IMG/VR virus record: IMGVR_UViG_3300012928_000004 | Location: 1 to 62,298 of that record | DNA from: a virus | Lineage: Duplodnaviria; Caudoviricetes | Direction: 5' to 3' (one strand) | DNA length: 62,298 bases | Shown: piece after piece, positions 1 to 62,298 of the stretch | How the letters are laid out: each line of letters starts with the position of its first letter | Numbering within the stretch: the stretch's first letter is position 1 | The notes under the pieces: generated by a model | The model's database searches: none | What the model saw: the letters and a program-made list of their open reading frames with translations, nothing else | Told to the model about the DNA's origin: nothing | Position numbers and translations under genes: made by a program

Positions 1-358
1 TGGACTTAAATACGCTGCATCAACAATTATATATCTATCAAAAAAGAAGGAAAAGGATGGTAAGACGGTTGTTGGAAATATTATCAAATGTAAAACCACC
101 AAGTCCAGACTAACAAAGGAGAATAACGAGATTGAGACCCGACTTTATTACGACAAGCGTGGACTGGATAAGTATTACGGACTACTGGAGTTGGGTGAAA
201 AGTATGGAGTCTTCCAACGCAAGGGCAATCGTGTCGTTGTTGGTGAATCTTCCGTTTATCCTTCTGCTATTCTTGCCTCTCCTGACAAATATTTCACGCC
301 CGAAGTAATGCAAGCACTGGATGAGTGTGCTGCTAAGGAGTTTAGATATGGATCTTAA
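1..358 (+). CDS. uvsX: UvsX RecA-like recombinase, C-terminal part (5' truncated by window)
   Basis: Frame from nt 2 reads GLKYAASTIIYLSKKKEKDGKTVVGNIIKCKTTKSRLTKEN...AKEFRYGS*, stop TAA 356-358; upstream of gp41 as in T4-like cyanophages. Confidence 0.9.
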   Translation, partial: GLKYAASTIIYLSKKKEKDGKTVVGNIIKCKTTKSRLTKENNEIETRLYYDKRGLDKYYGLLELGEKYGVFQRKGNRVVVGESSVYPSAILASPDKYFTPEVMQALDECAAKEFRYGS

Positions 359-905
359 AGAATACATTCGTATCTATGACGATGTATTAGATTACAATGT
401 GTGTAAGAATGCTGTTGAATTATTCAAGCATGATGAAAACGTTGTTACACTGAAAGAACCACAGATGTCTTCTCTCAATCTGACCATTGAGTCAGAGCAA
501 AAGAAACATCCAGAGTGGACTGCTGTGCATAACCATTTACTACAAGTCATCTCTGCTGCTGCTCAACAGTATGCTATTGAGATGAAGATGGATAAGTATT
601 GGCCAAGAGAAAACAGTCTAGAGCAAATTAAGATGCATAAATACTGTGCCTCTTCTGGTGATAAGTTTGATTCTCACATTGATGTAGGAAACTACGAGTC
701 AGCACGTCGTTTTTGTGGATTCTTTTTGTATCTAAACGACGTTGACCAAGGTGGAGAAACTTTCTTTGACCACCTAGACTACAAAATTGCAGCAAAGTGT
801 GGTAGAATCGTGTTGTTCCCAAGCAACTGGATGTATCCCTACGCTGAATTGCCTGCTGAGTCTAACGACAAATACACTGTGACCACATATTTACATTATC
901 TATGA
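348..905 (+). CDS. 2OG-Fe(II) oxygenase (P4H-like), distal His apparently replaced by Tyr
   Basis: HID, FLYLNDVDQGGETFF, LFPSNWMYPY; start at ATG 348 overlapping uvsX stop. Confidence 0.8.
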   Translation: MDLKEYIRIYDDVLDYNVCKNAVELFKHDENVVTLKEPQMSSLNLTIESEQKKHPEWTAVHNHLLQVISAAAQQYAIEMKMDKYWPRENSLEQIKMHKYCASSGDKFDSHIDVGNYESARRFCGFFLYLNDVDQGGETFFDHLDYKIAAKCGRIVLFPSNWMYPYAELPAESNDKYTVTTYLHYL

Positions 906-2284
906 GTCTAAGAATTGAAGAGGTCGCCCTAAGTAAACTCATCCTCAACGATGAATACTGTAGGAAAGTCCTGCCCTTTGTCAAACCAGAATACTTTGAT
1001 GTCTTTAACCACAAAGTATTGTTTGAAACCCTTGCTGAATATGTCAGTGAGTTTGATGTAACACCAGAGCCTAATGCTCTGATGATTGAGGTTGAGAAGA
1101 GGAAGGATATTACTGAAGATATCTACAATGATATCACTAAATTTCTTGATAACTTAGACAGAGACCACTACAACGATGAGTGGTTGATTGATACCACAGA
1201 AAAGTGGTGCAAAGAAAGAGCAATTTATCTTGCCTTGATGGAGTCTGTAAAGATTGCTGACGGTCAAGACAAGACTCGCACTAAAGATGCTATTCCTAGT
1301 ATCATGTCTGATGCTCTTGGGGTTTGCTTTGATGACCATGTTGGACACGATTACTTACAAGACTCTGATGACCGCTATGATTTTTACCACAGGAAGGAAG
1401 AAAAGATTCCTTTCGACTTGGAATATTTTAACAAGATTACAAAAGGTGGGTTGCCTAATAAGACTCTCAATATCGCACTCGCTGGTACAGGTGTCGGCAA
1501 GTCTCTATTCATGTGCCACATGGCTAGTGCCTGCCTCTTGCAAGGGCGCAACGTTCTCTACATTACATGTGAAATGGCAGAGGAGAAGATTGCTGAACGA
1601 ATTGATGCAAACCTCCTCGACACCCCAATCCAAATCCTAAGCGACCCACTGTTTACTAAAGCAAAGTATCGTGCTAAGATGGATAAGTTGAGACAGAAGA
1701 CACAGGGTAAACTTGTTGTCAAGGAATACCCTACTGCTTCTGCTCACGTCGGTCACTTCGAGTCACTATTAAATGAGTTGTCCCTTAAAAAAGGGTTTGC
1801 CCCTGACATTATTTTTGTTGACTATCTCAACATCTGTGCTAGTAGTAGGTATAAAGGCACTATTGTAAACTCATATACCTATGTGAAAGCAATCGCTGAA
1901 GAGTTGCGTGGACTGGCAGGTAAAATGAATGTGCCTATCATGTCTGCAACTCAGACCACTCGCTCTGGATATGGTAACTCTAATGTAGAGATTACTGATA
2001 CCAGTGAATCGTTTGGTCTACCTGCTACCGCTGACCTTATGTTTGCTCTTATCTCTACAGAAGATATGGAGCAGTTAGGACAGATTATGGTCAAGCAGTT
2101 GAAGAATAGATATAATGACCCAACAATGTATAAGCGATTCGTTGTTGGTATTGACAGAGCGAAGATGAGACTGTATGATTGTGAGCAGTCAGCACAGGAA
2201 GACATCATCGACGCTGGGGATATCCCTGACAATCCTATATCGTATACCAAAACAAAACAATCATTCGACGGATTCAAAGTTTAA
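902..2284 (+). CDS. gp41: Replicative DNA helicase gp41
   Basis: Walker A AGTGVGKS, IFVDYLNIC, SATQTTR, SESFGLPATAD, KQLKNRY. Confidence 0.97.
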   Translation: MSLRIEEVALSKLILNDEYCRKVLPFVKPEYFDVFNHKVLFETLAEYVSEFDVTPEPNALMIEVEKRKDITEDIYNDITKFLDNLDRDHYNDEWLIDTTEKWCKERAIYLALMESVKIADGQDKTRTKDAIPSIMSDALGVCFDDHVGHDYLQDSDDRYDFYHRKEEKIPFDLEYFNKITKGGLPNKTLNIALAGTGVGKSLFMCHMASACLLQGRNVLYITCEMAEEKIAERIDANLLDTPIQILSDPLFTKAKYRAKMDKLRQKTQGKLVVKEYPTASAHVGHFESLLNELSLKKGFAPDIIFVDYLNICASSRYKGTIVNSYTYVKAIAEELRGLAGKMNVPIMSATQTTRSGYGNSNVEITDTSESFGLPATADLMFALISTEDMEQLGQIMVKQLKNRYNDPTMYKRFVVGIDRAKMRLYDCEQSAQEDIIDAGDIPDNPISYTKTKQSFDGFKV

Positions 2285-2285
2285 C

Positions 2286-2942
2286 ATGAATGTAAACAAA
2301 TTTACTAATGAGTTTGACCCTAACAGAGGGGGAGACGACAAAGCAGCAGAAGAAATTAACAGTGCTGCTCGTGACAAAGTAGATGAGGCAGAGCAGTCTG
2401 CACGTAAGGAGATGGATGACACTCCTAAAGATGCTGAGGCAATGAAAGAGAAGATGGGCACTGCTCCCGCTTCAAAGAAAAGAGTTGATAAAAAACTCAA
2501 GGAAAAGAAAGAGGCCGAAAAGAAAGGCAACGAGAAATTTGAGATTGACCTTGACAAATACACTGAGTTTGTTGACCGTGTTACCTCAGATGCATCTAAA
2601 GATATCAATGTCCTGTTGAATCGCTACGGTGAGTTGAAGAAAGCAGGTTGTAACATTGAGCGTCTTGACACAGCAGCATCTGGTATGTCTGCAGAGGGTG
2701 GAGAATTTATGGAGATTGTTAAGAAACTGAAGTTTCAAGGCAAACCATACGACGCTGCTACTAAAGAGCACCTGCAAAAAGAATTGGGTGATATCATGTG
2801 GTATGTTGCACAGGCAGCACTCGCTCTTGACACACGACTTGATGAAATTATCTACATCAATACACTGAAACTTGCAGCAAGATATCCTGGTGGTATGTTT
2901 GAGGTTGGTTACTCTGAGAATCGTGCACCTGGTGACATTTAA
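2286..2942 (+). CDS. mazG: MazG-like NTP pyrophosphohydrolase with charged N-terminal extension
   Basis: AEGGEFMEIVKK...KELGDIMWY...KLAARYP; follows gp41. Confidence 0.9.
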   Translation: MNVNKFTNEFDPNRGGDDKAAEEINSAARDKVDEAEQSARKEMDDTPKDAEAMKEKMGTAPASKKRVDKKLKEKKEAEKKGNEKFEIDLDKYTEFVDRVTSDASKDINVLLNRYGELKKAGCNIERLDTAASGMSAEGGEFMEIVKKLKFQGKPYDAATKEHLQKELGDIMWYVAQAALALDTRLDEIIYINTLKLAARYPGGMFEVGYSENRAPGDI

Positions 2943-3544
2943 TGCAGAGCATCATCCCCTCTAACCTTGGATGGTTAGAGGATAAACTTAAACCCGAAGA
3001 GTCTAAACGACTGTGGGATTATATTAGCAAGGCTAAGGATGATGCTAAGTTAGAATTACTAGGGCATATGCACAGTAGTCTTTATCTAAATGATGAAGAC
3101 GACTGGTTTTTTAATAATGTATGTCCACGATTCATTCAAAGATATGGAGATGAGTTTGGTCCTTTCTCTCTTCCTACTGCACGTGCACATCCATACATGA
3201 TTGATAATCTATGGGTCAATGTACAGAAAGAGACAGAATATAATCCATTTCATAACCACTTTGGTGTCTACAGTTTTGTTATCTGGTTAAACATACCAAC
3301 AGACTGGAGAGAGCAGTATGCCTTATGTGATAACTCCAAGGGCACAGCATCTAATTTTGAATTTCACTTCACTAATATCCTAGGTGAGATTACATCTTAT
3401 CAGTATCAACTAGATAAGAGTTGGGAAGATACTATGTTATTCTTTCCGTCAAAATTAAACCATGGTGTCTATCCATATTTTAACTGTGGTGAGAATAGAA
3501 TCAGTGTATCTGGAAACCTATGTCTAAATACTATGGTACAGTAA
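2942..3544 (+). CDS. Putative 2OG-Fe(II) oxygenase (HxH type)
   Basis: WVN..EYNPFHNH, SFVIW, FFPSKLNHGV, RISVSGN. Confidence 0.8.
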   Translation: MQSIIPSNLGWLEDKLKPEESKRLWDYISKAKDDAKLELLGHMHSSLYLNDEDDWFFNNVCPRFIQRYGDEFGPFSLPTARAHPYMIDNLWVNVQKETEYNPFHNHFGVYSFVIWLNIPTDWREQYALCDNSKGTASNFEFHFTNILGEITSYQYQLDKSWEDTMLFFPSKLNHGVYPYFNCGENRISVSGNLCLNTMVQ

Positions 3545-3553
3545 ACCATAGAT

Positions 3554-4912
3554 ATGGCTAAGGCAAATACAGAAGACGAAATTCTGCTAGCCACTAACAA
3601 AGTCCTTAGAGATTATGACTCTGAGATAATGAGTGCGTCGTCAAAGATGACCCGCATTCGTATCATCAGTGGTGATAGAGTAAAGGCAAAGCAGTCAATT
3701 GAAAGTGCCCTATTACAAGAGCAGATTGAATACTTTGATGCTCTAAAACATCCTAACTATGCAAGAGGATGGCCAGTATCTAGTTTCTCTGGCACAGTAG
3801 TTGAATCTACACAAGGCACACTAACTGAATTTGTATATAAACAGAAAGGTGGTGGAGGAAGTGGTGCTGGTGCCGACATCACAAAGTTAACTGAGTCTGC
3901 ACAGTGTGTATTTGCTGCAGTAAGAGCAGTCACTGGTAAGTCTGATAGTGCTACAGTATTTGACGTTAGTAATATAAGGAAAGCATCTTCAAAGTTTGAT
4001 ATCCCTGCTGACATAGCAAGGAATGATTGTGAGAGAATAAGAAGAGACTTGACAGAAGATTGGATATCATCATGTGACAAGGGTGCCGCTAAGATAATTG
4101 AGAAGTTAGGTAAGAATTACATCTTCCATAGAGGGTCTAAGACTGTCGATAGAATCGAAGGTGCCTTCAAGAGAGTATCTAAGAAGGAAGGTATCAGGAT
4201 GGACCAAAACAAATGGTCTCCTGCTGACATATATCTAATCTCCTCTGCTTTTAATCCTGATTGTTTGGGTGAAGAAGAAAGCATACGAGGATTGAATCAG
4301 TGTATGCAAGAAAGAATACAAAAGAATGTTGCTATTGGTGTATCACTTAAGAAGATAACTGGTGGTGCAGTCATGAAACCTATTAACTTTGATAAGAAAC
4401 AAAAGACTGAGCAGAAGTTTTCTAGATTTGAAATGGGAAAGAAATCTTTAGACGGATACATACATTTCCAGTCTGGAGTTAAGATTCAGTTCAGGACTTT
4501 CGGTGGTAGTAAGTTAACTGGTTGGCAAGGTGAGGTCAAAGGTGCATCAGCAAACCAAGGAAAGATATCTCTTGGTCCTGTCAACCTCTTGATTAAACAA
4601 CATATAGGTGGAGCAAAACAAATTCCTACAACTGCAGCACGTATGGTGGTCAATAACAGAGACCAAGTAATTGCTGACATTAAGAAGGGTATGGCCAAGT
4701 TTGCAAAGGCATCACCTAATGAGTTAAAACTTATCTTTGAAGACCCTAAAATTATTACAGACCCATTCCTATACTCTAAGTGGCAGGCAGTCAAACTATT
4801 TGAATTGATTGACAGTCTCCCTAAGAATAAGAAGGACCAACTCTGTGAGGATTTCTTGCTGTATGCATCATCACAGTCAAGCATCTCAGCACCCTACTAC
4901 AAGCTTGAGTAG
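3554..4912 (+). CDS. Hypothetical protein, probable PD-(D/E)XK restriction-endonuclease-like fold
   Basis: 452-aa ORF; KLTESAQC helix, KWSPADIYL and IGVSLKK motifs; late promoter TAAATA at 3525-3530. Confidence 0.55.
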   Translation: MAKANTEDEILLATNKVLRDYDSEIMSASSKMTRIRIISGDRVKAKQSIESALLQEQIEYFDALKHPNYARGWPVSSFSGTVVESTQGTLTEFVYKQKGGGGSGAGADITKLTESAQCVFAAVRAVTGKSDSATVFDVSNIRKASSKFDIPADIARNDCERIRRDLTEDWISSCDKGAAKIIEKLGKNYIFHRGSKTVDRIEGAFKRVSKKEGIRMDQNKWSPADIYLISSAFNPDCLGEEESIRGLNQCMQERIQKNVAIGVSLKKITGGAVMKPINFDKKQKTEQKFSRFEMGKKSLDGYIHFQSGVKIQFRTFGGSKLTGWQGEVKGASANQGKISLGPVNLLIKQHIGGAKQIPTTAARMVVNNRDQVIADIKKGMAKFAKASPNELKLIFEDPKIITDPFLYSKWQAVKLFELIDSLPKNKKDQLCEDFLLYASSQSSISAPYYKLE

Positions 4913-4918
4913 GTTGCC

Positions 4919-4964
4919 AAACTGTCCACTCTGACTCGACACTGCCCCCATTCTGCCCTATAAT
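4919..4964 (+). promoter_or_regulatory. Early sigma70-type promoter with upstream AAACTGTCCAC box; probably leaderless mRNA
   Basis: TCGACA (4936-41), 17 bp, TATAAT (4959-64); ATG 6 nt later at 4971. Confidence 0.7.
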
Positions 4965-4970
4965 ATAGAC

Positions 4971-6155
4971 ATGGCAAAAAACACACACCTAGAGCACCTA
5001 GAAGATGACATCTTTAATGAAGGGTCTGCTGGTGCTACCAATGCTCTCAACTTCCTCAAAGCTCTCCGTGATATGCTTTCAGAGGGTAGTGGTGGGTCAA
5101 AAGTAAAGATTACTACTAAGTGGGATGGTGCCCCCGCTGTTATATGTGGTCGCGACCCAGAAAACGGGAAGTTTTTTGTTGGCACCAAGTCTGTATTTAA
5201 TAAGGTAGACGCTAAGATTGTATACACTGATGAGGATGCTGATAGACTTTACGGTGGGTCCACTGTAGGTAGCATTCTTAAGTTGTGTCTTAAGTATCTG
5301 AGTGACCTTCCTATCAAGGGTGTGCTACAGGGTGACCTGTTGTATAGTAAACCACTTAGTAAGATGAGTGGTGAGTATAAATTCAAACCAAACACCATCA
5401 CCTATGTGTTAGATGCTAAGTCGCCTATGGGTATGAAGGTAGGTGCTAGTAAGATGGGCATTGTATTTCACACCACATATACTGGTAACAGTATGTCATC
5501 CCTGTCTGCAGGTTTCGGTGTAGATGTATCCAATCTACAGGGTGTTAAGAATGTAGCAGTATTCTCTTCATCCTTTGACAATATCGGTGGTGCTGCTAAC
5601 CTGACACCTGCTGAGAAGTCTAAACTAAACAGTGTGATTCTATCTGCAGAGAAGTCACTTGCCTCTGGTGGTAAATTCCTTGACACTATCCAAGGTGGTA
5701 AGGGACCCTTCAGTCTACCTGCATTGTTTAAGGTATACTTCAACCAGATTATTAGAGGTGGTAAGATTCCTACCTCGTCATCACAGATGGCAAATGGTTT
5801 CAAACAATTCGTTAGCACTAAGTATACCACTGAGATTGAGAAGAAAAAGACTCTCAAATCTAAGTTAGATTGGACGGAAAGAAAAGCAGAGTCGCTTAAA
5901 TACCTAAATACTAATAGTAATATGATGAATTCTGCACTTGATGGTTTCAAAAACCTGATGGATGCTAAAGTTTTAATCATAAATAAACTCATACAAATCA
6001 AAAGTATTGGGACATTCCTTGAGACAGAGAATGGATTACGTGCCACAAACCCAGAAGGCTTCGTTGCTATCAGGGATGGTGCGGCACTTAAACTTGTAGA
6101 TAGACTGGAATTCTCCAGAGCTAATTTCACTGTTGCTAAAGATTGGGGTAAATGA
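4971..6155 (+). CDS. Conserved cyanophage protein with ATP-dependent ligase/nucleotidyltransferase motifs (RNA-ligase-like)
   Basis: TKWDGAP (I), LQGDL (III), IVFH (IIIa), PEGFV (IV), ALKLV (V) in the correct order. Confidence 0.65.
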   Translation: MAKNTHLEHLEDDIFNEGSAGATNALNFLKALRDMLSEGSGGSKVKITTKWDGAPAVICGRDPENGKFFVGTKSVFNKVDAKIVYTDEDADRLYGGSTVGSILKLCLKYLSDLPIKGVLQGDLLYSKPLSKMSGEYKFKPNTITYVLDAKSPMGMKVGASKMGIVFHTTYTGNSMSSLSAGFGVDVSNLQGVKNVAVFSSSFDNIGGAANLTPAEKSKLNSVILSAEKSLASGGKFLDTIQGGKGPFSLPALFKVYFNQIIRGGKIPTSSSQMANGFKQFVSTKYTTEIEKKKTLKSKLDWTERKAESLKYLNTNSNMMNSALDGFKNLMDAKVLIINKLIQIKSIGTFLETENGLRATNPEGFVAIRDGAALKLVDRLEFSRANFTVAKDWGK

Positions 6156-7273
6156 AATTTCTAGAATTTATTAAAGAGGCAGCGGCACAAGCTGCAAAGA
6201 CAAAGAAACCTTCCACCTCATCGAAGGGTAAATCTGCTGCGGATAAAAAACTTGATGATAAGCATGTTGCTATTACTTTCGGCAGGTTTAATCCTCCCCA
6301 CGCTGGTCATGGTAAACTTCTTGATGCGGTTAAAGCACATGGAGGAGACTCAGGAAACTACAGAATCTATCCCTCAAGGTCACAAGACCACAAGAAGAAT
6401 CCCTTAAGTGCTCAACAAAAAGTTGACCACATGAGGAAGATGTTTAAGCAACATAAGGACGCAATACAAAACAACGAGGCACACAGGAATGTGTTTGATG
6501 TGTTACGTGACCTTCACGATGAAGGACATGAGCATGTTACTATGGTTGTAGGAGATGACCGAGTAAAAGAGTTTGAAGGACTCACTAACAAATACAACGG
6601 TATCCACTACGACTTCAAGAGTATTAATATTAAGTCGGCAGGTGCACGGTCGAATGATTCTGAGGACCCTATCGAGAATCTATCAGCATCTAAGATGCGT
6701 AAACATGCACAGTCTGGAGACCACGACTCATTCCACGGTGGCACTGGTGGTTACAAGGACTCCAAGAAACTGATGGCAGATGTCATCGCAGGCATGACAC
6801 CACCACCCAAGGCAAAGAAACCTAAGAAGGGTGAGTCTGTCCATGAATCTGTATGGGAGTATGCTCCTAAACTGGACTTTGATTCCTTCCGTGACTTCTA
6901 TATGCTTAACCATATCTTTAAGGTAGGTGCACTTGTAGAGCATGACGACAGTGGTATTCGTGGTAACATTGTCCACAGAGGACCAAACTATATTATTATG
7001 AAAGATGGATACGGTGGAGAGCATCGTGCATGGTTACAACATGTGTCTGAAGTAGCACAGTTAGGACCATCAGACCTCAGTCACCAACAAGAAGTTGCTG
7101 CTGACACTACTAAAGACCAGAGTAACTACTCTGCTGATGACGGTAGTGGTAACACATGGAAAGCAGGCACTGATAGATACAGAGAAGCACTACAGAATCT
7201 GACACCTGGTCAAAAACCTGTTAAATTCTCTGACTTTAATGCTCGCATTAGAAAAACAGCTTCAACTAAATAG
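6152..7273 (+). CDS. Cytidylyltransferase-like (HxGH) nucleotidyltransferase with capsid-targeting-like N-terminus
   Basis: TFGRFNPPHAGH, KNPL, MVVGDDR, SASKMR; N-terminus MKFLEFIKE. Confidence 0.85.
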   Translation: MKFLEFIKEAAAQAAKTKKPSTSSKGKSAADKKLDDKHVAITFGRFNPPHAGHGKLLDAVKAHGGDSGNYRIYPSRSQDHKKNPLSAQQKVDHMRKMFKQHKDAIQNNEAHRNVFDVLRDLHDEGHEHVTMVVGDDRVKEFEGLTNKYNGIHYDFKSINIKSAGARSNDSEDPIENLSASKMRKHAQSGDHDSFHGGTGGYKDSKKLMADVIAGMTPPPKAKKPKKGESVHESVWEYAPKLDFDSFRDFYMLNHIFKVGALVEHDDSGIRGNIVHRGPNYIIMKDGYGGEHRAWLQHVSEVAQLGPSDLSHQQEVAADTTKDQSNYSADDGSGNTWKAGTDRYREALQNLTPGQKPVKFSDFNARIRKTASTK

Positions 7274-7298
7274 TATCGTATAGATTTACTTACAACCA

Positions 7299-8174
7299 AT
7301 GACGTTAGAAATGCTGGTCTCTGCAGCACTGATGAACTATACTCAGCAGGAGCAGGGCAAAATTCTACAAGCTATCGAAGAGGATAGACTTCCTAACTCC
7401 ACCCGTCTACAGGAGGGTGTATACAAAGTTATGGAAGCATTCGATGCATATGAACCCGTCGTTGAGGGGTATGCTGGATTCAAGATTGACCGTGAGTCAG
7501 TCGCGAAGAAAAAGAAAGAGCATGGTGACGACCGTAATGTTGGTCGTGTTGTGCAATCAGGTGGTGATTCAATGCTTATCACTGGTAAGAAAGCAGATGG
7601 ACGCTACATCGTTGTCGGTAAGAAAGGTGAGAAGTCTGCACGTGACGCAGCAGACCTTGGGGTAACCAAGAAAGAAGAAGTCATCGGTATTGACATTGAA
7701 GACCTCCATACACAAATGCTTGAGGGCATGAAGCAAGCACGTGCAAACGTTGGTGCAAGCAAGTGTTGGGATGGTTATAAGGCTAAGGGCACTAAGAAGA
7801 AGGGCGACAAAGAAGTCCCTAACTGTGTCAAAGAAGAAGAAATTGAAGAGCGTTACAAAGGTAAGCACGGACAATCTGAGAAAGAGTATCAAGACGGTCG
7901 CTCACAAGGTGGCAAGATGGTCTCTGGTGACTCTAAGATGAGTGGTGCAAAATACTCTCACGGTAGCAGAGTATCTGATGGTGGCGCTGGTCCTCAACCT
8001 GCTGGCGGTTCTAAGAAACCAAAAGCACAAGGTAAGATGGACAACTGGGGCAGAAATGAATTGAAAATGCGTAAAGCAAATCTCAAAGCAAAGAATGAGG
8101 ACTTTATAAATAAACTGTCTACCTCAGGATTGTTTACTGAGGATGAGCTACAGAAAATGGGAGAGATGGAATGA
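7299..8174 (+). CDS. Hypothetical protein, likely internal head/virion protein
   Basis: Late promoter TAAATA 7267-72; CWDGYK..KKKG..VPNCVKE motif; Lys/Gly-rich; several hydrophobic-X-E sites. Confidence 0.6.
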   Translation: MTLEMLVSAALMNYTQQEQGKILQAIEEDRLPNSTRLQEGVYKVMEAFDAYEPVVEGYAGFKIDRESVAKKKKEHGDDRNVGRVVQSGGDSMLITGKKADGRYIVVGKKGEKSARDAADLGVTKKEEVIGIDIEDLHTQMLEGMKQARANVGASKCWDGYKAKGTKKKGDKEVPNCVKEEEIEERYKGKHGQSEKEYQDGRSQGGKMVSGDSKMSGAKYSHGSRVSDGGAGPQPAGGSKKPKAQGKMDNWGRNELKMRKANLKAKNEDFINKLSTSGLFTEDELQKMGEME

Positions 8175-8560
8175 ATCCTAAGCCTAATGGTGAGCGTAAT
8201 TATCTACCGACCAAAAAGAAAGGAAACGTAACTATCAATCCTAAAAAGGAGGACCTTATGTCTGAAAATTTAAGAAGGAGAATCCAATCATCGGTAGATG
8301 AATTGAGAGAATCCGCAAAGAAGAAAGCAAAACATATCAAAGCTGCTAAAGCGGGTAAGCGTTGGCAAGACTCTGATGGCGATGGCAAATGGTATGAGCC
8401 TGGTCAGGATGTGAAGAAAGAAGCAGTCGAAGCACCTGAAAAACCTGCCTCAGTCGATGACTCTGCAGCGAAGAAAGCAGCAAAGGATAGAATGAAGGCA
8501 AAGATGATGCAAGCCACTCAAGATATGGATGCAAAGAAGAGTGGACGTATGGCAGGATAA
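8171..8560 (+). CDS. Hypothetical basic protein (late)
   Basis: 129-aa ORF overlapping previous stop; WQDSDGDGKWYE motif; TATAAATA near 8105. Confidence 0.65.
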   Translation: MNPKPNGERNYLPTKKKGNVTINPKKEDLMSENLRRRIQSSVDELRESAKKKAKHIKAAKAGKRWQDSDGDGKWYEPGQDVKKEAVEAPEKPASVDDSAAKKAAKDRMKAKMMQATQDMDAKKSGRMAG

Positions 8561-8596
8561 GAGCCTATATAGGGTAGACCCTATTGGTGATATCAA

Positions 8597-8797
8597 ATGC
8601 TAAATTTCCTTCTTCCTATTGCATACAAAGTAGTAGACAATGCTGTTGCAAAGATTCCTGATGACGCAGAGCTCGGTGAAAAACTGATTGATATCTGTCT
8701 GTTGATTCTTGGCAAAGCAGTGAAACTAACAAAGACTACTGCTGACGATGAATTGCTTGCTCGTGTAAGCGAAGCTATTAAGGCACGCCCAGAGTAA
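8597..8797 (+). CDS. Hypothetical protein
   Basis: 66-aa ORF in gene-dense + strand run. Confidence 0.65.
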   Translation: MLNFLLPIAYKVVDNAVAKIPDDAELGEKLIDICLLILGKAVKLTKTTADDELLARVSEAIKARPE

Positions 8798-8803
8798 TCA
8801 TTG

Positions 8804-8811
8804 TATAAATA
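8804..8811 (+). promoter_or_regulatory. T4-type late promoter
   Basis: TATAAATA upstream of structural gene at 8845. Confidence 0.75.
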
Positions 8812-8844
8812 ACTTGTAGGAATACAACTTGTCCTCGGAGTAAA

Positions 8845-9687
8845 ATGGCAATCTACGGAACACTTGACGCGAAAGCGATGGGCACCGATGTTGTAGCGAC
8901 TAATGGCGATGCCACAGTTACAACTGCTGGTGACTTCACTGATGCTGCAGATAACCTTGTCAAAGTTGGTGACATCCTTGAGCTTTCAGGTGTTGCTTAC
9001 ATTGTTAAAGAGGTTACATCAGCAACTGCGCTTGAGCTGCACACAACATACGCTGCATCTACTGGCACAGTTAGTGCTGCTGCAGCGGTTAGAAGAACAG
9101 CACCGAAAGCGGTCGCTGAATATGTAGTTAAGGGTGGAGACACCGTTGGTTACGACCTTGTTTTTGTTGACACAACTGAGCAGGGTATCGCTGCAAACAA
9201 AGCACGTGGTATCACTGGACCTGGTTGGTGGTTATACAATACATACACAACTGCCGCAGGTGACACACGTCACAAGGCTGAGTGTCTTGCATTCGTCCAC
9301 GCAACTGCAGCTGCTGCTGGTGATGACGCTGATGATACTGTGGTAGCAGACGCTGCTGCATCTATTGCAATCACAGCACAACCTGCAAACAGCACATCCT
9401 CTTCTGGAGCAGGGACATTCACACTCACTACTGCAGCAACTGGCACACCTGGCACCCTTGCTTATGTGTGGCAGCGTAAGAAAGCATCTGGTAGCAGATG
9501 GACTAACATTACTGCATCCCTTGACACTGGCATCACATATGCAGACTTCACTACAGCAACACTTGCTTACAGTAGTCTTGCAGCAGATGGTCTTGATGGA
9601 TACAAGTATCGTGTGAAAATCACATCCGCAAATGGTATTGAAGAAGTAGTTTCTGATGGTGCAGCAACGCTCACATTCGGAAGTTAA
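8845..9687 (+). CDS. Virion structural protein with C-terminal Ig-like domain
   Basis: Ala/Thr-rich; ITAQP...LAYVWQ...DGYKYRVKIT...ATLT Ig pattern; late promoter. Confidence 0.7.
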   Translation: MAIYGTLDAKAMGTDVVATNGDATVTTAGDFTDAADNLVKVGDILELSGVAYIVKEVTSATALELHTTYAASTGTVSAAAAVRRTAPKAVAEYVVKGGDTVGYDLVFVDTTEQGIAANKARGITGPGWWLYNTYTTAAGDTRHKAECLAFVHATAAAAGDDADDTVVADAAASIAITAQPANSTSSSGAGTFTLTTAATGTPGTLAYVWQRKKASGSRWTNITASLDTGITYADFTTATLAYSSLAADGLDGYKYRVKITSANGIEEVVSDGAATLTFGS

Positions 9688-9706
9688 TTAAATTATTAAT
9701 TTCGTA

Positions 9707-10075
9707 ATGCATTTTGATGAATTAAATGACAAAAACTATTTGATGTTTGCTATTAAGCACTACGACAACCCACAGTCGGTTACCGTAGATGACTTCATGG
9801 AAGACATGAAAAAGTTTAAGTATCTGAAGCGGTTGCTTAAGAGATATCTAAAGTCTGGTGTGTTGAGGGTTAACCTTATCCTCAACCACCTTATTATTTT
9901 GTTTAATACCTTTGGTGATGGGACCATCCCATTACTCATGTATAAACTAGGGGAGGAATACTTTCCTATTATAAAAACATTCCTTATATATCTGGACAAA
10001 TATCCAGACATACCTGGAGTGTTTTCTCATATAAATATTGACATGGACGTAAAGGATTTACTGGACAGCATATGA
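9707..10075 (+). CDS. Conserved T4-like hypothetical protein
   Basis: MHFDELN..FAIKHYDNP..FKYLKRLL..LILNHLIILFN. Confidence 0.75.
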   Translation: MHFDELNDKNYLMFAIKHYDNPQSVTVDDFMEDMKKFKYLKRLLKRYLKSGVLRVNLILNHLIILFNTFGDGTIPLLMYKLGEEYFPIIKTFLIYLDKYPDIPGVFSHINIDMDVKDLLDSI

Positions 10076-10455
10076 ATGAAGATGCACCCACAATGAGCGT
10101 AGGTAATGGAGGTTTCACTGGAAACGCATCCAATACTGGACCTAATGCGGGTATCGATCCTCTCATGACTGCCCGTCCTAAGCGTAGAAAATATAAAAGA
10201 AAGAGTGCCAACGTTATTACTAACGTCGGTATTGGTGAGGCGGTTGAAGACAAGGCAGGTTATCTTCCCTACCTAGTGTCTTACGACGGTGCCGAATCTT
10301 ATGTGCTATACTCTAAGAGTGAGTCTGCACTTAAGATAGAACTTAGAAAGATGTATCGACCAGAAAATTTTAAGAAGATTGCCGTGAAACGTCTTTATCC
10401 TACTGAAGTTATTAAATTTTACTGGAATAAACGCCAAGACGCCCTACGAGTGTAA
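10072..10455 (+). CDS. Hypothetical protein
   Basis: 127-aa ORF with ATGA overlap. Confidence 0.65.
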   Translation: MNEDAPTMSVGNGGFTGNASNTGPNAGIDPLMTARPKRRKYKRKSANVITNVGIGEAVEDKAGYLPYLVSYDGAESYVLYSKSESALKIELRKMYRPENFKKIAVKRLYPTEVIKFYWNKRQDALRV

Positions 10456-10886
10456 TGTCTGATATAAATTCAGCAATTCTAGAAAGACTAGAAAAGGTGG
10501 TAGACTCCTTACAGGAAAACTCTGTAAAGATGGGTCAACTTCTTGCTGTACACAACGAAAAACTGGACAAGCAAGACAAGATTGACCAAGTTTTGTTTGA
10601 GAAAGTAGATAGAATCCATGCTGACTTATCCAGAGAGACGGACGCTATCAAGAGAGGATGCGAGAGAGACATCCGTCTGGTAGATGACAGACTCCGCATG
10701 ATGGAGAAGAAGATGTGGACTATCGCAGGTGCTCTCACTGTGATAACCTTCATGATTAGTGTGCCAGGTCAAGCGTTAATGAGATCCTTGACAGGTGGAG
10801 AAAACCGTAGTATGCTACCTACAGTAGATAGGCTTGCATGGACTACGTTGAGGACAAATACATTAAATTCCTCAGCGCGAGGTTAG
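10455..10886 (+). CDS. Hypothetical coiled-coil protein with C-terminal TM segment
   Basis: LLAVHNEKL coiled coil; WTIAGALTVITFMISV hydrophobic stretch; precedes gp61. Confidence 0.65.
   Translation: MSDINSAILERLEKVVDSLQENSVKMGQLLAVHNEKLDKQDKIDQVLFEKVDRIHADLSRETDAIKRGCERDIRLVDDRLRMMEKKMWTIAGALTVITFMISVPGQALMRSLTGGENRSMLPTVDRLAWTTLRTNTLNSSARG
10788..10816 (+). promoter_or_regulatory. Sigma70-type promoter for gp61
   Basis: TTGACA, 17 bp, TATGCT. Confidence 0.65.
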
Positions 10887-11827
10887 ATAGATACAAACAC
10901 GTTAAGCGTGGTTTATACAACTTTAGATGCCCCTACTGTGGTGATTCTCAGAAGAATCGCACGAAAGCAAGGGGTTATTTTTTTCTAAAGAAGACAGAAT
11001 ACATTTACAAGTGTCACAACTGTGGTGTTGGTAGGTCCCTAGCAAACTTCTTAAAGGAGCAAGCGGTGGATTTGTATGACCAATTCTTACTTGAAAAGTA
11101 TCAGCAGGGAATGACTGGGAAAGGTCGTCATACACCTGCACCAAAGATTCCGTCATCAAAACCACACTTCAATAAGACAAAAGACTTGCAGCAGATTTCA
11201 AGTCTAAATAATGAGCATCCAGCAAAGCAATATCTACTAGACAGGAAGATACCTGAGGACCAACTCGGTAGATTCTATTACGTTGACAAGTTTAAGAGTT
11301 GGGTTAACACTCGTAAACCCACCTTCGACAATCTGCAAAACGACAGACCTAGAATTATTATCCCATTGATTGATGCGGATGGTAAATGGTTTGGAGTCCA
11401 AGGGAGGTCCATGTCTCCTAAGTCTCCTCTCAGATACATATCAATTATGTTTGAGGATAAACTTAAACTATTTGGACAAGACCAAGTAAACCCAGAGGAG
11501 ACTGTTTATGTCACAGAAGGACCATTCGACAGTACTTTCATTAGACAAGCTGTTGCTATGTGTGGTAGCGATGTTGACCACCGCAGTTTACCTTATAGGT
11601 CTAGGGTCTGGGTCTTCGACAACGAACCTAGGAATAGACAAATCGTGCAGAGACTCGATTCAGCAATCACAAACGGGGAGACCGTGGTTATATGGCCAAA
11701 GACCATAAAGCACAAGGATATCAATGATATGGTCTTGGCAGGACTGAGACCAGATGATATAATTAAAAAGAATACCTACCAAGGGTTAGAAGCACAAATT
11801 AAATTTACCGATTGGAAAAAAGTATGA
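10838..11827 (+). CDS. gp61: DNA primase gp61
   Basis: Zn finger CPYCGDS...CHNC; TOPRIM VTEGPFDS, FDNE, KDINDM. Confidence 0.95.
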   Translation: MDYVEDKYIKFLSARLDRYKHVKRGLYNFRCPYCGDSQKNRTKARGYFFLKKTEYIYKCHNCGVGRSLANFLKEQAVDLYDQFLLEKYQQGMTGKGRHTPAPKIPSSKPHFNKTKDLQQISSLNNEHPAKQYLLDRKIPEDQLGRFYYVDKFKSWVNTRKPTFDNLQNDRPRIIIPLIDADGKWFGVQGRSMSPKSPLRYISIMFEDKLKLFGQDQVNPEETVYVTEGPFDSTFIRQAVAMCGSDVDHRSLPYRSRVWVFDNEPRNRQIVQRLDSAITNGETVVIWPKTIKHKDINDMVLAGLRPDDIIKKNTYQGLEAQIKFTDWKKV

Positions 11828-14154
11828 GCGACATTAGTGTTGTTAAGCGTAATGGGGTGGTCGCAGACCTCAATCTAGAGAAAGTACATAAGATGGTAGA
11901 GATGGCCTGCCGTGACCTTGGCGGTGTGTCAGAGTCGCACGTAGAAATGAATGCCAATCTACAATTCTTCGATGGTATTAGGACACAAGACATCCAAGAA
12001 ATTCTTATTAAGTCTGCTAATGACTTGATTTCTTTGGAGACACCTAACTACCAATTTGTTGCTGCACGTCTTCTCCTATTCGGACTTCGTAAACAAGTCT
12101 TTGGAGAGCATCCAGACGATGCTCCACCGCTTCTAGAGCATGTGCAATCATGTGTAGATGAAGGTGTATATGATGAGAGTCTTATTAAACTATATTCCGA
12201 TGAGGAATGGGAAGAGATTGACTCTTACATTGACTATGACCGTGACTATATGTTTACATATGCTGGTCTAAGACAGGTTGCTGATAAATATCTCGTACAA
12301 GATCGCAGCAATGGTCGTCTGTATGAGACTCCTCAGCAGATGTATATCATGATCGCAGCTACTCTCTTTCAAAATTACACACAAGAGTATAGACTCGATT
12401 ATGTAAAACGCTATTATGACGCAATCTCAAAACACAAAATCAACATCCCAACACCAGTCATGGCAGGGGTCAGGACGCCCCTTAGACAATTTGCTAGCTG
12501 TGTGCTTGTGGATGTTGATGACACCCTCGATTCTATCTTTAGCAGTGACATGGCTATTGGCTACTATGTTGCTCAAAGGGCTGGCATCGGTATCAACGCA
12601 GGTAGAATCAGGGGCATCAACAGTAAAATCAGAGGTGGAGAGGTTCAACACACAGGTGTTGTCCCCTTCCTCAAAAAGTTTGAGTCAACTGTCAGATGCT
12701 GCACTCAAAACGGTATCCGAGGTGGGTCAGCGACTGTCCACTTTCCGATCTGGCATCAAGAAATCGAAGACATCATCGTCCTCAAAAACAACAAAGGCAC
12801 GGAAGACAACCGAGTCAGAAAACTCGACTACAGTATCCAACTAAGCAAGTTATTTTATGAAAGGTTTATTTCTAACAAGGACATTTCACTCTTCAGTCCT
12901 CACGATGTCCCTGGTCTTTATGACGCTTTCGGGACTGATGAGTTTGATGATTTGTATGTCCGTTACGAAACAAATACTTCAGTCCCAAGAAGCACCATCG
13001 GTGCTCAAGAATTAATTCTTGCACTACTTAAAGAGAGAGCAGAGACAGGTCGTCTCTATCTAATGAATATTGACCACTGTAATACTCACTCCTCTTTCAA
13101 AGACAAAGTAAACATGAGTAACCTCTGTCAGGAGATTACTCTACCTACTGACCCTATCAGACACATTGATGATGATGGTGGTGAGATTGCTCTGTGCATT
13201 CTCTCTGCTATTAATGTTGGTAAACTTACATCTAACCTTGATGAGTTGGATAACCTATGTGACCTTGCAGTTAGAGGACTGGAAGAGTTGATTGATTACC
13301 AAGAGTATCCTGTTGCTGCTGCAAAACGTAGCACTCTAGCACGTCGCTCACTTGGTATTGGTTTCATTGGTCTTGCTCATTACCTTGCTAAGAATGGTGT
13401 AAAATATGACTCACAAGAGGCATGGGACTTGACTCATAGACTCACTGAATCATTCCAGTATCACCTTCTTAAAGCATCAAATCAAATTGCACAAGAGAAA
13501 GGAGCATGTGAAGCATTCCATCGTACAAAGTATATCGATGGACTTCTACCAATCGATACATATAAGAAGGACGTAGATCAGATTACAAACGAACCTCTTC
13601 ATTATGATTGGGATAGTCTTAGGTCATCTATCGAGGAGCATGGACTCAGGCACAGCACTCTGTCCGCACAAATGCCATCGGAATCTAGTTCCGTTGTGTC
13701 AAACGCAACCAATGGAATCGAACCTCCTCGCGACTACTTGTCCGTTAAGAAATCAAAGAAGGGACCTCTTAAGCAAATTGTTCCTCAATTTAATTCACTG
13801 AAAAATAATTACACACTACTCTGGGACATGCCTTCTAACGAAGGTTACATCAAGATTGTAGCAGTGATGCAAAAGTTTTTTGACCAAGGTATCAGTGGTA
13901 ACTGGTCCTACAATCCAGAAAATTATAATAATAACGAAGTGCCTGTGTCTGTAATGGCACAAGACCTACTTAATACTTACAAATACGGTTGGAAAACCTC
14001 ATACTATCAAAATACATACGATGCCAAGAAAGATATCGATGAGCCTGCCCATCCAATCGGATGGAAAGATGAAGTGCCAGACACTGAAGCTCTTGTAAAC
14101 GATATCCTTTACGGTGCAGAATCGGAGGAAGATTGTGATGGTTGCAAAGTCTGA
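11824..14154 (+). CDS. nrdA: Ribonucleotide reductase class Ia alpha subunit
   Basis: ATP cone VVKRNG; QFASC, SNLCQEI, MPSESSS, GIEP; C-terminal CDGC; no intein. Confidence 0.97.
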   Translation: MSDISVVKRNGVVADLNLEKVHKMVEMACRDLGGVSESHVEMNANLQFFDGIRTQDIQEILIKSANDLISLETPNYQFVAARLLLFGLRKQVFGEHPDDAPPLLEHVQSCVDEGVYDESLIKLYSDEEWEEIDSYIDYDRDYMFTYAGLRQVADKYLVQDRSNGRLYETPQQMYIMIAATLFQNYTQEYRLDYVKRYYDAISKHKINIPTPVMAGVRTPLRQFASCVLVDVDDTLDSIFSSDMAIGYYVAQRAGIGINAGRIRGINSKIRGGEVQHTGVVPFLKKFESTVRCCTQNGIRGGSATVHFPIWHQEIEDIIVLKNNKGTEDNRVRKLDYSIQLSKLFYERFISNKDISLFSPHDVPGLYDAFGTDEFDDLYVRYETNTSVPRSTIGAQELILALLKERAETGRLYLMNIDHCNTHSSFKDKVNMSNLCQEITLPTDPIRHIDDDGGEIALCILSAINVGKLTSNLDELDNLCDLAVRGLEELIDYQEYPVAAAKRSTLARRSLGIGFIGLAHYLAKNGVKYDSQEAWDLTHRLTESFQYHLLKASNQIAQEKGACEAFHRTKYIDGLLPIDTYKKDVDQITNEPLHYDWDSLRSSIEEHGLRHSTLSAQMPSESSSVVSNATNGIEPPRDYLSVKKSKKGPLKQIVPQFNSLKNNYTLLWDMPSNEGYIKIVAVMQKFFDQGISGNWSYNPENYNNNEVPVSVMAQDLLNTYKYGWKTSYYQNTYDAKKDIDEPAHPIGWKDEVPDTEALVNDILYGAESEEDCDGCKV

Positions 14155-14320
14155 CATCACCGTTACACTAAGCAAGGCACTCCAAGAAGACTTTGAGTCT
14201 TGGTTGGAGTGTTGTCAATCACTACAAGTCACACCTAAGATAAATTCATTTCTACATTATGTCGCAAACTACGGGACAAGCAAAGATGGGAGTCACAGTA
14301 TTCAATCAAAAGAAAGTTGA
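14138..14320 (+). CDS. Small hypothetical protein overlapping nrdA end and nrdB start
   Basis: MVAKSDITVTLSKALQEDFESWLECC... fills the nrdA-nrdB gap. Confidence 0.5.
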   Translation: MVAKSDITVTLSKALQEDFESWLECCQSLQVTPKINSFLHYVANYGTSKDGSHSIQSKES

Positions 14321-15422
14321 TTCTACAAAACAACCAATGTTTTTTGGTGCACCCTTGGGGATGCAACGTTATGATGAGTACAGGTATCCTGACTTTGACA
14401 GACTAACTCAATCTCAACTAGGATTTTTCTGGAGACCTGAAGAGGTTTCTCTACAGAAAGACCGCGCCGATTATAAAACACTAAACGATCAACAGAAGCA
14501 CATCTATACTTCCAACCTGAAGTATCAAATCCTCCTTGACTCTGTGCAGGGTCGAGGACCAGGCATGGCATTCTCTCCTTTCTGCTCACTCCCTGAGTTG
14601 GAAGGTTGCATGGGTGTCTGGCAATTTATGGAGCAAATTCACTCACGCTCATACACACACATCATTAAAAACGTTTACCCAGATCCTGGTGAAGTCTTTG
14701 ATAAAGTCTTAGACGACGAAAGAATCATGGCACGTGCACAGTCAGTAACAAAAGCATATGACGATTTCCTAGCGGCAGCAGGTGACTGGGCAGGTGGTAA
14801 CATGTGGCAAGGTAGTTGGAAAGATTGTCCTACAGCAGACAGCACTAGACAACACATGAAACGACTGCTCTACAGAGCAGTGGCCAACGTAAATATTTTA
14901 GAAGGTATTAGATTTTATGTATCCTTCGCTTGCAGTTTTGCCTTTGGCGAATTAAAACTGATGGAAGGGTCAGCAAAAATTATTGCTTTGATAGCAAGAG
15001 ACGAATCACAGCATCTTAACATCACTCAGAAAATTCTCAGAAAATGGAGAGAAGGTGATGATGAAGAGATGCAGGTTATTGCAGAAGAAGAAAAAGAAAA
15101 CGTCCGTCAGATGTTTGCAACAGCAGTTGCAGAGGAAAAAGAATGGGCAACCTATCTCTTCTCACAAGGCAGTATGATTGGTCTTAACGAGAGACTTCTC
15201 TCACAGTATGTTGAATGGATTGCAAATCGTAGATTGAAGAATCTTGGTTTGGCACCTCTGTTTGATATTCCCGCAAGAAATAACCCATTGCCATGGACCC
15301 AGCACTGGCTAAATAGCAAAGGGCAACAGAATGCTCCTCAGGAAACTGAGATTGAATCTTACATTGTGGGGGGAATCAAACAGGATGTCGAAGCAAACAC
15401 CTTCGCGGGATTTTCACTTTGA
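14286..15422 (+). CDS. nrdB: Ribonucleotide reductase class Ia beta subunit
   Basis: FFWRPEEV, LDSVQGR, EQIHSRSY, LEGIRFYVSF, RDESQH, APQETEIESY. Confidence 0.97.
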   Translation: MGVTVFNQKKVDSTKQPMFFGAPLGMQRYDEYRYPDFDRLTQSQLGFFWRPEEVSLQKDRADYKTLNDQQKHIYTSNLKYQILLDSVQGRGPGMAFSPFCSLPELEGCMGVWQFMEQIHSRSYTHIIKNVYPDPGEVFDKVLDDERIMARAQSVTKAYDDFLAAAGDWAGGNMWQGSWKDCPTADSTRQHMKRLLYRAVANVNILEGIRFYVSFACSFAFGELKLMEGSAKIIALIARDESQHLNITQKILRKWREGDDEEMQVIAEEEKENVRQMFATAVAEEKEWATYLFSQGSMIGLNERLLSQYVEWIANRRLKNLGLAPLFDIPARNNPLPWTQHWLNSKGQQNAPQETEIESYIVGGIKQDVEANTFAGFSL

Positions 15423-15834
15423 ATTTGAGCATTACTGGGGCGGCACTCCGTCCGAGGTGCAACAATTAGAAAGGTGGGGAAAGAAACAGAAAGGAATTAT
15501 CAGATTCCTTGTGCTGAATTTCTTCCTACCTTGGTATGCTAAATGGTGGTTGGATTATAAACTCCAACGAGAGATGTCTTCTGTAGATCGGCAAGCAAAA
15601 GAGTTGCTCGATCATTGGAATGAAGAAGACAAACCACAAACAATCATGGAAACCAGACCATCAGAGGTCGAAGGGTTGGATGACATCTCTATCAGACATA
15701 GAGCGTTTACCTCTTGGCCTCCACCCGACCAATGGTATCAGGGACCACTTGAAGTTTTTACACAAACTGAAGAGGGACTTGAAACGCCAACCACATCCGA
15801 CACCTTACCCGACCCGTGGCAGGAGAAGGAGTAA
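15385..15834 (+). CDS. Hypothetical protein
   Basis: ORF from ATG 15385 overlapping nrdB end. Confidence 0.55.
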   Translation: MSKQTPSRDFHFEFEHYWGGTPSEVQQLERWGKKQKGIIRFLVLNFFLPWYAKWWLDYKLQREMSSVDRQAKELLDHWNEEDKPQTIMETRPSEVEGLDDISIRHRAFTSWPPPDQWYQGPLEVFTQTEEGLETPTTSDTLPDPWQEKE

Positions 15835-15848
15835 AAAAAAGAAGTAGC

Positions 15849-15877
15849 TTGCTAAATAGTTGAGCATGTGCTATCAT
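15849..15877 (+). promoter_or_regulatory. Sigma70-type promoter with overlapping late TAAATA, driving the riboswitch leader
   Basis: TTGCTA, 17 bp, TATCAT; TAAATA at 15853-58; predicted TSS ~15884, just before CGTTC. Confidence 0.6.
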
Positions 15878-15883
15878 ATGCTT

Positions 15884-16107
15884 ATCGTTCATCCCCTAGG
15901 GGACGCAAGTAAGTCGCGGAACGGAGCGTTCATCCCATGGTTGAGTTACTACTATACTCCAATCTCTCTTGTGCAGATGCTAAGGCATTCTTGGGCAAGG
16001 TAAGGAGGCATGAAGACTTGGAACCCCAAGTCAAAATTGAGTTAATCGAGACTATGAAGGAGGCAACTCCTGATTGTCCATGGGACGCAAACGACTAAAG
16101 GAACGGG
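15884..16107 (+). ncRNA. Double glutamine-riboswitch-like element (glnA / Downstream-peptide related)
   Basis: Two CGTTCATCCC...GGGACGCAA...GGAACGG units (15886-15924, 15927-16106), AGTCG/CGACT complementarity, upstream of a YRG-motif DUF4278-type peptide. Confidence 0.75.
15937..16098 (+). CDS. 53-aa hypothetical protein embedded in the structured RNA
   Basis: MVELLLYSNLSCADAKAFLGKVRRHEDLEPQVKIELIETMKEATPDCPWDAND*; GGAG 10 nt upstream; not in the supplied ORF track. Confidence 0.7.
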   Translation: MVELLLYSNLSCADAKAFLGKVRRHEDLEPQVKIELIETMKEATPDCPWDAND

Positions 16108-16139
16108 CCTAAAAATCCAATTACTTTAGGAGTAAACAA

Positions 16140-16283
16140 ATGACTACTATCACATACAGAGGTGTCAAATATGACGCCGAGCAGTACAAGGCAAAGGTAC
16201 TTGAGGAGAGAGACCAACGCAACCGTCACGATATGATGTATCGTGGTATCAAGGTTGAGAGGAAATTCGCCAGCAAGTCCTGA
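16140..16283 (+). CDS. DUF4278-type small protein (two YRG motifs)
   Basis: MTTITYRGVKYDAEQYKAKVLEERDQRNRHDMMYRGIKVERKFASKS*; AGGAG RBS at 16128-32. Confidence 0.85.
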   Translation: MTTITYRGVKYDAEQYKAKVLEERDQRNRHDMMYRGIKVERKFASKS

Positions 16284-16296
16284 GCGTGATATCAAT

Positions 16297-16320
16297 AGAG
16301 GGCGAGTGCCCTCTTTTTTA
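16297..16320 (+). terminator. Rho-independent terminator
   Basis: AGAGGGC-GAGT-GCCCTCT followed by T-run. Confidence 0.8.
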
Positions 16321-16332
16321 TTAGGAGCTATT

Positions 16333-16527
16333 ATGAATCACGATAAAGTAAAAGCAATTGCACGTAACCTTAAACTTCTAGCAATCTCTTTGGAGGATGC
16401 TATTAAAGAAGATGTAGAAGCATACAACACACCATCAGATGCTATTAAGGATACTTGGTTTCCTAAGAAACAAGCAGAGAGATTGGGTTATAGATATAGT
16501 GATGACGATGATGGGTATGCAGATTGA
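16333..16527 (+). CDS. Hypothetical protein
   Basis: AGGAG RBS then MNHDKVKAIARNLKLL...DDDDGYAD. Confidence 0.7.
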   Translation: MNHDKVKAIARNLKLLAISLEDAIKEDVEAYNTPSDAIKDTWFPKKQAERLGYRYSDDDDGYAD

Positions 16528-16868
16528 AACCGCAGAGTGCTAAAGCAAAAGGTCGTAACTTCCAGAAGTGGGTAAGAGAAATGCTCATTGAGCATAAAGA
16601 TATCCACCCTGAGGACATCGAGTCCCGTAGTATGGGTGCTGGAGGAGAAGACCTTATCATGGCACGTGCTGCTAGACAGAAATTTCCATTCTCTATTGAA
16701 TGTAAAAATGTAGAGAAATTAAATGTGTATGATGCATACGACCAAGCGTGTGCCAACAGTGGTGACCACCAACCTATACTCTTCATGAAGAAAAACCGTA
16801 AGCAACCGCTGGTTGTGTTGGATGCTGAATGGTTTATTAAGCATTTCGGGGTTGACAGTCAAGGGTAA
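16524..16868 (+). CDS. Hjc-like PD-(D/E)XK nuclease (putative resolvase)
   Basis: KAKGRNFQ, GEDL, SIECKN motifs; TTG start. Confidence 0.75.
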   Translation: MKPQSAKAKGRNFQKWVREMLIEHKDIHPEDIESRSMGAGGEDLIMARAARQKFPFSIECKNVEKLNVYDAYDQACANSGDHQPILFMKKNRKQPLVVLDAEWFIKHFGVDSQG

Positions 16869-16881
16869 GACCATATATAAT
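16852..16881 (+). promoter_or_regulatory. Sigma70-type early promoter
   Basis: TTGACA, 18 bp, TATAAT. Confidence 0.7.
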
Positions 16882-16906
16882 GATACGGTAGTCAACGGTG
16901 AGCACC

Positions 16907-17053
16907 ATGGACAAAGAGTCGCTTGATTTTTTGGAAGCATCAGTTGAAATTTTAATTGACCAACTTCATTACCTTGCCGACGTAGGTGAGATTGATGATG
17001 CTGAGGCAGTTGCTGACCGTATCCGTGAACTACAGGAGATGAAATCAGAATGA
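16907..17053 (+). CDS. Small acidic hypothetical protein (48 aa)
   Basis: MDKESLDFLEASVEILIDQLHYLADVGEIDDAEAVADRIRELQEMKSE*; downstream of promoter; ATGA overlap with next gene. Confidence 0.6.
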   Translation: MDKESLDFLEASVEILIDQLHYLADVGEIDDAEAVADRIRELQEMKSE

Positions 17054-17676
17054 GCACAGCAGATGTTGTGCATATGTTTAACGTCCCGATGATTCATTAT
17101 GCCATCGAGGACTGGCGCAACGCTAAAAAAAGAATTACACAAGCACTTCCTCAGATAACTGAGGAGATGCTAGAATCTAACGGAGAAATCTATACTGACT
17201 TCTTCGATGAGCAATTCAAACACTGTCTCCCACCCTACGGAGAGACAGTAATAGACATCCTGCTACCATACTTAAAGGACTTCACGGGTAAGACCCGTTG
17301 TGAATTCACCGACATGTGGTTTCAAACTGCAAAGAGGGGTATGTCACATGGAGTCCACAATCATGGTGCAAGTGGTTGGAGTGCAATACTTTACGTTGAC
17401 TTCAACTATACTGTCCATGCTGCCACCAGATTTTATTCTCCATTTAAGAATCCTTGGAATGGTAATCTAGAAGATTATCAACCACCAGTCAGGGAAGGTG
17501 ACCTAGTTATCTTTCCAGCATCTATTGCACACGAGGCACTTAGAAATGATTCAGAAATACCACGCACAATTATTTCATTTAACTTGCGAGGTAAGGTAGA
17601 TTATGTTAAGCATACTCTGTGGAAAGACGAAGGTGACCCTCGCATTGTGATACCTAGGTATCGCGACGATTGTTGA
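17050..17676 (+). CDS. Putative 2OG-Fe(II) oxygenase (HxH type)
   Basis: HGVHNHG, WSAILY, EGDLVIFPASIAH, RTIISFN. Confidence 0.8.
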   Translation: MSTADVVHMFNVPMIHYAIEDWRNAKKRITQALPQITEEMLESNGEIYTDFFDEQFKHCLPPYGETVIDILLPYLKDFTGKTRCEFTDMWFQTAKRGMSHGVHNHGASGWSAILYVDFNYTVHAATRFYSPFKNPWNGNLEDYQPPVREGDLVIFPASIAHEALRNDSEIPRTIISFNLRGKVDYVKHTLWKDEGDPRIVIPRYRDDC

Positions 17677-17678
17677 CT

Positions 17679-17752
17679 GACTCAATAGCTCAGCTGGATA
17701 GAGCAACTGCCTTCTAAGCAGTCGGTCGTAGGTTCGAATCCTACTTGAGTCG
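17679..17752 (+). tRNA. trnR: tRNA-Arg (anticodon TCT)
   Basis: Acceptor GACTCAA/TTGAGTC, D arm GCTC/GAGC, anticodon arm ACTGC-CTTCTAA-GCAGT, GGTTCGAATCC T-loop; CCA not encoded. Confidence 0.95.
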
Positions 17753-17799
17753 CTGGGAGTATTCCCCTCCCTGGTACAATCGAATAGGAGAGCAATCTC

Positions 17800-18024
17800 A
17801 TGACTGTTGGACATCGTTTTGCAGGTAGTCTGCAAATTTTGAAGGATGCTGTTAACGGTAACATCGCGTTAGACGTTGAGTATCCAGCCCTTTTCCAAGC
17901 ACTATGTCGTTTCTATAGCGACCAGAGTGCACGTCACGTCCACTTCTGGGGACTTGATGTAGAGGAGGACTACACAATTCTGATTGATAACATGATTGCA
18001 GATGGGGTCTTGGAAACGACCTAA
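17800..18024 (+). CDS. Hypothetical protein
   Basis: AGGAG RBS; 74-aa ORF. Confidence 0.7.
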   Translation: MTVGHRFAGSLQILKDAVNGNIALDVEYPALFQALCRFYSDQSARHVHFWGLDVEEDYTILIDNMIADGVLETT

Positions 18025-18043
18025 CACTTATTACTAGACCCTT

Positions 18044-18661
18044 ATGTCAGATAACTTAGAGATAACAGCATACAAAGGACGCATTTGTGATAAGCACAAC
18101 GGTGATTTTATCTGGGGTGACTTCATTGATGAGTCCATTGTTGATGGTCTCAAAGATTTCTGGCACAATCAAGACATCATTGCATTTCATGATGGAATGG
18201 TGTTTAACGATGGGGATACTTATGTTGACAAGGACTACAAAGAATCTGTTGACCTACACATCCCCGTCTCCTTATCGCTCAAACCGATTCAAGACTATAC
18301 TCTTGCTTTGCAAGGGGTCTTGAATAAATATACCGAGAGGTTTCCATTTAGTGAACTCTCTCGGTTTTTAATTGTAGAACCTATGTCAATGCAATGGTAT
18401 CCACCTGGCGGAGGATTCAAGCAATGGCACACAGAAAGAGCAAATGCATTGCCAGGCAACGTGTATCGACACCTTGTCTTCATGACATACCTCAACGATG
18501 TCCCTGATGGTGGCACTGAATGGTTTTACCAAGACAAATATGTTCCTGCTCAAAAAGGTTACACAGTTATATGGCCTGCTGATTGGACGCACCACCATAG
18601 AGGTGTCGTTTCCAACACATCAGAAAAAGTTATCATTACAGGATGGTTTTCTTTCGTATGA
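18044..18661 (+). CDS. 2OG-Fe(II) oxygenase (P4H-like)
   Basis: YPPGGGFKQWHTE, FMTYLNDVPDGGTEW, WPADWTHHHRG, K.IITGW. Confidence 0.85.
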   Translation: MSDNLEITAYKGRICDKHNGDFIWGDFIDESIVDGLKDFWHNQDIIAFHDGMVFNDGDTYVDKDYKESVDLHIPVSLSLKPIQDYTLALQGVLNKYTERFPFSELSRFLIVEPMSMQWYPPGGGFKQWHTERANALPGNVYRHLVFMTYLNDVPDGGTEWFYQDKYVPAQKGYTVIWPADWTHHHRGVVSNTSEKVIITGWFSFV

Positions 18662-18694
18662 GGTGCTATAATGCCAAGGTTAGGACAGCAACAC

Positions 18695-18964
18695 ATGAAA
18701 CCAGTAGTATTGCTAGAGCGTTTCCCGTATCGCTACGTTGAAACTGGCACTCTAGACAACGGTACACCAGATTACCGTATCCAGAAACTTGATTCTTATA
18801 CTAATCGTTATAAGGACATGTATCTATGTGACAATTCCATGCAACTGGACATCGCCATGGAAGACTTTGAGTATACTAAATGGTTGGACCCTGATGGGGT
18901 GCCTGCCTATGTAAAAGACACAGCACGTAATTACTATGCACAAAACATTTCAGAAAGCGACTGA
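18695..18964 (+). CDS. Conserved cyanophage hypothetical protein
   Basis: LERFPYRYV..NGTPDYRIQK..DMYLCDN..WLDP; TGCTATAAT extended -10 at 18664-72. Confidence 0.7.
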   Translation: MKPVVLLERFPYRYVETGTLDNGTPDYRIQKLDSYTNRYKDMYLCDNSMQLDIAMEDFEYTKWLDPDGVPAYVKDTARNYYAQNISESD

Positions 18965-19277
18965 CGCTCTGAAGGAAGCGTTTAAGGAAGCACTTGAAGA
19001 CGATAACTTCGACCAGAATACTATCAGCGAAGTCTGGAGGCACTATCAAGGCATGAAACGCATTACAAAGGACCTCCCAAAGCATGAGCATACGGATAAC
19101 CGTATCTTCCTGTCCGATGAAAACGGTATGGGTAGTGTGATGACCACAGATTTTTCATCAACATATGCTGCTGGTCCTGTCCACATTCAAGGTGGCGCAG
19201 GCAGTGATGTCATTAGTTTTGAGGATAACCTGAGTATTAATACACAGGACGGTGACGGAACTGTCACATTCATTTGA
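18936..19277 (+). CDS. Hypothetical protein
   Basis: 113-aa ORF. Confidence 0.6.
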   Translation: MHKTFQKATDALKEAFKEALEDDNFDQNTISEVWRHYQGMKRITKDLPKHEHTDNRIFLSDENGMGSVMTTDFSSTYAAGPVHIQGGAGSDVISFEDNLSINTQDGDGTVTFI

Positions 19278-19320
19278 CAAAAGTTTAGATTTCCTATATA
19301 ATATTGTAACGTTTCTTAAC
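19274..19320 (+). promoter_or_regulatory. Sigma70 promoter of hli with overlapping HLR1-like (RpaB) direct repeat
   Basis: TTGACA, 17 bp, TATAAT (19274-19302); minus strand 19303-19320 reads GTTAAGAA-AC-GTTACAAT. Confidence 0.6.
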
Positions 19321-19329
19321 ACACGACAA

Positions 19330-19530
19330 ATGACTGTAATTACTGAAGAAGGCGGACGCCAAAATATGTTTGCCACAGAACCTCCCATGCAATATGATGA
19401 GAGTTACAAGGGTTACGGTCCACATGCAGAGATGCTTAATGGCAGACTTGCAATGTTAGGATTCATCGCTGCCGTCGTTTCATACGTCTCTAGCGGCAGT
19501 ATCTTTTTCTTCGGTGCCTTCGGCATCTAA
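19330..19530 (+). CDS. hli: High-light-inducible protein
   Basis: NMFATEP...AEMLNGRLAMLGF. Confidence 0.93.
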   Translation: MTVITEEGGRQNMFATEPPMQYDESYKGYGPHAEMLNGRLAMLGFIAAVVSYVSSGSIFFFGAFGI

Positions 19531-19558
19531 TCCATCAATCTATTATAGGAAAACTACC

Positions 19559-19666
19559 ATGACTCCAGAAGCAGAAAAGTTTAACGGTTGGGCAGCTATG
19601 CTCGGCATTGTTGCAGCACTTGGTGCTTATGCAACTACAGGACAAATCATTCCTGGCATCTTCTAA
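19559..19666 (+). CDS. hli: High-light-inducible protein (35 aa)
   Basis: MTPEAEKFNGWAAMLGIVAALGAYATTGQIIPGIF*; not in the ORF track. Confidence 0.95.
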   Translation: MTPEAEKFNGWAAMLGIVAALGAYATTGQIIPGIF

Positions 19667-19687
19667 GAAGATTCGCATACATATCTG

Positions 19688-19722
19688 AGAGGTTGATGTT
19701 TAGCATCCCTCTCTATTTTTTT
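19688..19722 (+). terminator. Probable terminator after hli pair
   Basis: GAGAGG..GATG-TTTAG-CATC.CCTCTC then T7. Confidence 0.55.
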
Positions 19723-19739
19723 CCTTGTTTGTTATTACT

Positions 19740-20291
19740 ATGATTTCTATTCTCTTGGCAGCATCTGTAGGTGCTGTAGCACCAGGCGGAGTGGCAGCAG
19801 ACGCGATTAAACAAACACCTCCTGCAGAAAAGCGATGGGTTTGTGATAGTTGCTCTCCAGAAGAGCAGCAAGCACTATCTTATCTGCAAGAGCACGCTAA
19901 TATCAACGACAAAAATGCACTTGCAACTATTCTTGGGAATATTAGACAGGAGTCTAATTTCCATGCCAATATATGTGAGGGAGGTGCTAGAATTCCTTAC
20001 CACGATTGCCATCGGGGTGGGTATGGCATCATTCAGTGGACCTCAGTAGGTCGATACAATAACCTCGGTAAATTTGCTGAGCGTTTTGACTGTGACCCTT
20101 CAACTTACGACTGTCAACTTCGTTACATGGTTAACGAATCAGTCTTCCAACGTCAACTCCCTTACTTCCAAGGAGGGGGTCAAACCATCACGTACTATAT
20201 GAAACCTGCTTATCGCTGGTTGGGATGGGGTATCAAAGGCAATCGTGAAGTCTATGCTTACGACTATCTAAATAAGATGAGTTACAGCTAA
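19740..20291 (+). CDS. Phage tail-lysozyme-family (lysozyme-like) protein with signal peptide
   Basis: ATILGNIRQES (catalytic Glu) and GYGIIQWT motifs; hydrophobic N-terminus. Confidence 0.75.
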   Translation: MISILLAASVGAVAPGGVAADAIKQTPPAEKRWVCDSCSPEEQQALSYLQEHANINDKNALATILGNIRQESNFHANICEGGARIPYHDCHRGGYGIIQWTSVGRYNNLGKFAERFDCDPSTYDCQLRYMVNESVFQRQLPYFQGGGQTITYYMKPAYRWLGWGIKGNREVYAYDYLNKMSYS

Positions 20292-20296
20292 AGGTC

Positions 20297-20473
20297 ATGA
20301 AGAAGTTTGCCCTTGAAATGTGTCACGAAAGAAAGGGTTGGGTCAGATTACAACACTACTCTAATCTAACTGAGCATAAAGCAAACTTCTTATACCGTCT
20401 CTGTGAGATGGCAAGTGATGCTTTTAGCAACCCCAAAACTATGAGAATTGTTGAGCAGAATGAAAATTTATAA
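20297..20473 (+). CDS. Small hypothetical protein (58 aa)
   Basis: MKKFALEMCHERKGWVRL...; fills the gap between neighbours. Confidence 0.5.
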   Translation: MKKFALEMCHERKGWVRLQHYSNLTEHKANFLYRLCEMASDAFSNPKTMRIVEQNENL

Positions 20474-21104
20474 GTTTGGATGCGAGCAATTTACTCCCTT
20501 TGCACCACACTGGGAGTATCTTGTTGCAGAAAAACAAACAGCATCAGATTACTCACCACTTAAGGATGAGATTCTAGAGAAAGAGAAAGATATAATTGCA
20601 CAGTTTGAATACGAGAATGACTGGGGCACAGGACTCGGAAAGAATAGTCTTACTGCACGGTCTAACAGATATAACCTGCTAACGTTTGACAATGCAGGAG
20701 TGTTACGTGAAAACATTAGAAAATTTCACGATGAATTTTTAGAGCATATTGGTATGACCATGCGTGGTCCTATCTATGTGCAGTGTTGGGCAAATGTAAT
20801 GAGAAAGAATGCCAAGATACAGGTCCACTGTCATGGTTTCTCTCCTTACTCTTACCTTAGCGGACACCTATGTGTGCAGGTAAGTGACACTCAAACACAT
20901 TATTATAATCCATATGCTGTAGAGCCATGGTCATCAGACAATCAGAATGGTAAGATGACTCTCTTCCCTACGTGGTTGAAGCATGGCACCGACCGTGTGA
21001 TGGACAGTGAAGAAAGAATCACAGTTGCATTTGACATCATGGATGAGCAAGGGTATACTATAGATGTAAAGGATGACATGAAACCTCACTGGTTTGCACT
21101 ATGA
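20460..21104 (+). CDS. Putative 2OG-Fe(II) oxygenase (HxH type)
   Basis: CWANV, HCH, LSGHL, LFPTWLKH, RITVAFD. Confidence 0.8.
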   Translation: MKIYKFGCEQFTPFAPHWEYLVAEKQTASDYSPLKDEILEKEKDIIAQFEYENDWGTGLGKNSLTARSNRYNLLTFDNAGVLRENIRKFHDEFLEHIGMTMRGPIYVQCWANVMRKNAKIQVHCHGFSPYSYLSGHLCVQVSDTQTHYYNPYAVEPWSSDNQNGKMTLFPTWLKHGTDRVMDSEERITVAFDIMDEQGYTIDVKDDMKPHWFAL

Positions 21105-21394
21105 ATGAAGACTGGCGTTACGATGATGGTAAACTTCACGAGAGACAGATTTGTCTAACGTGTTTGATTCATAACAATATCCCTATAAATAGAGATGTAT
21201 ATGAGTTCTGTAATCATATTGTTAGTAATGGTATCCTTGGGTCTGAATTGCCAACGGAAGAGAATCCGTTGACAGATAAACTTGCAAAACATAACAACGA
21301 TATCTTTGATATGGTTGCACCAACACTCCTAAAAGAATTTAACCTATGGAATAAATTAAATGAAGGAGCCGTCAAGCACCAAAAAAACATGTAA
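21101..21394 (+). CDS. Hypothetical protein
   Basis: 97-aa ORF with ATGA overlap. Confidence 0.6.
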   Translation: MNEDWRYDDGKLHERQICLTCLIHNNIPINRDVYEFCNHIVSNGILGSELPTEENPLTDKLAKHNNDIFDMVAPTLLKEFNLWNKLNEGAVKHQKNM

Positions 21395-21494
21395 ACGAAT
21401 AATTAAAGCAGCAAAGAAACATCCTGATTGGTATACCAAAGAGGATGTTATGTATGCTAAGATGATAAAAAAAGCAATCAAAAAGAAGGATTAA
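21360..21494 (+). CDS. Small basic hypothetical protein (44 aa)
   Basis: MKEPSSTKKTCKRIIKAAKKHPDWYTKEDVMYAKMIKK...; abuts the halogenase start. Confidence 0.55.
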   Translation: MKEPSSTKKTCKRIIKAAKKHPDWYTKEDVMYAKMIKKAIKKKD

Positions 21495-22961
21495 ATGATG
21501 AGAGTTGTGATTGCAGGTGGCGGCACATCCGCATGGATGACCGCCTCTGCCCTTTGTAAAACCTATCCCAAGTGGGACATTACTATTATTACTGGTGGTC
21601 CTGCCATTGGTGTAGGTGAATCCACAACTCCACACATCAATCAATACCTAGACTACATGGGTATTGATGACATAACTTTTCTTAAAGAGGCAAAGGCAAC
21701 TTACAAAATCTCTTCAAGGTTTGAAGATTTCTCTGGTATAGGTGAAGTCTTTCACTATCCTAATGGACAATCTCTTAGGACTGACCTGACATGGCATCAA
21801 TGGATGTCTGCTAAAGAGTATACAATGATGCTGCCATCATTTGCTGAGGTATTTCAACCTGCTGTTACTATTGCAGAGGCAGGTAAACTTCCCCTCAGTC
21901 ATAAGTTGTTGCACTCATACGACTTATCGAGGGACAGAAGTTTTCACATAGATGGTAAAGCATTTTCAGAGTTTTTACAAAAAACTTACTGTAAAACTAT
22001 TAAGGTGGTTGACAGTAAGATTAAGTCCGTTCGCTACGCGGGATTCAACGTCGAGTATGTCGTGGTCGGTGGAAACCACTTTACCATCGGGGGCGAAAAA
22101 ATTTACGCAGATTTGTATATCGACTGTACTGGTCAGCAAGCAGTTATTGGTGGAAAACAATCCAGTTGGATTCCCTACGACACAATCCTCACGGATACCG
22201 CCCTCGTAAAGAAGGTTGATTACTCTCTTCTCAAACACGAGATGGTCCCCTATACAAATGCTAAGGGGATGTCTGCAGGATGGGAGTGGACTATTCCTAC
22301 ATGGGATTATGTTAGTAAGGGATATGTATTCTCTTCCAAGTATCAGGGACTAGAAGATGCCTTCCTTGAGTTTGCTCAGGAAGAACCTAGTGTCATCAAG
22401 TTTGATAATGGTAGGCACGAGAGAGCGTGGACAGCTAACGTAGTGTCCATTGGACTCTCATATGGGTTTATCGAACCGTTAGAATCTACGAGTCTGTTTA
22501 ACACAGGTCATGGCATCCTCGCCCTCATGGACATTCTGGACGAGAGTCTGCTTCCTGGTCAATTTGCTAGGGACAGATTCAACTTCAATATGTCAGAGCA
22601 TATGGACGGATGGCGTGAGTTTGTCGAAGCACATTACTATTATTCCAAGCGTCGTGACACTCCCTTCTGGAGAGCAGTTACGGATGAGGTGGAGTATGAC
22701 ATGACTGGTGCTCATCAGACTATCATGCAGGCAATGATTACTGGGGAAGAAATTCCTCACGGTCTTGACCCTATTGTGTATATACTGGCAGGGTCTGGTT
22801 ATTCCAACGTGAATTCTAGACTTGACCAGTTCTTTGGGACTGCACCTGAGGCAGATGAATTCAGTGCTCAGCATTGGTTTCTTCATCATCAGAATGTAAA
22901 ACGCTTATCCGACGAGATGCCTACCCAGCATTCTTACTTAGAAAAGACCATCTGGTCTTGA
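21495..22961 (+). CDS. prnA: Flavin-dependent tryptophan-halogenase-like protein
   Basis: GGGTSAW, IGVGEST, ATYK (catalytic Lys), DCTG, GWEWTIP, FIEPLEST. Confidence 0.88.
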   Translation: MMRVVIAGGGTSAWMTASALCKTYPKWDITIITGGPAIGVGESTTPHINQYLDYMGIDDITFLKEAKATYKISSRFEDFSGIGEVFHYPNGQSLRTDLTWHQWMSAKEYTMMLPSFAEVFQPAVTIAEAGKLPLSHKLLHSYDLSRDRSFHIDGKAFSEFLQKTYCKTIKVVDSKIKSVRYAGFNVEYVVVGGNHFTIGGEKIYADLYIDCTGQQAVIGGKQSSWIPYDTILTDTALVKKVDYSLLKHEMVPYTNAKGMSAGWEWTIPTWDYVSKGYVFSSKYQGLEDAFLEFAQEEPSVIKFDNGRHERAWTANVVSIGLSYGFIEPLESTSLFNTGHGILALMDILDESLLPGQFARDRFNFNMSEHMDGWREFVEAHYYYSKRRDTPFWRAVTDEVEYDMTGAHQTIMQAMITGEEIPHGLDPIVYILAGSGYSNVNSRLDQFFGTAPEADEFSAQHWFLHHQNVKRLSDEMPTQHSYLEKTIWS

Positions 22962-22986
22962 CAAAGTTAGGAAAAGCATATATAAT
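22958..22986 (+). promoter_or_regulatory. Sigma70 promoter of psbA
   Basis: TTGACA, 17 bp, TATAAT. Confidence 0.85.
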
Positions 22987-23029
22987 AGGATGAGTCGTTA
23001 CACAACGACACAATCCATACTTTTGACTC

Positions 23030-23130
23030 CTTAAACCGAGACCTACAGGGTCATTAAACACGTCTCTCATACCTACACTGGAGGGTGGTGTAGGAATACT
23101 TACCTCAGTGCATACCCCGCACTCATACTT
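23030..23130 (+). ncRNA. PhotoRC-II-like RNA motif in psbA 5' leader
   Basis: GAGAC..GACC-TACAG-GGTC..GTCTCTCAT, CCTACAC-TGGAGGGTG-GTGTAGG, AGTGC-ATACCCC-GCACT hairpins; the loop GGGT and loop ACCC can pair. Confidence 0.75.
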
Positions 23131-23142
23131 ACCCTAAATCAA

Positions 23143-24219
23143 ATGACTACTCTTTCACGTCAAACGCGACTCTCTAATTGGGAATCGTTCTGCGAGTGGG
23201 TCACAAGCACAAACAACCGTCTCTATGTTGGTTGGTTTGGCGTCTTGATGATTCCTACACTGCTCGCAGCTGCTACATGCTTCATTGTTGCATTTATCGC
23301 TGCTCCTCCTGTGGACATCGATGGAATTAGAGAACCAGTTGCTGGCTCTCTCATGTATGGAAACAACATCATCTCTGGTGCTGTTGTCCCTTCTTCAAAT
23401 GCAATCGGTCTACACTTCTACCCCATCTGGGAAGCTGCTTCTCTTGATGAATGGTTGTATAACGGTGGTCCTTACCAACTCGTTGTCTTCCACTTCTTGA
23501 TTGGCATCTCTGCTTACCTTGGAAGACAGTGGGAATTGTCCTACCGTCTTGGTATGCGTCCTTGGATTTGCGTTGCTTACAGCGCACCTGTGTCTGCTGC
23601 TATGGCAGTATTCCTTGTGTATCCTTTCGGTCAAGGATCCTTCTCTGATGGTATGCCTCTTGGTATTTCAGGTACATTCAACTTTATGTTTGTATTCCAA
23701 GCAGAGCACAACATTCTGATGCACCCATTCCATATGCTTGGAGTTGCTGGTGTTTTCGGAGGGAGTCTCTTCTCCGCAATGCATGGTTCTCTAGTTACTT
23801 CTTCACTCATTCGTGAAACCACTGAGAATGAATCTCAGAATTATGGTTACAAGTTTGGTCAAGAAGAAGAGACCTACAACATCGTTGCCGCACACGGTTA
23901 CTTCGGTCGCCTTATCTTCCAATACGCTTCATTCAACAACTCAAGAAGTCTTCACTTCTTCCTTGCTGCATGGCCTGTGGTTGGTATTTGGGCAGCATCT
24001 ATGGGTGTCAGCACTATGGCATTCAACCTCAACGGATTCAACTTCAACCAGTCTGTCCTAGACAACTCTGGTAAGGTGCTTCCTACTTGGGCAGATGTCC
24101 TCAACCGTGCTAACCTCGGTATGGAAGTAATGCACGAGCGTAATGCTCACAACTTCCCATTAGACCTCGCTGCTGCTGAAAGCACACCAGTTGCTTTGAC
24201 TGCACCTGCGATTGGATAA
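23143..24219 (+). CDS. psbA: Photosystem II D1 protein
   Basis: [30 protein letters not shown]; intron-less. Confidence 0.99.
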
Positions 24220-24243
24220 TAATCCTTTGTCTACACACAATCT

Positions 24244-24270
24244 GGACCTGCCTAGCGGGTCCTTTTTTTT
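24244..24270 (+). terminator. Rho-independent terminator after psbA
   Basis: GGACCTGC-CTA-GCGGGTCC + T8. Confidence 0.85.
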
Positions 24271-24326
24271 CGCTTCAATCATTTTTGCTCCATTAATGTT
24301 ACGTTTAGTAAAAGGATTATTGTCAA

Positions 24327-25382
24327 ATGGTTACAAGCACATTGTCAGTCCCTCAACGGGGGTGGTTCGATGTCCTTGACGACTGGCTTAAGAGAGACCG
24401 TTTCGTTTTTGTTGGTTGGTCTGGACTTCTTCTTTTTCCCACTGCTTATCTCGCTATTGGTGGTTGGTTTGTTGGGACTACTTTCGTCACGAGTTGGTAT
24501 ACTCACGGACTCGCGACCAGTTATCTTGAGGGTGCGAACTTTCTTACTGCGGCAGTTTCTACTCCAGCAGATTCTATGGGTCATTCTCTACTTCTTCTAT
24601 GGGGTCCTGAGTGCCAAGGTAGCTTCGTCAGGTGGTGTCAACTTGGGGGACTCTGGTCTTTTGTGGCGCTCCACGGTGCCTTCGCCCTGATTGGTTTCAT
24701 GCTACGTCAGTTTGAAATTGCACGTCTAGTTGGTATTCGTCCCTACAATGCTATTGCGTTTTCTGGTCCTATCGCTGTTTTTGTCAGCGTCTTCCTTATC
24801 TACCCACTGGGTCAGTCCAGTTGGTTTTTCGCTCCGTCCTTTGGGGTGGCAGCAATCTTTAGATTCTTACTCTTCCTTCAAGGATTCCACAACTGGACAT
24901 TGAATCCTTTTCATATGATGGGAGTGGCAGGTATCCTTGGTGGTGCTCTGCTCTCTGCTATTCACGGTGTCACTGTTGAGAATACTTTGTTTGAAGATGG
25001 AGAACAATCTACAACTTTTTCGGGTTTCGATTCGACTCAAGAAGAGGAAACCTATTCGATGGTTACAGCAAACCGTTACTGGTCACAGATTTTCGGTATT
25101 GCTTTTAGTAACAAGCGTTGGTTACACTTCTTTATGCTTTTTGTCCCTGTCATGGGGCTTTGGACATCTTCTATTGGCATCATTGGGCTTGCTCTTAATC
25201 TCCGTGCTTACGACTTCGTGAGTCAAGAGATTCGTGCCGCTGAAGACCCAGAGTTTGAAACTTTTTATACTAAAAACATCCTCCTCAACGAAGGACTTCG
25301 TGCTTGGTTAGCACCTGTTGACCAACCACATGAAAACTTCGTATTCCCTGAGGAAATACTTCCAAGAGGCAATGCACTTTGA
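24327..25382 (+). CDS. psbD: Photosystem II D2 protein
   Basis: [39 protein letters not shown]. Confidence 0.99.
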
Positions 25383-25500
25383 ATACATCCAAGTGTGGGT
25401 TATCACACTACTAATCTTCTTTCTTCTGAATCAGAATACTGATGATGACGATGATGATACAGGCGGCGGTCTAATGCAACCAGCATATGAAGGTCGCTAA
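25372..25500 (+). CDS. Small membrane peptide with DDDDD-x-GGG-xM motif
   Basis: [42 protein letters not shown]. Confidence 0.6.
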
Positions 25501-25528
25501 ATAGATGTGGCTACCCCACATCGTCGCT

Positions 25529-25567
25529 AAAAAAGACCCTCTGGCAAAATCCAGAAGGGTCTTTTTA
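25529..25567 (+). terminator. Bidirectional-type terminator
   Basis: AAAAAGACCCTCTGG-CAAAAT-CCAGAAGGGTCTTTTT. Confidence 0.8.
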
Positions 25568-25573
25568 ATGCTC

Positions 25574-25581
25574 TATAAATA
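25574..25581 (+). promoter_or_regulatory. T4-type late promoter
   Basis: TATAAATA before the 1335-aa gene. Confidence 0.75.
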
Positions 25582-25604
25582 CCAACGTAAGTAATCTCTA
25601 TAGT

Positions 25605-28600
25605 ATGGCTGGCGAGTCCATTAGATCTATCGTGCAGAGATGTTACACCGCCGCACAGGAGGCAGGTGTTGCTATACCTTTGTCCCAAAGTGACTTGGAC
25701 CAGTTGAGTATCCAAGCACCAGCGTCGTCTGGACCCCTCTCACCATCACAACCAGCAGGCAGTGGACCTGTTGCTCCTCCAGACCCTAGAGATGTCATAG
25801 CGGACCTTGTAGGCAGGTGTTACGGTCCTGGTGTCATACCTAACGCACCTAACACACTTGACCAAGACAACCCACGACCAAGTATTGTACCTCCAGCAGC
25901 AGTGCCAGACCCTATGCCTGGTCAGGTTATTAGGGATGTGATTGGTAGATGTTATCCTGATGGTCTTATCCCACTAGAGGATAACCCTCTTGATAAAGAT
26001 AATCCTACACCTAGGACTCCAGAGGTGCCTCTGACACCAGACCCTACACCCAATGAAGTTATTCAAGAATTGGTTGGTAGATGTTATCCCGACTTAGGTG
26101 ACCTAGGATTACCACCTCTACCTATTGATAAGGATGCTGACTTTGATGGTATTGAGATTGATATCACTGATACAATCGATTGGATTAATGACTTTGTAGA
26201 TATTAAATTCCCTTTCACTGGTCCTATTGTTACTGTCCCTCCCGATGGTCCAGACGGAAAGACTACTGTCTCTATCGGTAAGGATGGTGACCAGTGTCTT
26301 AAGGTTGCTAGGTTACACTCACTAGGACTACTTAAAAAGATTGATAAGGACACCTATAAGCACAAAGAGACTGGTGAAATACTCAAGTGTGAAGGTTTTG
26401 ATGAGGAAGATGATCCTGGTTGGGGTAGGTGTGTAAGGAAAGCAGTTGAATGTATGATGCGTCCTTACATTGGTGGGCAATGGTTGCCACCATCTCCATC
26501 ATGTGAAACATATTGGCCTAGTGGTTGGAGTGCTAACAAGAATGAGATTTGTATTGCTAACTGTTACCCTGATAGACTTGCAGTATATGAGCATGGTCTA
26601 GGTAGTGGTAACTCTACTATTAATGTGAGGTTTAACCACCGTAATAAGAATGGTATGTGGAAGCAGACTGTGATGACCACAGATACTAGCGGCAATAATA
26701 CCAGAGGTTTTATTCGTAATGAAGGTGGTGCTCAAATCTTCAACAGTAATTACTCAGGGACATTCACTACAAGCAGTGGTGGTATCTCTGTCAGCGTTAG
26801 CGTTAATGCTATCCCTGATGGTGGAGACTATGATAGTGAGTGGAAGATTAATAGTTGGTCAGGTAGTGCACCACCTGGCACTACATGGACGCACAATTTT
26901 AACGTAGGTAATAACACAGCATACTTAGACTTTGAAGTGTTTGGTAACGTGGCAGGTGATACCATCTACACTACCAGTGCTACACCTCCTAATGGATATA
27001 GCATCCAGAATAATGGACAACCTATATTCCATGTCCTTAAGGAAGCAATACCTGGCAAGACAGTCCCTATCTTTAATTACTATTCAAGTAGTAAAACTGA
27101 TAGCATGTTGTCTACTAATCCAGGTGCACCTGATGGACCTGGTGCAGGTGAGAGGTCATATATTAATACGCATGGATACATCTTCCAGTATGTTTTAGGT
27201 CATGGTTTTATTACAGCAGCAGATGGACTAGGATATAAACGTAAGACAGAGGACAACATTCAACCACTTGTCAGGTTGTTTGATGCACCACCTTGGGACC
27301 ATCAAGCATGTATTGATGCTGAGATACCGATGGATAGTCCATCAAGGTATAAAGGAAAGAATTCATATCGTATTCCTAAGAAATCTAGACAAGACCTTAG
27401 AGTCACAGTTGACTGTGAGCATGGTGCTGCTGGATACGATAACTCTCTAGGTTTTTACCTAGCAAATGACAATGGACCTCAGAAGGCTTACATCATTGTG
27501 CCATCTGCTAAAGCAAACAAAGACCAAGAGTCTATTGTTGTGCCTATCAAAGACCTTGAGCAGTATGCTGGAGGCACCATGGGATTCTTCATCGTGCCTG
27601 ATGGTGACGAGAGGAATAGTTATGACCGTGGTGATGAGTTTAGTATCAACTCCCACTCTAATGGTCATGGTGCTGGTTTCCGTGGTAGTGGTATTAGTAG
27701 TGCAGAGAATGATTACATTCTATTCTCAGACCACAGGTGGAATCCTGAGGGTGGTAAAGACTATACTAAGTGGGCAGGTAGTGGTAAACAATTCTGGGAA
27801 GACCTTATCGATGGTGACGATGACTATGATGACCTAAAGTTTTACCACATCATTGAGTGGAGGACTGAGAATGATAATTTCGATGGTGTTTTATGCTATG
27901 TCTATGAAGACGCGGCACCACCGAAAGTAACAAGGCCCATCAATCCACAGGTCCAATGTGAAACCAGACTACTTAAGAGTGGTTTCAAAGATATCGTATT
28001 GCAACGTCAGGATTGTGGAAGCATGACTGCTGGCACAGAGCAATACACTATTGACTATGAGTGTGGTAAGTGCACAGGTGGATACAGTAATAGAATGAAT
28101 CAGTCTCAGACTATTGAGGTTGTTACTGGTGGCACATTCTTATTCACTTCTGGTGGTGGTATTACAAATGGTATCCTAGGAGAGTGCACCAAGTTTAAGA
28201 TTAGAGTTAAGAAGAATGGCACTCAGGTTTATGAAAAGAATTGGTTAGCATCACACTGGCCGCCTATTGGTAGTGCTATTACAGGAGAGATTGCTGTATC
28301 TGCAGGCGATACTCTAACCTTTGAGGTGCCTGAGATTATTAATGGTGGTCCTAATGCATCTGTATCACCTGCTCTACACCTATACAATTCAGAGTCCTCA
28401 GCATATGAATCATCATTCAGTATCAATCTAGTGACACTTAATGGTGATGATGTTGTTGCACAGTCAGTAGGTAATCCTGCTACTAACGAGCAGACTAATC
28501 CTAACGGTGAGATTACTGGTCTTGCTATGCAATACAAACCATCAACAGCATCTGAATTTACTTGGATGCCTGGCTCACATAAGAGTGAAAGTTATCATAT

Positions 28601-29612
28601 CGCTGCTGATGACAGCACTAATGGTATTGCTGCTACTAAGGTGTGGGAAGGTGGTAATCCTGTTAGCATGAAACACTTGGATGACAGTGACAATAATCAT
28701 CCTGGCTCAATCAATAGTAACTTCCCTGCCAATGGGTCTATCCGTGGTCATGATGTAAGTAATGAATTCAAATACCCAAGACGAGGGACCTATTCATCTA
28801 CTGCTGAATTGGATGGTTACATTGACACTGGTATCCTTGCTGAAGGTGTCGATGGATATGAAATGGATGCTGAGGAAGCAATCCAAGAGTTGACAGGTAA
28901 CTACAACCACCTCTTAGAAGAGTATCTAATTACTGACTTTGTTGGGACACATATAACCTATGATGACACTGAAGGGTCCAATTGTGTTGAGACATTTGAC
29001 AGATATAAACCTCTACCACTTGCACGTGGAGCACTTCCGTGGTATATTGCTGCAGGAGGCACCGATGACGAGGACTCAGGATTCTATAACTGCGTCACCG
29101 ATACACCAGGTTACTCCATAGGGTCACCAGTGACTTTTTATCATGACTATATACTTGACGGGCTCAAAGGAAAAGATGCCAACATGATTCAAGAACCTGC
29201 TAAGGTTAGAATCGGTATCACTTTCTATTCTTTAATGAATACCAACAATCAGACAAGGACTGCTAGCACAGGAAGATTTTATTACTGGCAAGCAGTTATC
29301 CATGTCCAAGATGTTATCGAGTCTGGAAAAGGATATGCAACTGGGATGGAGTTTGACCTCTTCTGGCCTCCTATCCGTGACAAACGGACAGAGAGAGCAG
29401 GGAGTCCTAACTATCCCGACGAATCAAATTCATATAGACTACCAAGGAAAAACTTGATAGCTTCATATGAAGATGAGGATGCTGTTGATAGGTTTGCTAA
29501 AGAAGTAATCTATCAAGATTCATCTGACACGGAGACTGCTCACTGGTATATGTGTAGCGACAAAAAGAAAGAGCGTGTCAGATTCAAAATTATTATTAAT
29601 GACGTAACCTAA
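25605..29612 (+). CDS. Large virion/structural protein with N-terminal RCY repeats and a DUF4114-like segment
   Basis: 1335 aa; late promoter; 4 RCY repeats; AGYDNSLGFY...FWEDLIDGDDDYDDL. Confidence 0.65.
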   Translation: MAGESIRSIVQRCYTAAQEAGVAIPLSQSDLDQLSIQAPASSGPLSPSQPAGSGPVAPPDPRDVIADLVGRCYGPGVIPNAPNTLDQDNPRPSIVPPAAVPDPMPGQVIRDVIGRCYPDGLIPLEDNPLDKDNPTPRTPEVPLTPDPTPNEVIQELVGRCYPDLGDLGLPPLPIDKDADFDGIEIDITDTIDWINDFVDIKFPFTGPIVTVPPDGPDGKTTVSIGKDGDQCLKVARLHSLGLLKKIDKDTYKHKETGEILKCEGFDEEDDPGWGRCVRKAVECMMRPYIGGQWLPPSPSCETYWPSGWSANKNEICIANCYPDRLAVYEHGLGSGNSTINVRFNHRNKNGMWKQTVMTTDTSGNNTRGFIRNEGGAQIFNSNYSGTFTTSSGGISVSVSVNAIPDGGDYDSEWKINSWSGSAPPGTTWTHNFNVGNNTAYLDFEVFGNVAGDTIYTTSATPPNGYSIQNNGQPIFHVLKEAIPGKTVPIFNYYSSSKTDSMLSTNPGAPDGPGAGERSYINTHGYIFQYVLGHGFITAADGLGYKRKTEDNIQPLVRLFDAPPWDHQACIDAEIPMDSPSRYKGKNSYRIPKKSRQDLRVTVDCEHGAAGYDNSLGFYLANDNGPQKAYIIVPSAKANKDQESIVVPIKDLEQYAGGTMGFFIVPDGDERNSYDRGDEFSINSHSNGHGAGFRGSGISSAENDYILFSDHRWNPEGGKDYTKWAGSGKQFWEDLIDGDDDYDDLKFYHIIEWRTENDNFDGVLCYVYEDAAPPKVTRPINPQVQCETRLLKSGFKDIVLQRQDCGSMTAGTEQYTIDYECGKCTGGYSNRMNQSQTIEVVTGGTFLFTSGGGITNGILGECTKFKIRVKKNGTQVYEKNWLASHWPPIGSAITGEIAVSAGDTLTFEVPEIINGGPNASVSPALHLYNSESSAYESSFSINLVTLNGDDVVAQSVGNPATNEQTNPNGEITGLAMQYKPSTASEFTWMPGSHKSESYHIAADDSTNGIAATKVWEGGNPVSMKHLDDSDNNHPGSINSNFPANGSIRGHDVSNEFKYPRRGTYSSTAELDGYIDTGILAEGVDGYEMDAEEAIQELTGNYNHLLEEYLITDFVGTHITYDDTEGSNCVETFDRYKPLPLARGALPWYIAAGGTDDEDSGFYNCVTDTPGYSIGSPVTFYHDYILDGLKGKDANMIQEPAKVRIGITFYSLMNTNNQTRTASTGRFYYWQAVIHVQDVIESGKGYATGMEFDLFWPPIRDKRTERAGSPNYPDESNSYRLPRKNLIASYEDEDAVDRFAKEVIYQDSSDTETAHWYMCSDKKKERVRFKIIINDVT
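25614..26090 (+). repeat. Protein-level repeat (V/I)xx(L/I/V)(V/I)xRCY x4 with Pro-rich linkers
   Basis: RCY codons at 25638, 25815, 25947, 26079 (spacings 59, 44, 44 aa). Confidence 0.8.
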
Positions 29613-29986
29613 TGAGTGGATTTGGAAAGACTGCTGCCGAGCGGTCCCTAGAGAAATCATCACGAGAGTTAAAAGCACTCCGTAAAATCATCGAAAGGTA
29701 TAAGGACGACCCGAAAGGGAAGCGTAAGATGCTGAAGAAAATGCAGAAGTATTGGAGAAGTAACCTGAGTATTGTGCAGGGTATGGATTCAAAACCTGGC
29801 ACCGATGTGATAAAATCTTTAGAGGAAGACTTGAATGCTGTATCTGAAGTGCTCGACCCACGTCAAGAGGTTGATGAAACAGAATCTAAAACAATCCTTA
29901 AGAAAGAGGATATGTCAGCAATCCGTGATATAATGTCTAAGACCCCTAGAGAGAATGCCAATGCTGAATCTGCACCAGAAATTTAA
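29612..29986 (+). CDS. Hypothetical protein
   Basis: 124-aa ORF. Confidence 0.65.
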   Translation: MSGFGKTAAERSLEKSSRELKALRKIIERYKDDPKGKRKMLKKMQKYWRSNLSIVQGMDSKPGTDVIKSLEEDLNAVSEVLDPRQEVDETESKTILKKEDMSAIRDIMSKTPRENANAESAPEI

Positions 29987-30188
29987 TCATTATAAACAAG
30001 ACGGTCGTCTGCTCGATGCCGAAACCCCTGAAAAGGTAGTCGCATACGGGTGGACAGACAACGGAGTGTCCATTGATGGCTATTATGTGTTGACAGAACG
30101 GCATACTCTCTACTATAATCTACAAGACCAGTTGAAAAGCAAGGTCGCTAGGCAGGACGTAACTGTCACAAGCTCTAGCGTTTCTTAA
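29961..30188 (+). CDS. Hypothetical protein
   Basis: MLNLHQKFNHY...VAYGW..GYYVLT. Confidence 0.6.
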   Translation: MLNLHQKFNHYKQDGRLLDAETPEKVVAYGWTDNGVSIDGYYVLTERHTLYYNLQDQLKSKVARQDVTVTSSSVS

Positions 30189-30267
30189 AATAAACTGGTA
30201 TAAATAAACATCGCGTGACCATTTGTTACGCAATGTAAACTCAATCAAATATCGAGGAAAAAACCAA

Positions 30268-30639
30268 ATGATTAAAATCGCAATCGCATCTGCCGCCGCA
30301 GCTGCTGCAATGGCTGCTCCGACCGTGGCGCTTGCTGGTCCCTACGTTAACGTGGAAACCAATGCAGGATGGACGGGTGATGACTACACTGGAGCAACCA
30401 CAGACGTGCACGTAGGGTATGAGGGACAACTTGGCACCGCTTCATACTATGTCCAAGGTGGTCCAGCAGTAGTTGCTGCTGATGGTGTTGATACTGAAAC
30501 TCGTTTCTCAGGTAAAGCAGGACTTGGTATTCCTGTGAGTGAGGCAGTCGGTGTGTATGGAGAGATGTCTTTCCTTACTGCAGACAAGTCTGACGACCTT
30601 GGAGTCGGTGGTAAGTTGGGTATTAAATACTCCTTCTGA
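30268..30639 (+). CDS. Small outer-membrane beta-barrel-like protein
   Basis: Signal peptide ending ALA; alternating beta pattern; C-terminal KLGIKYSF; GAGG RBS. Confidence 0.7.
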   Translation: MIKIAIASAAAAAAMAAPTVALAGPYVNVETNAGWTGDDYTGATTDVHVGYEGQLGTASYYVQGGPAVVAADGVDTETRFSGKAGLGIPVSEAVGVYGEMSFLTADKSDDLGVGGKLGIKYSF

Positions 30640-30656
30640 TACATAATATAAACAAT

Positions 30657-30680
30657 GGGGGATAGGGTCATCCCCCTTTA
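30657..30680 (+). terminator. Possible terminator
   Basis: GGGGGAT-AGGGTC-ATCCCCC-TTTA. Confidence 0.55.
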
Positions 30681-30693
30681 TTGATTTACTATT

Positions 30694-30942
30694 ATGAAAC
30701 GTCCAGGTAGCACAGCAATTTATACTAGAGCAGGATGTCCTTTCTGCACTAAGATTAAAGAAGTATACAAGAGTAAGGGATGGACATTCGCAGAGTTTGT
30801 CCTAGATAAAAACTTTACAAGAGAACAATTCTATGCCGAGTTTGGCAGGGGTGCCACCTTCCCTCAGATTATTGTTGCAGGACACAAACTAGGTGGTTGC
30901 ACTGAAACCGTGAAGTATTTACGAGAGAATTCCTATCTCTGA
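30694..30942 (+). CDS. nrdC: Glutaredoxin
   Basis: CPFC, TFPQI, LGGCTE. Confidence 0.92.
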   Translation: MKRPGSTAIYTRAGCPFCTKIKEVYKSKGWTFAEFVLDKNFTREQFYAEFGRGATFPQIIVAGHKLGGCTETVKYLRENSYL

Positions 30943-31301
30943 TGATGGCAGTAGAAAACAACAAAGAAGAGTTATACACGATCGTTGACCGTGCTTTAGA
31001 TGAAGCAATGACCAACGGTCGATTTCTTTTCAACATGTATAATTATCTGAAGGCAAGCAAGTGGACACGTAGAGCAGTTAATGATTTCATTGAATCATCT
31101 GTCGCCTCTGAGGTAAGTGACACTGTGCAAGAGTTAGATGATTACATTAAGGGTGGAGATAAGTTTATGCGTGAAGCGTATGGACACATCGATAAACCTA
31201 AGGCAAGAAAGATACGAAAGTATCTCTATGGTATACTTGAGGATGCTTGGAAGTATCATGCCGAGAGAAAACCAGGCAGACGTAAAAAAGTTACTAAATA
31301 A
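30942..31301 (+). CDS. Conserved cyanophage hypothetical protein
   Basis: EAYGHIDKPKARKIRKYL motif. Confidence 0.7.
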   Translation: MMAVENNKEELYTIVDRALDEAMTNGRFLFNMYNYLKASKWTRRAVNDFIESSVASEVSDTVQELDDYIKGGDKFMREAYGHIDKPKARKIRKYLYGILEDAWKYHAERKPGRRKKVTK

Positions 31302-31320
31302 AAATAGTTAAGAGGCACGT

Positions 31321-31560
31321 ATGGCAGACCTAAGTTTTCTTTATATCGCCTTCTTTCTAACCATCGGTAGTTTCCTCTTGGGTTCCATTGTATCTTGGAA
31401 TGTCAAGGGGATTTTTGATGAGTGGAGAGAAAAGGCAGACTATGCTGCAATGGTTGTACATCCTGAGATGTATGAGGATGGCGAGCCTGTGGACCCTAGG
31501 GACCTCTTGTACTTGCGTATTACCAATCCAGATGATATACTAGATGATGAAGATGAGTGA
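31321..31560 (+). CDS. Small membrane protein
   Basis: N-terminal TM; HPEMY motif; acidic tail. Confidence 0.65.
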   Translation: MADLSFLYIAFFLTIGSFLLGSIVSWNVKGIFDEWREKADYAAMVVHPEMYEDGEPVDPRDLLYLRITNPDDILDDEDE

Positions 31561-31566
31561 GTCGAA

Positions 31567-32442
31567 ATGATTCTTGTTGACATGAATCAGGTTTGCATTA
31601 GCAACCTGATGGTGACACTAACAAAGACTAACGAAATTGAAGAAGATTTGATTCGCCATATGGTTTTGAATTCCTTGAGGTTATACCGTAGGAAATTCAA
31701 GAAAGACTATGGCGAATTGATTTTGTGCTATGATAGTAAAAACTATTGGAGGCGCAGAGCATTCCCTTATTACAAGGGCACCCGTAAGAAGGACCGTCAA
31801 GCATCTAAACATGACTGGAATGCTATCTTTGAATTTCTTAATCGCATTCGCGATGAGTTGAAACAGTATCTACCATACAAAGTGGTAGAGGTAGACGGTG
31901 CTGAAGCAGATGATGTAATTGCTACACTGGTCAAAGACCAAGGTCAGCGTAACATCCGTCTGCAAAATAATATGCAACCAGCACAGAAGATTCTTATCCT
32001 ATCGGGTGACAAGGACTTCATTCAGTTGCATAAGTATCCGTTTGTCCACCAGTATAATCCTATTCAAAAGAAGTTTATGAATGGGGTTGACCCGAAGACA
32101 TACATTGCTGAGCACATCATGAAAGGTGACCGCTCAGATGGTATCCCTAACTTCCTGTCCTGTGATGATACATTTGTCTCAGGTAAACGTCAGCGTCCCT
32201 TAGGTAAAGCAAAGTTGTCTCGCTTTGTGGACATGGCACCAGAAGAGTTTACTGACCCTACTACTAGGGAGTATTATAATCGAAACAAGACACTAATTGA
32301 CTTCGATTATATCCCTGAGGAGGTATACGATTCTATTCTAAATACATTTGAGAATACAACACCCTCAATGAGGGGTAAGATGTATCCATATTTCATTCAA
32401 AACAAATTGAATGACCTTCTAGACAACATCACTGATTTTTAA
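31567..32442 (+). CDS. rnh: RNase H / 5'-3' exonuclease (T4 rnh)
   Basis: ILVD, YWRR..FPYYK, EADD, SGDKDF, GDRSDGIPN. Confidence 0.93.
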   Translation: MILVDMNQVCISNLMVTLTKTNEIEEDLIRHMVLNSLRLYRRKFKKDYGELILCYDSKNYWRRRAFPYYKGTRKKDRQASKHDWNAIFEFLNRIRDELKQYLPYKVVEVDGAEADDVIATLVKDQGQRNIRLQNNMQPAQKILILSGDKDFIQLHKYPFVHQYNPIQKKFMNGVDPKTYIAEHIMKGDRSDGIPNFLSCDDTFVSGKRQRPLGKAKLSRFVDMAPEEFTDPTTREYYNRNKTLIDFDYIPEEVYDSILNTFENTTPSMRGKMYPYFIQNKLNDLLDNITDF

Positions 32443-32444
32443 GT

Positions 32445-32882
32445 ATGAAACTTATGATTTCTGAGGTGCTTCGTAAAGCACACAATGCAAAGACCAAGGC
32501 AGAGAAAGTTAAAATCCTACAGGATAACAATACTCAAACGCTAAGGTCTATCTTCATCATTAACTTTGATGATAGTTTGGTCTCTCGTATCCCCGAAGGT
32601 GACGTTCCTTACACACCTAATGATGCACCTAAGGGCACAGAGCATACACTTCTTGAGAAGGAAGGTAGCAAACTATATTATTATTTCAAAGGCGGTGCAG
32701 ACAATCTTCCTACTATGAAGATTGAGACTATGTTTATCGCCCTCCTTGAAGGACTCCACAAGTCTGAAGCAGAAGTAGTTGTGCAAGCAATGAATAAAAC
32801 TCTGCACAAGAAATTCAGAATCACACAGGCAGTAGTCAAGGAAGCATTTCCATCTATCGAATGGGGTAAAAGAGGACGATGA
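32445..32882 (+). CDS. Conserved T4-like hypothetical protein
   Basis: PEGDVPY...ETMFIALLEGLH..EA; follows rnh. Confidence 0.75.
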   Translation: MKLMISEVLRKAHNAKTKAEKVKILQDNNTQTLRSIFIINFDDSLVSRIPEGDVPYTPNDAPKGTEHTLLEKEGSKLYYYFKGGADNLPTMKIETMFIALLEGLHKSEAEVVVQAMNKTLHKKFRITQAVVKEAFPSIEWGKRGR

Positions 32883-33136
32883 AAATCTTACAAGAAGCAT
32901 GTAGTCCAGAGGCAGCACTAGATAAATCTCTACCCTACAATGCGTACTTGGTGGAATATAAAGTTGATGGTAATATTACATTTGATATTACTACTAGCAG
33001 CAAACAAGTAGAAATGTTTGACTACTATTATGACAAATACAAAAAGGATTTTATCGGATGGAAACAAGCAGAGGGAAGAGTCAACCCGAAAATTTGGGGA
33101 GGACAATCAAAACCCGCGAAAGAAAAATCAAAATGA
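32879..33136 (+). CDS. Hypothetical protein
   Basis: LPYNAYLVEY..FDYYYDKY..GRVNPKIW. Confidence 0.7.
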   Translation: MKILQEACSPEAALDKSLPYNAYLVEYKVDGNITFDITTSSKQVEMFDYYYDKYKKDFIGWKQAEGRVNPKIWGGQSKPAKEKSK

Positions 33137-33417
33137 CACATGATGAAGTTTTCTTCGACCCTCGTAAGAAGGCCGAGCAAGAGGAGCAAGACTTAAAAGT
33201 GACACAGAATATGAGTAAAGAAGAGGAAGAACGCCTCGCTAATATTGCCACTGGTGGTATGGTTGTAGGTGCTATCACTCGGTTGTTTGTTGCACCTGCT
33301 GTGCTAATGTTTGTATGGAATATGGCAATGCCAACCATCGGTATCGCTACTATTGGATACTGGACAGCAATGGGTTTCTATATCATTGCTAACATTCTTT
33401 TCAGACACAATGACTGA
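33133..33417 (+). CDS. Hypothetical membrane protein
   Basis: Two hydrophobic segments. Confidence 0.6.
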   Translation: MTHDEVFFDPRKKAEQEEQDLKVTQNMSKEEEERLANIATGGMVVGAITRLFVAPAVLMFVWNMAMPTIGIATIGYWTAMGFYIIANILFRHND

Positions 33418-33532
33418 AAAAGAACCGTGGGAAACTGATGAGGAAGAATACTCTACCGTCCAAGAGGGTGGAGATATTCTTTTTGAAGACCCACCTCAAG
33501 TTAAATTAAAATTTCATGACTATGAAGGATGA
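33410..33532 (+). CDS. Small acidic hypothetical protein
   Basis: MTEKEPWETDEEEY...; overlaps both neighbours. Confidence 0.45.
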   Translation: MTEKEPWETDEEEYSTVQEGGDILFEDPPQVKLKFHDYEG

Positions 33533-33696
33533 CTAGACTATGGAGAATATGGAAGTATGCGTTAGGTAGTTTCTCTGATGAGAGGACCAAACGATATGAC
33601 AATTACATTGTTATAGTAAGAAGCTTAATATTCTTTTCTTATCTGGTTACTAATTGTTTTATTACTGCGGGTGTAATCCGCCACTGGAATAACTAA
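33529..33696 (+). CDS. Small membrane protein (55 aa)
   Basis: MTRLWRIWKYALGSFSDERTKRYDN...TNCFITAGVIRHWNN*; not in the ORF track; TAATG overlap with thyX. Confidence 0.7.
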   Translation: MTRLWRIWKYALGSFSDERTKRYDNYIVIVRSLIFFSYLVTNCFITAGVIRHWNN

Positions 33697-34397
33697 TGAC
33701 TAAAGTATGCTTAGTCAGTGTCACACCTGACGCTGAAAAAACTATGGGATATGTTGCTCGTGTAAGCAACCCCAACAACCAAGAAAACCCTAAGGTAGAG
33801 GGTCTTCTTAAGTATTGTATTAAACATGGTCACTGGAGCGTCTTTGAGCAGGCGTACATGACCCTTGAAATCAACACTAGCAGGGCAATCGGTGCTCAGA
33901 TTTTGAGGCATCGCTCATTCACATATCAAGAATTCTCACAGCGGTATGCTGATGCAGGTATGCTTGGTGATATTCCTCTGCCTGATTTGAGGAGACAAGA
34001 CTCCAAGAATAGACAGAATAGTATTGATGACATCGACCACGATACTAAACTGAAGTTTGAGGGTAAGATAGAGGAGCACTTCTTCCAAGCACAACACCTC
34101 TATAAAGAGATGCTAGATGAAGGTATTGCTAAGGAGTGTGCACGTGCTGTGCTTCCATTGGCAACACCAACACGTATCTATATGACAGGCTCAGTTAGAT
34201 CTTGGTTGCATTACATCACCCTGAGGACTGCTAACGGCACACAGAAAGAGCACATGGAGGTTGCAGACCTCTGTAAGCAGCACTTCATCTGTCAGTTTCC
34301 TATCGTTGCTAAGGCAATGGACTGGTGTCCTGAGGATGACTGTAAATGTGATGATGACTATGCTGATTGCTTGCAACCTGCGTTGCGTATTGACTAA
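33696..34397 (+). CDS. thyX: Flavin-dependent thymidylate synthase
   Basis: HWSVFE, QILRHRSFTYQEFSQRY, ECARAVLP. Confidence 0.95.
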   Translation: MTKVCLVSVTPDAEKTMGYVARVSNPNNQENPKVEGLLKYCIKHGHWSVFEQAYMTLEINTSRAIGAQILRHRSFTYQEFSQRYADAGMLGDIPLPDLRRQDSKNRQNSIDDIDHDTKLKFEGKIEEHFFQAQHLYKEMLDEGIAKECARAVLPLATPTRIYMTGSVRSWLHYITLRTANGTQKEHMEVADLCKQHFICQFPIVAKAMDWCPEDDCKCDDDYADCLQPALRID

Positions 34398-34585
34398 TGA
34401 CTACCAAACTAAGAGCACAAGTAAAATCTAGATGGTATTATATCTTCTGGGGTATCGCTACAGTATCTGTAGTCTCTGGACAGGTATACGTTGGTAATGG
34501 ATACAGAATGATGACGGAGCAGATGGTTAAGATAACCGAAACCTCCAATAAAATTTTTGAAGTGTTGAATCTAACTATAGAATGA
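34397..34585 (+). CDS. Small membrane hypothetical protein
   Basis: WYYIFWGIATVSVVSGQ. Confidence 0.6.
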   Translation: MTTKLRAQVKSRWYYIFWGIATVSVVSGQVYVGNGYRMMTEQMVKITETSNKIFEVLNLTIE

Positions 34586-35220
34586 GTTTCTTAGTACATA
34601 ATCTACCCCCAACTAATGTGTATGTCCGTAAGGAATATCTCTACGACCTAAAGAAAGGTCATGGAGAATTTACACCTGGCATATGGATATCAGTTAAGAG
34701 TGTAGAAGGTAAAGCATTATACTTTGAGACTATGTTGACAGAGTATGGTGCATTGTTTGACAAACTACCTTTGTCTGCATTCGTATGGAAGACAGAGTTA
34801 GATGAAGACCTATCCCTTGATACACTACAGTTGTGGGATTGTTTCGACTATAATATAACTGTCATTCAGAAACCACTCCTAGGACGTTGCTCTTTCTTTG
34901 GTAAGGACAAAAAGATGCACGCTGGCACCTACTTGTTTACAATAGATTCGTGTCACAGTGAGTCATCTACATTGGATATTAACTTCAGTGAGCATGACCC
35001 TGAGCACAAATCATTTAATGTGATACAATTAGATGGTGGGCAGTTTGCTGCTCAACCAAACAACAGAGTAATCTGGAAAGACATGAGTCTTATTCCAGAG
35101 AAAACAATACAACCTGACTTCAATGTCTGCAGTCAAAACTATAGAGTAGAGACATCAGATAAATGGTCAGTAGGACACTCGGATGAGTGGTCTTATAAAA
35201 CTTTAGATGAGGAAAATTAA
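34582..35220 (+). CDS. Conserved hypothetical protein
   Basis: VRKEYLYD, LQLWDCF, YLFTID, GQFAAQPNNR. Confidence 0.7.
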   Translation: MSFLVHNLPPTNVYVRKEYLYDLKKGHGEFTPGIWISVKSVEGKALYFETMLTEYGALFDKLPLSAFVWKTELDEDLSLDTLQLWDCFDYNITVIQKPLLGRCSFFGKDKKMHAGTYLFTIDSCHSESSTLDINFSEHDPEHKSFNVIQLDGGQFAAQPNNRVIWKDMSLIPEKTIQPDFNVCSQNYRVETSDKWSVGHSDEWSYKTLDEEN

Positions 35221-35450
35221 TGCCTACTTATCCCGTACTAAATACCAAAACAGGAGAGACTAAAGAACTCCACATGACTATGAAAGAATATTGTGATTGG
35301 AAGGATGCAAATCCTGACTGGGATAAAGACTGGTCCCAAGGGACTGGGGGTGTGACCTATGGTCAACCAAAACAATCCGATGGTTTCAAAGAAGTCATGA
35401 GCAGGGTGCAAGAAAATCATCCTGGTGCTAATCTGAGTCAATACACCTAA
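35220..35450 (+). CDS. Conserved hypothetical protein upstream of phoH
   Basis: MPTYPV.N.KTGE...NPDWDKDW. Confidence 0.7.
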   Translation: MPTYPVLNTKTGETKELHMTMKEYCDWKDANPDWDKDWSQGTGGVTYGQPKQSDGFKEVMSRVQENHPGANLSQYT

Positions 35451-36205
35451 TGCCTAGAAAGAAAACCTCACCGAGCTCCAATTCATCCACGTCCTACGCA
35501 GCAAAGAAGATGAAGAGACGCAAACCTATTAATCTGGACCACCTTAAGGTTGTCGAACCGCTGACTCCTAATCAGGAGACTGTGTTTGAAGCGTATGGTG
35601 AAGGCAAAAACCTTGTGCTTCATGGTGCAGCAGGGACAGGTAAGACTTTTATCTCCTTGTATCTTGCACTGCAACAGGTGCTAGACCCTGAGTCACCATA
35701 TGAAAAAGTTTATATGGTAAGGTCACTCGTCCCTACAAGAGAGATTGGTTTCCTGCCAGGAGACCATGAGGACAAATCAAACTTGTATCAGATTCCATAT
35801 AAAAATATGGTGAAGTATATGTTTGAGATGCCAGATGACAATGCTTTTGAGGCACTATACGATAACCTTAGAGCACAGGAGACTGTATCATTCTGGTCAA
35901 CTTCATTCATCAGGGGTGTCACCCTTGACAAGTGCATTATAATTGTAGATGAGTTTAGTAATCTCAACTTCCATGAGCTTGATTCTATTATCACTCGTGT
36001 CGGTGAAGATGCTAAGATTATTTTCTCTGGTGACTACACACAGTCTGACCTTATCAAATCTAACGAGCGTAATGGAGTCCTTGACTTCATGAAAATCCTA
36101 CAGTCTATGCCTTCATTTGAATGCGTAGAGTTTGGTATCGAAGATATTGTAAGGTCTGGTTTAGTCAGAGAGTATCTTGTTTCCAAAATCAATATGGGAT
36201 TTTAA
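35450..36205 (+). CDS. phoH: PhoH-like ATPase
   Basis: GAAGTGKT, REIGFLPG, SFIRG, IIVDE, GDYTQSD. Confidence 0.95.
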   Translation: MPRKKTSPSSNSSTSYAAKKMKRRKPINLDHLKVVEPLTPNQETVFEAYGEGKNLVLHGAAGTGKTFISLYLALQQVLDPESPYEKVYMVRSLVPTREIGFLPGDHEDKSNLYQIPYKNMVKYMFEMPDDNAFEALYDNLRAQETVSFWSTSFIRGVTLDKCIIIVDEFSNLNFHELDSIITRVGEDAKIIFSGDYTQSDLIKSNERNGVLDFMKILQSMPSFECVEFGIEDIVRSGLVREYLVSKINMGF

Positions 36206-36867
36206 TGTTTAATATTATTGGCACACCTACACCTCTCGATGAGTTAGAGAGTAGGACTCTTAATCATGGACGCTTCTATAAAATAGAAGACATCTGGGTG
36301 CCCAGTGTTACAACTGTGGTGGGATTACAATCTAAGCAAGGTATACTTGACTGGGAGAAGAGAGTAGGGTATACTGAAGCTGAGCGTGTCCGCCGTGCAG
36401 CGTCATGGAGAGGCACGAAGTATCATACTATCGTGGAGCACTATCTTAAGAATGAATTGGAGAAAGTTGAGAAGAGCGAAGGTCATCCCGCATACCTTTT
36501 TAGGGCTGCTCGTAAGACTCTTGATCGTATTTCTGATATTCATGTTCTTGAAGCCCCTCTTTTTTCTCGTCGCTTATACATTGCTGGTCGTGTTGATTGC
36601 ATTGCTAAGTTTGATGGTGAGTTAGCAGTCATTGACTTCAAGACAACCAACAGTCTAAAGAAAGAAGAATACCTTGAAAAGTATTTCGTGCAGGAAGCAG
36701 CATATGCTTACATGTATTACGAGATGACTGGTGTAGAGGTAGACAAACTCGTGACTCTTTCCGTTGCAGAGGACGGACAGATGCAAGTCGTAGAGAAGTA
36801 TGATAAAGTGCCTTACATCAACACTCTGATTGATTGGATTCACGAATACCGAGAGTCGATTAAATGA
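36205..36867 (+). CDS. PD-(D/E)XK exonuclease
   Basis: PSVTT, RGTKYH, AGRVDCI, IDFKT, QEAAY. Confidence 0.85.
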   Translation: MFNIIGTPTPLDELESRTLNHGRFYKIEDIWVPSVTTVVGLQSKQGILDWEKRVGYTEAERVRRAASWRGTKYHTIVEHYLKNELEKVEKSEGHPAYLFRAARKTLDRISDIHVLEAPLFSRRLYIAGRVDCIAKFDGELAVIDFKTTNSLKKEEYLEKYFVQEAAYAYMYYEMTGVEVDKLVTLSVAEDGQMQVVEKYDKVPYINTLIDWIHEYRESIK

Positions 36868-37487
36868 AAGATACATTCCTTGGCATACCCTTCTATAGAT
36901 TCTATTATAAAGGAGACATAAAGGCAGTCGAGGAAGCATGTCATCGCCTAAACTATCGTCACAATGATTGTAATTGGATTTGGGATGGTGTCCAACTTGA
37001 TGGCACCTCTGGCAGTGACTTACATACACTACCAGAATTCAAAAGACTCTTTGATTGGATAGATGAGTGCTTAGCATTCGTTGCCAATGACATTGGTATG
37101 CCCAATCGTCTCAAGATTAATGCCTCTTGGTCCAATCTAAATAAAACAGGTGATTATTTCTATGACCATACACATGCTAACTGCTTTGTTAGTAGTAACT
37201 ACTATGTGAATGGGTCAGAAGAAACAAAAACCGTATGGCATTTACCTAATCCTTGGTTTAACCAAACCAATATCTGGCCTTGGGGTCAGTGGTCTGAGGA
37301 AAAGTTTTTCCTTACCCATGAAGAACCTACAGAGCCAGGCAAGTATATTGTTTTCCCACCTATGATTAGACACAGAGCAACACCTAATACATCTGAAGAG
37401 GACCGTATTACTATTGCTGCAAACGCATTCCCTGATGGTTTAATTAATGCATCAGGTGTTTCCCATCTAAACGTTAAGGTGTTATAA
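36864..37487 (+). CDS. Putative 2OG-Fe(II) oxygenase (HxH type)
   Basis: SWSN, HTHAN, SSNYY, FPPMIRH, RITIAAN. Confidence 0.8.
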   Translation: MKDTFLGIPFYRFYYKGDIKAVEEACHRLNYRHNDCNWIWDGVQLDGTSGSDLHTLPEFKRLFDWIDECLAFVANDIGMPNRLKINASWSNLNKTGDYFYDHTHANCFVSSNYYVNGSEETKTVWHLPNPWFNQTNIWPWGQWSEEKFFLTHEEPTEPGKYIVFPPMIRHRATPNTSEEDRITIAANAFPDGLINASGVSHLNVKVL

Positions 37488-37732
37488 TGAAAGAAATTGA
37501 AGAAAAATTTATGACTCAAGGTAAATTTACCTCACTCGTGGAGTCACGAGTAAAAGATAGTCAGGGTCTTATCAATTATATCGAAGCAGTTACATCTATA
37601 TGTGATGAGTTTGAGATAGAGGTGGAGACTGTGAGTAAACTAATCAGCAAACCATTGAAGGATAAAATCAAATGGGATGCTCAACAACTTAATTACATTA
37701 AACGAACCAGTAGAGGAGTGCTCCCCCTATGA
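37487..37732 (+). CDS. gp33: Late transcription co-activator gp33
   Basis: NYIEAV..C...EIE.ETVSKLISKPLKDKIK.DA..LN. Confidence 0.85.
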   Translation: MKEIEEKFMTQGKFTSLVESRVKDSQGLINYIEAVTSICDEFEIEVETVSKLISKPLKDKIKWDAQQLNYIKRTSRGVLPL

Positions 37733-38085
37733 GTAACGATTTTTTCAAAAGCGATGTGGTCCAAGAAGAATTGGAAGACATTCAATCAACATACACAGAC
37801 CTGCTGAAGATGTCGGCAGGTCTTTCTACGTTTAGTCCTGCAGAGAGACTGGACCATATCAATAAGACACTAGAGTTGATTGCTAAACAAAAGGTATTCT
37901 ATTCACGTCTTGCTCTAGCATCCCATGGTATTGATGAAGAGGATGAGGATGCAGCATTCGTAAAGGATAAGATTGACACGCTTTCAACACAATACTCTGG
38001 TGGAATGAATCTTATGGTGATTTTACAGTCGATGGAAGATAAATTAATGGTATGGAAGAAGGAGTTAACTGATGCCGAATCCTAA
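37729..38085 (+). CDS. DUF1825-like hypothetical protein
   Basis: FFKSDVVQEEL...KQKVFYSRL; between gp33 and gp32. Confidence 0.65.
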   Translation: MSNDFFKSDVVQEELEDIQSTYTDLLKMSAGLSTFSPAERLDHINKTLELIAKQKVFYSRLALASHGIDEEDEDAAFVKDKIDTLSTQYSGGMNLMVILQSMEDKLMVWKKELTDAES

Positions 38086-38221
38086 TGCTTTATGGGAAGA
38101 CATGCAAAAACTGAATGATTTATATGAGGAATTGTTATGGGATGCTGACGACGAGTTGCACATCCACCACGATGGCAAGCGAGTCATCATTGAAAACAAA
38201 ACCAAGAGACGGACCTCTTGA
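38072..38221 (+). CDS. Small hypothetical protein (49 aa)
   Basis: MPNPNALWEDMQKLNDLYEELLWDADDEL... Confidence 0.6.
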   Translation: MPNPNALWEDMQKLNDLYEELLWDADDELHIHHDGKRVIIENKTKRRTS

Positions 38222-38246
38222 CACACCTAAATAACAGTGCTACCAT
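38218..38246 (+). promoter_or_regulatory. Sigma70 promoter with nested late TAAATA for gp32
   Basis: TTGACA, 17 bp, TACCAT; TAAATA at 38228-33. Confidence 0.65.
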
Positions 38247-38293
38247 GATACGGTGGCAAATACAACCACAATACACAACGGAGAAACACTAAC

Positions 38294-39223
38294 ATGTCAT
38301 TCGCATCTCTCAAGTCCAAGTCTGGGTCATTTGATAAACTGACTCAGCAGATTGAAAAGATGTCCAAACCTAAAGGTGCAGGACCTGATGAAAGACTCTG
38401 GAAACCTGGAGTAGATAAGTCTGGTAATGGATATGCCGTAATCCGATTCCTGCCTGAGCCTGACGGTGAAGACCTGCCATGGGCACAAGTCTTCTCTCAT
38501 GCTTTCCAAGGTAACGGAGGATGGTATATTGAAAACAGTCTCACCACTCTCGGTCAAAAGGACCCTGTAGGTGAGTTGAATCGCACCCTCTGGAATAGCG
38601 GTCTGGATTCTGATAAAGAAACTGCTCGTAAGCAGAAGAGGAAACTCTCTTACTACAGCAACATCTATGTGGTCAAGGACCAATTGAATCCTGACAACGA
38701 AGGTAAAGTATTCCTTTACAAATACGGTAAGAAGATTCACGATAAGATTGTGAGTTCTATGCAACCTCAATTTGAGGATGAAGAACCTATCAACCCCTTT
38801 GACCTCTGGAATGGTGCGGACTTCCGTATCAAGATTCAGACCATTGGTGGTTACTGGAATTATGATAAGTCTGACTTCGCTCCTGCTGCTACACTCGGTG
38901 GGTTTGATGATGAAAAACTTGAGTCCATTTGGAAATCACAGTATTCTCTCAAAGAGTTTACTGACCCTGCTAACTTCAAGTCTTACGAGAAACTTGAAGA
39001 GCGTTTGAATATGGTCCTTAACAAGAATGTGAGACCGCAGGTTAGGTCAAACGATGAGTTTGATGGAGAAGATGGAGGGTTTAACGCACCTGACATTACC
39101 AAAACAGAAACTGGCACACGTTTCAACACACCTAGTGGATTCGGTGCTAAAGTAGAAGAAATCAACAAGGCAGACGATGGACCTGACCTTGATTACTTTG
39201 CAAATCTAGCTTCTGAAACCTGA
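38294..39223 (+). CDS. gp32: Single-stranded DNA binding protein gp32
   Basis: DKSGNGYAVIRFLP, WYIENSLTT, YKYGKKI, NYDKS, acidic C-tail. Confidence 0.95.
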   Translation: MSFASLKSKSGSFDKLTQQIEKMSKPKGAGPDERLWKPGVDKSGNGYAVIRFLPEPDGEDLPWAQVFSHAFQGNGGWYIENSLTTLGQKDPVGELNRTLWNSGLDSDKETARKQKRKLSYYSNIYVVKDQLNPDNEGKVFLYKYGKKIHDKIVSSMQPQFEDEEPINPFDLWNGADFRIKIQTIGGYWNYDKSDFAPAATLGGFDDEKLESIWKSQYSLKEFTDPANFKSYEKLEERLNMVLNKNVRPQVRSNDEFDGEDGGFNAPDITKTETGTRFNTPSGFGAKVEEINKADDGPDLDYFANLASET

Positions 39224-39510
39224 TGAAAATTATTGCTCTTTCTCTACTCGCTGCTCTCGCTCTTCCTACCAGTGCTGAGGCACTTACGTGGAAAGAATTC
39301 TGGGAACCGTTTGTAGAGGAGCAGCATACTCATCACTACCACCACCGACCTAGGAAACCTAGGTCGTGTCAGGTGTTAGTCCATAGAAAAATATGGGTGC
39401 CTGGTTACTGGACAGGCAGTTACTATCGTGAAGGATGGTGGGAGCGTAGGACTAGGACTAAGTGGGTCCCATGCCGTCACAAGTATCCCTACGAAAGGTG
39501 GGAATACTAA
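39223..39510 (+). CDS. Secreted His/Arg/Trp-rich hypothetical protein
   Basis: Signal peptide ending AEA; HTHHYHH; WVPGYW. Confidence 0.6.
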   Translation: MKIIALSLLAALALPTSAEALTWKEFWEPFVEEQHTHHYHHRPRKPRSCQVLVHRKIWVPGYWTGSYYREGWWERRTRTKWVPCRHKYPYERWEY

Positions 39511-39608
39511 GGTCATATATTATTTCACTTTCTGTTCACAGAAAGGTCGAAAAAAAATTCGGGGTATTTTTTGACCCACAGGGTTTTTCAACATTTTAAG
39601 AAGGTAAG

Positions 39609-39923
39609 ATGCTCTCAACACAATACCGACTCCGACTGGAGTTTATTTGCAAAAAGATTGCTAATAATGAAGAGGTAAAACTCGAAGATATGGTATGGGC
39701 ACAAAAACTTGCTAAAGTGAATACAACAGCAAATGAGATGTTGAAGATGGCAAGAAGGCAATCTGCTCAAGATATTAAAGAAGGCAGTATGGATGATTTT
39801 ATGAATCGGATGGGACTAGGTGATCCCGACCCATCCAAACATAAAACGGGATTTAGTAATACTGATGAAATTGCTGAATGGTTTCAGCGTGATAAACCCG
39901 AAGATTGGAGGCAACGGGATTAA
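39609..39923 (+). CDS. Conserved cyanophage hypothetical protein
   Basis: MLSTQYRLRLE.IC...GLGDPDPS..K..F..WRQRD. Confidence 0.75.
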   Translation: MLSTQYRLRLEFICKKIANNEEVKLEDMVWAQKLAKVNTTANEMLKMARRQSAQDIKEGSMDDFMNRMGLGDPDPSKHKTGFSNTDEIAEWFQRDKPEDWRQRD

Positions 39924-39925
39924 TT

Positions 39926-40177
39926 ATGTTTAGTGGATTAGCACAACTATGGGATGCTGTCGATTGGCAGGATGTTCCTATTTTTTTTATTAGTCTATTT
40001 GGTCTTTACTGGGGTAAAAACTGGATTGACCTTAGATTTGCTCGTAAGAAAGCACAGATTGTTTATAAAGTCAAAGTAGTGGGAGATTCCCATATTAACG
40101 TGGACCATGCACATATTGATGCAATTGACCATAATCACGTTGAGGGCAAAATTGCCACTCACGAAGAAACATGGTAG
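39926..40177 (+). CDS. Hypothetical membrane protein
   Basis: TM segment and His-rich tail. Confidence 0.55.
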   Translation: MFSGLAQLWDAVDWQDVPIFFISLFGLYWGKNWIDLRFARKKAQIVYKVKVVGDSHINVDHAHIDAIDHNHVEGKIATHEETW

Positions 40178-40362
40178 AGAAGTATAACGGTCCTAAAACA
40201 AAAGAAGAGTTAGACGAGGCATTTCGTGAATTTGCAATAAATAGTCAGTTGGCGAATGTTGCCAAACTTCTCAATGGGGAAGTAAAACACTATATTCTCT
40301 CTAATAGTAGAGGCGAAACTTCTTACAAATTTACCATCGAATACAAAGATGCCGAAAATTGA
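40171..40362 (+). CDS. Hypothetical protein
   Basis: 63-aa ORF. Confidence 0.55.
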   Translation: MVEKYNGPKTKEELDEAFREFAINSQLANVAKLLNGEVKHYILSNSRGETSYKFTIEYKDAEN

Positions 40363-40600
40363 CAGAATCGCAGTAGTTTACACTAATGGCAGTCAAGAGT
40401 GTGAAAGAGTCACTTCTCTTATTAGGTCATTAGGTGGTGAATTCCAAGAATATCGTCTAGACCAACATTTTTCTCAAAGAGCATTTGAGCAGGAATTTGG
40501 TCCAGATGCAGATTACCCTCAAGTAGCAATAGGTGCTAGACATATTGGTAATCTCAAAGAAACACTCCAACAGTTACAACAAGAAGGTATTATTAATTAA
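40349..40600 (+). CDS. Glutaredoxin-fold protein lacking CxxC
   Basis: YTNGSQECER, YPQV, HIGNLKETL. Confidence 0.7.
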   Translation: MPKIDRIAVVYTNGSQECERVTSLIRSLGGEFQEYRLDQHFSQRAFEQEFGPDADYPQVAIGARHIGNLKETLQQLQQEGIIN

Positions 40601-40602
40601 CT

Positions 40603-40800
40603 ATGATAGCTACATTAATACCACATGCTAATTTGCAAGGTGGCGCTGCATTTGCAGTTTTTATTGGTTTTGCAACCATTGTATTAGTTGGGTATGGTAT
40701 ATACTCGACATTTGGACCTGGCGGTAAAGATCTCAAAGATGAAATTGCCGAACATGCTAGAATGCATGAATTGGGTATAGCACACAGTCATAAGAAATGA
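40603..40800 (+). CDS. psbN: PsbN-like protein
   Basis: TM + GYGIYSTFGPGGKDLKDEIAEH, matching PsbN GY.IY..FG.....LRD..EEH; extra HELGIAHSH tail. Confidence 0.75.
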   Translation: MIATLIPHANLQGGAAFAVFIGFATIVLVGYGIYSTFGPGGKDLKDEIAEHARMHELGIAHSHKK

Positions 40801-41021
40801 AGAAAGTTGAAAATTCAGAGCAATTGCTAGAACGCTTTGCCAAACGCACAAAACAACTAATTGCTAGAAAAGCAGAGTTGCAACCAGCATATGTTGAGTA
40901 TGTTAAACTAGAAAAAGACCTAATTCGTCTAGAAGGGTCTAAACAGGCAATTGAATATGCTGCATATGGTAAAATGCCTGGTGATGGCAATCATGATAAG
41001 TTTGCAGACCATAAACCCTAA
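40797..41021 (+). CDS. Hypothetical coiled-coil protein
   Basis: 74-aa ORF. Confidence 0.6.
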   Translation: MKKVENSEQLLERFAKRTKQLIARKAELQPAYVEYVKLEKDLIRLEGSKQAIEYAAYGKMPGDGNHDKFADHKP

Positions 41022-41047
41022 ATAGATAAGTAATAAGTGCAATACCA

Positions 41048-41878
41048 ATGAAGTCATATAGTCAATTCATCTTAGAATACGAGTATATGACTTGTGAAGA
41101 TGAAGAGTTAAAAGAAGGTCTAAGAAAGAGACTAGCGGGTGTTGGTGTTGCTGCAGCATTGGCGGCAGGTGGTGGTATTGCTGACGCAAAGGCAAAAACA
41201 CACACCAGCGGTCATATTAATGTTTCCCATGGGTCACAAGCTGCTAAGGTAACTGATAAGTCTGTTGCAAGTGCTGTAACTAAAGCAATTGACAAACCTG
41301 GCACTGAGCATTCTGCTTCCTCAGAAGTAGGAAAAACCAAAACTACTGTCAGTGGTGGTATCAATGTAAGTGGTAAACTTGGTGGTGGAGATGGTCAGGA
41401 TAAACAAAAAGTGAAGAGGCAGAAGGAAAAGGAGAAAGCTGAGCGTAGGACTCAAAGGAGAGTAGACAAATCTCCAGAAAAACCTGATAAAAAAGCATTT
41501 AATTGGAAGAATGCTAGAAGAGGGTCTGGTCAGGAAGTAAATAAAGAGAAAAATATAAGACATCAGTTTAAGACTAAGACCCGATATGCAGTCCCTACTG
41601 CCACTAAAGGTCATCAGCAACAAGATAAAAAGTTTGGCACCAGTGGTAACAGGACAGCATCTGGACCTAATCAAACAAGTAGGTTTGTAAGGACTGGTGA
41701 TACTCGCTCTGGTGGAGGACAGTATACTAGGACCAGAACTATAGGTGACCCAACAGGATCAGGAAGCACTGGTAATACAGTCAATGCTAATAAATTTAAG
41801 AGACTGTTTGGTAAAGGTGGTAAGTTTAGAAATGTAGACAAGGTGCCCGATAACGTGGGCAAACCATATAAAATGTAA
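41048..41878 (+). CDS. Basic, low-complexity putative internal head protein
   Basis: Late promoter TAAATA 41019-24; N-terminus MKSYSQFILE resembles the T4 capsid targeting sequence. Confidence 0.6.
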   Translation: MKSYSQFILEYEYMTCEDEELKEGLRKRLAGVGVAAALAAGGGIADAKAKTHTSGHINVSHGSQAAKVTDKSVASAVTKAIDKPGTEHSASSEVGKTKTTVSGGINVSGKLGGGDGQDKQKVKRQKEKEKAERRTQRRVDKSPEKPDKKAFNWKNARRGSGQEVNKEKNIRHQFKTKTRYAVPTATKGHQQQDKKFGTSGNRTASGPNQTSRFVRTGDTRSGGGQYTRTRTIGDPTGSGSTGNTVNANKFKRLFGKGGKFRNVDKVPDNVGKPYKM

Positions 41879-41881
41879 ATT

Positions 41882-42058
41882 ATGAAAAGAATTATTGATG
41901 AAGAGAAAAATACTATTTGGTATTATTCTGAAAGTGGATATCCAACCTACATGGCAATTAGTGTCTATAGAAAAAGGTTACCCTCTTATGAGCATTGCAT
42001 AGCAAGTAAAGAAACTTGGCAAAGACTGTGTGAAACCCATAAACCAACTAAACCATGA
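41882..42058 (+). CDS. Small hypothetical protein (58 aa)
   Basis: MKRIIDEEKNTIWYYSESGYPT...; ATGA overlap with next gene. Confidence 0.5.
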   Translation: MKRIIDEEKNTIWYYSESGYPTYMAISVYRKRLPSYEHCIASKETWQRLCETHKPTKP

Positions 42059-42303
42059 AAATTACTCCTCAAACGTATATTGATATGAATAAAGAGTTGG
42101 AGGAGGACGGCACTATGCTAAGAATTACTGTCCCAACTCAAGAGCAAATTGACAAGTGGCAGGAAGAATCAAAGAATGCACCGTACATAGAAACGCCACC
42201 TCAAAGAGATATGGTGGCGGAAATGTGGGAAAAGATAGGTATATATACTGCCGAAGAAAGGGAAGCATATAAAAACAAACATCATATTGATAGACAAAAA
42301 TGA
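42055..42303 (+). CDS. Hypothetical protein
   Basis: 82-aa ORF. Confidence 0.6.
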   Translation: MKITPQTYIDMNKELEEDGTMLRITVPTQEQIDKWQEESKNAPYIETPPQRDMVAEMWEKIGIYTAEEREAYKNKHHIDRQK

Positions 42304-42497
42304 GAGAGCTTAAGGAATATGATTTTGGGGGTAGACCTCAAAGTGCTATTAATCTCTGTTGTCTTATCAGTGAAATGGAAGGCACATATCAACATCTTAA
42401 ATACATGGGATTTAAGGAAGATATGGAAACCATGGAAGAAATGAAGAAGAGATACTATAAACTCTACTTCAAAAAGAAAAAGGAAGAGAAGGGTTAG
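42300..42497 (+). CDS. Hypothetical protein
   Basis: LISEMEGTYQHLKYMGF..DM...KKRYYKLYF. Confidence 0.65.
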   Translation: MRELKEYDFGGRPQSAINLCCLISEMEGTYQHLKYMGFKEDMETMEEMKKRYYKLYFKKKKEEKG

Positions 42498-43465
42498 TAA
42501 CCACCACCATATCCACCGCCACTAGAGGAGGAAGAAGAGCTACTGCTGCTAGAGCTACTAGAGGAGGAGCTACTACTGCTAGTAGATTGTCCTTCAGTGT
42601 TGCTGGTGCCGTATTGGTTGGTGGTTGTTATTGTTTCAGTGCCTGCTGCAGAAGTGGTAACTACAGTTGTGCCATCTGCTAACACGTCTCCTGCTTGAAT
42701 AGTTGCTCCCTCGTTGTTGATAGTAATATTTCCATAATCTGCCTCTGAAGCAAACTCGATAGTAGATGTCCGACCAACATTTGTGGAATATGTTGGTTTG
42801 ACTGGAATGAAGTTTTCTTCGACTGCACCTGTGGTCCTCTTATGACCAGTATTGATATCAAGTTCGATGTTGTCCTCGTAACCAACCAATTCCGTAAACT
42901 CATCAACAAATTCTTCTAGATAAGGTTCGCGAAGTATGTATATATTTCTCTTGAATTCATTTTCATTACTCTCATGCTCAAAGTTAGTAACTTCCTTGAC
43001 TACGTGGTCTTTTAGCATCGTAGTGCCATCTGGACGTTTATAAGAGAAACTTTCAGGCACCTGAATACCTTCACGTAGCAATACTACATTCTTTGGACCT
43101 CTAATTTCTCGTGTTTCCCAGTGATGGGTATCCTCTACTTTACCCTTACCATACTTACGCTCACAGTAATCATATAACTCATGCTCTGACATAGGCCATT
43201 CTGAGTAGATATTAGTAATATTGTTAGTAATCAATATAACCCAATCAAACTTAGGGTCATTATAAAATTGCTCAGCAATTTGGTCAGGTCTCTCCTGATT
43301 CTTAATAGTATATTGAGTAAATCCTGTTACTAAAAACTCTATATCATCACGAATTTTAATTCTGCGAAAGATATTTTTCGCTAAAACATACGGGTCATTA
43401 TTGTTTGTCCTATATGTTTGAGTCCTAACGTATACGTCAGGTAGATATGTGAAGTAATTAGACAT
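42494..43465 (-). CDS. gp53: Baseplate wedge protein gp53
   Basis: YFTYLP, KNIFRR, ERPDQIA..FY....DWVILITN, EWP; Ser/Gly-rich tail. Confidence 0.88.
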   Translation of the reverse strand: MSNYFTYLPDVYVRTQTYRTNNNDPYVLAKNIFRRIKIRDDIEFLVTGFTQYTIKNQERPDQIAEQFYNDPKFDWVILITNNITNIYSEWPMSEHELYDYCERKYGKGKVEDTHHWETREIRGPKNVVLLREGIQVPESFSYKRPDGTTMLKDHVVKEVTNFEHESNENEFKRNIYILREPYLEEFVDEFTELVGYEDNIELDINTGHKRTTGAVEENFIPVKPTYSTNVGRTSTIEFASEADYGNITINNEGATIQAGDVLADGTTVVTTSAAGTETITTTNQYGTSNTEGQSTSSSSSSSSSSSSSSSSSSSSGGGYGGGY

Positions 43466-44498
43466 TTGGATTTATATCGGTAGACTTGAGAGGTTTGCCT
43501 TTGGCATTGAAACCATAACTCTCGCGAGTGAGGAAAGAAGTTTCTTTGAATGCTAATTGCATAGAGTATGCAATAGGACCATAATCATAGTCATCATATA
43601 ATTTATCTTGTGTTTGTAGAGACGAATAATTCCCGTAAGGGGACATATCAAGCTCCATATTCACCAATACCATTTTTGCTGGGAATTGCATCAGTTTTTG
43701 CAATACACCATCACTTCTACCACCTTTCTGGGGTTTTAATTGCTCACTGTCACCTTTACTCACATACCTTACAATCTCCATACGGAAATAGTCTGGAATT
43801 GTTAAAAAGTTGTCACCACTCGTTGCTGGTAACATAGCAATACGAAAGGATTCAATAATATCAACGATTGTTTGCACATCCCTCGCATTCTTGGGTGCAA
43901 ACATGAAGTCAAATCTGTGGTCTCTAAATTCCATCCCTTGAAAGATAGTCTCTTCATAAGGGTTGAATACTTTACCTGTAGTTAATGCTGCAAGGTCATT
44001 GGGATTTAAGCTACCACTACCACCAGTTAGACCAACAACAGTGTTGATTGCTTGTGCACCAAGACTGTATCCTAGTTGTGGTTTTGCAGACTGTGCCATT
44101 TTTTTGACTTGCTCGCCAAACCCTTCACCTATACCACCACCAGCAATAGCATCAGAAGCAGCACCGACAGCTTGACTTCCTACTGGTCCTAAACTAACAC
44201 CATTATACTTTGCTTGATAACCTTCTCTAAGTTTATTGGGCAGATATAGGTAAATAGATTGTTTAATTTTATCACTACTACCTCTAGCTGACTTCCTCTG
44301 TTGGGGCGTCGTTCCCTTATATTTTTTGCCTATATTATTGTAACTGCTGTTATTTCCCTCCTTTGGGTCATAAATACTTATTTTAAGATAATCAACAACT
44401 TCTGTGCCATGTGCATTCTTTTTACGAATTGCACCTGCACTATTTGTTGAGAATGGTCCTAAAGGTTTAGTCCTAGGATATACTAGATTTTGTGCCAT
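43458..44498 (-). CDS. gp48: Baseplate tail-tube cap gp48
   Basis: IYLYLP, NPYEETIFQG..FR..F.F.FAPKN; synteny with gp53. Confidence 0.8.
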   Translation of the reverse strand: MAQNLVYPRTKPLGPFSTNSAGAIRKKNAHGTEVVDYLKISIYDPKEGNNSSYNNIGKKYKGTTPQQRKSARGSSDKIKQSIYLYLPNKLREGYQAKYNGVSLGPVGSQAVGAASDAIAGGGIGEGFGEQVKKMAQSAKPQLGYSLGAQAINTVVGLTGGSGSLNPNDLAALTTGKVFNPYEETIFQGMEFRDHRFDFMFAPKNARDVQTIVDIIESFRIAMLPATSGDNFLTIPDYFRMEIVRYVSKGDSEQLKPQKGGRSDGVLQKLMQFPAKMVLVNMELDMSPYGNYSSLQTQDKLYDDYDYGPIAYSMQLAFKETSFLTRESYGFNAKGKPLKSTDINPNV

Positions 44499-44931
44499 GA
44501 GTTATTCGGGAAAGTATAGACCAACCAATAGAGGAAAGTATAAGGGCGACCCTACAAATATTATTTATAGGAGTTTGTGGGAAAAAAAGTTTATGGTCTG
44601 GTGTGATAAGAATGAAAACGTCATAGAGTGGGGAAGTGAAGAGATTATCATTCCATACATTAGTCCTGTTGATCGTAGGGTACACCGCTATTTCCCCGAT
44701 TTCTACGTTAGAGCACGGACTAGAAACGGCAGGTTTGAGAAGTACATTATTGAGGTTAAACCGAAGGCACAGTGTGCACCGCCCAAGAGACCCAAAAGGC
44801 AGACTCGTAAATACATAACGGAGGTAAAGACTTACGGTGTCAATCAGGCAAAATGGAAAGCAGCGACTGAATACTGTAAAGACCGTAACATGAAATTTCT
44901 CATTCTCACAGAAAAGGAGTTAAACGTGTGA
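44497..44931 (+). CDS. gp4: Head completion nuclease gp4
   Basis: KYKGD..NIIYRSLWE, WGSEE, RYFPDF, IEVKP, NQAKW. Confidence 0.92.
   Translation: MSYSGKYRPTNRGKYKGDPTNIIYRSLWEKKFMVWCDKNENVIEWGSEEIIIPYISPVDRRVHRYFPDFYVRARTRNGRFEKYIIEVKPKAQCAPPKRPKRQTRKYITEVKTYGVNQAKWKAATEYCKDRNMKFLILTEKELNV
44541..44548 (-). promoter_or_regulatory. Late promoter for gp48/gp53 inside gp4
   Basis: TATAAATA on the minus strand ~43 nt upstream of the gp48 ATG. Confidence 0.65.
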
Positions 44932-45398
44932 GTATATTCTCAGATGTTAAAGACCTTGCAGGAGGCAAGAAACAGTCAAAAGAGTGGTATCGCAGTCAAC
45001 TCATGTGGGGACTGGAGTCATACGATGGTGCATTTGCGCCAGGTGATATCATTTTCTATGGTTATGGTGCTGCAACTCCAAAACTACCTTACTATGACAG
45101 ATATCCTATGACACTGATAACTGATGTTGACTATCAGAATCTGCAATTCTCTGGTGGTAACATACATTATCTAAGACCTAGCACACAGGTATCCGTTGCT
45201 AGCACATGGTCTTCTGGTGCTATTACATATCCTTCCCGCTGCCATCATAAATACTTTATGTCTAATGCTAGCAATATAATGAAAGTGCCGAAGGAGTATC
45301 TAAATAACTATACTCCGCTGCCTGTTGAGCAATTTTTGCTTAATGCTGCAGGTCGGTATATCGAGGTCCCTAGCTCTTTTATATGGGGTAAACTATAA
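44928..45398 (+). CDS. gp2: DNA end protector gp2
   Basis: KLPYYDRYP...GGNIHYL; follows gp4. Confidence 0.75.
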   Translation: MSIFSDVKDLAGGKKQSKEWYRSQLMWGLESYDGAFAPGDIIFYGYGAATPKLPYYDRYPMTLITDVDYQNLQFSGGNIHYLRPSTQVSVASTWSSGAITYPSRCHHKYFMSNASNIMKVPKEYLNNYTPLPVEQFLLNAAGRYIEVPSSFIWGKL

Positions 45399-46157
45399 AT
45401 GGCTGCTAATAATTTCTTAGACTTTAAGGAGTTAGTAACTTCAGGTAAGTATGAACCGTCTCGCTCTAACCTGTTTAGCGTGATGCTTGCTGTGCCACCT
45501 TGCGTTTATTTCAATGATAATAAGTGGCAGGGTAGTGAAGACCGAAGATCTAAGGCAACTAAATCTCATTATGAAGCTATTAACTATCTTGCTAATAGTG
45601 TAACAGTGCCAGGTAGGCGTATCACTACTAGCACAGTTAGAGACATCGGTGCACCACGTAAGTTTGCCACTGATACCGCATTTGGTGACACTCAGATTGA
45701 GTTTATTGTCACTAAAGACATGTATCATAGGTCATTCTTTGAGAATTGGATGCAATATACAGCAACGGACGCTGAGAATCGTGCTGGATTCTATGATGAA
45801 TACACGACCGACTTGATTATAACTAAATGGGAGACAGGTACAAACGTTGTATACAGGCACCCTGCTAATAAATTCAGGGGCGAGCAGTATAGTAGACTCA
45901 ATCGTACTTCTGCTGTATGGTACATGTATGGTGCTTTCCCATATGATATGTCTGAATTGACATTCAATAACGGTCCAACTGAATTAGTTAAATTGAATAT
46001 CTCTTTCCACTTTGAAAGATATAGATTTGACACTATCGGTGGTCAAGGCATCAAATTTGGTGCTAAAAAAGACAAAATCATCGACGATACGTCAGATGTT
46101 CTTGGACACCTTGGATTTGCACCTGCACAGTCAGATGTCTTCCGAGTTGGTGTCTAA
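45399..46157 (+). CDS. gp54: Tail-tube-like baseplate protein (gp54-like)
   Basis: SRSNLF, V.VPGR, FFENW, AFP motifs of the gp19/gp54 fold; synteny. Confidence 0.65.
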   Translation: MAANNFLDFKELVTSGKYEPSRSNLFSVMLAVPPCVYFNDNKWQGSEDRRSKATKSHYEAINYLANSVTVPGRRITTSTVRDIGAPRKFATDTAFGDTQIEFIVTKDMYHRSFFENWMQYTATDAENRAGFYDEYTTDLIITKWETGTNVVYRHPANKFRGEQYSRLNRTSAVWYMYGAFPYDMSELTFNNGPTELVKLNISFHFERYRFDTIGGQGIKFGAKKDKIIDDTSDVLGHLGFAPAQSDVFRVGV

Positions 46158-46182
46158 ATAAATGTAATAGTTATGGAGTATT

Positions 46183-46887
46183 ATGCCCTTACCTAAGCTC
46201 GCTATCCCCGAGTACGAGATGACCCTGCCTGTAACAGGCACAGAAGTGACTTACCGTCCATTCCTCGTTAAAGAAGAAAAACTGCTCTACCTTGCTATGG
46301 AGTCGAAAGACAACAAGCAAATGATTAAGGCAGTTAAGACCATTATTAAGAATTGCACTAATCTTAAGAGTAAGGTTGAAGACCTTGCAACTTTTGAGAT
46401 TGAGTTTATCTTCCTTCGCATTCGTGCTAAGGCAGTTGGTGAAGTCAGTGAATTTAAGATTACTGCACCAGATGATGATAAGACTACTATTTCTGTAGAG
46501 GTACCTCTGCAAGAGGTAGATGTGCTAATTCCTGAAGGACACGAGAGAAAGATTCAACTTGATAAAGAAGTTGGAGTTGTGATGAAGTATCCATCATTGG
46601 ATGCATTTATCCAACAAAACATGAGTGATAATCCTACAGTTGATGACATCTTTGAGATGGCAGCAGCATGTATTGAGCAAGTTTATGACACTGATGAGGT
46701 GTATGACAATTTCTCACATAAAGAAGCACTTGAGTTTCTTGAGAATTTGAATTCGGACCAATTTGCAAAAGTCCAAGCATTTTTTGAGACAATGCCTAAA
46801 CTCTCTTATACTTTGGAAGTATATAATCCAAAGACTAAGGTAAAGAGTGAAGTTGTCCTTGAAGGGCTTGCAAGTTTTTTCGAGTAG
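46183..46887 (+). CDS. gp26: Baseplate hub assembly protein (gp26-like)
   Basis: MPLPK, YRPFLVKEEK, IRAKAVGE, FFETMPKL, EGLASFF. Confidence 0.85.
   Translation: MPLPKLAIPEYEMTLPVTGTEVTYRPFLVKEEKLLYLAMESKDNKQMIKAVKTIIKNCTNLKSKVEDLATFEIEFIFLRIRAKAVGEVSEFKITAPDDDKTTISVEVPLQEVDVLIPEGHERKIQLDKEVGVVMKYPSLDAFIQQNMSDNPTVDDIFEMAAACIEQVYDTDEVYDNFSHKEALEFLENLNSDQFAKVQAFFETMPKLSYTLEVYNPKTKVKSEVVLEGLASFFE
46875..46881 (+). other. Candidate -1 ribosomal frameshift site T_TTT_TTC
   Basis: In-frame X_XXY_YYZ heptamer just before the gp26 stop; -1 frame is open into the gp51 ORF. Confidence 0.65.
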
Positions 46888-46892
46888 CCCTA

Positions 46893-47078
46893 TTGCATGA
46901 TAGTCTTGAAAATTATTACAAGACTAATTTTGCACTAATGCAACACCATAAGTATTCTCTTACTGAGTTAGACAATATGATACCGTGGGAGCGTGACATT
47001 TACGTGACACTCCTTATCCAATTCATTAAAGAAGAGGAGCAACGGCAACAACAGGACAAAAATCGAATGTCTCTCTAA
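46893..47078 (+). CDS. gp51: gp51-like baseplate assembly ORF (probably the C-terminal frameshift extension of gp26)
   Basis: NYYKTNFALMQHHKYSLTELDNMIPWERDIY; only a TTG start, no RBS. Confidence 0.8.
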   Translation: MHDSLENYYKTNFALMQHHKYSLTELDNMIPWERDIYVTLLIQFIKEEEQRQQQDKNRMSL

Positions 47079-50000
47079 TGGCAGCAACTCTTAAAAAGTT
47101 TGTCAAGATTAAACCGATTGATAGCAAGTCAGCTACTGGCGTTAACTTCAATCAAATCCGTAAAGGTATTAACCGTCAAGGTACCCTTATGGATGGTCTT
47201 AGCGAAAACTTTTTTCAGCAGAAGACTATCTTAGAGTTTCAAAATCAATGGCTTGATACATCCACTTCCAAACAAGTACAAGTTGTAGAGGAAGAAAAGA
47301 AAGAGAAAAAGAAACTATTTTCTGACTTCAAGCAACGTCTAAAACGAATGCTTGGAAAGAAAAAGAGACAGAAAGCTGAGGATGCTGCAGAAGAAGGGGC
47401 GAAAGAAGGAGATAAAGACGGAAAGAAAAGACTAGAAGTAGTTAAGAAACCTATATTTAACTTTTTACAAAGTATAGGTAAGTTGCTTGGCAACATTATT
47501 AAGTATTTTGTTATCTACGGTGCCCTCAGTTGGATGGAGAAGAATCCAGAGGGTATACAGAAGTTAGGTAAACTGCTGTTCGCTTTTGGAAAATTTGCCT
47601 GGTGGTTAGGTAAATGGGCTGTAGGGTCTATACTAGATGGTATTACAAACTTAGTTGGCACATTTGAAGATGAAGGAGCAGTCAAGAGAGGACTGAGATT
47701 CTTCTTAGGTGCATTCCAACTTATTGGAGGTATTGCTGGTCTTAGGGCTGTGCAGTATCTTGTCATGCCTTGGAAAATGCTCAAGGATGCTAAGAGAATC
47801 AACTCAGTATTCCAGCAAACTGCAGAAACAACAGAAGAGCTCAAGGCATCTAAGAAAGCAAGATTTAAGGGGTATAAAGATAAGAAGACTGGCGTCATAT
47901 ACTCTGAGAAAGAATATAAAGAGATGCAGAAAGCATCTAAGAGAGCTGATGCAAGAAGAGCAAAGAATGCAGGTAAAGGATATAAGTCTGACCTAAATCA
48001 AAAAGCATTTAACGAGAGGTTTACAGGACAATACGATAAGGCAAGGAAGGGACCCTTCCAGAAGATGCAACAGCGTGGTCGTATCGCTAAAGGGCGACTA
48101 GGCAGAGGCATGGGTAGCATGGTCAAGAAGTTTCCTGGCGGTGGTGCTGGTCTCTTCAGTGTTGTTGGCGGTGGTATGAGAATTGCCTCTGGACTCGCTA
48201 TGGGTGAAGGAGCTGGTGCTGCTGTTGGTGCTGGTGTAGGTCAAGCAGTAGGTGGTATAGCTGGTGCTGCAGCATTGACTGCAGTAGCACCATTCTTAGG
48301 ACCACTTGCACCTATCATTGGTAGTGCCATTGGTGGTTTCCTAGGTGAGTTTGTAGGTAAGAGCATCGGTCCTATCATCGAACCTATATTTGAGCCTATC
48401 AAGAGATACTTTGGTATGCTCTTTAAGGTAGTCAAAGGAGTATTTGGTCCAATACTTGACCCTATTAAGGAGTTGTTTAGTGCTCTATTTGGGTTTATAG
48501 GAGGATTGGCAAACATCCTTATGGATGTTGGTAAGGTATTACTAGACTTTGGTAAGTTTATATTTGGTCCACTATTCGCTGTTATTGGTGAGACGGTTGG
48601 TTTTGTTGTTAACAACGCCAAACGGTTGATGGACCCTAAGAGTGTTGTTGGTGGTATTGCTGACGCACTTACATTTAACCTGTTTAACTTTGATAAGATG
48701 GCGGCAGGTGGTGTCGTCAAATCACCTGTACCACAGATGGCATCTGGTGGTCCTCTTAATGGTCAAATCTCCATCCTGAGAGAAATTGGTAAGGTTATGT
48801 TAGGTGCCATAGTTGGTGCCATAGGAGCATTTGGACCATTTGGGGGACCTGTATTAAGCTTCCTATCAAGTGATATTTCCAAAGCATCAGCACTATTTGG
48901 TGGTAAATCTGTACCTGGTAGCACTCGACTTGGTAGTGCAAAACCTACTATACCTAATATTCCAGAAAACCAGAAGGTAGAAAAGACTGTTGAGAAGTCA
49001 GTAGTAGCAAAGAGAAAACTTGAAAAGGTATATCGCGAAGACTTCCGTAAGGCATTGATGAATGTCCTTTATTCAATTATCCCTGAGGAGAAAACAAAGA
49101 AAAAGAATAGCAGCTCTTCTAGCAGTAGTAGCAGTAGCAGTGGCGATTCTTCTAGTGCATCAGTAGGCAGTTTCTCTGGTGATGCAAATAGTGGTAGCGT
49201 CCAGAAAAAGGGCGTAGCTATTGCCAAGAATTTCAAGAATGAATTGGGCATTACAAAGGAAGCAGCGGCGGCAATCGCTGGTAACTTTGCACATGAATCA
49301 GCAGGGTTTGTTCCTGGCATTAGAGAAGGTGGACCTTTCGGACAAAACTCAAAACCATGGCCTAAGGGCACAGTTGGTAAGGGATATGGATGGGCACAGT
49401 GGACAAACGCTGCGCCTGGAGATAGATACGATAAGTTTATTAAATCATACGGCGGTAACTACGATAAGATTCCAACAAACGAGGATAACTGGAAGTTTGC
49501 TGTCCAAGAGATGAAGGGTCCTGAGCCATTGGGCTCAGAATTCTCTAGCATGACTGATGTTTCAGCTGCAGCAGTCTGGTTTAGAAAGCATTGGGAGCGT
49601 GCAGGTGTCCACCATGATGGTCCTAGAATAGACTATGCTAAGCAATTCTTGGCACAAATGGCGAAAGGTGGAATCTACAAAGGAGAAGAAAAGAAAAGAG
49701 ATATCGGGACTGTTGAGAAGGAAGTCCACACTAGAAAAAGAAAGGAAGAGCGTGCCGCTGGTGGTAAAATTAAAGCAATATACAGTACTGGACCTACTGG
49801 TGGTGATAATATTAAACATGCTATGGGTAAAATGCATAGTTATGGAGACTTTGCACCACACCATAGGGATCCTGGCGGTGAGAAAGGATATGCTGGTCCT
49901 ATCATTGGATTCCAAAAGGATTATAACTTTAGTAACCAAGCAAGTGGAGACCCATGGCCTTCCTCAGGTATTGACGTAGCAATTCCAACACCACTAGAGG

Positions 50001-50734
50001 GTAAAATCTTATATAGAGACCCCACAGCAGTTGCTAATGGTTATGGTAATACTGTGGTTATTAAGACTGCAGAAGGTATGATGCAATTCTCCCACTTACA
50101 TTCTATGGGGAATTTTAAGGTTGGAGATGTAGTTAAGGCAGGCACAATCATTGGTGGTCAAGGTGATACTGCTACAGAAGGCTCATGGCACTTGCACATG
50201 AATGCACCTAAAGCATTGCATGAAAAGTTTATTAATTATATTTCCATGGGGAAAGCTACCTCTGGTGGTACTAGTGGTACTAGAAGTAATAAGGAAAGTG
50301 ATGAATCAAACGATTTAGCCCCTGCAGGATCTAGCGGCAGCACTGCGGGTGGAGAAGAAGAGGAGGAAGTAAAAGTTAAGAAGACACCCATGGAAAACTT
50401 GATGGGTGCATTTGAGCAGTTAGAGAAAGCACTCAACATATTAGCTGGCAATGTTGATGTTGAGACCGCTAGCCCACCACCTGAAACGACGGGCATGGGC
50501 ACCGTGGACTTAGAGCAGATTACACCTACAGAAAAAGTTGAAAAGAATAATCAAAACGCTCAAGAAGTCTTTAAGAAAAAGGCAGAGAAGATGCAAGATG
50601 AAGAGATGTCTGGCGATATAGTTCCTATTGTTGTAACCAAAACAGTTGTCCAACCAGTAATAAATAATACTAGCGGAGGTAAGGGATTCCCTGTCTTCAG
50701 CAAACCTTCGCCTATCCTCACGGGTAAACACTAA
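47078..50734 (+). CDS. Tape-measure-like tail protein with lysozyme-like and M23 peptidase domains
   Basis: Helical, amphipathic N-half; AAIAGNFAHES..GYGWAQWT; YGNTVVI..FSHLH...WHLHM. Confidence 0.7.
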   Translation: MAATLKKFVKIKPIDSKSATGVNFNQIRKGINRQGTLMDGLSENFFQQKTILEFQNQWLDTSTSKQVQVVEEEKKEKKKLFSDFKQRLKRMLGKKKRQKAEDAAEEGAKEGDKDGKKRLEVVKKPIFNFLQSIGKLLGNIIKYFVIYGALSWMEKNPEGIQKLGKLLFAFGKFAWWLGKWAVGSILDGITNLVGTFEDEGAVKRGLRFFLGAFQLIGGIAGLRAVQYLVMPWKMLKDAKRINSVFQQTAETTEELKASKKARFKGYKDKKTGVIYSEKEYKEMQKASKRADARRAKNAGKGYKSDLNQKAFNERFTGQYDKARKGPFQKMQQRGRIAKGRLGRGMGSMVKKFPGGGAGLFSVVGGGMRIASGLAMGEGAGAAVGAGVGQAVGGIAGAAALTAVAPFLGPLAPIIGSAIGGFLGEFVGKSIGPIIEPIFEPIKRYFGMLFKVVKGVFGPILDPIKELFSALFGFIGGLANILMDVGKVLLDFGKFIFGPLFAVIGETVGFVVNNAKRLMDPKSVVGGIADALTFNLFNFDKMAAGGVVKSPVPQMASGGPLNGQISILREIGKVMLGAIVGAIGAFGPFGGPVLSFLSSDISKASALFGGKSVPGSTRLGSAKPTIPNIPENQKVEKTVEKSVVAKRKLEKVYREDFRKALMNVLYSIIPEEKTKKKNSSSSSSSSSSSGDSSSASVGSFSGDANSGSVQKKGVAIAKNFKNELGITKEAAAAIAGNFAHESAGFVPGIREGGPFGQNSKPWPKGTVGKGYGWAQWTNAAPGDRYDKFIKSYGGNYDKIPTNEDNWKFAVQEMKGPEPLGSEFSSMTDVSAAAVWFRKHWERAGVHHDGPRIDYAKQFLAQMAKGGIYKGEEKKRDIGTVEKEVHTRKRKEERAAGGKIKAIYSTGPTGGDNIKHAMGKMHSYGDFAPHHRDPGGEKGYAGPIIGFQKDYNFSNQASGDPWPSSGIDVAIPTPLEGKILYRDPTAVANGYGNTVVIKTAEGMMQFSHLHSMGNFKVGDVVKAGTIIGGQGDTATEGSWHLHMNAPKALHEKFINYISMGKATSGGTSGTRSNKESDESNDLAPAGSSGSTAGGEEEEEVKVKKTPMENLMGAFEQLEKALNILAGNVDVETASPPPETTGMGTVDLEQITPTEKVEKNNQNAQEVFKKKAEKMQDEEMSGDIVPIVVTKTVVQPVINNTSGGKGFPVFSKPSPILTGKH

Positions 50735-53700
50735 ATGGCAGATACTAAACCACAAGTAAAGGTGCCTAGAGCAAATCTTTATAAGATGATATCTTATAAA
50801 GGCACAACTGGTGGTGCCAAAAAGTATACTCCACTCTCTGCAGCAAAAGCTATAGGTGATTTGGAAGCAGATATGGGTAATGGTTTTGCTGCCATTACAA
50901 AGGGTATGAATTCCCTTGGCTCAACTATGAATAGCATTGCACTCCAAGTGGAGGGTATGACCGAAGCAATGAAGATTCAAGTTGCAAGGCAAATTGAATC
51001 AGCTAACAAGATTATAAAGGTCCAGAAAGACGCTACTAAAGAGGAGACACAGAGGGAGAAATTAAAGGTAAAGGAAGAAGATAGACGCCGTAAGAAAGAA
51101 GAAAGAGATGAGTCTGAGGAAAATTCTGAGAAGGGTGGTCTATTCAAAAAGATAAGAGAGCAATTCAAAGAAAGCACAAAGAAAGCAGCGGGTGGATTAT
51201 TCTCTGGTCTAGCAAGATTAGCAAAGTTTTTCCTTACTGCAATCGTGGCATTTGGTGTGCTCGATTGGTTAGCAAATAATCCTGAGAAGATTCAGGCACT
51301 TGCTAAAACATTACAAGCATTTGGTAAGGCAATATTTAAGATTACATCATTCCTTGCAGGGTCTGCACTTGATGGACTGATTTCATTCCTAGAAAATCCT
51401 ATCTCAATCAAAGGATTCTTAGGTGCTATACAGTTTGTTTTAAGTGCTGCTCCACTATTTGTGGGCATGATGTTCCTGAAGAATCCTATCGGGACTGTTA
51501 GAGCATTTGCATGGGTGATTGGCACCTTAGGCAAGTCCGTCATGGGCATGTTTAAGGCTGGTAAGATGATGGGCAAGATGCGAGCATTCTCTCGCAATAA
51601 GTTTGCCAAGATAGGAATGGCACTGGGTGCTGGTAGTGCTGCAGCTATGCTGGTCAGCTCACAGGGTGGTAGCACGTCTGAAGTACTGGGTGCTGGTGTA
51701 GGTGCTGGTGCTGGTCAAGCGATAGGTGCACAGATAGGTGCTGCGACTGGTGTACCTGGCATGGGTATGCTTCTAGGTGCTGCTGGAGCAGCCGTAGGAG
51801 GTAAAGCAGGGCAAGGTATAGGTAAGTTACTAGAACCTATTACCAAACCTATTGGTAGATTCTTCACCATGATTGGTGATGTCTTTAATAGTGTGATGGC
51901 ACCTATTAAAGAAACATTCAAGGGATTTTTTGAAGCACTTGGTGGCTTCATGAATGGTATCTTAGATGCTGTTGAGCCACATCTGCCACTGATTACTAAG
52001 ATACTGGGAATTGGTATTCAGGTTGCGTTTGCACCTCTATTCCTAGGTATCAAAGCACTAACTGCTGTGCTTAAATTCTTTACTCCTAAGAAGAATAAGA
52101 AGGGTAAAGATGGTAAAGCAATAGAAGCAAAGTCAAAAGCACGTGGTGGACCTGTTGATATCCCTGTACGTGTGCCTGAAATGGCAGACGGTGGTCAGTT
52201 AACTGCTGGTCCTATTGCATTTGTTGCAACAACTATTGCAGAAGTTACTAATCTCGCTAAAGGTTTGCGAGAGATGATGCTGTTACCATTCAAAGCAATT
52301 GGTTACGGTATTGTATCTGCTATTGGATTCATTGGTAACACATTTGCATCATTCTTACCTGGTCCTCTCAAGAGTATTCTGGGTGCCGCATTAGCACCTA
52401 TTGCTGCTATCTTTGGTATACCACTGTCTGCATTGAAGGTCGGTGGCACAAAATCAATCAAAGGTGATGAGACCGAAAAGGATCCTGGTGCAGAAGTTAA
52501 CCCTGAAGAAGACCTTGACAGTAAAATATTAGAGTCATTCACCAAATCTGGTGATGGCATTATGGCAATCCTAATTAATATTGCAAAAGCATTGTCATTT
52601 AAGTCAAAGGTAGAGCAAGGTCTTGAAAACATAGGAAATGCTGCAACTGGATTCTTTGGTGGAGTTAGGAATTTCTTTGGATTCTCTGAAGGTGGTGTAG
52701 TCCAACCTGCAATAACGCCTGGTTTTGCCTCTGGTGGATGGATTCAAGGACCACATTCAGGTTACCCAGTATCACTAGATGGTGGACAATCTGTTTCCTT
52801 TATTGGTCATGGCACTGAATGGGTAGGTATGAAAGGATTTGCAGGTGGTGGTGCATTTGTTGTCCCGTTTGATACTCCTGCAACCCGTAAAAACAGTGGT
52901 CTTACATCTATGAGAATGCGTGAAGCAGCTGCAGGAGGTTACGCTATGCCGTTTAGTATGGGAGGAGCATTGAAAACAACTATTCCAAAATTTGAAGCTG
53001 GGGGTAGATTTGACCCTAAAGCATATAATAGTAATCCTGATGACAAAAATACAAGAGGTCTAGTCCTAAATGACAAGACATATTATGTCAAATATAATGC
53101 TGACAAAGAAGGAAACGTAAAAGTTAAAGCAGTTAGTAAACGTGTTAAAGCACCTAATCTCTTAGGTATGGGTGAGAAACTTACAAGTGTGCAACCTGGC
53201 AGCGATGAGTTTAATAATATTATTGCATCTGATGGACTGAAACAATCAGTGATGAAGACAATGCGGAAACAGGTTGGGCAGGGTCGCTCTAAGTCATTCA
53301 AAGCATATCCATTGAAAGAGATATCAGTCCATCCACAAGCAGATATTTCATACAAATATAACCAGTCTTACCAGCAGAATCTGGCTGCATGGATGGAGCA
53401 AGGAGTTAAGAAGAAGGAAGCACAAAGACTAGCAGCACGTGCAGCTATGGAGTTTGCAATGCCTAGCAAGGATGGCACAGCAACTACAACTGCAGTACAA
53501 AGAGGTGAGATAGAAGAGAATATAGTTGTTAATGAGAAGGGTGAAACTGCTGATGAATTGACACCACCTCCTGCTAAGAAAGATGAGGATAAAGATAAGA
53601 AGAAGGATGGTGGAAAGAGTCCGATGGAATTGCTAGAGAATGCATTAGAGAAGTTTGGTGATGCTATGTCAGGTAAAGCATTGACTGATGCTGAGCTAAA

Positions 53701-53953
53701 GAAATCCGAAGCAAAGGCAGACAAACAGAAAGCACAAGAGGAAGCAATCACTGCTGCTACTGAAACAAATGCTGCTGCTGGAGTAGGTGATGCTAACACT
53801 ACAGTTGGTAAACCTATTGTCCAAGGACCTGGCGCTGGTAATGATATTCCTATTCCTATTACTGGACTAGATAAACTTGATGCTGATATGTTCCTGATGC
53901 CTCGCTTTGGTCTGATATCAGAATTTAATCAAGATGTGGTGGACCTTAACTAA
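50735..53953 (+). CDS. Second tape-measure-like tail protein (paralog of upstream gene)
   Basis: Same layout: charged coil, L.W...NPE.IQ.L.K motif, GAGVG glycine zipper, repeated xxGG motifs. Confidence 0.65.
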   Translation: MADTKPQVKVPRANLYKMISYKGTTGGAKKYTPLSAAKAIGDLEADMGNGFAAITKGMNSLGSTMNSIALQVEGMTEAMKIQVARQIESANKIIKVQKDATKEETQREKLKVKEEDRRRKKEERDESEENSEKGGLFKKIREQFKESTKKAAGGLFSGLARLAKFFLTAIVAFGVLDWLANNPEKIQALAKTLQAFGKAIFKITSFLAGSALDGLISFLENPISIKGFLGAIQFVLSAAPLFVGMMFLKNPIGTVRAFAWVIGTLGKSVMGMFKAGKMMGKMRAFSRNKFAKIGMALGAGSAAAMLVSSQGGSTSEVLGAGVGAGAGQAIGAQIGAATGVPGMGMLLGAAGAAVGGKAGQGIGKLLEPITKPIGRFFTMIGDVFNSVMAPIKETFKGFFEALGGFMNGILDAVEPHLPLITKILGIGIQVAFAPLFLGIKALTAVLKFFTPKKNKKGKDGKAIEAKSKARGGPVDIPVRVPEMADGGQLTAGPIAFVATTIAEVTNLAKGLREMMLLPFKAIGYGIVSAIGFIGNTFASFLPGPLKSILGAALAPIAAIFGIPLSALKVGGTKSIKGDETEKDPGAEVNPEEDLDSKILESFTKSGDGIMAILINIAKALSFKSKVEQGLENIGNAATGFFGGVRNFFGFSEGGVVQPAITPGFASGGWIQGPHSGYPVSLDGGQSVSFIGHGTEWVGMKGFAGGGAFVVPFDTPATRKNSGLTSMRMREAAAGGYAMPFSMGGALKTTIPKFEAGGRFDPKAYNSNPDDKNTRGLVLNDKTYYVKYNADKEGNVKVKAVSKRVKAPNLLGMGEKLTSVQPGSDEFNNIIASDGLKQSVMKTMRKQVGQGRSKSFKAYPLKEISVHPQADISYKYNQSYQQNLAAWMEQGVKKKEAQRLAARAAMEFAMPSKDGTATTTAVQRGEIEENIVVNEKGETADELTPPPAKKDEDKDKKKDGGKSPMELLENALEKFGDAMSGKALTDAELKKSEAKADKQKAQEEAITAATETNAAAGVGDANTTVGKPIVQGPGAGNDIPIPITGLDKLDADMFLMPRFGLISEFNQDVVDLN

Positions 53954-55320
53954 TGGCAGATAGAAAATCACGGTTATATAAACTCCTTAAGATGGAAATC
54001 GAAACCATCGGTGAGGAAAACTATGACATTAGAGATATTGTCATGGATTTTTCATACTATGAGTCTATCGATTCTCCATTCATAAGATGTGATTTCACTA
54101 TCTTGGATGCTATTGACTTTAATAAAGCATTGATGGGTGGTGAAATTATTAATGTCAAGGTTGTCACTGATTCATCTGGAAATAAACCTCTTAATGTCAA
54201 GTTACGCGTACATAAAATTGGCAGTATTATTAAATCAGAGCGTGGCCAACTCTATATAGTTCATTGCGTCTCTCCTGAGATGTATAACAATGAGATGGAG
54301 AAGGTATTCAAGGCGTTTGGACCTGGCAAAAGTACGAAGGATGTTGACAACATTCCAAAGCACATTTGTAAGAAGTATCTCAAGGCACCTAACAAGAAAT
54401 GTAAGGAAGAAAACTTTGAGCATCATTCAAAGGTTACGTTTATATCTCCTAACTGGAGACCAGTGGATGTCATCTCCTATATGTCAGACAAAGTTTCTCG
54501 TGTAGAAGGGAAAGGGTCTGGTAAAGGATCGAAGTACCAAGCGGGATTTTTATTTTTCGAGAATAGATATGGTTTTCAATTCAAGTCTATTGATTTACTC
54601 TGTTTGGGTGGCGGTACTCCTGATGGGACCGACCTATTTGAGTATACTTATGTCCAACAAGGAGCTGACCCTCCATCAAACGGGGCATACGTTATCGAAA
54701 GCATTACATACCCAGACAAAGCAAACCACCTAAGAAATATGAGGATGGGCACGTTTAAGACTAGTACTATTTCTATTAGTCTATCAAACTTGTCTAGAAG
54801 TCATATGACTAACACTGGTAAGTCAGGGAAGAATGCTCCTGCTGGCACAAATTATAAAGGTAGGGAAATCACATATAAACAGATTTTCCAGAGGGCAAAT
54901 ACTATACATAAAGAACTTCCATTTGATGTGCCTGAGGACTTGTCCAATGCAACATCAACTAGAATTAAGTATAGAATATCACCTTCCTTAAAAAATCAAC
55001 CAGCATTAGGTAACGATCCTGAAAATGGCACAAAAGCAGACACTAATAACATAGCAGTTGCCGAATATGCTTCGGGACGCTATAGTCTGTTACAGGCTGT
55101 GCAACTGACAGTATCTGTACCAGGTAACACAGCACTGACGGCAGGGCAACTTGTCAAGGTAAAGATACCCGCATCGCAAGAAAGCGGAAAGAATGTTAAA
55201 GTAGACATGAAGTATAGTGGTAAATACTTAATTCAAGGATTAACACACATATACACCAGAGAAGGTCTCACTACTAAATTAGTATTGACTCGCGACTCTA
55301 TTATGAAATCAACTTACTAA
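53953..55320 (+). CDS. Baseplate hub protein (gp27-like)
   Basis: YYESIDSPFI, FLFFENR.GF.FKSI, VPGNT.L.AG, YSGKYLI..LTH. Confidence 0.65.
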   Translation: MADRKSRLYKLLKMEIETIGEENYDIRDIVMDFSYYESIDSPFIRCDFTILDAIDFNKALMGGEIINVKVVTDSSGNKPLNVKLRVHKIGSIIKSERGQLYIVHCVSPEMYNNEMEKVFKAFGPGKSTKDVDNIPKHICKKYLKAPNKKCKEENFEHHSKVTFISPNWRPVDVISYMSDKVSRVEGKGSGKGSKYQAGFLFFENRYGFQFKSIDLLCLGGGTPDGTDLFEYTYVQQGADPPSNGAYVIESITYPDKANHLRNMRMGTFKTSTISISLSNLSRSHMTNTGKSGKNAPAGTNYKGREITYKQIFQRANTIHKELPFDVPEDLSNATSTRIKYRISPSLKNQPALGNDPENGTKADTNNIAVAEYASGRYSLLQAVQLTVSVPGNTALTAGQLVKVKIPASQESGKNVKVDMKYSGKYLIQGLTHIYTREGLTTKLVLTRDSIMKSTY

Positions 55321-55332
55321 GGTAACTAACCT

Positions 55333-55560
55333 ATGGAAAGCATCGAAAAACATATCGAGAAGGATAAGCAAATTCTCGACAATCCAGAAACAAATCCACA
55401 AATGCGTCGTCACATTGAAAGTGAATTGCATGAGTTGGAAGATTACGCAGAGCATCACAAGAAAGAGATTGAAGCAGGTGACCATCATGACCCTAATCCA
55501 ATCGAACTATTTTGTGACCAGAATCCCTCAGAACCTGAGTGCTTAGTTTACGAAGATTGA
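55333..55560 (+). CDS. cp12: CP12 Calvin-cycle inhibitor
   Basis: ELHELE; C-terminal ELFCDQNPSEPECLVYED. Confidence 0.93.
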   Translation: MESIEKHIEKDKQILDNPETNPQMRRHIESELHELEDYAEHHKKEIEAGDHHDPNPIELFCDQNPSEPECLVYED

Positions 55561-55586
55561 CAAAAAAGAAATAATTATATTATAAT
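55557..55586 (+). promoter_or_regulatory. Sigma70 promoter of cpeT
   Basis: TTGACA, 18 bp, TATAAT. Confidence 0.7.
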
Positions 55587-55604
55587 AACCATGTAAGGGT
55601 TGAA

Positions 55605-56060
55605 ATGAATAACTTTGAGGAACTGATTTGTGGATACTATCGAAATCAAAGGCAGGCGATGTCAAATCCTGCCCGATGGCCACAGATTGATATAAAAATA
55701 TGGCAAGTATCAAGCGGCATTATAGAAGCAAAGTCTTGGTACAAATATAAGGGCGAGGAAAACGCATACAACTGGGTCAGATATAGAATGACAAACCAGA
55801 CAGAGACTACAGTCTCTACTGATGTCTTCAGTTATACCCATAATGCTGATTCTTGCCCTTTTACATGGGAATATGATGGCAACTGGTGGACTGGTAAGGG
55901 TGACTGTGTTATCCGTGACTCCCGTTGCGTATCTACTATCAGATTTAATGGTTATGACTATAGGTCCATGGACCAAGGTATCGACATAAATACTGGAAAA
56001 CAACTATGGGGCAAACCTCCAGAGGAAGGAGAATTTCTCTTTGTCCCTGTTGATAAATAA
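55605..56060 (+). CDS. cpeT: CpeT/CpcT-like phycobiliprotein lyase
   Basis: G.Y.NQRQAMSNPARWP, SWYKY, SMDQG.D..TGKQLWG. Confidence 0.8.
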   Translation: MNNFEELICGYYRNQRQAMSNPARWPQIDIKIWQVSSGIIEAKSWYKYKGEENAYNWVRYRMTNQTETTVSTDVFSYTHNADSCPFTWEYDGNWWTGKGDCVIRDSRCVSTIRFNGYDYRSMDQGIDINTGKQLWGKPPEEGEFLFVPVDK

Positions 56061-56080
56061 GATTACAACACATTAATATA

Positions 56081-58813
56081 ATGGCGAGAACACGCTCAGA
56101 TTTCTTAGGTAGAGACGGATACACTTGGTGGATTGGTGAGGTTGAGAACAACCAAGACCCTTCCCAACTGGGTCGTGTACAAGTGCGTGTAATCGGTTGG
56201 TATACTGGTGAAGGAGCAGAAGAGGCATATACAAACACACTAAAGACTGAAGACCTTCCTTGGGCTACAGTCCTTCTACCTTCAGATAAACCACAAACTA
56301 AAAACGCTGGCTCAACTACTGAGTTGCAACCTGGCGCAATGGTTATTGGTTTCTTCCTTGATGGGGATGAAGCACAGATGCCTTGTGTACTTGGTGCATT
56401 CAGAGGATTTAGAGAGCTGGATGATGATACCAAGCGTACTGTTATTGCAGATGAAGAGTCTGCTAACAAACAGGCAACTAAAACTCCTGCCCAACAAGAT
56501 ATGGCAGGTAATCTTAGACTTGGTGGTGGACCATTTACTAAGTTGCAGACTAAAACACCATCGACAGCAACTGGTGATATAGAAGAATCGCGTGGTAGTA
56601 TCTCTACTGCTGAGCAATTGCTGCCAGGTAATGCTGTTACCAACCCTATCAAACCACCTATCTCTGGTCAAAGTGTTGCTGACGGTGTTGGTGGACCAGG
56701 TGGTGATGGTTTTGAAGTTGACCTAGAGCGTATGCTCACTGAGCTTGGTGAGATGTCAGCTTCACTAGGTAGAGCTGAGAAGGGTGTGGTATCCCTTGTC
56801 AATGGTATGAAACTTGCTGGTGATAAAGTAAAAGAGCACCTTGGAAAACTTTGTAACTTCCTTTCTGGTGGTATTGCTGGTATCCTTGCACCACTAAAAG
56901 AATTACTCGCAAAGATTATTGCAGAGGTTATCAACGCACTGGTTAAAATTATCTCCAAGTTTATTCCACTTGGCGTTGTTAATGCAATCCTATCACTTGT
57001 GCAGGAGATTTTTGCTATCTTCTGTATGGAAACTCCAATGTGGTTGGGGTTAGTCCAAGCAGCATTATCGGACACGGTTAACTTTGCCAACCAAATGGCC
57101 AGCTTTGCTGTGAACAAAATAGCCAAAGTTATATCTAATGCTATTGGCGATGCTGTTAAAAAGGTTACTGGTCGTATCCTTGATGGTATTACCAAGGCAA
57201 TGGATAGAGTTAAGAATGTTGCTGGTGATGTATTATCTGCTATCTCTATTGCAAAGAAAGCAGCGGGTGCTGCTAGGAGTCTAGGAAAGTCGGTGCAATC
57301 AATTTTTGAAGTTGACTTCACTAAACTAGACTGGGGTAGTTTGATTTCTATCATTAAAATGATTCTTGGTCTTCTCTTTAAGAAAGACTGTGGACGAAAG
57401 ATTAAACGACCGCGAGCTAAACGATGGTATCCACTTATCGGTACAACCGATTGTGATAATGTAAATGATGCTATCGCTGGCACACCATATGAGAAAAATG
57501 TAGAAGACGCATATAGCGGTAAGACTGCACTGCAAGGTGGAAGTTTTATTGATAACCTGTTTAGTGGTATCAATCCATTCCTGCAAGAAACTCAGATGCA
57601 TCTGAATGGTGCAAAAGAAATATTTGATGCAACGCCTGGTAAAGAAAAGAAGATTATCTCTGGACCAGGTGGTGTATCATCATTAGAAGATTCCTATGGT
57701 AATCGTCACACAAATGTCCCAAACAATGAGACAAAAATCATTGCTAAGGATAAGTGTGAAACTATTAAAGGTAACTATGTCTTGACAGTAGAAGGAGACT
57801 TCTATCTAAAAGTCATGGGTAACTACCATGAAGAGGTAACTGGAGCTAAAAACGACCACTCATCAAACGGTCCACAATCTAAATCGTCGGGTAGCTCCAA
57901 GTCTCCAGATAAAACTTCAGGTGGTGCACTCAAAAAAGCAGACACAAACGTTACTGCTAATACTACCAATTCGGATACTTTCAAGAAAAACCCTGATAAA
58001 GTCGCTAAAGGACTGTCTACCGACGTTAATTCACAAAATGACGCTGTAGATAATAAGTATAAAAATAACTTAGAGGGGATTAAAAAGAATAGGATGCAAA
58101 TCCTAAAATATAATAATATTGGTGGTTTCTATCCAGTGGATGAGATTCCATTCCATCCAGAAGCTGACGAGTTTGGTCGCACACCGTGGGGTCCACAACT
58201 TAAAGCAGAACTTGAGGATGAAAAAGAGCAGAAGTCTTCCACTCGTAAAGAAGGTGACCATGAAATCGCCTACACTGGTGAGTTGAAGTTACAAGGCTCT
58301 AAAGTTAAAATCACTGGTATCGAAGCAATTCAACTTAATGCTCAAAACGTAAAAACGGAAGCAAACACCATCGAGAATGTTGCCGATGGTGAAATTATCA
58401 ACGAAGCAAACTGGATTACTTCATTCCTTAACGCAGGTAGATTTGAATTTGTTGCTATCTTCAATCCATTTGCAGCTCTAACTGGACAATTTTCTCTAGT
58501 TAAAGGTGCTATTGTGGATATCACAACAGATACACCATTCCCTGCTATATCACCACCAACACAAACCAGAGTCTGTATATCTACAGCAGTGCCTGGTTCT
58601 ATGAATGATATTATTGCTGGCAGCACGTCAGGAGTCCATAACACGTTTATCGCCGCGCCAACAGGTGTCATCACCGAATTCGTTACAGCAGGTAACATCA
58701 TGAATCAAGTGGTCAGCGGCATGGCGTCCTACTCCGTAGGCACGGGATATATGGCAGTTGGCTGCGGTTTCGGACCAAATCAGGTCTATGGCTTGCCATT
58801 GCTCCTAAACTAG
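56081..58813 (+). CDS. gp5: Baseplate hub / tail spike gp5-like protein
   Basis: WWIGEVE..DP.LGRVQVR, DLPWA, VIGFFLDG..AQ.P OB-fold; later beta-helix repeats; late promoter at 56053. Confidence 0.85.
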   Translation: MARTRSDFLGRDGYTWWIGEVENNQDPSQLGRVQVRVIGWYTGEGAEEAYTNTLKTEDLPWATVLLPSDKPQTKNAGSTTELQPGAMVIGFFLDGDEAQMPCVLGAFRGFRELDDDTKRTVIADEESANKQATKTPAQQDMAGNLRLGGGPFTKLQTKTPSTATGDIEESRGSISTAEQLLPGNAVTNPIKPPISGQSVADGVGGPGGDGFEVDLERMLTELGEMSASLGRAEKGVVSLVNGMKLAGDKVKEHLGKLCNFLSGGIAGILAPLKELLAKIIAEVINALVKIISKFIPLGVVNAILSLVQEIFAIFCMETPMWLGLVQAALSDTVNFANQMASFAVNKIAKVISNAIGDAVKKVTGRILDGITKAMDRVKNVAGDVLSAISIAKKAAGAARSLGKSVQSIFEVDFTKLDWGSLISIIKMILGLLFKKDCGRKIKRPRAKRWYPLIGTTDCDNVNDAIAGTPYEKNVEDAYSGKTALQGGSFIDNLFSGINPFLQETQMHLNGAKEIFDATPGKEKKIISGPGGVSSLEDSYGNRHTNVPNNETKIIAKDKCETIKGNYVLTVEGDFYLKVMGNYHEEVTGAKNDHSSNGPQSKSSGSSKSPDKTSGGALKKADTNVTANTTNSDTFKKNPDKVAKGLSTDVNSQNDAVDNKYKNNLEGIKKNRMQILKYNNIGGFYPVDEIPFHPEADEFGRTPWGPQLKAELEDEKEQKSSTRKEGDHEIAYTGELKLQGSKVKITGIEAIQLNAQNVKTEANTIENVADGEIINEANWITSFLNAGRFEFVAIFNPFAALTGQFSLVKGAIVDITTDTPFPAISPPTQTRVCISTAVPGSMNDIIAGSTSGVHNTFIAAPTGVITEFVTAGNIMNQVVSGMASYSVGTGYMAVGCGFGPNQVYGLPLLLN

Positions 58814-58821
58814 GGTATACT
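58793..58821 (+). promoter_or_regulatory. Sigma70 promoter
   Basis: TTGCCA, 17 bp, TATACT. Confidence 0.6.
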
Positions 58822-58846
58822 AGGGAGGTCAATACCACGCCTCCCC

Positions 58847-59038
58847 ATGAGCAACGAGACTTACCTTGAGCACATCTGGGTCAACATTGCACAACGCAAC
58901 ATCAAGATTCTTGACGATGAGGGTTATGATGAGGTCGTACAATATAACTTTGACCAAGACGGTGCTGATGGATTTACAGAGACCATTGCTTCTTTCAAGG
59001 AGCAGGTGCCTGAAGAATTGATTACATATCTATCATGA
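58847..59038 (+). CDS. Hypothetical protein
   Basis: 63-aa ORF. Confidence 0.65.
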   Translation: MSNETYLEHIWVNIAQRNIKILDDEGYDEVVQYNFDQDGADGFTETIASFKEQVPEELITYLS

Positions 59039-59283
59039 ATAGTATTATTTCATTAACTGTCGAAGAAGTCGAAGCAAATTTCGACTTTGTTTTTTCTCTA
59101 GTAGAGAAAGGACATACAATTAAGATTAACACCGAAAAAGGTGCCGTTATGATGACACCTGTTGCCAAATTACAGGTAGCAGGTGTAGAAATTCCAGAAA
59201 CTCCTGAGGAATTTGTGCCTGACCCCGCTGGGACAGCAGCATATGTATCAGAATCGCTATCAGAAATGACGAAAGATTTTTGA
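59035..59283 (+). CDS. Hypothetical protein (Phd/YefM-like N-terminus)
   Basis: TVEEVEANFD..FSLVEKGHTIKI...AVMMTP. Confidence 0.55.
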   Translation: MNSIISLTVEEVEANFDFVFSLVEKGHTIKINTEKGAVMMTPVAKLQVAGVEIPETPEEFVPDPAGTAAYVSESLSEMTKDF

Positions 59284-59286
59284 CCC

Positions 59287-59571
59287 ATGAAGAAGATTCG
59301 CATCACACACAACTATTGCTATCTACAAGTTAATTCCACAGATAAAAAGATTGTGCAGATGTGGAAAATCATGGGTATACCATTTACTTTCGATGAATTG
59401 CCTGAGCTTGTGCAAGAGTTAGAAGACGTAAAACTTGACGCTGACACGTCTATGGAGTATACTATGGAAGACCTCTTCCGTTACAGCGATTATTTAATTG
59501 CTGAAGCGTGTCACCCTGTATTATTTGACATGTCAGATATGATAGAAAACTATGAAGAAGTCCCAGACTAG
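59287..59571 (+). CDS. Hypothetical protein
   Basis: GIPFTFDEL...YLIAEACHP. Confidence 0.65.
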   Translation: MKKIRITHNYCYLQVNSTDKKIVQMWKIMGIPFTFDELPELVQELEDVKLDADTSMEYTMEDLFRYSDYLIAEACHPVLFDMSDMIENYEEVPD

Positions 59572-60109
59572 CATATTCAACGACCATTTCTATTGGAAGT
59601 TTAAGGCACCGAATAAAAAGCAACTAACGCAATTTATTTACGGTCTGGACCAATGTGAGGATGCACCTTGGGGTGAGTTATGCTCTGTTACTAACCTTAG
59701 TATTACAGAGGATATATTCGACCTACTGCAACCGTCTCTTGTTATTTTAGGACAAGAAGTGGAAGCGAGAATGACAGTCTCCATGAATAGACCATGGGTC
59801 AGTCAGTATGTGAGGGGTGACTTTCAAGAGGCACACGATCACAATGATTGTGATTTTGTTGGAGTATTTTTTCCAGAATATAAGGAAGGATACTCCAAAT
59901 TTTATTTTATAGATAGAGGAGTAAACCTACGCAAACCTATCATGGATTTGATGGGTGTGAGAAATAATCATATAGTAGATGTAGAGGGTGGAGATATAAT
60001 TTTCTTTCCAGGTCACATGCTGCATGGCGTCTCAAAACACGACCACAATGATACACGTAGGACACTCTCGTGTAATTTCTTTATCAAACAAATTGACCGT
60101 CAATTATGA
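59552..60109 (+). CDS. Putative 2OG-Fe(II) oxygenase (HxH type)
   Basis: WVSQY..GDFQEAHDH, GDIIFFPGHMLHGV, RRTLSCN. Confidence 0.8.
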   Translation: MKKSQTSIFNDHFYWKFKAPNKKQLTQFIYGLDQCEDAPWGELCSVTNLSITEDIFDLLQPSLVILGQEVEARMTVSMNRPWVSQYVRGDFQEAHDHNDCDFVGVFFPEYKEGYSKFYFIDRGVNLRKPIMDLMGVRNNHIVDVEGGDIIFFPGHMLHGVSKHDHNDTRRTLSCNFFIKQIDRQL

Positions 60110-60789
60110 AACTGTTTTTAGATACTGCCGACACTACGATTATTGAAGAGAAATTTTCAACTGGTCTTATTGACGGTGTGACAACCAATCCAACACTTAT
60201 TTTGAAGTCAGGTCTCGACCCTGAGGATGTCTATCAGCGATTGGTAGATATGAATATCCCCGACATTTCTATGGAAGTCGTCGGTAGTTACGAGGAGATG
60301 AAAGAGGAAGCGTATCGTCTAGTTGATAAGTTTGGTAACAGACAAACAACTATTAAGGTGCCTTGCACACCAGATGGACTGCGGTTGTGTTATGATTTGA
60401 ATAATCGTGGCGTAAGAGTTAATGTTACTCTCATCTTCAGTCTTGCCCAAGCAATTCTATCCGCTAAGGCGGGTGCCTATTACGTTTCGCCTTTTGTTGG
60501 TAGATACGATGACAATAGTGTATCTGGTCTGGAGCTTATCAGAAGCATTTCTGAGACTTTCCGTATCCAAGGTGTGAAGACTCAAGTGCTAGCAGCATCA
60601 CTTCGTGATGTATATAAGGTATCTCGATGCTTCTATAATGGTGCTGAAGTGGTTACTATGCCACCTGCCATTTTTGATAAAATGTATAAGCATGTCTTGA
60701 CTGACTCAGGACTTGACCTATTTGACAAAGACTACAATGCAACGATCGCCATGTTATCTGAAACAGTGGGCACCACCACAACTGATTAG
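60106..60789 (+). CDS. talC: Transaldolase (TalC family)
   Basis: FLDTA, DGVTTNP, IKVP, NVTLIFS, YVSPFVGR, LAAS.R. Confidence 0.96.
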   Translation: MKLFLDTADTTIIEEKFSTGLIDGVTTNPTLILKSGLDPEDVYQRLVDMNIPDISMEVVGSYEEMKEEAYRLVDKFGNRQTTIKVPCTPDGLRLCYDLNNRGVRVNVTLIFSLAQAILSAKAGAYYVSPFVGRYDDNSVSGLELIRSISETFRIQGVKTQVLAASLRDVYKVSRCFYNGAEVVTMPPAIFDKMYKHVLTDSGLDLFDKDYNATIAMLSETVGTTTTD

Positions 60790-61198
60790 TAGGATATCAT
60801 GGGATGATTGCCTAGACAAATTGGACCATGATGTTCATGCAGGTTATTGGGGATATGCCAATGACCCTAAAGAAGGTATGATTCCTACGATTGTTACTGA
60901 AGGATTCTATCAACCAGAATCCTTCATAGGTATATCAGAATTGGTTTATTCCACATTCTTTATGAATCGTCTGGATACCTATATTTCATTCTCCAAAACG
61001 TCAACATTTGGCAGACATAATGACGATGTAGATGTTGTTATTGTCAGTGTAAAGGGTGATGTTAGATATACATTTGATAGTGGTGAGCAGTATACTCTTG
61101 AGCCTGGAGATGCTATACATATTCCAGAGGGAACGTATCACGACCCTCAGTGCTTTGGTCCACGCTGCACACTAAGTTATTCTATGGAGAAATACTAA
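60737..61198 (+). CDS. Cupin/JmjC-like protein
   Basis: FGRHNDDVDV, LEPGD.IHIPEGTYH, R.TLS; start uncertain. Confidence 0.7.
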   Translation: MQRSPCYLKQWAPPQLISRISWDDCLDKLDHDVHAGYWGYANDPKEGMIPTIVTEGFYQPESFIGISELVYSTFFMNRLDTYISFSKTSTFGRHNDDVDVVIVSVKGDVRYTFDSGEQYTLEPGDAIHIPEGTYHDPQCFGPRCTLSYSMEKY

Positions 61199-61200
61199 TT

Positions 61201-61551
61201 ATGGGGATGTTTGACACAATACGATGTTTTTATGATTTAGGTGCAGGTTTCTATCGACGAGAGTTGCAAACTAAAGACCTTCATGGTCTATTGGGTGAGT
61301 ATTGGTTAGACCCATCAGGAAGATTGTTTAGAATAGATTATAGCGGGACACATGATTTTATTGATGATAGCACCGTAAGGACTGTCAAAAATGGTAATCA
61401 TGGTAAGATAACACCTTATTATGTCACTTCAGACGTAACTGTTTATCCATCGAAATGGGATTGTAAATATGCCCCATATCCTAGAATAACTTTACATATC
61501 GAAGAAGGTGTAGTGCAATGGATTAGTAAACCAGATGGAAATCGATTATGA
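61201..61551 (+). CDS. Hypothetical protein
   Basis: MGMFDTI...QTKDL....YWLDPSG.L. Confidence 0.7.
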   Translation: MGMFDTIRCFYDLGAGFYRRELQTKDLHGLLGEYWLDPSGRLFRIDYSGTHDFIDDSTVRTVKNGNHGKITPYYVTSDVTVYPSKWDCKYAPYPRITLHIEEGVVQWISKPDGNRL

Positions 61552-62243
61552 AAAGGAAATGGGCGAGTGCTTTTGGACTGGGTATTGCTCTTGGAGTAGC
61601 TACTTGGGTATCAGTAGGTAAAACGGCACCACTAAAGGAGAGTGATTACTACACAAATCATTCTTTGGGATGTATTCTTTTACAAGAATGCAAAGAAGGA
61701 GTAGAAGAAGTATTGTCAGTATATACCATCTCTTCAAGGTATGATAATCCTTCTCGATATGACTCAATTCAAAATGAATTGCATAGTATGCTTATCTCCC
61801 TACACAAAGTAGGTGTTAAGGTATACATTGCACCCGAAAAGTATTTTCCAGTAGGACACCGTGGAGTGTATCATACTGTAAGCAATAATTTCTACCTTAA
61901 TGACGCATACATGGGTCGGCCATCTACACTTATGAGTGTGATGCGTCATGAAGGATGGCACGCTGCACAAGATTGTATGGCAGGCACCATTAATAATAGT
62001 ATGATTGCTATTATTATGCCTGAGGAAGCAGTGCCTCCACTGTGGGCCGAAATGGCAACAAGGACATACAAACATATGCCTAAAGCAATTCCTTGGGAAA
62101 AGGAAGCAACTTGGGCAGGTAAGACTGAGGGTATGACTCAAAAAGCACTTAAGTCTTGTGCTAAAGGGACTATGTGGTCCGATTACGAACCCACACCTTT
62201 AACTAGGGAGTGGTTGGTTAAAAATGGGTACCTCGCTAAGTAG
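61548..62243 (+). CDS. Secreted zincin-like metallopeptidase-motif protein
   Basis: N-terminal hydrophobic segment; RHEGWHAAQ (HExxH) and downstream EKEA. Confidence 0.65.
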   Translation: MKRKWASAFGLGIALGVATWVSVGKTAPLKESDYYTNHSLGCILLQECKEGVEEVLSVYTISSRYDNPSRYDSIQNELHSMLISLHKVGVKVYIAPEKYFPVGHRGVYHTVSNNFYLNDAYMGRPSTLMSVMRHEGWHAAQDCMAGTINNSMIAIIMPEEAVPPLWAEMATRTYKHMPKAIPWEKEATWAGKTEGMTQKALKSCAKGTMWSDYEPTPLTREWLVKNGYLAK

Positions 62244-62298
62244 CGGATACTTCTCCGATAGATTCCCTCCTGAGATAAATCGTGTCCAAGGAGGGAAA

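Follow-up and report, generated by a model that had tools for sequence, protein, structure and literature searches.

The DUF6267 protein of ocean T4-like phages as a candidate new branch of the polynucleotide ligases, paired with an HxGH nucleotidyltransferase

Introduction

The described enzymes closest in shape to the phage protein considered here are the polynucleotide ligases, which share a nucleotidyltransferase fold and differ in the domains and partners that accompany it. RNA ligases of the Rnl5 type (e.g., NgrRnl and DraRnl) carry an N-terminal OB domain. T4 Rnl1 (gp63) and the fungal tRNA ligase Trl1 belong to PF09511 (RNA_lig_T4_1), with the all-helical domain of Rnl1 following motif V, and the partner of T4 Rnl1 is Pnkp. 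Enzymes of the Rnl2 type (e.g., T4 Rnl2 and REL1 of Trypanosoma) are matched by PF09414 and have a C-terminal domain after motif V, while the ATP-dependent DNA ligases, including the minimal Chlorella virus ligase and T4 gp30, are marked by PF01068, an OB domain and motif VI. The ligase consensus includes an Arg after the KxDG of motif I, a Glu in motif III and a Lys closing motif IV. Two further systems serve as points of reference: NadR, in which a kinase is combined with an HxGH adenylyltransferase, and the internal proteins and Alt of T4, which are loaded into the capsid by means of an N-terminal targeting sequence.

The window analyzed here, a 62,298-nt stretch of DNA (IMG/VR record IMGVR_UViG_3300012928_000004), comes from an ocean T4-like phage and represents a 62-kb fragment from a record that is ~34% complete. 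One of its genes encodes a protein of the DUF6267 family, for which no publication was found and whose annotation is hypothetical only. The analysis shows a ligase-like fold in a structural model, invariant motif residues and a conserved gene linkage. With moderate confidence, we read the DUF6267 protein as a previously unrecognized branch of the covalent nucleotidyltransferases (polynucleotide ligases) that is nearest in shape to the ATP-dependent RNA ligases and works with an HxGH partner; it is probably a strand-sealing enzyme.

The DUF6267 gene and its family

The product of the gene scores 418.5 bits (E 4.1e-125) on Pfam PF19782 (DUF6267), whose cut-off is 27, and the match, from residue 4 to residue 390, spans the whole family model (positions 1-376 of 376). 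A second family match is to phrog_455 (E 2.2e-117). PF19782 was the only Pfam family found at E<=1, with neither PF09511 nor PF01653, the model of the NAD+-dependent DNA ligase LigA, matched by the protein. The family has 2,606 representatives (E<=1e-3 in a 50%-identity library) and matched 470 phage records, mostly of Synechococcus and Prochlorococcus phages; the gene was found in nearly all of the T4-like cyanophages and pelagiphages examined. The ESM Atlas returned unnamed viral clusters only. Seven longer homologues have N-terminal extensions that do not align with one another, and thus have no extra domain in common. The family assignment, along with the obligatory HxGH partner and the capsid-targeting leader of many relatives, goes beyond an earlier note on this DNA that was made from the sequence alone. 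Features of the locus are collected in Table 1.

Table 1. Coordinates of features at the DUF6267 locus (positions in the window)
Feature	Position	Strand	Comment
Upstream conserved gene, 452 aa	3554..4912	+	phrog_1462 (7.9e-66); syntenic neighbour of the DUF6267 gene
Sigma-70-like promoter site, TCGACA-17 nt-TATAAT	4936..4964	+	11/12 matches; ends 6 nt before ATG
DUF6267 gene, 394 aa	4971..6155	+	ATG-start ORF; PF19782; ligase-superfamily (covalent nucleotidyltransferase) fold in AlphaFold model
N-terminal element HLEHLED (H6, H9, E11, D12)	4986..5006	+	start of long helix, residues 10-38
Motif I, TKWDGAP	5115..5135	+	K50 codon 5118-5120; K50, D52, G53 invariant 105/105
Motif Ia candidate, FVGTKS	5175..5192	+	K73 invariant
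Motif III candidate, VLQGDL	5322..5339	+	strand 118-125; D122 invariant, Q120 and G121 at least 95%
Motif IIIa candidate region	5382..5471	+	FKPNTITY (138-145) and GIVFHTTYTG (163-172)
Helical module, ~residues 205-345 (~140 residues)	5583..6005	+	between N-terminal strands and motif IV
Motif IV, PEGFV	6051..6065	+	E362, G363 invariant
Motif V, ALKLV	6084..6098	+	K374 invariant; R378 104/105
Partner HxGH (CTP_transf_like) nucleotidyltransferase, 373 aa	6152..7273	+	PF01467 E 1.7e-9; start overlaps DUF6267 stop (ATGA)
Leader MKFLEFIKE on HxGH partner	6152..6178	+	resembles T4 capsid-targeting sequence

Conserved motifs

In an alignment of 105 sequences that are 34-57% identical to the window protein (alignment A1), 15 columns are invariant (H9, K50, D52, G53, G60, F69, K73, D122, Y145, H167, E362, G363, K374, F381 and N385), and the same catalytic-type residues are retained in shorter cyanophage forms of ~298 aa. 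The earlier note had quoted six ligase motif strings, all of which are present in the order given there: TKWDGAP (residues 49-55), FVGTKS (69-74), VLQGDL (118-123), IVFH (164-167), PEGFV (361-365) and ALKLV (372-376). A lone KxDG string could be due to chance, but the set as a whole is more than that because it is conserved in homologues; the motif Lys, the EG pair and the second Lys, on whose conservation the earlier reading depended, are invariant in 105/105 sequences.

Within this set, K50 is the predicted nucleotidylated lysine of motif I. Motifs Ia, III and IIIa were placed by order and conservation (motif III also by strand position) rather than by residue-level superposition. The candidate motif Ia has, by eye, a parallel in K117-S118-K119, residues that are invariant in the Rnl1 family and lie 18-20 residues past the motif I Lys of that family. 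Motif IIIa had been assigned to IVFH; the string is there, with an invariant H167, but FKPNTITY is an equally good candidate, and residues of both elements are at least 95% conserved (F138, P140, N141, Y145, G163, H167, T168, Y170 and G172). The N-terminal HLEHLED element is also well kept across the alignment (H9 in 105/105, H6 in 103/105, E11 in 98/105 and D12 in 90/105 sequences), and it may replace the leaving-group-orienting element of other ligases. Compared with the ligase consensus, the DUF6267 protein has a Pro after KxDG and an Asp in motif III, and its motif IV does not end in a Lys.

Since the fold scores given below are moderate, the protein could be imagined as non-enzymatic or structural, its ligase-like shape and motifs being relics. 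We regard this as very improbable. The catalytic-type residues are invariant over 105 sequences of only 34-57% identity and persist in short forms that have lost ~90 other residues, which argues for selection on catalysis. Additionally, the homologue in phage S-SZBM1 is unnamed in the main text and tables of the paper on the virion proteome of that phage, in which 30 proteins are reported (PMC9146016).

Predicted fold

The AlphaFold model of the DUF6267 protein has a pLDDT of 94.2 and a pTM of 0.91. A Foldseek-independent structural search of 48,161 chains placed NgrRnl first (5cot; Z 8.3 over 184 residues, rmsd 4.0), with a score that, like all the fold scores, is moderate, as a best Z of 7-8 is typical of unmatched models in the same search. 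The 15 rows of this search that aligned over 160 residues or more were all polynucleotide ligases (Z 5.7-8.3), with Z of 7.8 for REL1, 6.8 for T4 Rnl1, 6.3-6.8 for Trl1, 6.5-6.6 for Rnl3, 6.0-6.6 for Rnl2 and 5.7-6.1 for DNA ligases. In a second structural look, ligases occupied 47 of the 50 rows listed, and the RNA ligases (NgrRnl, Z up to 8.6) outscored the DNA ligases (Z at most 6.4). The ligase-like fold anticipated by the earlier note was therefore recovered, in the sense that the non-helical part of the model matches only RNA and DNA ligases, with moderate Z. In the PDB, Foldseek found nothing at E<=0.001, with ligases among the weak rows only. Of the 21 matches at E<=0.001 in BFVD, the named rows read 'Uncharacterized', 'Cytidyltransferase-like' and, once, 'NrdB'; past those 21, 'RNA ligase' is the next kind of name to appear, from E 1.1e-3.

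The long helical insertion that the earlier note had described is real, with helices in the model from residue 213 to residue 343. In this module N258 and K333 are at least 90% conserved, and R262 and K333 are invariant in alignment A3; the module is ~90 residues shorter in S-RIM8-type forms. In fold searches the module drew generic helical-bundle matches only, and its conserved basic residues R262 and K333 would suit nucleic-acid binding. The protein ends 20 residues past motif V, which leaves no room for a C-terminal OB domain, in agreement with the earlier note, and motif VI is absent. At the other end of the protein, residues 1-44 of the model form one helix (10-38) rather than an OB domain.

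Comparison with known ligases

NgrRnl (PDB 5cot, 6vt0 and others) is the best structural match overall (Z 8.3-8.6, 181-185 residues, rmsd 3.7-4.0 A), and the part that aligns, residues 143-339, is its nucleotidyltransferase domain. Motif-to-end spacing appears to agree between the two proteins (E312 and K326 to 339 in NgrRnl, with residue numbers taken from the PDB entry titles; E362 and K374 to 388 in the DUF6267 protein). However, identity is 12%, neither Pfam nor profile comparison links the two sequences, and in place of the N-terminal OB domain of the Rnl5 family the window protein has a single N-terminal helix, along with an insert of ~140 residues before motif IV.

The Rnl1/Trl1 family is the only one with any sequence bridge to DUF6267. 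Four of the 105 members touch PF09511 (best E 6e-4), the window protein not among them, and in hhalign PEGFVAI..KL falls weakly (P 0.0026-0.04) on IEGYVAV..FKI of T4 Rnl1, where the counterparts E227 and G228 (IEGYV) and K240 and K242 (FKIK) are invariant in the Rnl1 family. These alignments cover 20-38 columns at a probability <12% and are confined to motifs IV-V; the N-terminal half (motifs I-IIIa), motif I included, showed no alignment with the Rnl1 family. The Rnl1 HMM reached a best E of 0.0099 against 151 DUF6267 sequences. By eye, the two families share the order of their K..KSK, E/D and PxN..Y elements, and structural Z was 6.8-7.5 for Rnl1 and 6.0-7.2 for Trl1. The helical domain of Rnl1 comes after motif V, whereas the helical module of DUF6267 comes before motif IV, and the window protein has neither a PF09511 match nor a helical domain C-terminal to motif V. 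Searches of the PDB with the protein sequence and with the 105-sequence profile returned low-complexity helical matches only, with no ligase among them.

The remaining families are more distant in their features. Rnl2-type enzymes align over 177-192 residues (REL1, Z 7.6-7.8; T4 Rnl2, 6.0-6.6), but the DUF6267 protein has no PF09414 match and no C-terminal domain after motif V. The minimal ATP-dependent DNA ligases have the superfamily fold in common with it (Z 5.8-5.9), whereas it has none of PF01068, the OB domain and motif VI. Alignments of the DUF6267 profile with T4 Rnl2 and T4 DNA ligase by hhalign were meaningless and were set aside.

Genome neighbourhood and ligase census

The DUF6267 gene lies in a block of replication and nucleotide-metabolism genes that includes a gp41-type helicase (902-2284), MazG and NrdA (11812-14154), and in relatives UvsX is located upstream of it. 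A census of PF01068, PF09511, PF09414 and PF01653 (the last at E<=0.01) found none of these families in any of four complete relatives, while the same census on T4 as a control recovered gp30, Rnl1 and Rnl2. Within the window, a 62-kb fragment of a record ~34% complete, there is no PF01068 match or second ligase, and no end-healing kinase, phosphatase or phosphoesterase.

Because related phages have no other ligase, a role like that of the minimal DNA ligases is possible. The protein would then be the missing DNA ligase of these phages, replacing T4 gp30 at Okazaki and recombination nicks, with the helical module clamping the duplex instead of an OB domain. The position in the replication block with UvsX upstream in relatives, the empty census with its positive T4 control, the host-type rather than late promoter before the gene and the presence of DNA ligases among the structural matches (Z 5.5-6.4) all fit such a role. 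We nevertheless consider it unlikely, as RNA ligases score higher (8.6 versus <=6.4), the OB domain is absent, a leader like those that target proteins to the capsid, found in 44/105 relatives, would be needless for a replication enzyme, and fusion to an HxGH enzyme or a kinase is atypical of DNA replication. A further argument against it is that the NAD-dependent ligase of the host could serve such phages, as it does for T4 gene 30 mutants.

Upstream of the DUF6267 gene, a homologue of phrog_1462 is found in 39 of the 69 loci with room for it; the link between the two genes is positional only. The model of this upstream protein (pLDDT 87) has matches for residues 5-99 alone, to an RsfS / Pol-beta-like core (Z 5-7.6). 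Three assignments were considered for it and rejected: a nucleotidyltransferase, as residues 5-99 are without conserved acidic residues; RlaP (PF10127), with no Pfam match; and a nuclease, for which Atlas hints of HpaII- and HaeIII-type nucleases (0.83-0.84) are at lead level only.

The HxGH partner and the kinase

An HxGH nucleotidyltransferase gene adjoins the DUF6267 gene in all 65 loci with enough flanking sequence, and at least 12 of the 32 long homologues are fusions of the two, with either one first. Phage S-PM2 carries a natural fusion. The partner family has the invariant motifs FGRFNPPxxGH and SASKMR. The window's partner matches the NMNAT model TIGR00482 weakly (6e-7, far below the cut-off), the partner enzymes of relatives match phrog_3462 (2e-4), and neither a profile nor a single-sequence search with the partner found a match in the PDB. 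One homologue (P0263) is fused to a P-loop kinase of the AAA_33/Zeta type, and in HTVC008M a kinase gene is located between the DUF6267 and HxGH genes. A predicted complex of the DUF6267 protein with the HxGH enzyme scored 0.00, which gives no answer either way. A plain ligase model does not account for the conserved pairing, as HxGH nucleotidyltransferases are not known to take part in strand sealing.

These associations bear on the function that the earlier note had suggested, an RNA or tRNA repair ligase acting against host anticodon nucleases or RNases, comparable to Pnkp and Rnl1 of T4. RNA ligases, T4 Rnl1 and Trl1 among them, lead the structural matches, the sole sequence bridge leads to the Rnl1 family, and the kinase fused or adjacent in some relatives has a weak polynucleotide-kinase match (phrog_505, 8.5e-8); phage RNA ligases are described as usually accompanied by polynucleotide kinases (PMC7824862). 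However, the kinase fits Zeta_toxin/AAA_33 better, the window encodes neither a kinase nor a phosphoesterase, no 2',3'-cyclic phosphodiesterase or 3'-phosphatase was found in any DUF6267 neighbourhood examined, and the protein lacks the tRNA-binding domain that Rnl1 has at its C-terminus. A dedicated repair function thus seems to us unlikely.

Capsid-targeting leader

Many DUF6267 proteins, as well as their partners, begin with a sequence (pattern M-K-x-F/Y-x-x-F-L/I-x-E) that resembles the start of T4 internal proteins (MKTYQEFIAE in IPII and IPIII; MKTFKEF in IPI). Such a start is present in 44/105 DUF6267 members and in all aligned partner enzymes, which open with MKKFSAFLxEA or similar. 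The window DUF6267 protein, which starts MAKNTHLEH at the conserved core, is without this leader and is one of 14/105 members with a leader of <9 residues. By analogy with T4, the leader-bearing DUF6267 proteins and the partner enzymes are candidates for capsid packaging and cleavage. Homologues of the partner enzyme are reported among the virion proteins of S-SZBM1 and S-CREM2 (PMC9146016, PMC10665884).

The partner raises the prospect of a lysyl-NMP chemistry that does not seal strands, e.g., a NAD-like cofactor pathway shared with the partner and kinase, or nucleotidylation of proteins or nucleic-acid ends. The nearest named models of the partner are NMN/NaMN adenylyltransferases (TIGR00482, well below cut-off, and phrog_3462 in relatives), the combination of kinase and HxGH enzyme recalls the NadR layout, the ligase motifs of DUF6267 are atypical, and partner enzymes occur in virions. 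On the other side, all structural neighbours are polynucleotide ligases, the basic R262 and K333 would fit nucleic-acid binding, and to our knowledge no member of the covalent nucleotidyltransferase superfamily takes part in cofactor synthesis. This chemistry is accordingly doubtful in our estimation.

Promoter and transcription

The earlier note had proposed expression from a host-type promoter, and this is plausible: the window contains 10 promoter-like sites with at least 11/12 matches, all on the + strand, compared with a mean of 1.5 in 30 shuffles, and the TATAAT-N6-ATG arrangement is kept in two relatives (L085 and L086), but the -35 element is not kept. From the spacing between promoter and ATG, the mRNA may be leaderless. 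The TATAAATA motif does not occur before the DUF6267 operon. Contigs of a ~94% identical relative in metatranscriptome runs of three studies cover positions 3500-7300, which indicates presence in RNA libraries only, as such contigs reveal neither 5' ends nor strand nor level. In one of the metatranscriptome runs a contig breaks at 4994/4998, which is not interpretable.

Proposed mechanism

If the DUF6267 protein is a polynucleotide ligase, the reading we prefer, Lys50 would attack a nucleotide, probably ATP, at its alpha-phosphate and give an enzyme-NMP intermediate, with D122, E362/G363 and K374/R378 holding the ribose and phosphates. The NMP would then be passed to a 5'-phosphate end, and attack by a 3'-OH would seal the strand. 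The helical module (N258, R262, K333) and the HLEHxED helix would take the place of the OB or C-terminal domains of other ligases. The enzyme would have the co-translated HxGH nucleotidyltransferase as its partner and, in some phages, a P-loop kinase as well. In the window phage, the leader-less DUF6267 protein would probably be made inside the cell from the sigma-70-type promoter, with the leader on the partner.

A more far-reaching version of this scheme, which we offer as speculation and think improbable, is a self-contained two-enzyme sealing system in which the NMNAT-like partner makes or regenerates a dinucleotide cofactor (NAD+ or a relative) for the ligase. Such a system would provide the only strand-joining activity of these phages, one that needs no host ligase and withstands defences that deplete NAD+, and in many phages would be preloaded in the capsid and injected with the DNA.

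Significance

The DUF6267 gene is nearly universal in the T4-like cyanophages and pelagiphages examined, and phages of these groups rank among the most abundant marine viruses. If the protein is a ligase, it would fill a long-noted gap, as four complete relatives have no other recognizable DNA or RNA ligase, and it would represent a new architecture, in which the OB domain is missing, a helical module is inserted and an HxGH partner is obligatory. Being small, abundant and thermally diverse, such a ligase family could also serve as a source of reagents. The pairing of DUF6267 with the HxGH enzyme, and the leader that one or both proteins carry, suggest an uncharacterized function early in infection.

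Family membership and distribution

The window protein belongs to DUF6267, as PF19782 covers it from end to end in the Pfam search (E 4.1e-125), and it also matches phrog_455 (E 2.2e-117). The window, a fragment with an estimated completeness of ~34%, carries the genes of a marine myovirus of the T4-like kind, among them those for a gp41-type helicase, MazG, the ribonucleotide reductase large subunit, and two 2OG-Fe(II) oxygenases. The closest cultured relatives of the protein are found in Cyanophage P-TIM40 and Synechococcus phage S-SZBM1 (each ~62% identical), and tblastn matches extend to 470 phage records, nearly all of them from phages of Synechococcus or Prochlorococcus; the matches outside cyanophages include Pelagibacter phage HTVC008M and Methylophilales phage Melnitz. 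The family has at least 8,000 members at E<=1e-5 in a 90%-identity collection and 2,606 representatives at E<=1e-3 in a 50%-identity library, and was found in none of 14 control cellular genomes. No paper treating DUF6267 by name was found in the full-text literature; in the available text of cyanophage papers, the neighboring gene is taken for an auxiliary 'cytidylyltransferase' whose role is unknown, with no discussion of the DUF6267 gene (PMC9146016, PMC12801897, PMC7238727).

Coordinates of the features discussed (nucleotide positions in the window unless marked otherwise)
Feature	Position	Strand	Remarks
phrog_1462 gene	3554-4912	+	452 aa; conserved phage protein directly upstream of the DUF6267 gene in cyanophages
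DUF6267 gene	4971..6155	+	ATG start; 394 aa ORF
HxGH nucleotidyltransferase gene	6152..7273	+	start overlaps DUF6267 stop (ATGA)
Gly/Lys-rich protein	7299-8174	+	291 aa; phrog_27523, 1.3e-70
Sigma-70-like site TCGACA-17-TATAAT	4936	+	ends 6 nt before DUF6267 ATG
Ten sigma-70-like sites	2151, 4936, 11735, 16852, 19274, 21031, 22958, 30090, 53070, 55557	+
T4-type late motif TATAAATA	8105, 8804, 10030, 21184, 25574, 30199	+
T4-type late motif TATAAATA	44562	-
P-loop kinase (Zeta_toxin/AAA_33)	L087:6718-7377		HTVC008M locus; between DUF6267 and HxGH genes
Model: N-terminal helix	residues 10-38
Model: beta-rich region	residues 45-199
Model: all-helical stretch	residues 213-343
Model: four last strands			bear motifs IV and V and are followed by a short helix

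Predicted fold and conserved motifs

An AlphaFold2 model was built from an alignment of 105 sequences, comprising the window protein and 104 representatives that are each 34-57% identical to it (mean pLDDT 94.2, pTM 0.91). Foldseek comparison of this model with the PDB gave no match at E<=0.001, with DNA and RNA ligases scattered among the weak rows. In a Foldseek-independent search of 48,161 chains, the best match was NgrRnl, an RNA ligase of Naegleria (5cot; Z 8.3 over 184 residues, rmsd 4.0), followed by REL1 (Z 7.8, 192 residues), and among the 50 matches listed, all 15 with at least 160 aligned residues are polynucleotide ligases. These 15 also include T4 Rnl1 (Z 6.8), Trl1 (Z 6.3-6.8), archaeal Rnl3 (Z 6.5-6.6), T4 Rnl2 (Z 6.0-6.6), and five rows of DNA ligases (Z 5.7-6.1); the remaining 35 of the 50 are short matches (48-133 residues) to helices of the model. 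When the top 1,000 Foldseek chains were rescored, ligases made up 47 of 50 rows, with NgrRnl reaching Z 8.6. A viral predicted-structure library returned 21 matches at E<=0.001, the named ones being 'Uncharacterized', 'Cytidyltransferase-like', and one 'NrdB'; the first matches with other names are 'RNA ligase' entries, from E 1.1e-3. These fold scores are moderate, as best Z values of 7-8 are common in the same search for models lacking a true match, and the predicted ligase-type fold is accepted because the long matches are exclusively ligases and coincide with invariant residues of catalytic type.

All six motif strings that the earlier note had read in the protein (TKWDGAP, FVGTKS, VLQGDL, IVFH, PEGFV, and ALKLV) are present in the order quoted. 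Across the 105 sequences, 15 columns are invariant (H9, K50, D52, G53, G60, F69, K73, D122, Y145, H167, E362, G363, K374, F381, and N385), and residues of catalytic type among them fall in motifs I (KxDG), Ia (K73), III (D122), IV (EG), and V (K374). Because it is conserved, the motif set is more than a chance occurrence. Invariant H167 sits inside IVFH, the proposed motif IIIa, for which there are two strongly conserved candidates, FKPNTITY (138-145) and GIVFHTTYTG (163-172). A short form of the S-RIM8 type (~298 aa, 80 IMG/VR loci) is without ~90 residues of mostly helical region, yet keeps all of the invariant motif residues. Fold and invariant residues together support the assignment to the covalent nucleotidyltransferase superfamily made in the earlier note.

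Comparison with known ligases

The Pfam scan links the window protein to no ligase model, and PF09511 (RNA_lig_T4_1) is touched by 4/105 aligned members (best E 6e-4). The Rnl1 family, represented by an alignment of 39 sequences, has invariants that include K99, D101, G102, K117-S118-K119, E159, E227, G228, K240, and K242. With T4 Rnl1, Rnl2, and gp30 as reference proteins, hhalign placed only PEGFVAI..KL of DUF6267 on IEGYVAV..FKI of Rnl1 (motifs IV and V), at P 0.03-0.04 with whole profiles and at P 0.0026 with the C-terminal piece (probability <12%); the N-terminal half gave no alignment to the Rnl1 profile, and nothing meaningful was obtained against Rnl2 or gp30. By eye, a motif order of K-x-D-G, K, acid, P-N/x-N..Y, EG, and K appears common to DUF6267 and Rnl1. 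The bridge in sequence between DUF6267 and the ligases is thin.

The accessory features that define the named ligase families differ from those of the window protein, which is without the N-terminal OB domain of Rnl5, the helical domain after motif V and the PF09511 match of Rnl1/Trl1, the PF09414 match of Rnl2, and the OB domain, motif VI, and PF01068 match of DNA ligases. That the protein serves as the DNA ligase of the phage is a possibility as live as a role in RNA/tRNA repair. PF01068, PF09511, PF09414, and PF01653 have no match at E<=0.01 in the complete genomes of S-SZBM1, S-RIM8, HTVC008M, and Melnitz-3, in a census whose T4 control recovered gp30, Rnl1, and Rnl2; the DUF6267 protein is therefore the only detectable ligase-like protein in these four relatives.

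Linkage to nucleotidyltransferase and kinase genes

The linkage of DUF6267 to the HxGH nucleotidyltransferase (its partner) is obligatory, and that to a P-loop kinase occasional. The partner gene starts within 60 nt of the DUF6267 gene end in all 65 retrieved IMG/VR loci that extend 1,200 nt or more past it, these loci being related cyanophages rather than independent samples. The gene order is the same in S-SZBM1 and S-RIM8, and in HTVC008M and Melnitz the two genes lie one or two genes apart. Fusions in both orders occur in at least 12 of 32 family representatives of at least 440 aa, including a confirmed one of 591 aa (P0123); the viral structure library likewise holds a 591-aa S-PM2 protein annotated as a cytidyltransferase-like domain protein. 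The partner matches PF01467 (E 1.7e-9), and FGRFNPPxxGH and SASKMR are invariant in the aligned enzymes. Among named models, NMN/NaMN adenylyltransferases come closest to it, though far below their cut-offs, and it matched nothing in the PDB by single sequence or by profile.

In one metagenomic protein (P0263), an AAA_33/Zeta-type P-loop kinase lies N-terminal to DUF6267 in place of the partner fusion; it is 45% identical to the HTVC008M kinase, which weakly matches polynucleotide kinase (phrog_505, 8.5e-8). A kinase of this type is absent from the 62,298-nt window.

The partner also has a linker rich in Lys, Ala, and Ser and, toward its C terminus, a small conserved module (about residues 247-306) that matches phrog_22379 as well as phrog_4808. 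Modules related to this one are found again in the ORF that comes next and in the long enzymes of HTVC008M and Melnitz, where DUF5824 is present in addition. The product of that next ORF (7299-8174) is 54% identical to SSZBM1_139 (457 aa) in the best BLASTP segment and has a 42-residue block in common with the Melnitz nucleotidyltransferase. RNA-library contigs of a ~94% identical relative, from three runs, lack a base at 6776 and have an extra G after 6778, two changes that offset each other within the nucleotidyltransferase gene and alter one or two codons.

Leader sequences and expression

Among T4 internal proteins, which are loaded into the capsid by an N-terminal targeting sequence, IPII and IPIII start with MKTYQEFIAE and IPI with MKTFKEF. 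A leader of this capsid-targeting type (e.g., MKTFKHFVTE, MLTFKEFLLE) precedes the conserved KNxHLEH in 44/105 aligned members. The leader is shorter than nine residues in 14/105, among them the window copy (MAKNTHLEH), which is without a capsid leader, and all 11 short cyanophage forms aligned start directly with MPNKHLEH. The window partner starts with MKFLEFIKE, which resembles a capsid-targeting sequence, and all aligned partners start in like style. Published virion proteomes are consistent with this arrangement. Proteins detected in S-SZBM1 virions include the partner (SSZBM1_140) and the product of the gene that follows it (_139), and SSZBM1_141 and _142 are unnamed in the main text and tables (PMC9146016); SSZBM1_141 was mapped here as the DUF6267 homologue. 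A cytidylyltransferase was detected in S-CREM2 virions, and in the available text its authors call such enzymes frequent in cyanophage virions (PMC10665884). In fused homologues (P0127, P0135, P0140, P0153, P0197, P0206, and P0258), the segment before KNxHLEH often ends in L/I/M-x-E (e.g., ESVMEAEG, LLIEATKK), resembling T4 prohead-protease cleavage sites, which suggests that the DUF6267 domain of longer forms may be released by cleavage.

Sigma-70-like sites scoring at least 11/12 number ten in the window, all on the + strand, versus ~1.5 expected from shuffles, and probably mark early phage promoters read by host RNA polymerase. In two relatives 90% identical, TATAAT-N6-ATG is kept but the -35 element is not. 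The late motif TATAAATA occurs seven times versus 3.4 expected, a count not significant by itself, with 6/7 on the + strand; an ORF start follows 24-66 nt after each of the motifs at 8105, 8804, 10030, 25574, and 30199. None precedes the DUF6267-partner operon, although the motif is present ahead of other ORFs in the window. Given the sigma-70-like site and the lack of a late motif, a host-type promoter probably drives synthesis of the window copy inside the cell, and the mRNA is possibly leaderless, as the earlier note had proposed. Metatranscriptome contigs of a ~94% identical relative from three studies span the region and are uninformative on starts, strand, or level.

The upstream phrog_1462 protein has 1,241 homologues at E<=0.001, with invariants that include E114, W170, R193, D225, N248, and S264-L265-K266. 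In its model (pLDDT 87), only residues 5-99 resemble known folds (an RsfS / Pol-beta-type core) and they are without conserved acidic residues; the resemblance to HpaII/HaeIII-type nucleases suggested by the ESM Atlas is weak.

Proposed function

Judging from the model and the motifs, the DUF6267 protein would have the shape and mode of an ATP-dependent RNA ligase. K50 would be self-nucleotidylated, the nucleotide would pass to a 5'-phosphate end, and sealing of an RNA or DNA strand would follow; the accessory domains of other ligases would be replaced by the helical module together with the HLEHxED helix at the N terminus. A role in RNA/tRNA repair and anti-defence, as first proposed, is possible; against repair, no end-healing enzyme was found in the window, itself a ~34% complete fragment. 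Since the accessory features of every named ligase family are missing, the predicted enzyme would represent a distinct form within a known superfamily, and what is particular to this phage is a DUF6267 copy without a leader, probably promoter-driven, beside a leader-bearing partner.

What the first reader, a model, noticed from the sequence alone, without database searches (positions are those of the whole stretch)
15884..16107. Double glutamine-riboswitch-like RNA that wraps a protein-coding gene inside one stem
Seen in sequence: two repeats of CGTTC-A-TCCC...GGGA-CGCAA...GGAACG. In unit 1 (15886-15923) P2 is a tiny TCCCC-TA-GGGGA hairpin. In unit 2 (15927-16105) P2 is TCCCATGG...CCATGGGA, and its ~140-nt loop holds most of a 53-aa ORF (15937-16098). 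The ORF's AUG is in the 5' strand of P2, its GGAG RBS lies between GAACG and CGTTC, and its stop lies in CGACTAA. AGTCG in unit 1 (15912-16) is complementary to CGACT in unit 2 (16092-96). The RNA can therefore fold as two kissing aptamers, or as one glnA-type three-way junction (P1 15886/16105, AGTA/AAA loop-E-like element) whose P3 is shared with an inner, circularly permuted aptamer. Established: glnA and Downstream-peptide motifs bind glutamine in marine cyanobacteria, and Downstream-peptide RNAs precede YRG peptides. Inference: a two-pocket nitrogen sensor in which folding and translation of the embedded ORF are mutually exclusive, coupling it to the downstream DUF4278 gene. I do not know of a description of this architecture.
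Basis: partly seen in the sequence, partly recalled or inferred. Interest (0 to 1): 0.9.

Follow-up and report, generated by a model that had tools for sequence, protein, structure and literature searches.

The report
Gene-wrapping double glutamine riboswitch in cyanophages
A marine cyanophage carries a glutamine-riboswitch-like RNA built from two interlocked sensor halves, one of whose stems closes around a complete small protein gene, a layout kept in hundreds of related phages and invisible to standard riboswitch searches.

Summary
Window 15886-16106 holds two copies of the glutamine-aptamer core. The second copy's stem (P2b, 15933-40 with 16078-85) closes over a real 53-aa gene (phrog_504). 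In 108 homologues P2b pairs 1-4 are 99-100% canonical with compensatory changes, and AGUCG:CGACU (P3) is 99.8% paired. A targeted scan gave AGUCA with UGACU in 80 of 81. The last five codons (WDAND) have frozen synonymous sites, and the motif persists when the frame or the ORF is absent. ORF-less relatives score as one Glutamine-I aptamer (RF01739, 39-46 bits) with the second core inside P3. So the nested, strand-swapped reading fits best. Glutamine binding, switch direction and the effect on ORF translation are inferred, not shown. Tandem glutamine riboswitches are in print. I found no description of a shared P3 or of ORFs inside the stems. Verdict: new variant of a known kind, high interest.

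The parts
15849..15877 (+). sigma-70-type promoter-like site (TTGCTA, 17 nt, TATCAT, TG before the -10); the transcript would start about 15884
   Evidence: Homologous loci show TTGACT...TATAAT at the same distance from CGUUCA. The start site is inferred.
15886..15890 (+). 5'a strand of P1 (CGUUC)
   Evidence: Invariant in 108 of 108 rows.
15892..15903 (+). P2a hairpin UCCCC-UA-GGGGA
   Evidence: All 3 counted pairs have compensatory changes. In 40 of 173 relatives this stem encloses a ~66-aa ORF instead.
15904..15911 (+). CGC linking strand, then AAGUA (E-loop half found only in the first 3' half)
   Evidence: (aligned to the Rfam Glutamine consensus CGGAAGUA)
15912..15916 (+). P3 5' strand AGUCG
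   Evidence: Pairs with 16092-96. 99.8% of cells paired, pair 5 GC 76, AU 31, UG 1. Targeted scan: 80 of 81.
15918..15924 (+). 3'a strand GGAACG plus the following G (partner of the linchpin C by homology)
   Evidence: Invariant.
15923..15926 (+). GGAG, Shine-Dalgarno-like, 10 nt before the ORF's AUG. It lies in the fixed 3-nt linker between GGAACG and CGUUC.
   Evidence: The linker is 3 nt in 80 of 86 versions, but its sequence varies (GAG, GAU, GAA, GUU, GGG, GUA).
15927..15931 (+). 5'b strand of P1 (CGUUC)
15933..15940 (+). P2b 5' strand UCCCAUGG, containing the AUG at 15937-39
15937..16098 (+). ORF1, 53 aa, phrog_504, function unknown. Three-helix model with two invariant Cys.
16078..16085 (+). 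P2b 3' strand CCAUGGGA (codons Pro-Trp-Asp)
   Evidence: Pairs 1-4 are 99-100% canonical and three of those four covary; pair 5 is paired in 79 of 108 and also covaries. The full 8 bp of this window occurs in 11 of 115.
16086..16091 (+). second CGC linking strand, then AAA
16092..16096 (+). P3 3' strand CGACU (codons Asn-Asp plus the U of the stop)
16097..16099 (+). AAA (GAA in most relatives), the E-loop half found only in the second 3' half; includes the last two bases of the stop codon
16100..16106 (+). 3'b strand GGAACG plus G
16095..16129 (+). alternative hairpin H4: CUAAAG (16095-16100) with CUUUAG (16124-16129). It overlaps P3, the E-loop half and the first G of 3'b.
16129..16132 (+). 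GGAG, Shine-Dalgarno of the DUF4278 gene; its first G is the last base of H4
16140..16283 (+). DUF4278 (IF17-like, two YRG motifs) gene, 47 aa
16297..16320 (+). intrinsic-terminator-like hairpin and T run

Best explanation
This is the leader and first cistron of a small cyanophage transcription unit: promoter, RNA sensor, ORF1, DUF4278 gene, terminator. The sensor is a Glutamine-I-class riboswitch in a nested, strand-swapped double form.

The outer three-way junction is CGUUCA (5'a) - P2a - CGC AAGUA - P3 - AAA - GGAACGG (3'b). The P3 helix (AGUCG:CGACU) leads into a second, circularly permuted core: GGAACGG (3'a) - 3-nt linker - CGUUCA (5'b) - P2b - CGC AAA. Here P2b closes over the whole of ORF1. 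Its AUG lies in the 5' strand, its Trp-Asp codons form the 3' strand, and its stop codon is the U of P3 plus the first two bases of the E-loop half.

Shown by covariation: helices P2a, P2b, P3 and the rival hairpin H4.

Inferred by homology: both cores keep every nucleotide that contacts glutamine in the solved Glutamine-I and -II structures, so the RNA most likely binds glutamine, probably two molecules.

Inferred mechanism: without glutamine, H4 (CUAAAG:CUUUAG) forms and part-occludes the Shine-Dalgarno of the DUF4278 gene. Glutamine stabilises the nested fold, which consumes the 5' strand of H4 and frees that site. This would be an ON switch, as shown for both known classes. The same fold buries ORF1's AUG, and ribosomes on ORF1 would prevent P2b and P3 from forming. 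ORF1 and the IF17-like peptide would therefore be controlled in opposite senses, or sequentially.
For: Conservation:
- 388 phage records match the region.
- 305 records hold an ORF1 homologue, searched with residues 1-47 only.
- 16 of 16 fetched phage loci show the full layout.

P2b, in 108 ORF-containing versions:
- Pair 1: UA 104, CG 4.
- Pair 3: CG 97, UG 7, UA 3.
- Pair 4: CG 69, UA 28, UG 8, AU 2.
- Whole structure 98.5% paired, against 27-54% when the partners are slid; 0 of 500 shuffles reach it.

P3:
- 115 of 117 distinct versions are fully paired, with compensatory AGUCA:UGACU, AAUCG:CGAUU and AGACU:AGUCU.
- Targeted scan: AGUCA with U in 80 of 81, AGUCU with A or G in 4 of 4.
- Matching 3-nt insertions on both strands add two pairs in L070, L089 and L345.

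RNA constraint rather than protein constraint:
- The 3' half is kept when the ORF stops earlier, reads in another frame, or is absent.
- Third-position entropy is 0.17 bit in the last five codons against 1.53 in the interior. Terminal Asp is GAC in 90 of 90 and 94 of 96, while two interior Asp positions use GAT 63:7 and 45:5.

Nested fold:
- RF01739 aligns ORF-less relatives as one aptamer with 41 nt inside P3, at 46.4, 40.2 and 39.4 bits (gathering score 35).
- AAGUA occurs only in 3'a and RAA only in 3'b.
- The linker is 3 nt in 80 of 86.
- The nested fold is -72.8 kcal/mol, two side-by-side aptamers -70.3, the MFE with H4 -75.7. The inner hairpin and P2b form by themselves once the outer helices are fixed.
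- RNAalifold predicts the 3'a:5'b hairpin.

H4:
- The stop-codon middle base and its partner are G:C 52, A:U 34, G:U 25, A:C 0.
- 96.8% paired on the formal alignment.

Context and literature:
- The downstream gene is DUF4278, the usual cargo of glutamine riboswitches.
- ON switching and the binding contacts come from passages of PMC6212724 and PMC6698751.
Against: - No ligand binding, structure probing or translation data exist for this RNA.
- The P1 strands are invariant and identical in both copies. Covariation therefore cannot say whether 5'a pairs with 3'b (nested) or with 3'a (side by side).
- The thermodynamic optimum of the window is not the nested fold. It is local 5'a:3'a plus P2b plus H4, better by 2.9 kcal/mol, with a modest z-score of -2.09.
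- In the window itself Rfam scores are below the gathering scores.
- Only 4-5 base pairs of P2b are conserved, and they must close a loop of 130 nt or more.
- H4 hides only the first G of the Shine-Dalgarno.
- H4 could also coexist with a 5'b:3'b pseudoknot in a Glutamine-II-like fold. Which conformer binds the ligand is therefore open.
- The inner core lacks an E-loop.
- A2 and A3 contain loci from a scan targeted at position 5 of P3, which inflates the share of AU at that pair.
- RNA-library contigs show presence only.
Confidence: 0.6

Rival explanations
1. These are two ordinary side-by-side glutamine riboswitches, a pseudo-cooperative doublet as catalogued for this class. 5'a pairs with 3'a and 5'b with 3'b. 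The second merely has a long P2 insert. AGUCG:CGACU is at most a loop-loop contact.
For: Tandem glutamine riboswitches are common: 157 doublets and 4 triplets (passages of PMC9481103). Weinberg 2010 also notes tandems. Co-transcriptional order favours local 5'a:3'a, and the MFE contains it. Unit 1 alone matches RF01739 and RF01704 at E about 4e-4.
Against: P3 covaries, so the two units are physically coupled. In this fold P3 would be a pseudoknot, with one nucleotide joining its end to GGAACG. Neither unit alone has both E-loop halves. A 3-nt linker leaves no room for a separate expression platform. Infernal scores the nested alignment 11-18 bits higher, 39.4-46.4 bits on the ORF-less relatives against 28.9 bits for unit 1 alone in the window. 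The side-by-side fold is 2.5 kcal/mol worse than the nested one.
Confidence: 0.2
2. Only the outer junction is a glutamine aptamer. The inner GGAACG-NNN-CGUUCA-P2b-CGC block is not a second pocket but a built-in competitor. Its strands can invade the outer P1, so that ORF1 translation or folding kinetics sets whether the single sensor can assemble.
For: The inner core lacks the AGUA/GAA E-loop, having only AAA or ACA and a single C at the junction. All four P1 strands are interchangeable. Local 5'a:3'a is in the MFE.
Against: The inner core keeps CGUUCA, a covarying P2, CGC and GGAACGG as strictly as the outer one does. That is more than a decoy strand would need. Glutamine-II also binds without an E-loop (passages of PMC6698751).
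Confidence: 0.15
3. The conserved flanks reflect protein constraints (a WDAND C-terminus and a translation-initiation region) and chance complementarity, not an RNA structure around the ORF.
For: WDAND is nearly invariant at protein level.
Against: The 3' half persists outside any ORF, in other frames and in ORF-less elements. Synonymous sites are frozen only there. Protein ends change (WGAND, WDAQV, QDAND) exactly where the RNA partner changes.
Confidence: 0.02

Closest known systems
Glutamine-I riboswitch (glnA RNA motif, Rfam RF01739)
   Same: CGUUCA / GGAACG P1, P2 next to it, a CGN linking strand, AAGUA...GAA E-loop halves, a P3 helix, and a DUF4278/IF17-like gene downstream. ORF-less phage relatives pass the gathering score.
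   Different: The P3 loop holds a second, circularly permuted aptamer core. The third base of the linking strand and the base after GGAACG are C and G, as in the Glutamine-II consensus, not G and C. P2 may enclose a 48-75-aa ORF. The window copy scores 28.9 bits for unit 1 only.
Glutamine-II riboswitch (Downstream-peptide motif, RF01704)
   Same: CGUUCA-P1-CGC...CGA then a helix around GGAACGG. It sits upstream of short YRG/DUF4278 peptides in marine picocyanobacteria. H4 plus 5'b:3'b has the same pseudoknot topology.
   Different: There is no spacer between the H4 5' strand and GGAACG, and the 3' loop is 17 nt or more. Scores are below the gathering score for the second unit (28.1 bits). H4 competes with a covarying P3, which Glutamine-II lacks.
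Tandem glutamine riboswitch doublets (Sherlock et al. 2022, PMC9481103, passages read)
   Same: Two glutamine aptamer cores in a row before one gene. These phage elements may well be among the 157 doublets counted there.
   Different: That paper classes the doublets as independent units with multiple expression platforms. Here the linker is 3 nt, one covarying helix and one E-loop are built from both units, and there is a single platform (H4). The words 'nested' and 'phage' do not occur in its main text. Its supplements could not be seen.
Tandem glycine riboswitch (listed as 'dual aptamer, one expression platform' in Table 1 of PMC9481103)
   Same: Two homologous aptamers for one amino acid, joined by inter-aptamer contacts, with one expression platform.
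   Different: By my recollection, the glycine aptamers are side by side and dock through tertiary contacts. Here the units share a Watson-Crick helix and may swap P1 strands. No ORF lies inside a glycine aptamer.
Long-distance base pairing across a coding region in RNA phage MS2 (recalled, not looked up)
   Same: A helix closed across a translated cistron, so that ribosome passage decides whether a downstream start is open.
   Different: No ligand-binding pocket is involved, and the genome is RNA.
ORFs carried in peripheral loops of group I introns (recalled, not looked up)
   Same: A structured RNA tolerates a whole gene in a variable loop.
   Different: Intron ORFs are mobile endonuclease genes. 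Here the start and stop codons are built into the conserved helices, and the ORFs are small phage proteins.

Membership tests
Glutamine-I riboswitch (RF01739) | Covariance-model score at or above the gathering score (35 bits) | tested here: not met
   Window: 28.9 bits, unit 1 only, E-value mode. ORF-less relatives score 46.4, 40.2 and 39.4 bits, in 3 of 6 ORF-less loci tested. None of 5 ORF-containing loci is detected. The shortfall is explained by the 180-nt insert in P3, which the model cannot span.
Glutamine-I riboswitch (RF01739) | P1 CGUUC:GAACG, P2 next to it, and P3 between AAGUA and GAA (three-way junction with E-loop) | tested here: met
   All elements are present when 5'a is read with 3'b. 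P2a and P3 covary. The E-loop half is AAA in the window and GAA in 81 of 117 relatives.
Glutamine-I riboswitch (RF01739) | Nucleotides that contact glutamine (C1:G pair, G2:C pair with the middle G of the linking strand, long-range linchpin pair) | tested here: met
   Present in both cores when compared with the contacts named in PMC6698751. The linchpin is C...G as in class II.
Glutamine-I riboswitch (RF01739) | Selective binding of L-glutamine | not testable with these tools
   No binding assay is available. Inferred from conserved contacts only.
Glutamine-I riboswitch (RF01739) | Position in the 5' leader of a DUF4278/IF17-like or nitrogen gene | tested here: met
   DUF4278 scores 26.0 bits against a cut-off of 25.3. 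Context as described in PMC6212724.
Glutamine-II riboswitch (RF01704) | Score at or above 33 bits, and a P2 helix enclosing GGAACGG in an H-type pseudoknot | tested here: inconclusive
   Unit 1 scores 25.7 bits. The second unit of L121 scores 28.1 bits with mispaired P2 columns. One relative's first unit scores 35.7 bits. H4 gives the topology and covaries, but with different loop lengths.
Independent tandem (pseudo-cooperative) riboswitch doublet | Each aptamer folds alone and has its own expression platform | tested here: not met
   The linker is 3 nt in 80 of 86. P3 and the E-loop are shared. There is a single H4 before a single Shine-Dalgarno.

The most novel reading that the evidence does not exclude
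One RNA fold makes two glutamine pockets from strand-swapped halves. It can assemble only when the embedded ORF (or ORFs) is free of ribosomes. The element would then integrate glutamine level with its own translation status. It would switch a phage mini-operon between two small proteins (ORF1 and ORF0) and an IF17-like peptide aimed at host glutamine synthetase. That would be a ligand-gated, translation-gated long-range structure, of a kind not described for any riboswitch.
Probability: 0.3. Interest if true: 0.9.

Novelty: new variant of a known kind. Interest (0 to 1): 0.8.

Why it matters
- Riboswitch aptamers are treated as compact 5'-leader domains. Here a conserved aptamer helix spans a translated gene, and the start and stop codons are part of the sensor. 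That offers a natural system for studying competition between ribosomes and ligand-dependent RNA folding.
- It changes the picture of riboswitch use by phages. A 2017 survey reported only two glutamine aptamers in cyanophage genomes and concluded that phages rarely use riboswitches (PMC5473149, passage read). Yet 388 phage records match this region. The ORF-containing forms escape Rfam: 0 of 5 detected.
- It suggests that the many glutamine 'doublets' may be single nested sensors, which bears on how their dose-response should be read.
- It ties three families of small phage proteins of unknown function (phrog_504, phrog_6471, and phrog_545/5049 = DUF4278) to host nitrogen status during infection.

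Tried and rejected
- Rfam at gathering threshold on the whole window found only PhotoRC-II and a tRNA.
- The search for related loci with the ORF1 protein alignment failed: no stretch was conserved enough. I used DNA patterns instead.
- The genome-contig scan with CGGAACGGNNCGTTCA was too loose. Whether hosts carry the nested form is therefore untested.
- The scan for position-3 variants of P3 gave one unrelated match.
- A CGC:GCG helix in unit 1, which would make it class II-like, was rejected. CGC becomes CAC, CGUA or CUC without a partner change, while P3 covaries.
- RNAalifold paired GUCA of P3 with UGGC at the next start codon. Other classes do not keep this pairing, so I treat it as chance.
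- ORF1 function: Pfam gave nothing significant. PHROGs gave only phrog_504, unknown function. The large protein search gave 3 unnamed clusters. The AlphaFold model has three helices, pLDDT 82. Foldseek against the PDB gave a best E of 5.5. No function is assigned.
- Metatranscriptome contigs: 20 runs of 7 studies hold part of the stretch. In the 4 runs laid, one contig is identical over 15910-16106. Others are relatives with a 9-letter or 22-letter hairpin in place of ORF1. Contigs cannot show ends, strand or level, and DNA may be present in the libraries, so this is not counted as proof of transcription.
- Parts without cover in these runs mean nothing.
- The P1 partner choice could not be resolved by any variant. 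Linking-strand variants (CGA, CGG) have G after both GGAACG copies.
- Papers not held: Ames & Breaker 2011 and Ren et al. 2015. What I say of them is recalled or second-hand from PMC6698751 and PMC6212724.
- Supplements of Weinberg 2010 and Sherlock 2022 are closed. They may show these doublets.
- None of the listings or passages read describes a shared P3 or an ORF inside an aptamer stem.
Full report
What is in the window.

The window is a fragment of a T4-like cyanophage. It carries nrdB at 14259-15422, a PhotoRC-II RNA and a tRNA. G000 is this 62-kb viral contig alone.

- CGUUC-A-UCCCC-UA-GGGGA-CGC-AAGUA-AGUCG-C-GGAACG-G.
- Then AG.
- Then CGUUC-A-UCCCAUGG, the ORF interior, and CCAUGGGA-CGC-AAA-CGACU-AAA-GGAACG-G.

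The only two CGTTCAYC and the only two GGAACGG matches of the 62-kb window are these. A promoter-like site (15849-77) precedes the element. A terminator-like hairpin (16297-16314 plus a T run) follows the next gene. That next gene is a 47-aa DUF4278 protein. Rfam sees only unit 1, below threshold: Glutamine 28.9 bits against 35, Glutamine-II 25.7 against 33.

Conservation.

- blastn finds the region in 388 phage records, nearly all Synechococcus or Prochlorococcus phages.
- Eight fetched loci from eight genera all keep the same order of parts.
- A search with ORF1 residues 1-47, which excludes the part that overlaps the RNA motif, finds one copy in each of 305 records.
- Eight further loci, picked from eight further phages down that ranking, all carry both flanks.
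Four are chance hits and four are truncated. The other 112, together with the window and seven of the eight phage loci fetched earlier, give 120 parsed elements, 117 of them distinct.

The long-range stem around the ORF (P2b).

In 115 distinct versions pairs 1-4 are canonical in 114-115:
- Pair 1: UA 109, CG 6.
- Pair 3: CG 111, UG 2, UA 2.
- Pair 4: CG 87, UA 19, UG 5, AU 2, GC 1.
- Pair 5 is canonical in 97 of 115. Beyond that there is no conservation.
- The window's 8 contiguous pairs occur in 11 of 115.

On a MAFFT alignment of 108 ORF-containing versions including the window (A3), the named structure is 98.5% paired. It is 27-54% paired when the partners are slid. No shuffle in 500 reaches it on any measure.

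Changes in the protein end follow the RNA partner. CCCC pairs with GGGG (WGAND), UCCU with AGGA (Q/K-DAND), and UCUAUG with CAUAGA.

The ORF is a gene, and its end is RNA.

In 96 distinct ORF1 sequences the interior shows the coding signature. Entropy by codon position is 1.21, 0.72 and 1.53 bit. The invariant Cys, Glu and Cys each use both synonymous codons. I had kept only ORFs ending DAND, DAHD or GAND, which biases the residues but not the codon choice.

The last five codons are frozen (0.25, 0.16, 0.17 bit):
- Ala is GCA in 96 of 96.
- Asp is GAC in 90 of 90 and 94 of 96, although two interior Asp positions use GAT 63:7 and 45:5.

The 3' half GACGCA-A/C-ACGACU-R-AAGGAACGG is also kept in three other situations:
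- The ORF stops earlier at a UAG that overlaps the P2b strand (4 cases).
- The 3' half lies wholly downstream of the stop (L024).
- The region is read in another frame (L105).

In 130 of 137 ORF1 copies the stop codon is the U of CGACU plus RA. The same U-R-A-A is present in ORF-less elements. The aptamer therefore supplies the stop codon.

ORF1 is phrog_504, of unknown function. Its model is a three-helix bundle with two invariant cysteines. It has no informative structural neighbour.

The ORF is optional, and the other stem can hold one too.

Among 173 distinct complete elements:
- Junction-anchored set: ORF in both stems 33, ORF in P2b only 75, no ORF 1.
- Set from the scan targeted at P3 variants: ORF in both 1, ORF in P2a only 6, ORF in P2b only 30, no ORF 27.

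The P2a ORF (about 66 aa, phrog_6471) starts 3-5 nt after CGUUCA. It ends in a stop that overlaps the P2a 3' strand in 23 of 40, or in the UAA inside AAGUAAG in 11 of 40. The base before its AUG covaries with the stop codon: UCUUAUG with CAUAAGA, UCUCAUG with CAUGAGA, UCCUAUG with CAUAGGA. Pair 3 is CG 21, UA 12.

The helix that joins the two units (P3).

AGUCG:CGACU is fully paired in 115 of 117 distinct versions. Compensatory forms are AGUCA:UGACU (4), AAUCG:CGAUU (1) and AGACU:AGUCU (1, where the protein end becomes WDAQV). There are also several G-U forms. Two versions have one mismatch.

As a prediction test I scanned for elements whose fifth base is not G:
- Of 81 readable AGUCA elements, 80 have U opposite and 1 has C.
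- All 4 AGUCU elements have A or G opposite.

On A3 the helix is 99.8% paired. A3 includes loci from that targeted scan, so the share of AU is inflated, though the pairing rate is not. Three lineages have 3-nt insertions on both strands. These add a mismatch and two further pairs, the last being U:A, U:A or A:U.

Which fold.

P1 strands are invariant, so covariation cannot choose partners. Five observations favour the nested fold, in which 5'a pairs with 3'b and 3'a with 5'b:
1. Infernal aligns ORF-less relatives to RF01739 as one aptamer: CGUUCA-P2-CGCAAGUA-AGU[41 nt]ACU-GAAGGAACG. Scores are 46.4, 40.2 and 39.4 bits, against 28.9 bits for unit 1 alone in the window.
2. AAGUA occurs only in the first 3' half and RAA only in the second. 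A single C separates P3 from the first GGAACG in most versions. Only the nested fold therefore assembles an E-loop and a nested P3.
3. The linker between GGAACG and CGUUC is 3 nt in 80 of 86 elements that were not selected on it. Its sequence varies, and ORF-less forms, which need no ribosome site there, keep the length too.
4. With ViennaRNA the nested fold is -72.8 kcal/mol, two side-by-side aptamers are -70.3, and the unconstrained optimum is -75.7. Fixing only the outer helices makes the inner hairpin and P2b appear.
5. RNAalifold on 33 ORF-less versions predicts the 3'a:5'b hairpin, P2a, P2b and H4. The nested structure is 99.2% paired there.

Against: the optimum contains local 5'a:3'a, and co-transcriptional order would form it first.

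CURAAG (16095-16100) pairs with CUUYAG (16124-29), directly before GAG of the DUF4278 Shine-Dalgarno. The middle base of the stop codon and its partner are G:C 52, A:U 34, G:U 25, and never A:C, in 111 scorable versions. Six others scored lower, one of them truncated. On A3 the helix is 96.8% paired, with GC 44, AU 41, GU 16 and other 2 at that pair.

Its 5' strand shares CU with P3. It also contains the RAA E-loop half and the first G of GGAACG, so it cannot coexist with the nested aptamer. Two mutually exclusive, covarying structures next to a ribosome site are the signature of a riboswitch.

Both known glutamine classes are ON switches for IF17-type genes (passages of PMC6212724 and PMC6698751). 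The same direction follows here if glutamine stabilises the nested fold. That direction is inference. H4 could also coexist with a 5'b:3'b pseudoknot of class II topology.

What is known and what is new.

Already in print:
- Glutamine riboswitches occur in T4-like cyanophages (PMC9964418 and PMC9602691, passages read).
- Tandem copies are noted (Weinberg 2010).
- 157 doublets and 4 triplets are counted and classed as pseudo-cooperative with multiple expression platforms (Sherlock 2022).

A 2017 survey found only two glutamine aptamers in cyanophage genomes.

In seven literature searches, and in the passages read, I found no description of a P3 shared between the two units, of a circularly permuted inner core, or of ORFs inside the aptamer stems. 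Ames & Breaker 2011, Ren 2015 and all supplements could not be read, so prior mention cannot be excluded.

Rfam at its gathering threshold detects 3 of 6 ORF-less loci and 0 of 5 ORF-containing loci. This explains the under-count in phages.

Verdict.

The architecture is supported by covariation. The ligand and the regulatory logic are inferred by homology. I file it as a new variant of the Glutamine-I riboswitch, of high interest.

Noticed in passing
window 23012-23107 (+) and 17679-17752 (+): A PhotoRC-II RNA (73.4 bits) and a tRNA (72.4 bits). These are the only Rfam matches of the window at gathering score.
   Followed up: no
L012:7821-8018, L014:2394-2591 (-), L024:5438-5635 and 30 more loci: In about a quarter of related phages the first stem (P2a) also encloses a gene. 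It is about 66 aa, phrog_6471, with a hydrophobic N-terminus and two Cys about 35 residues apart. By eye it resembles ORF1 in pattern, so the two may be paralogues.
   Followed up: partly
L121, L005, L028, L044, L047, L107 and others, between GGAACGG and the 3' strand of H4: Some versions carry an extra conserved insert of about 30 nt with its own hairpin (AACGGAUCC-stem-GAGAAGGUUAA-like) inside the H4 loop. Its role is unknown.
   Followed up: no
window 15891/15904, and relatives L034, L065, L125: The A after CGUUC and the C of CGC flank P2. They change together to G and U: (A,C) 112, (G,U) 3. This suggests an A-C / G-U wobble-type pair closing P2.
   Followed up: partly
L006, L008, L010-L016 and many others, downstream gene: In many phages the regulated gene is not the 47-aa DUF4278 type. 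It is a 54-55-aa protein (phrog_545) with two YRG motifs and only a weak DUF4278 match (18.1 bits).
   Followed up: partly
window 15331-15834 (+): A 167-aa ORF (phrog_6464, unknown function) overlaps the end of nrdB by about 90 nt in another frame. It ends just before the promoter-like site of the riboswitch unit.
   Followed up: no
A2 columns 37-40 with 148-151: RNAalifold pairs GUCA of the P3 5' strand with UGGC at the start codon of the DUF4278 gene in the AGUCA class. The window has AGUC with GACU at 16142-45. This may be chance or a third alternative pairing.
   Followed up: no
L132 (two places: 956-1242 and 1665-1803): One viral contig carries two separate copies of the element, one with an ORF in P2b and one without.
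   Followed up: no
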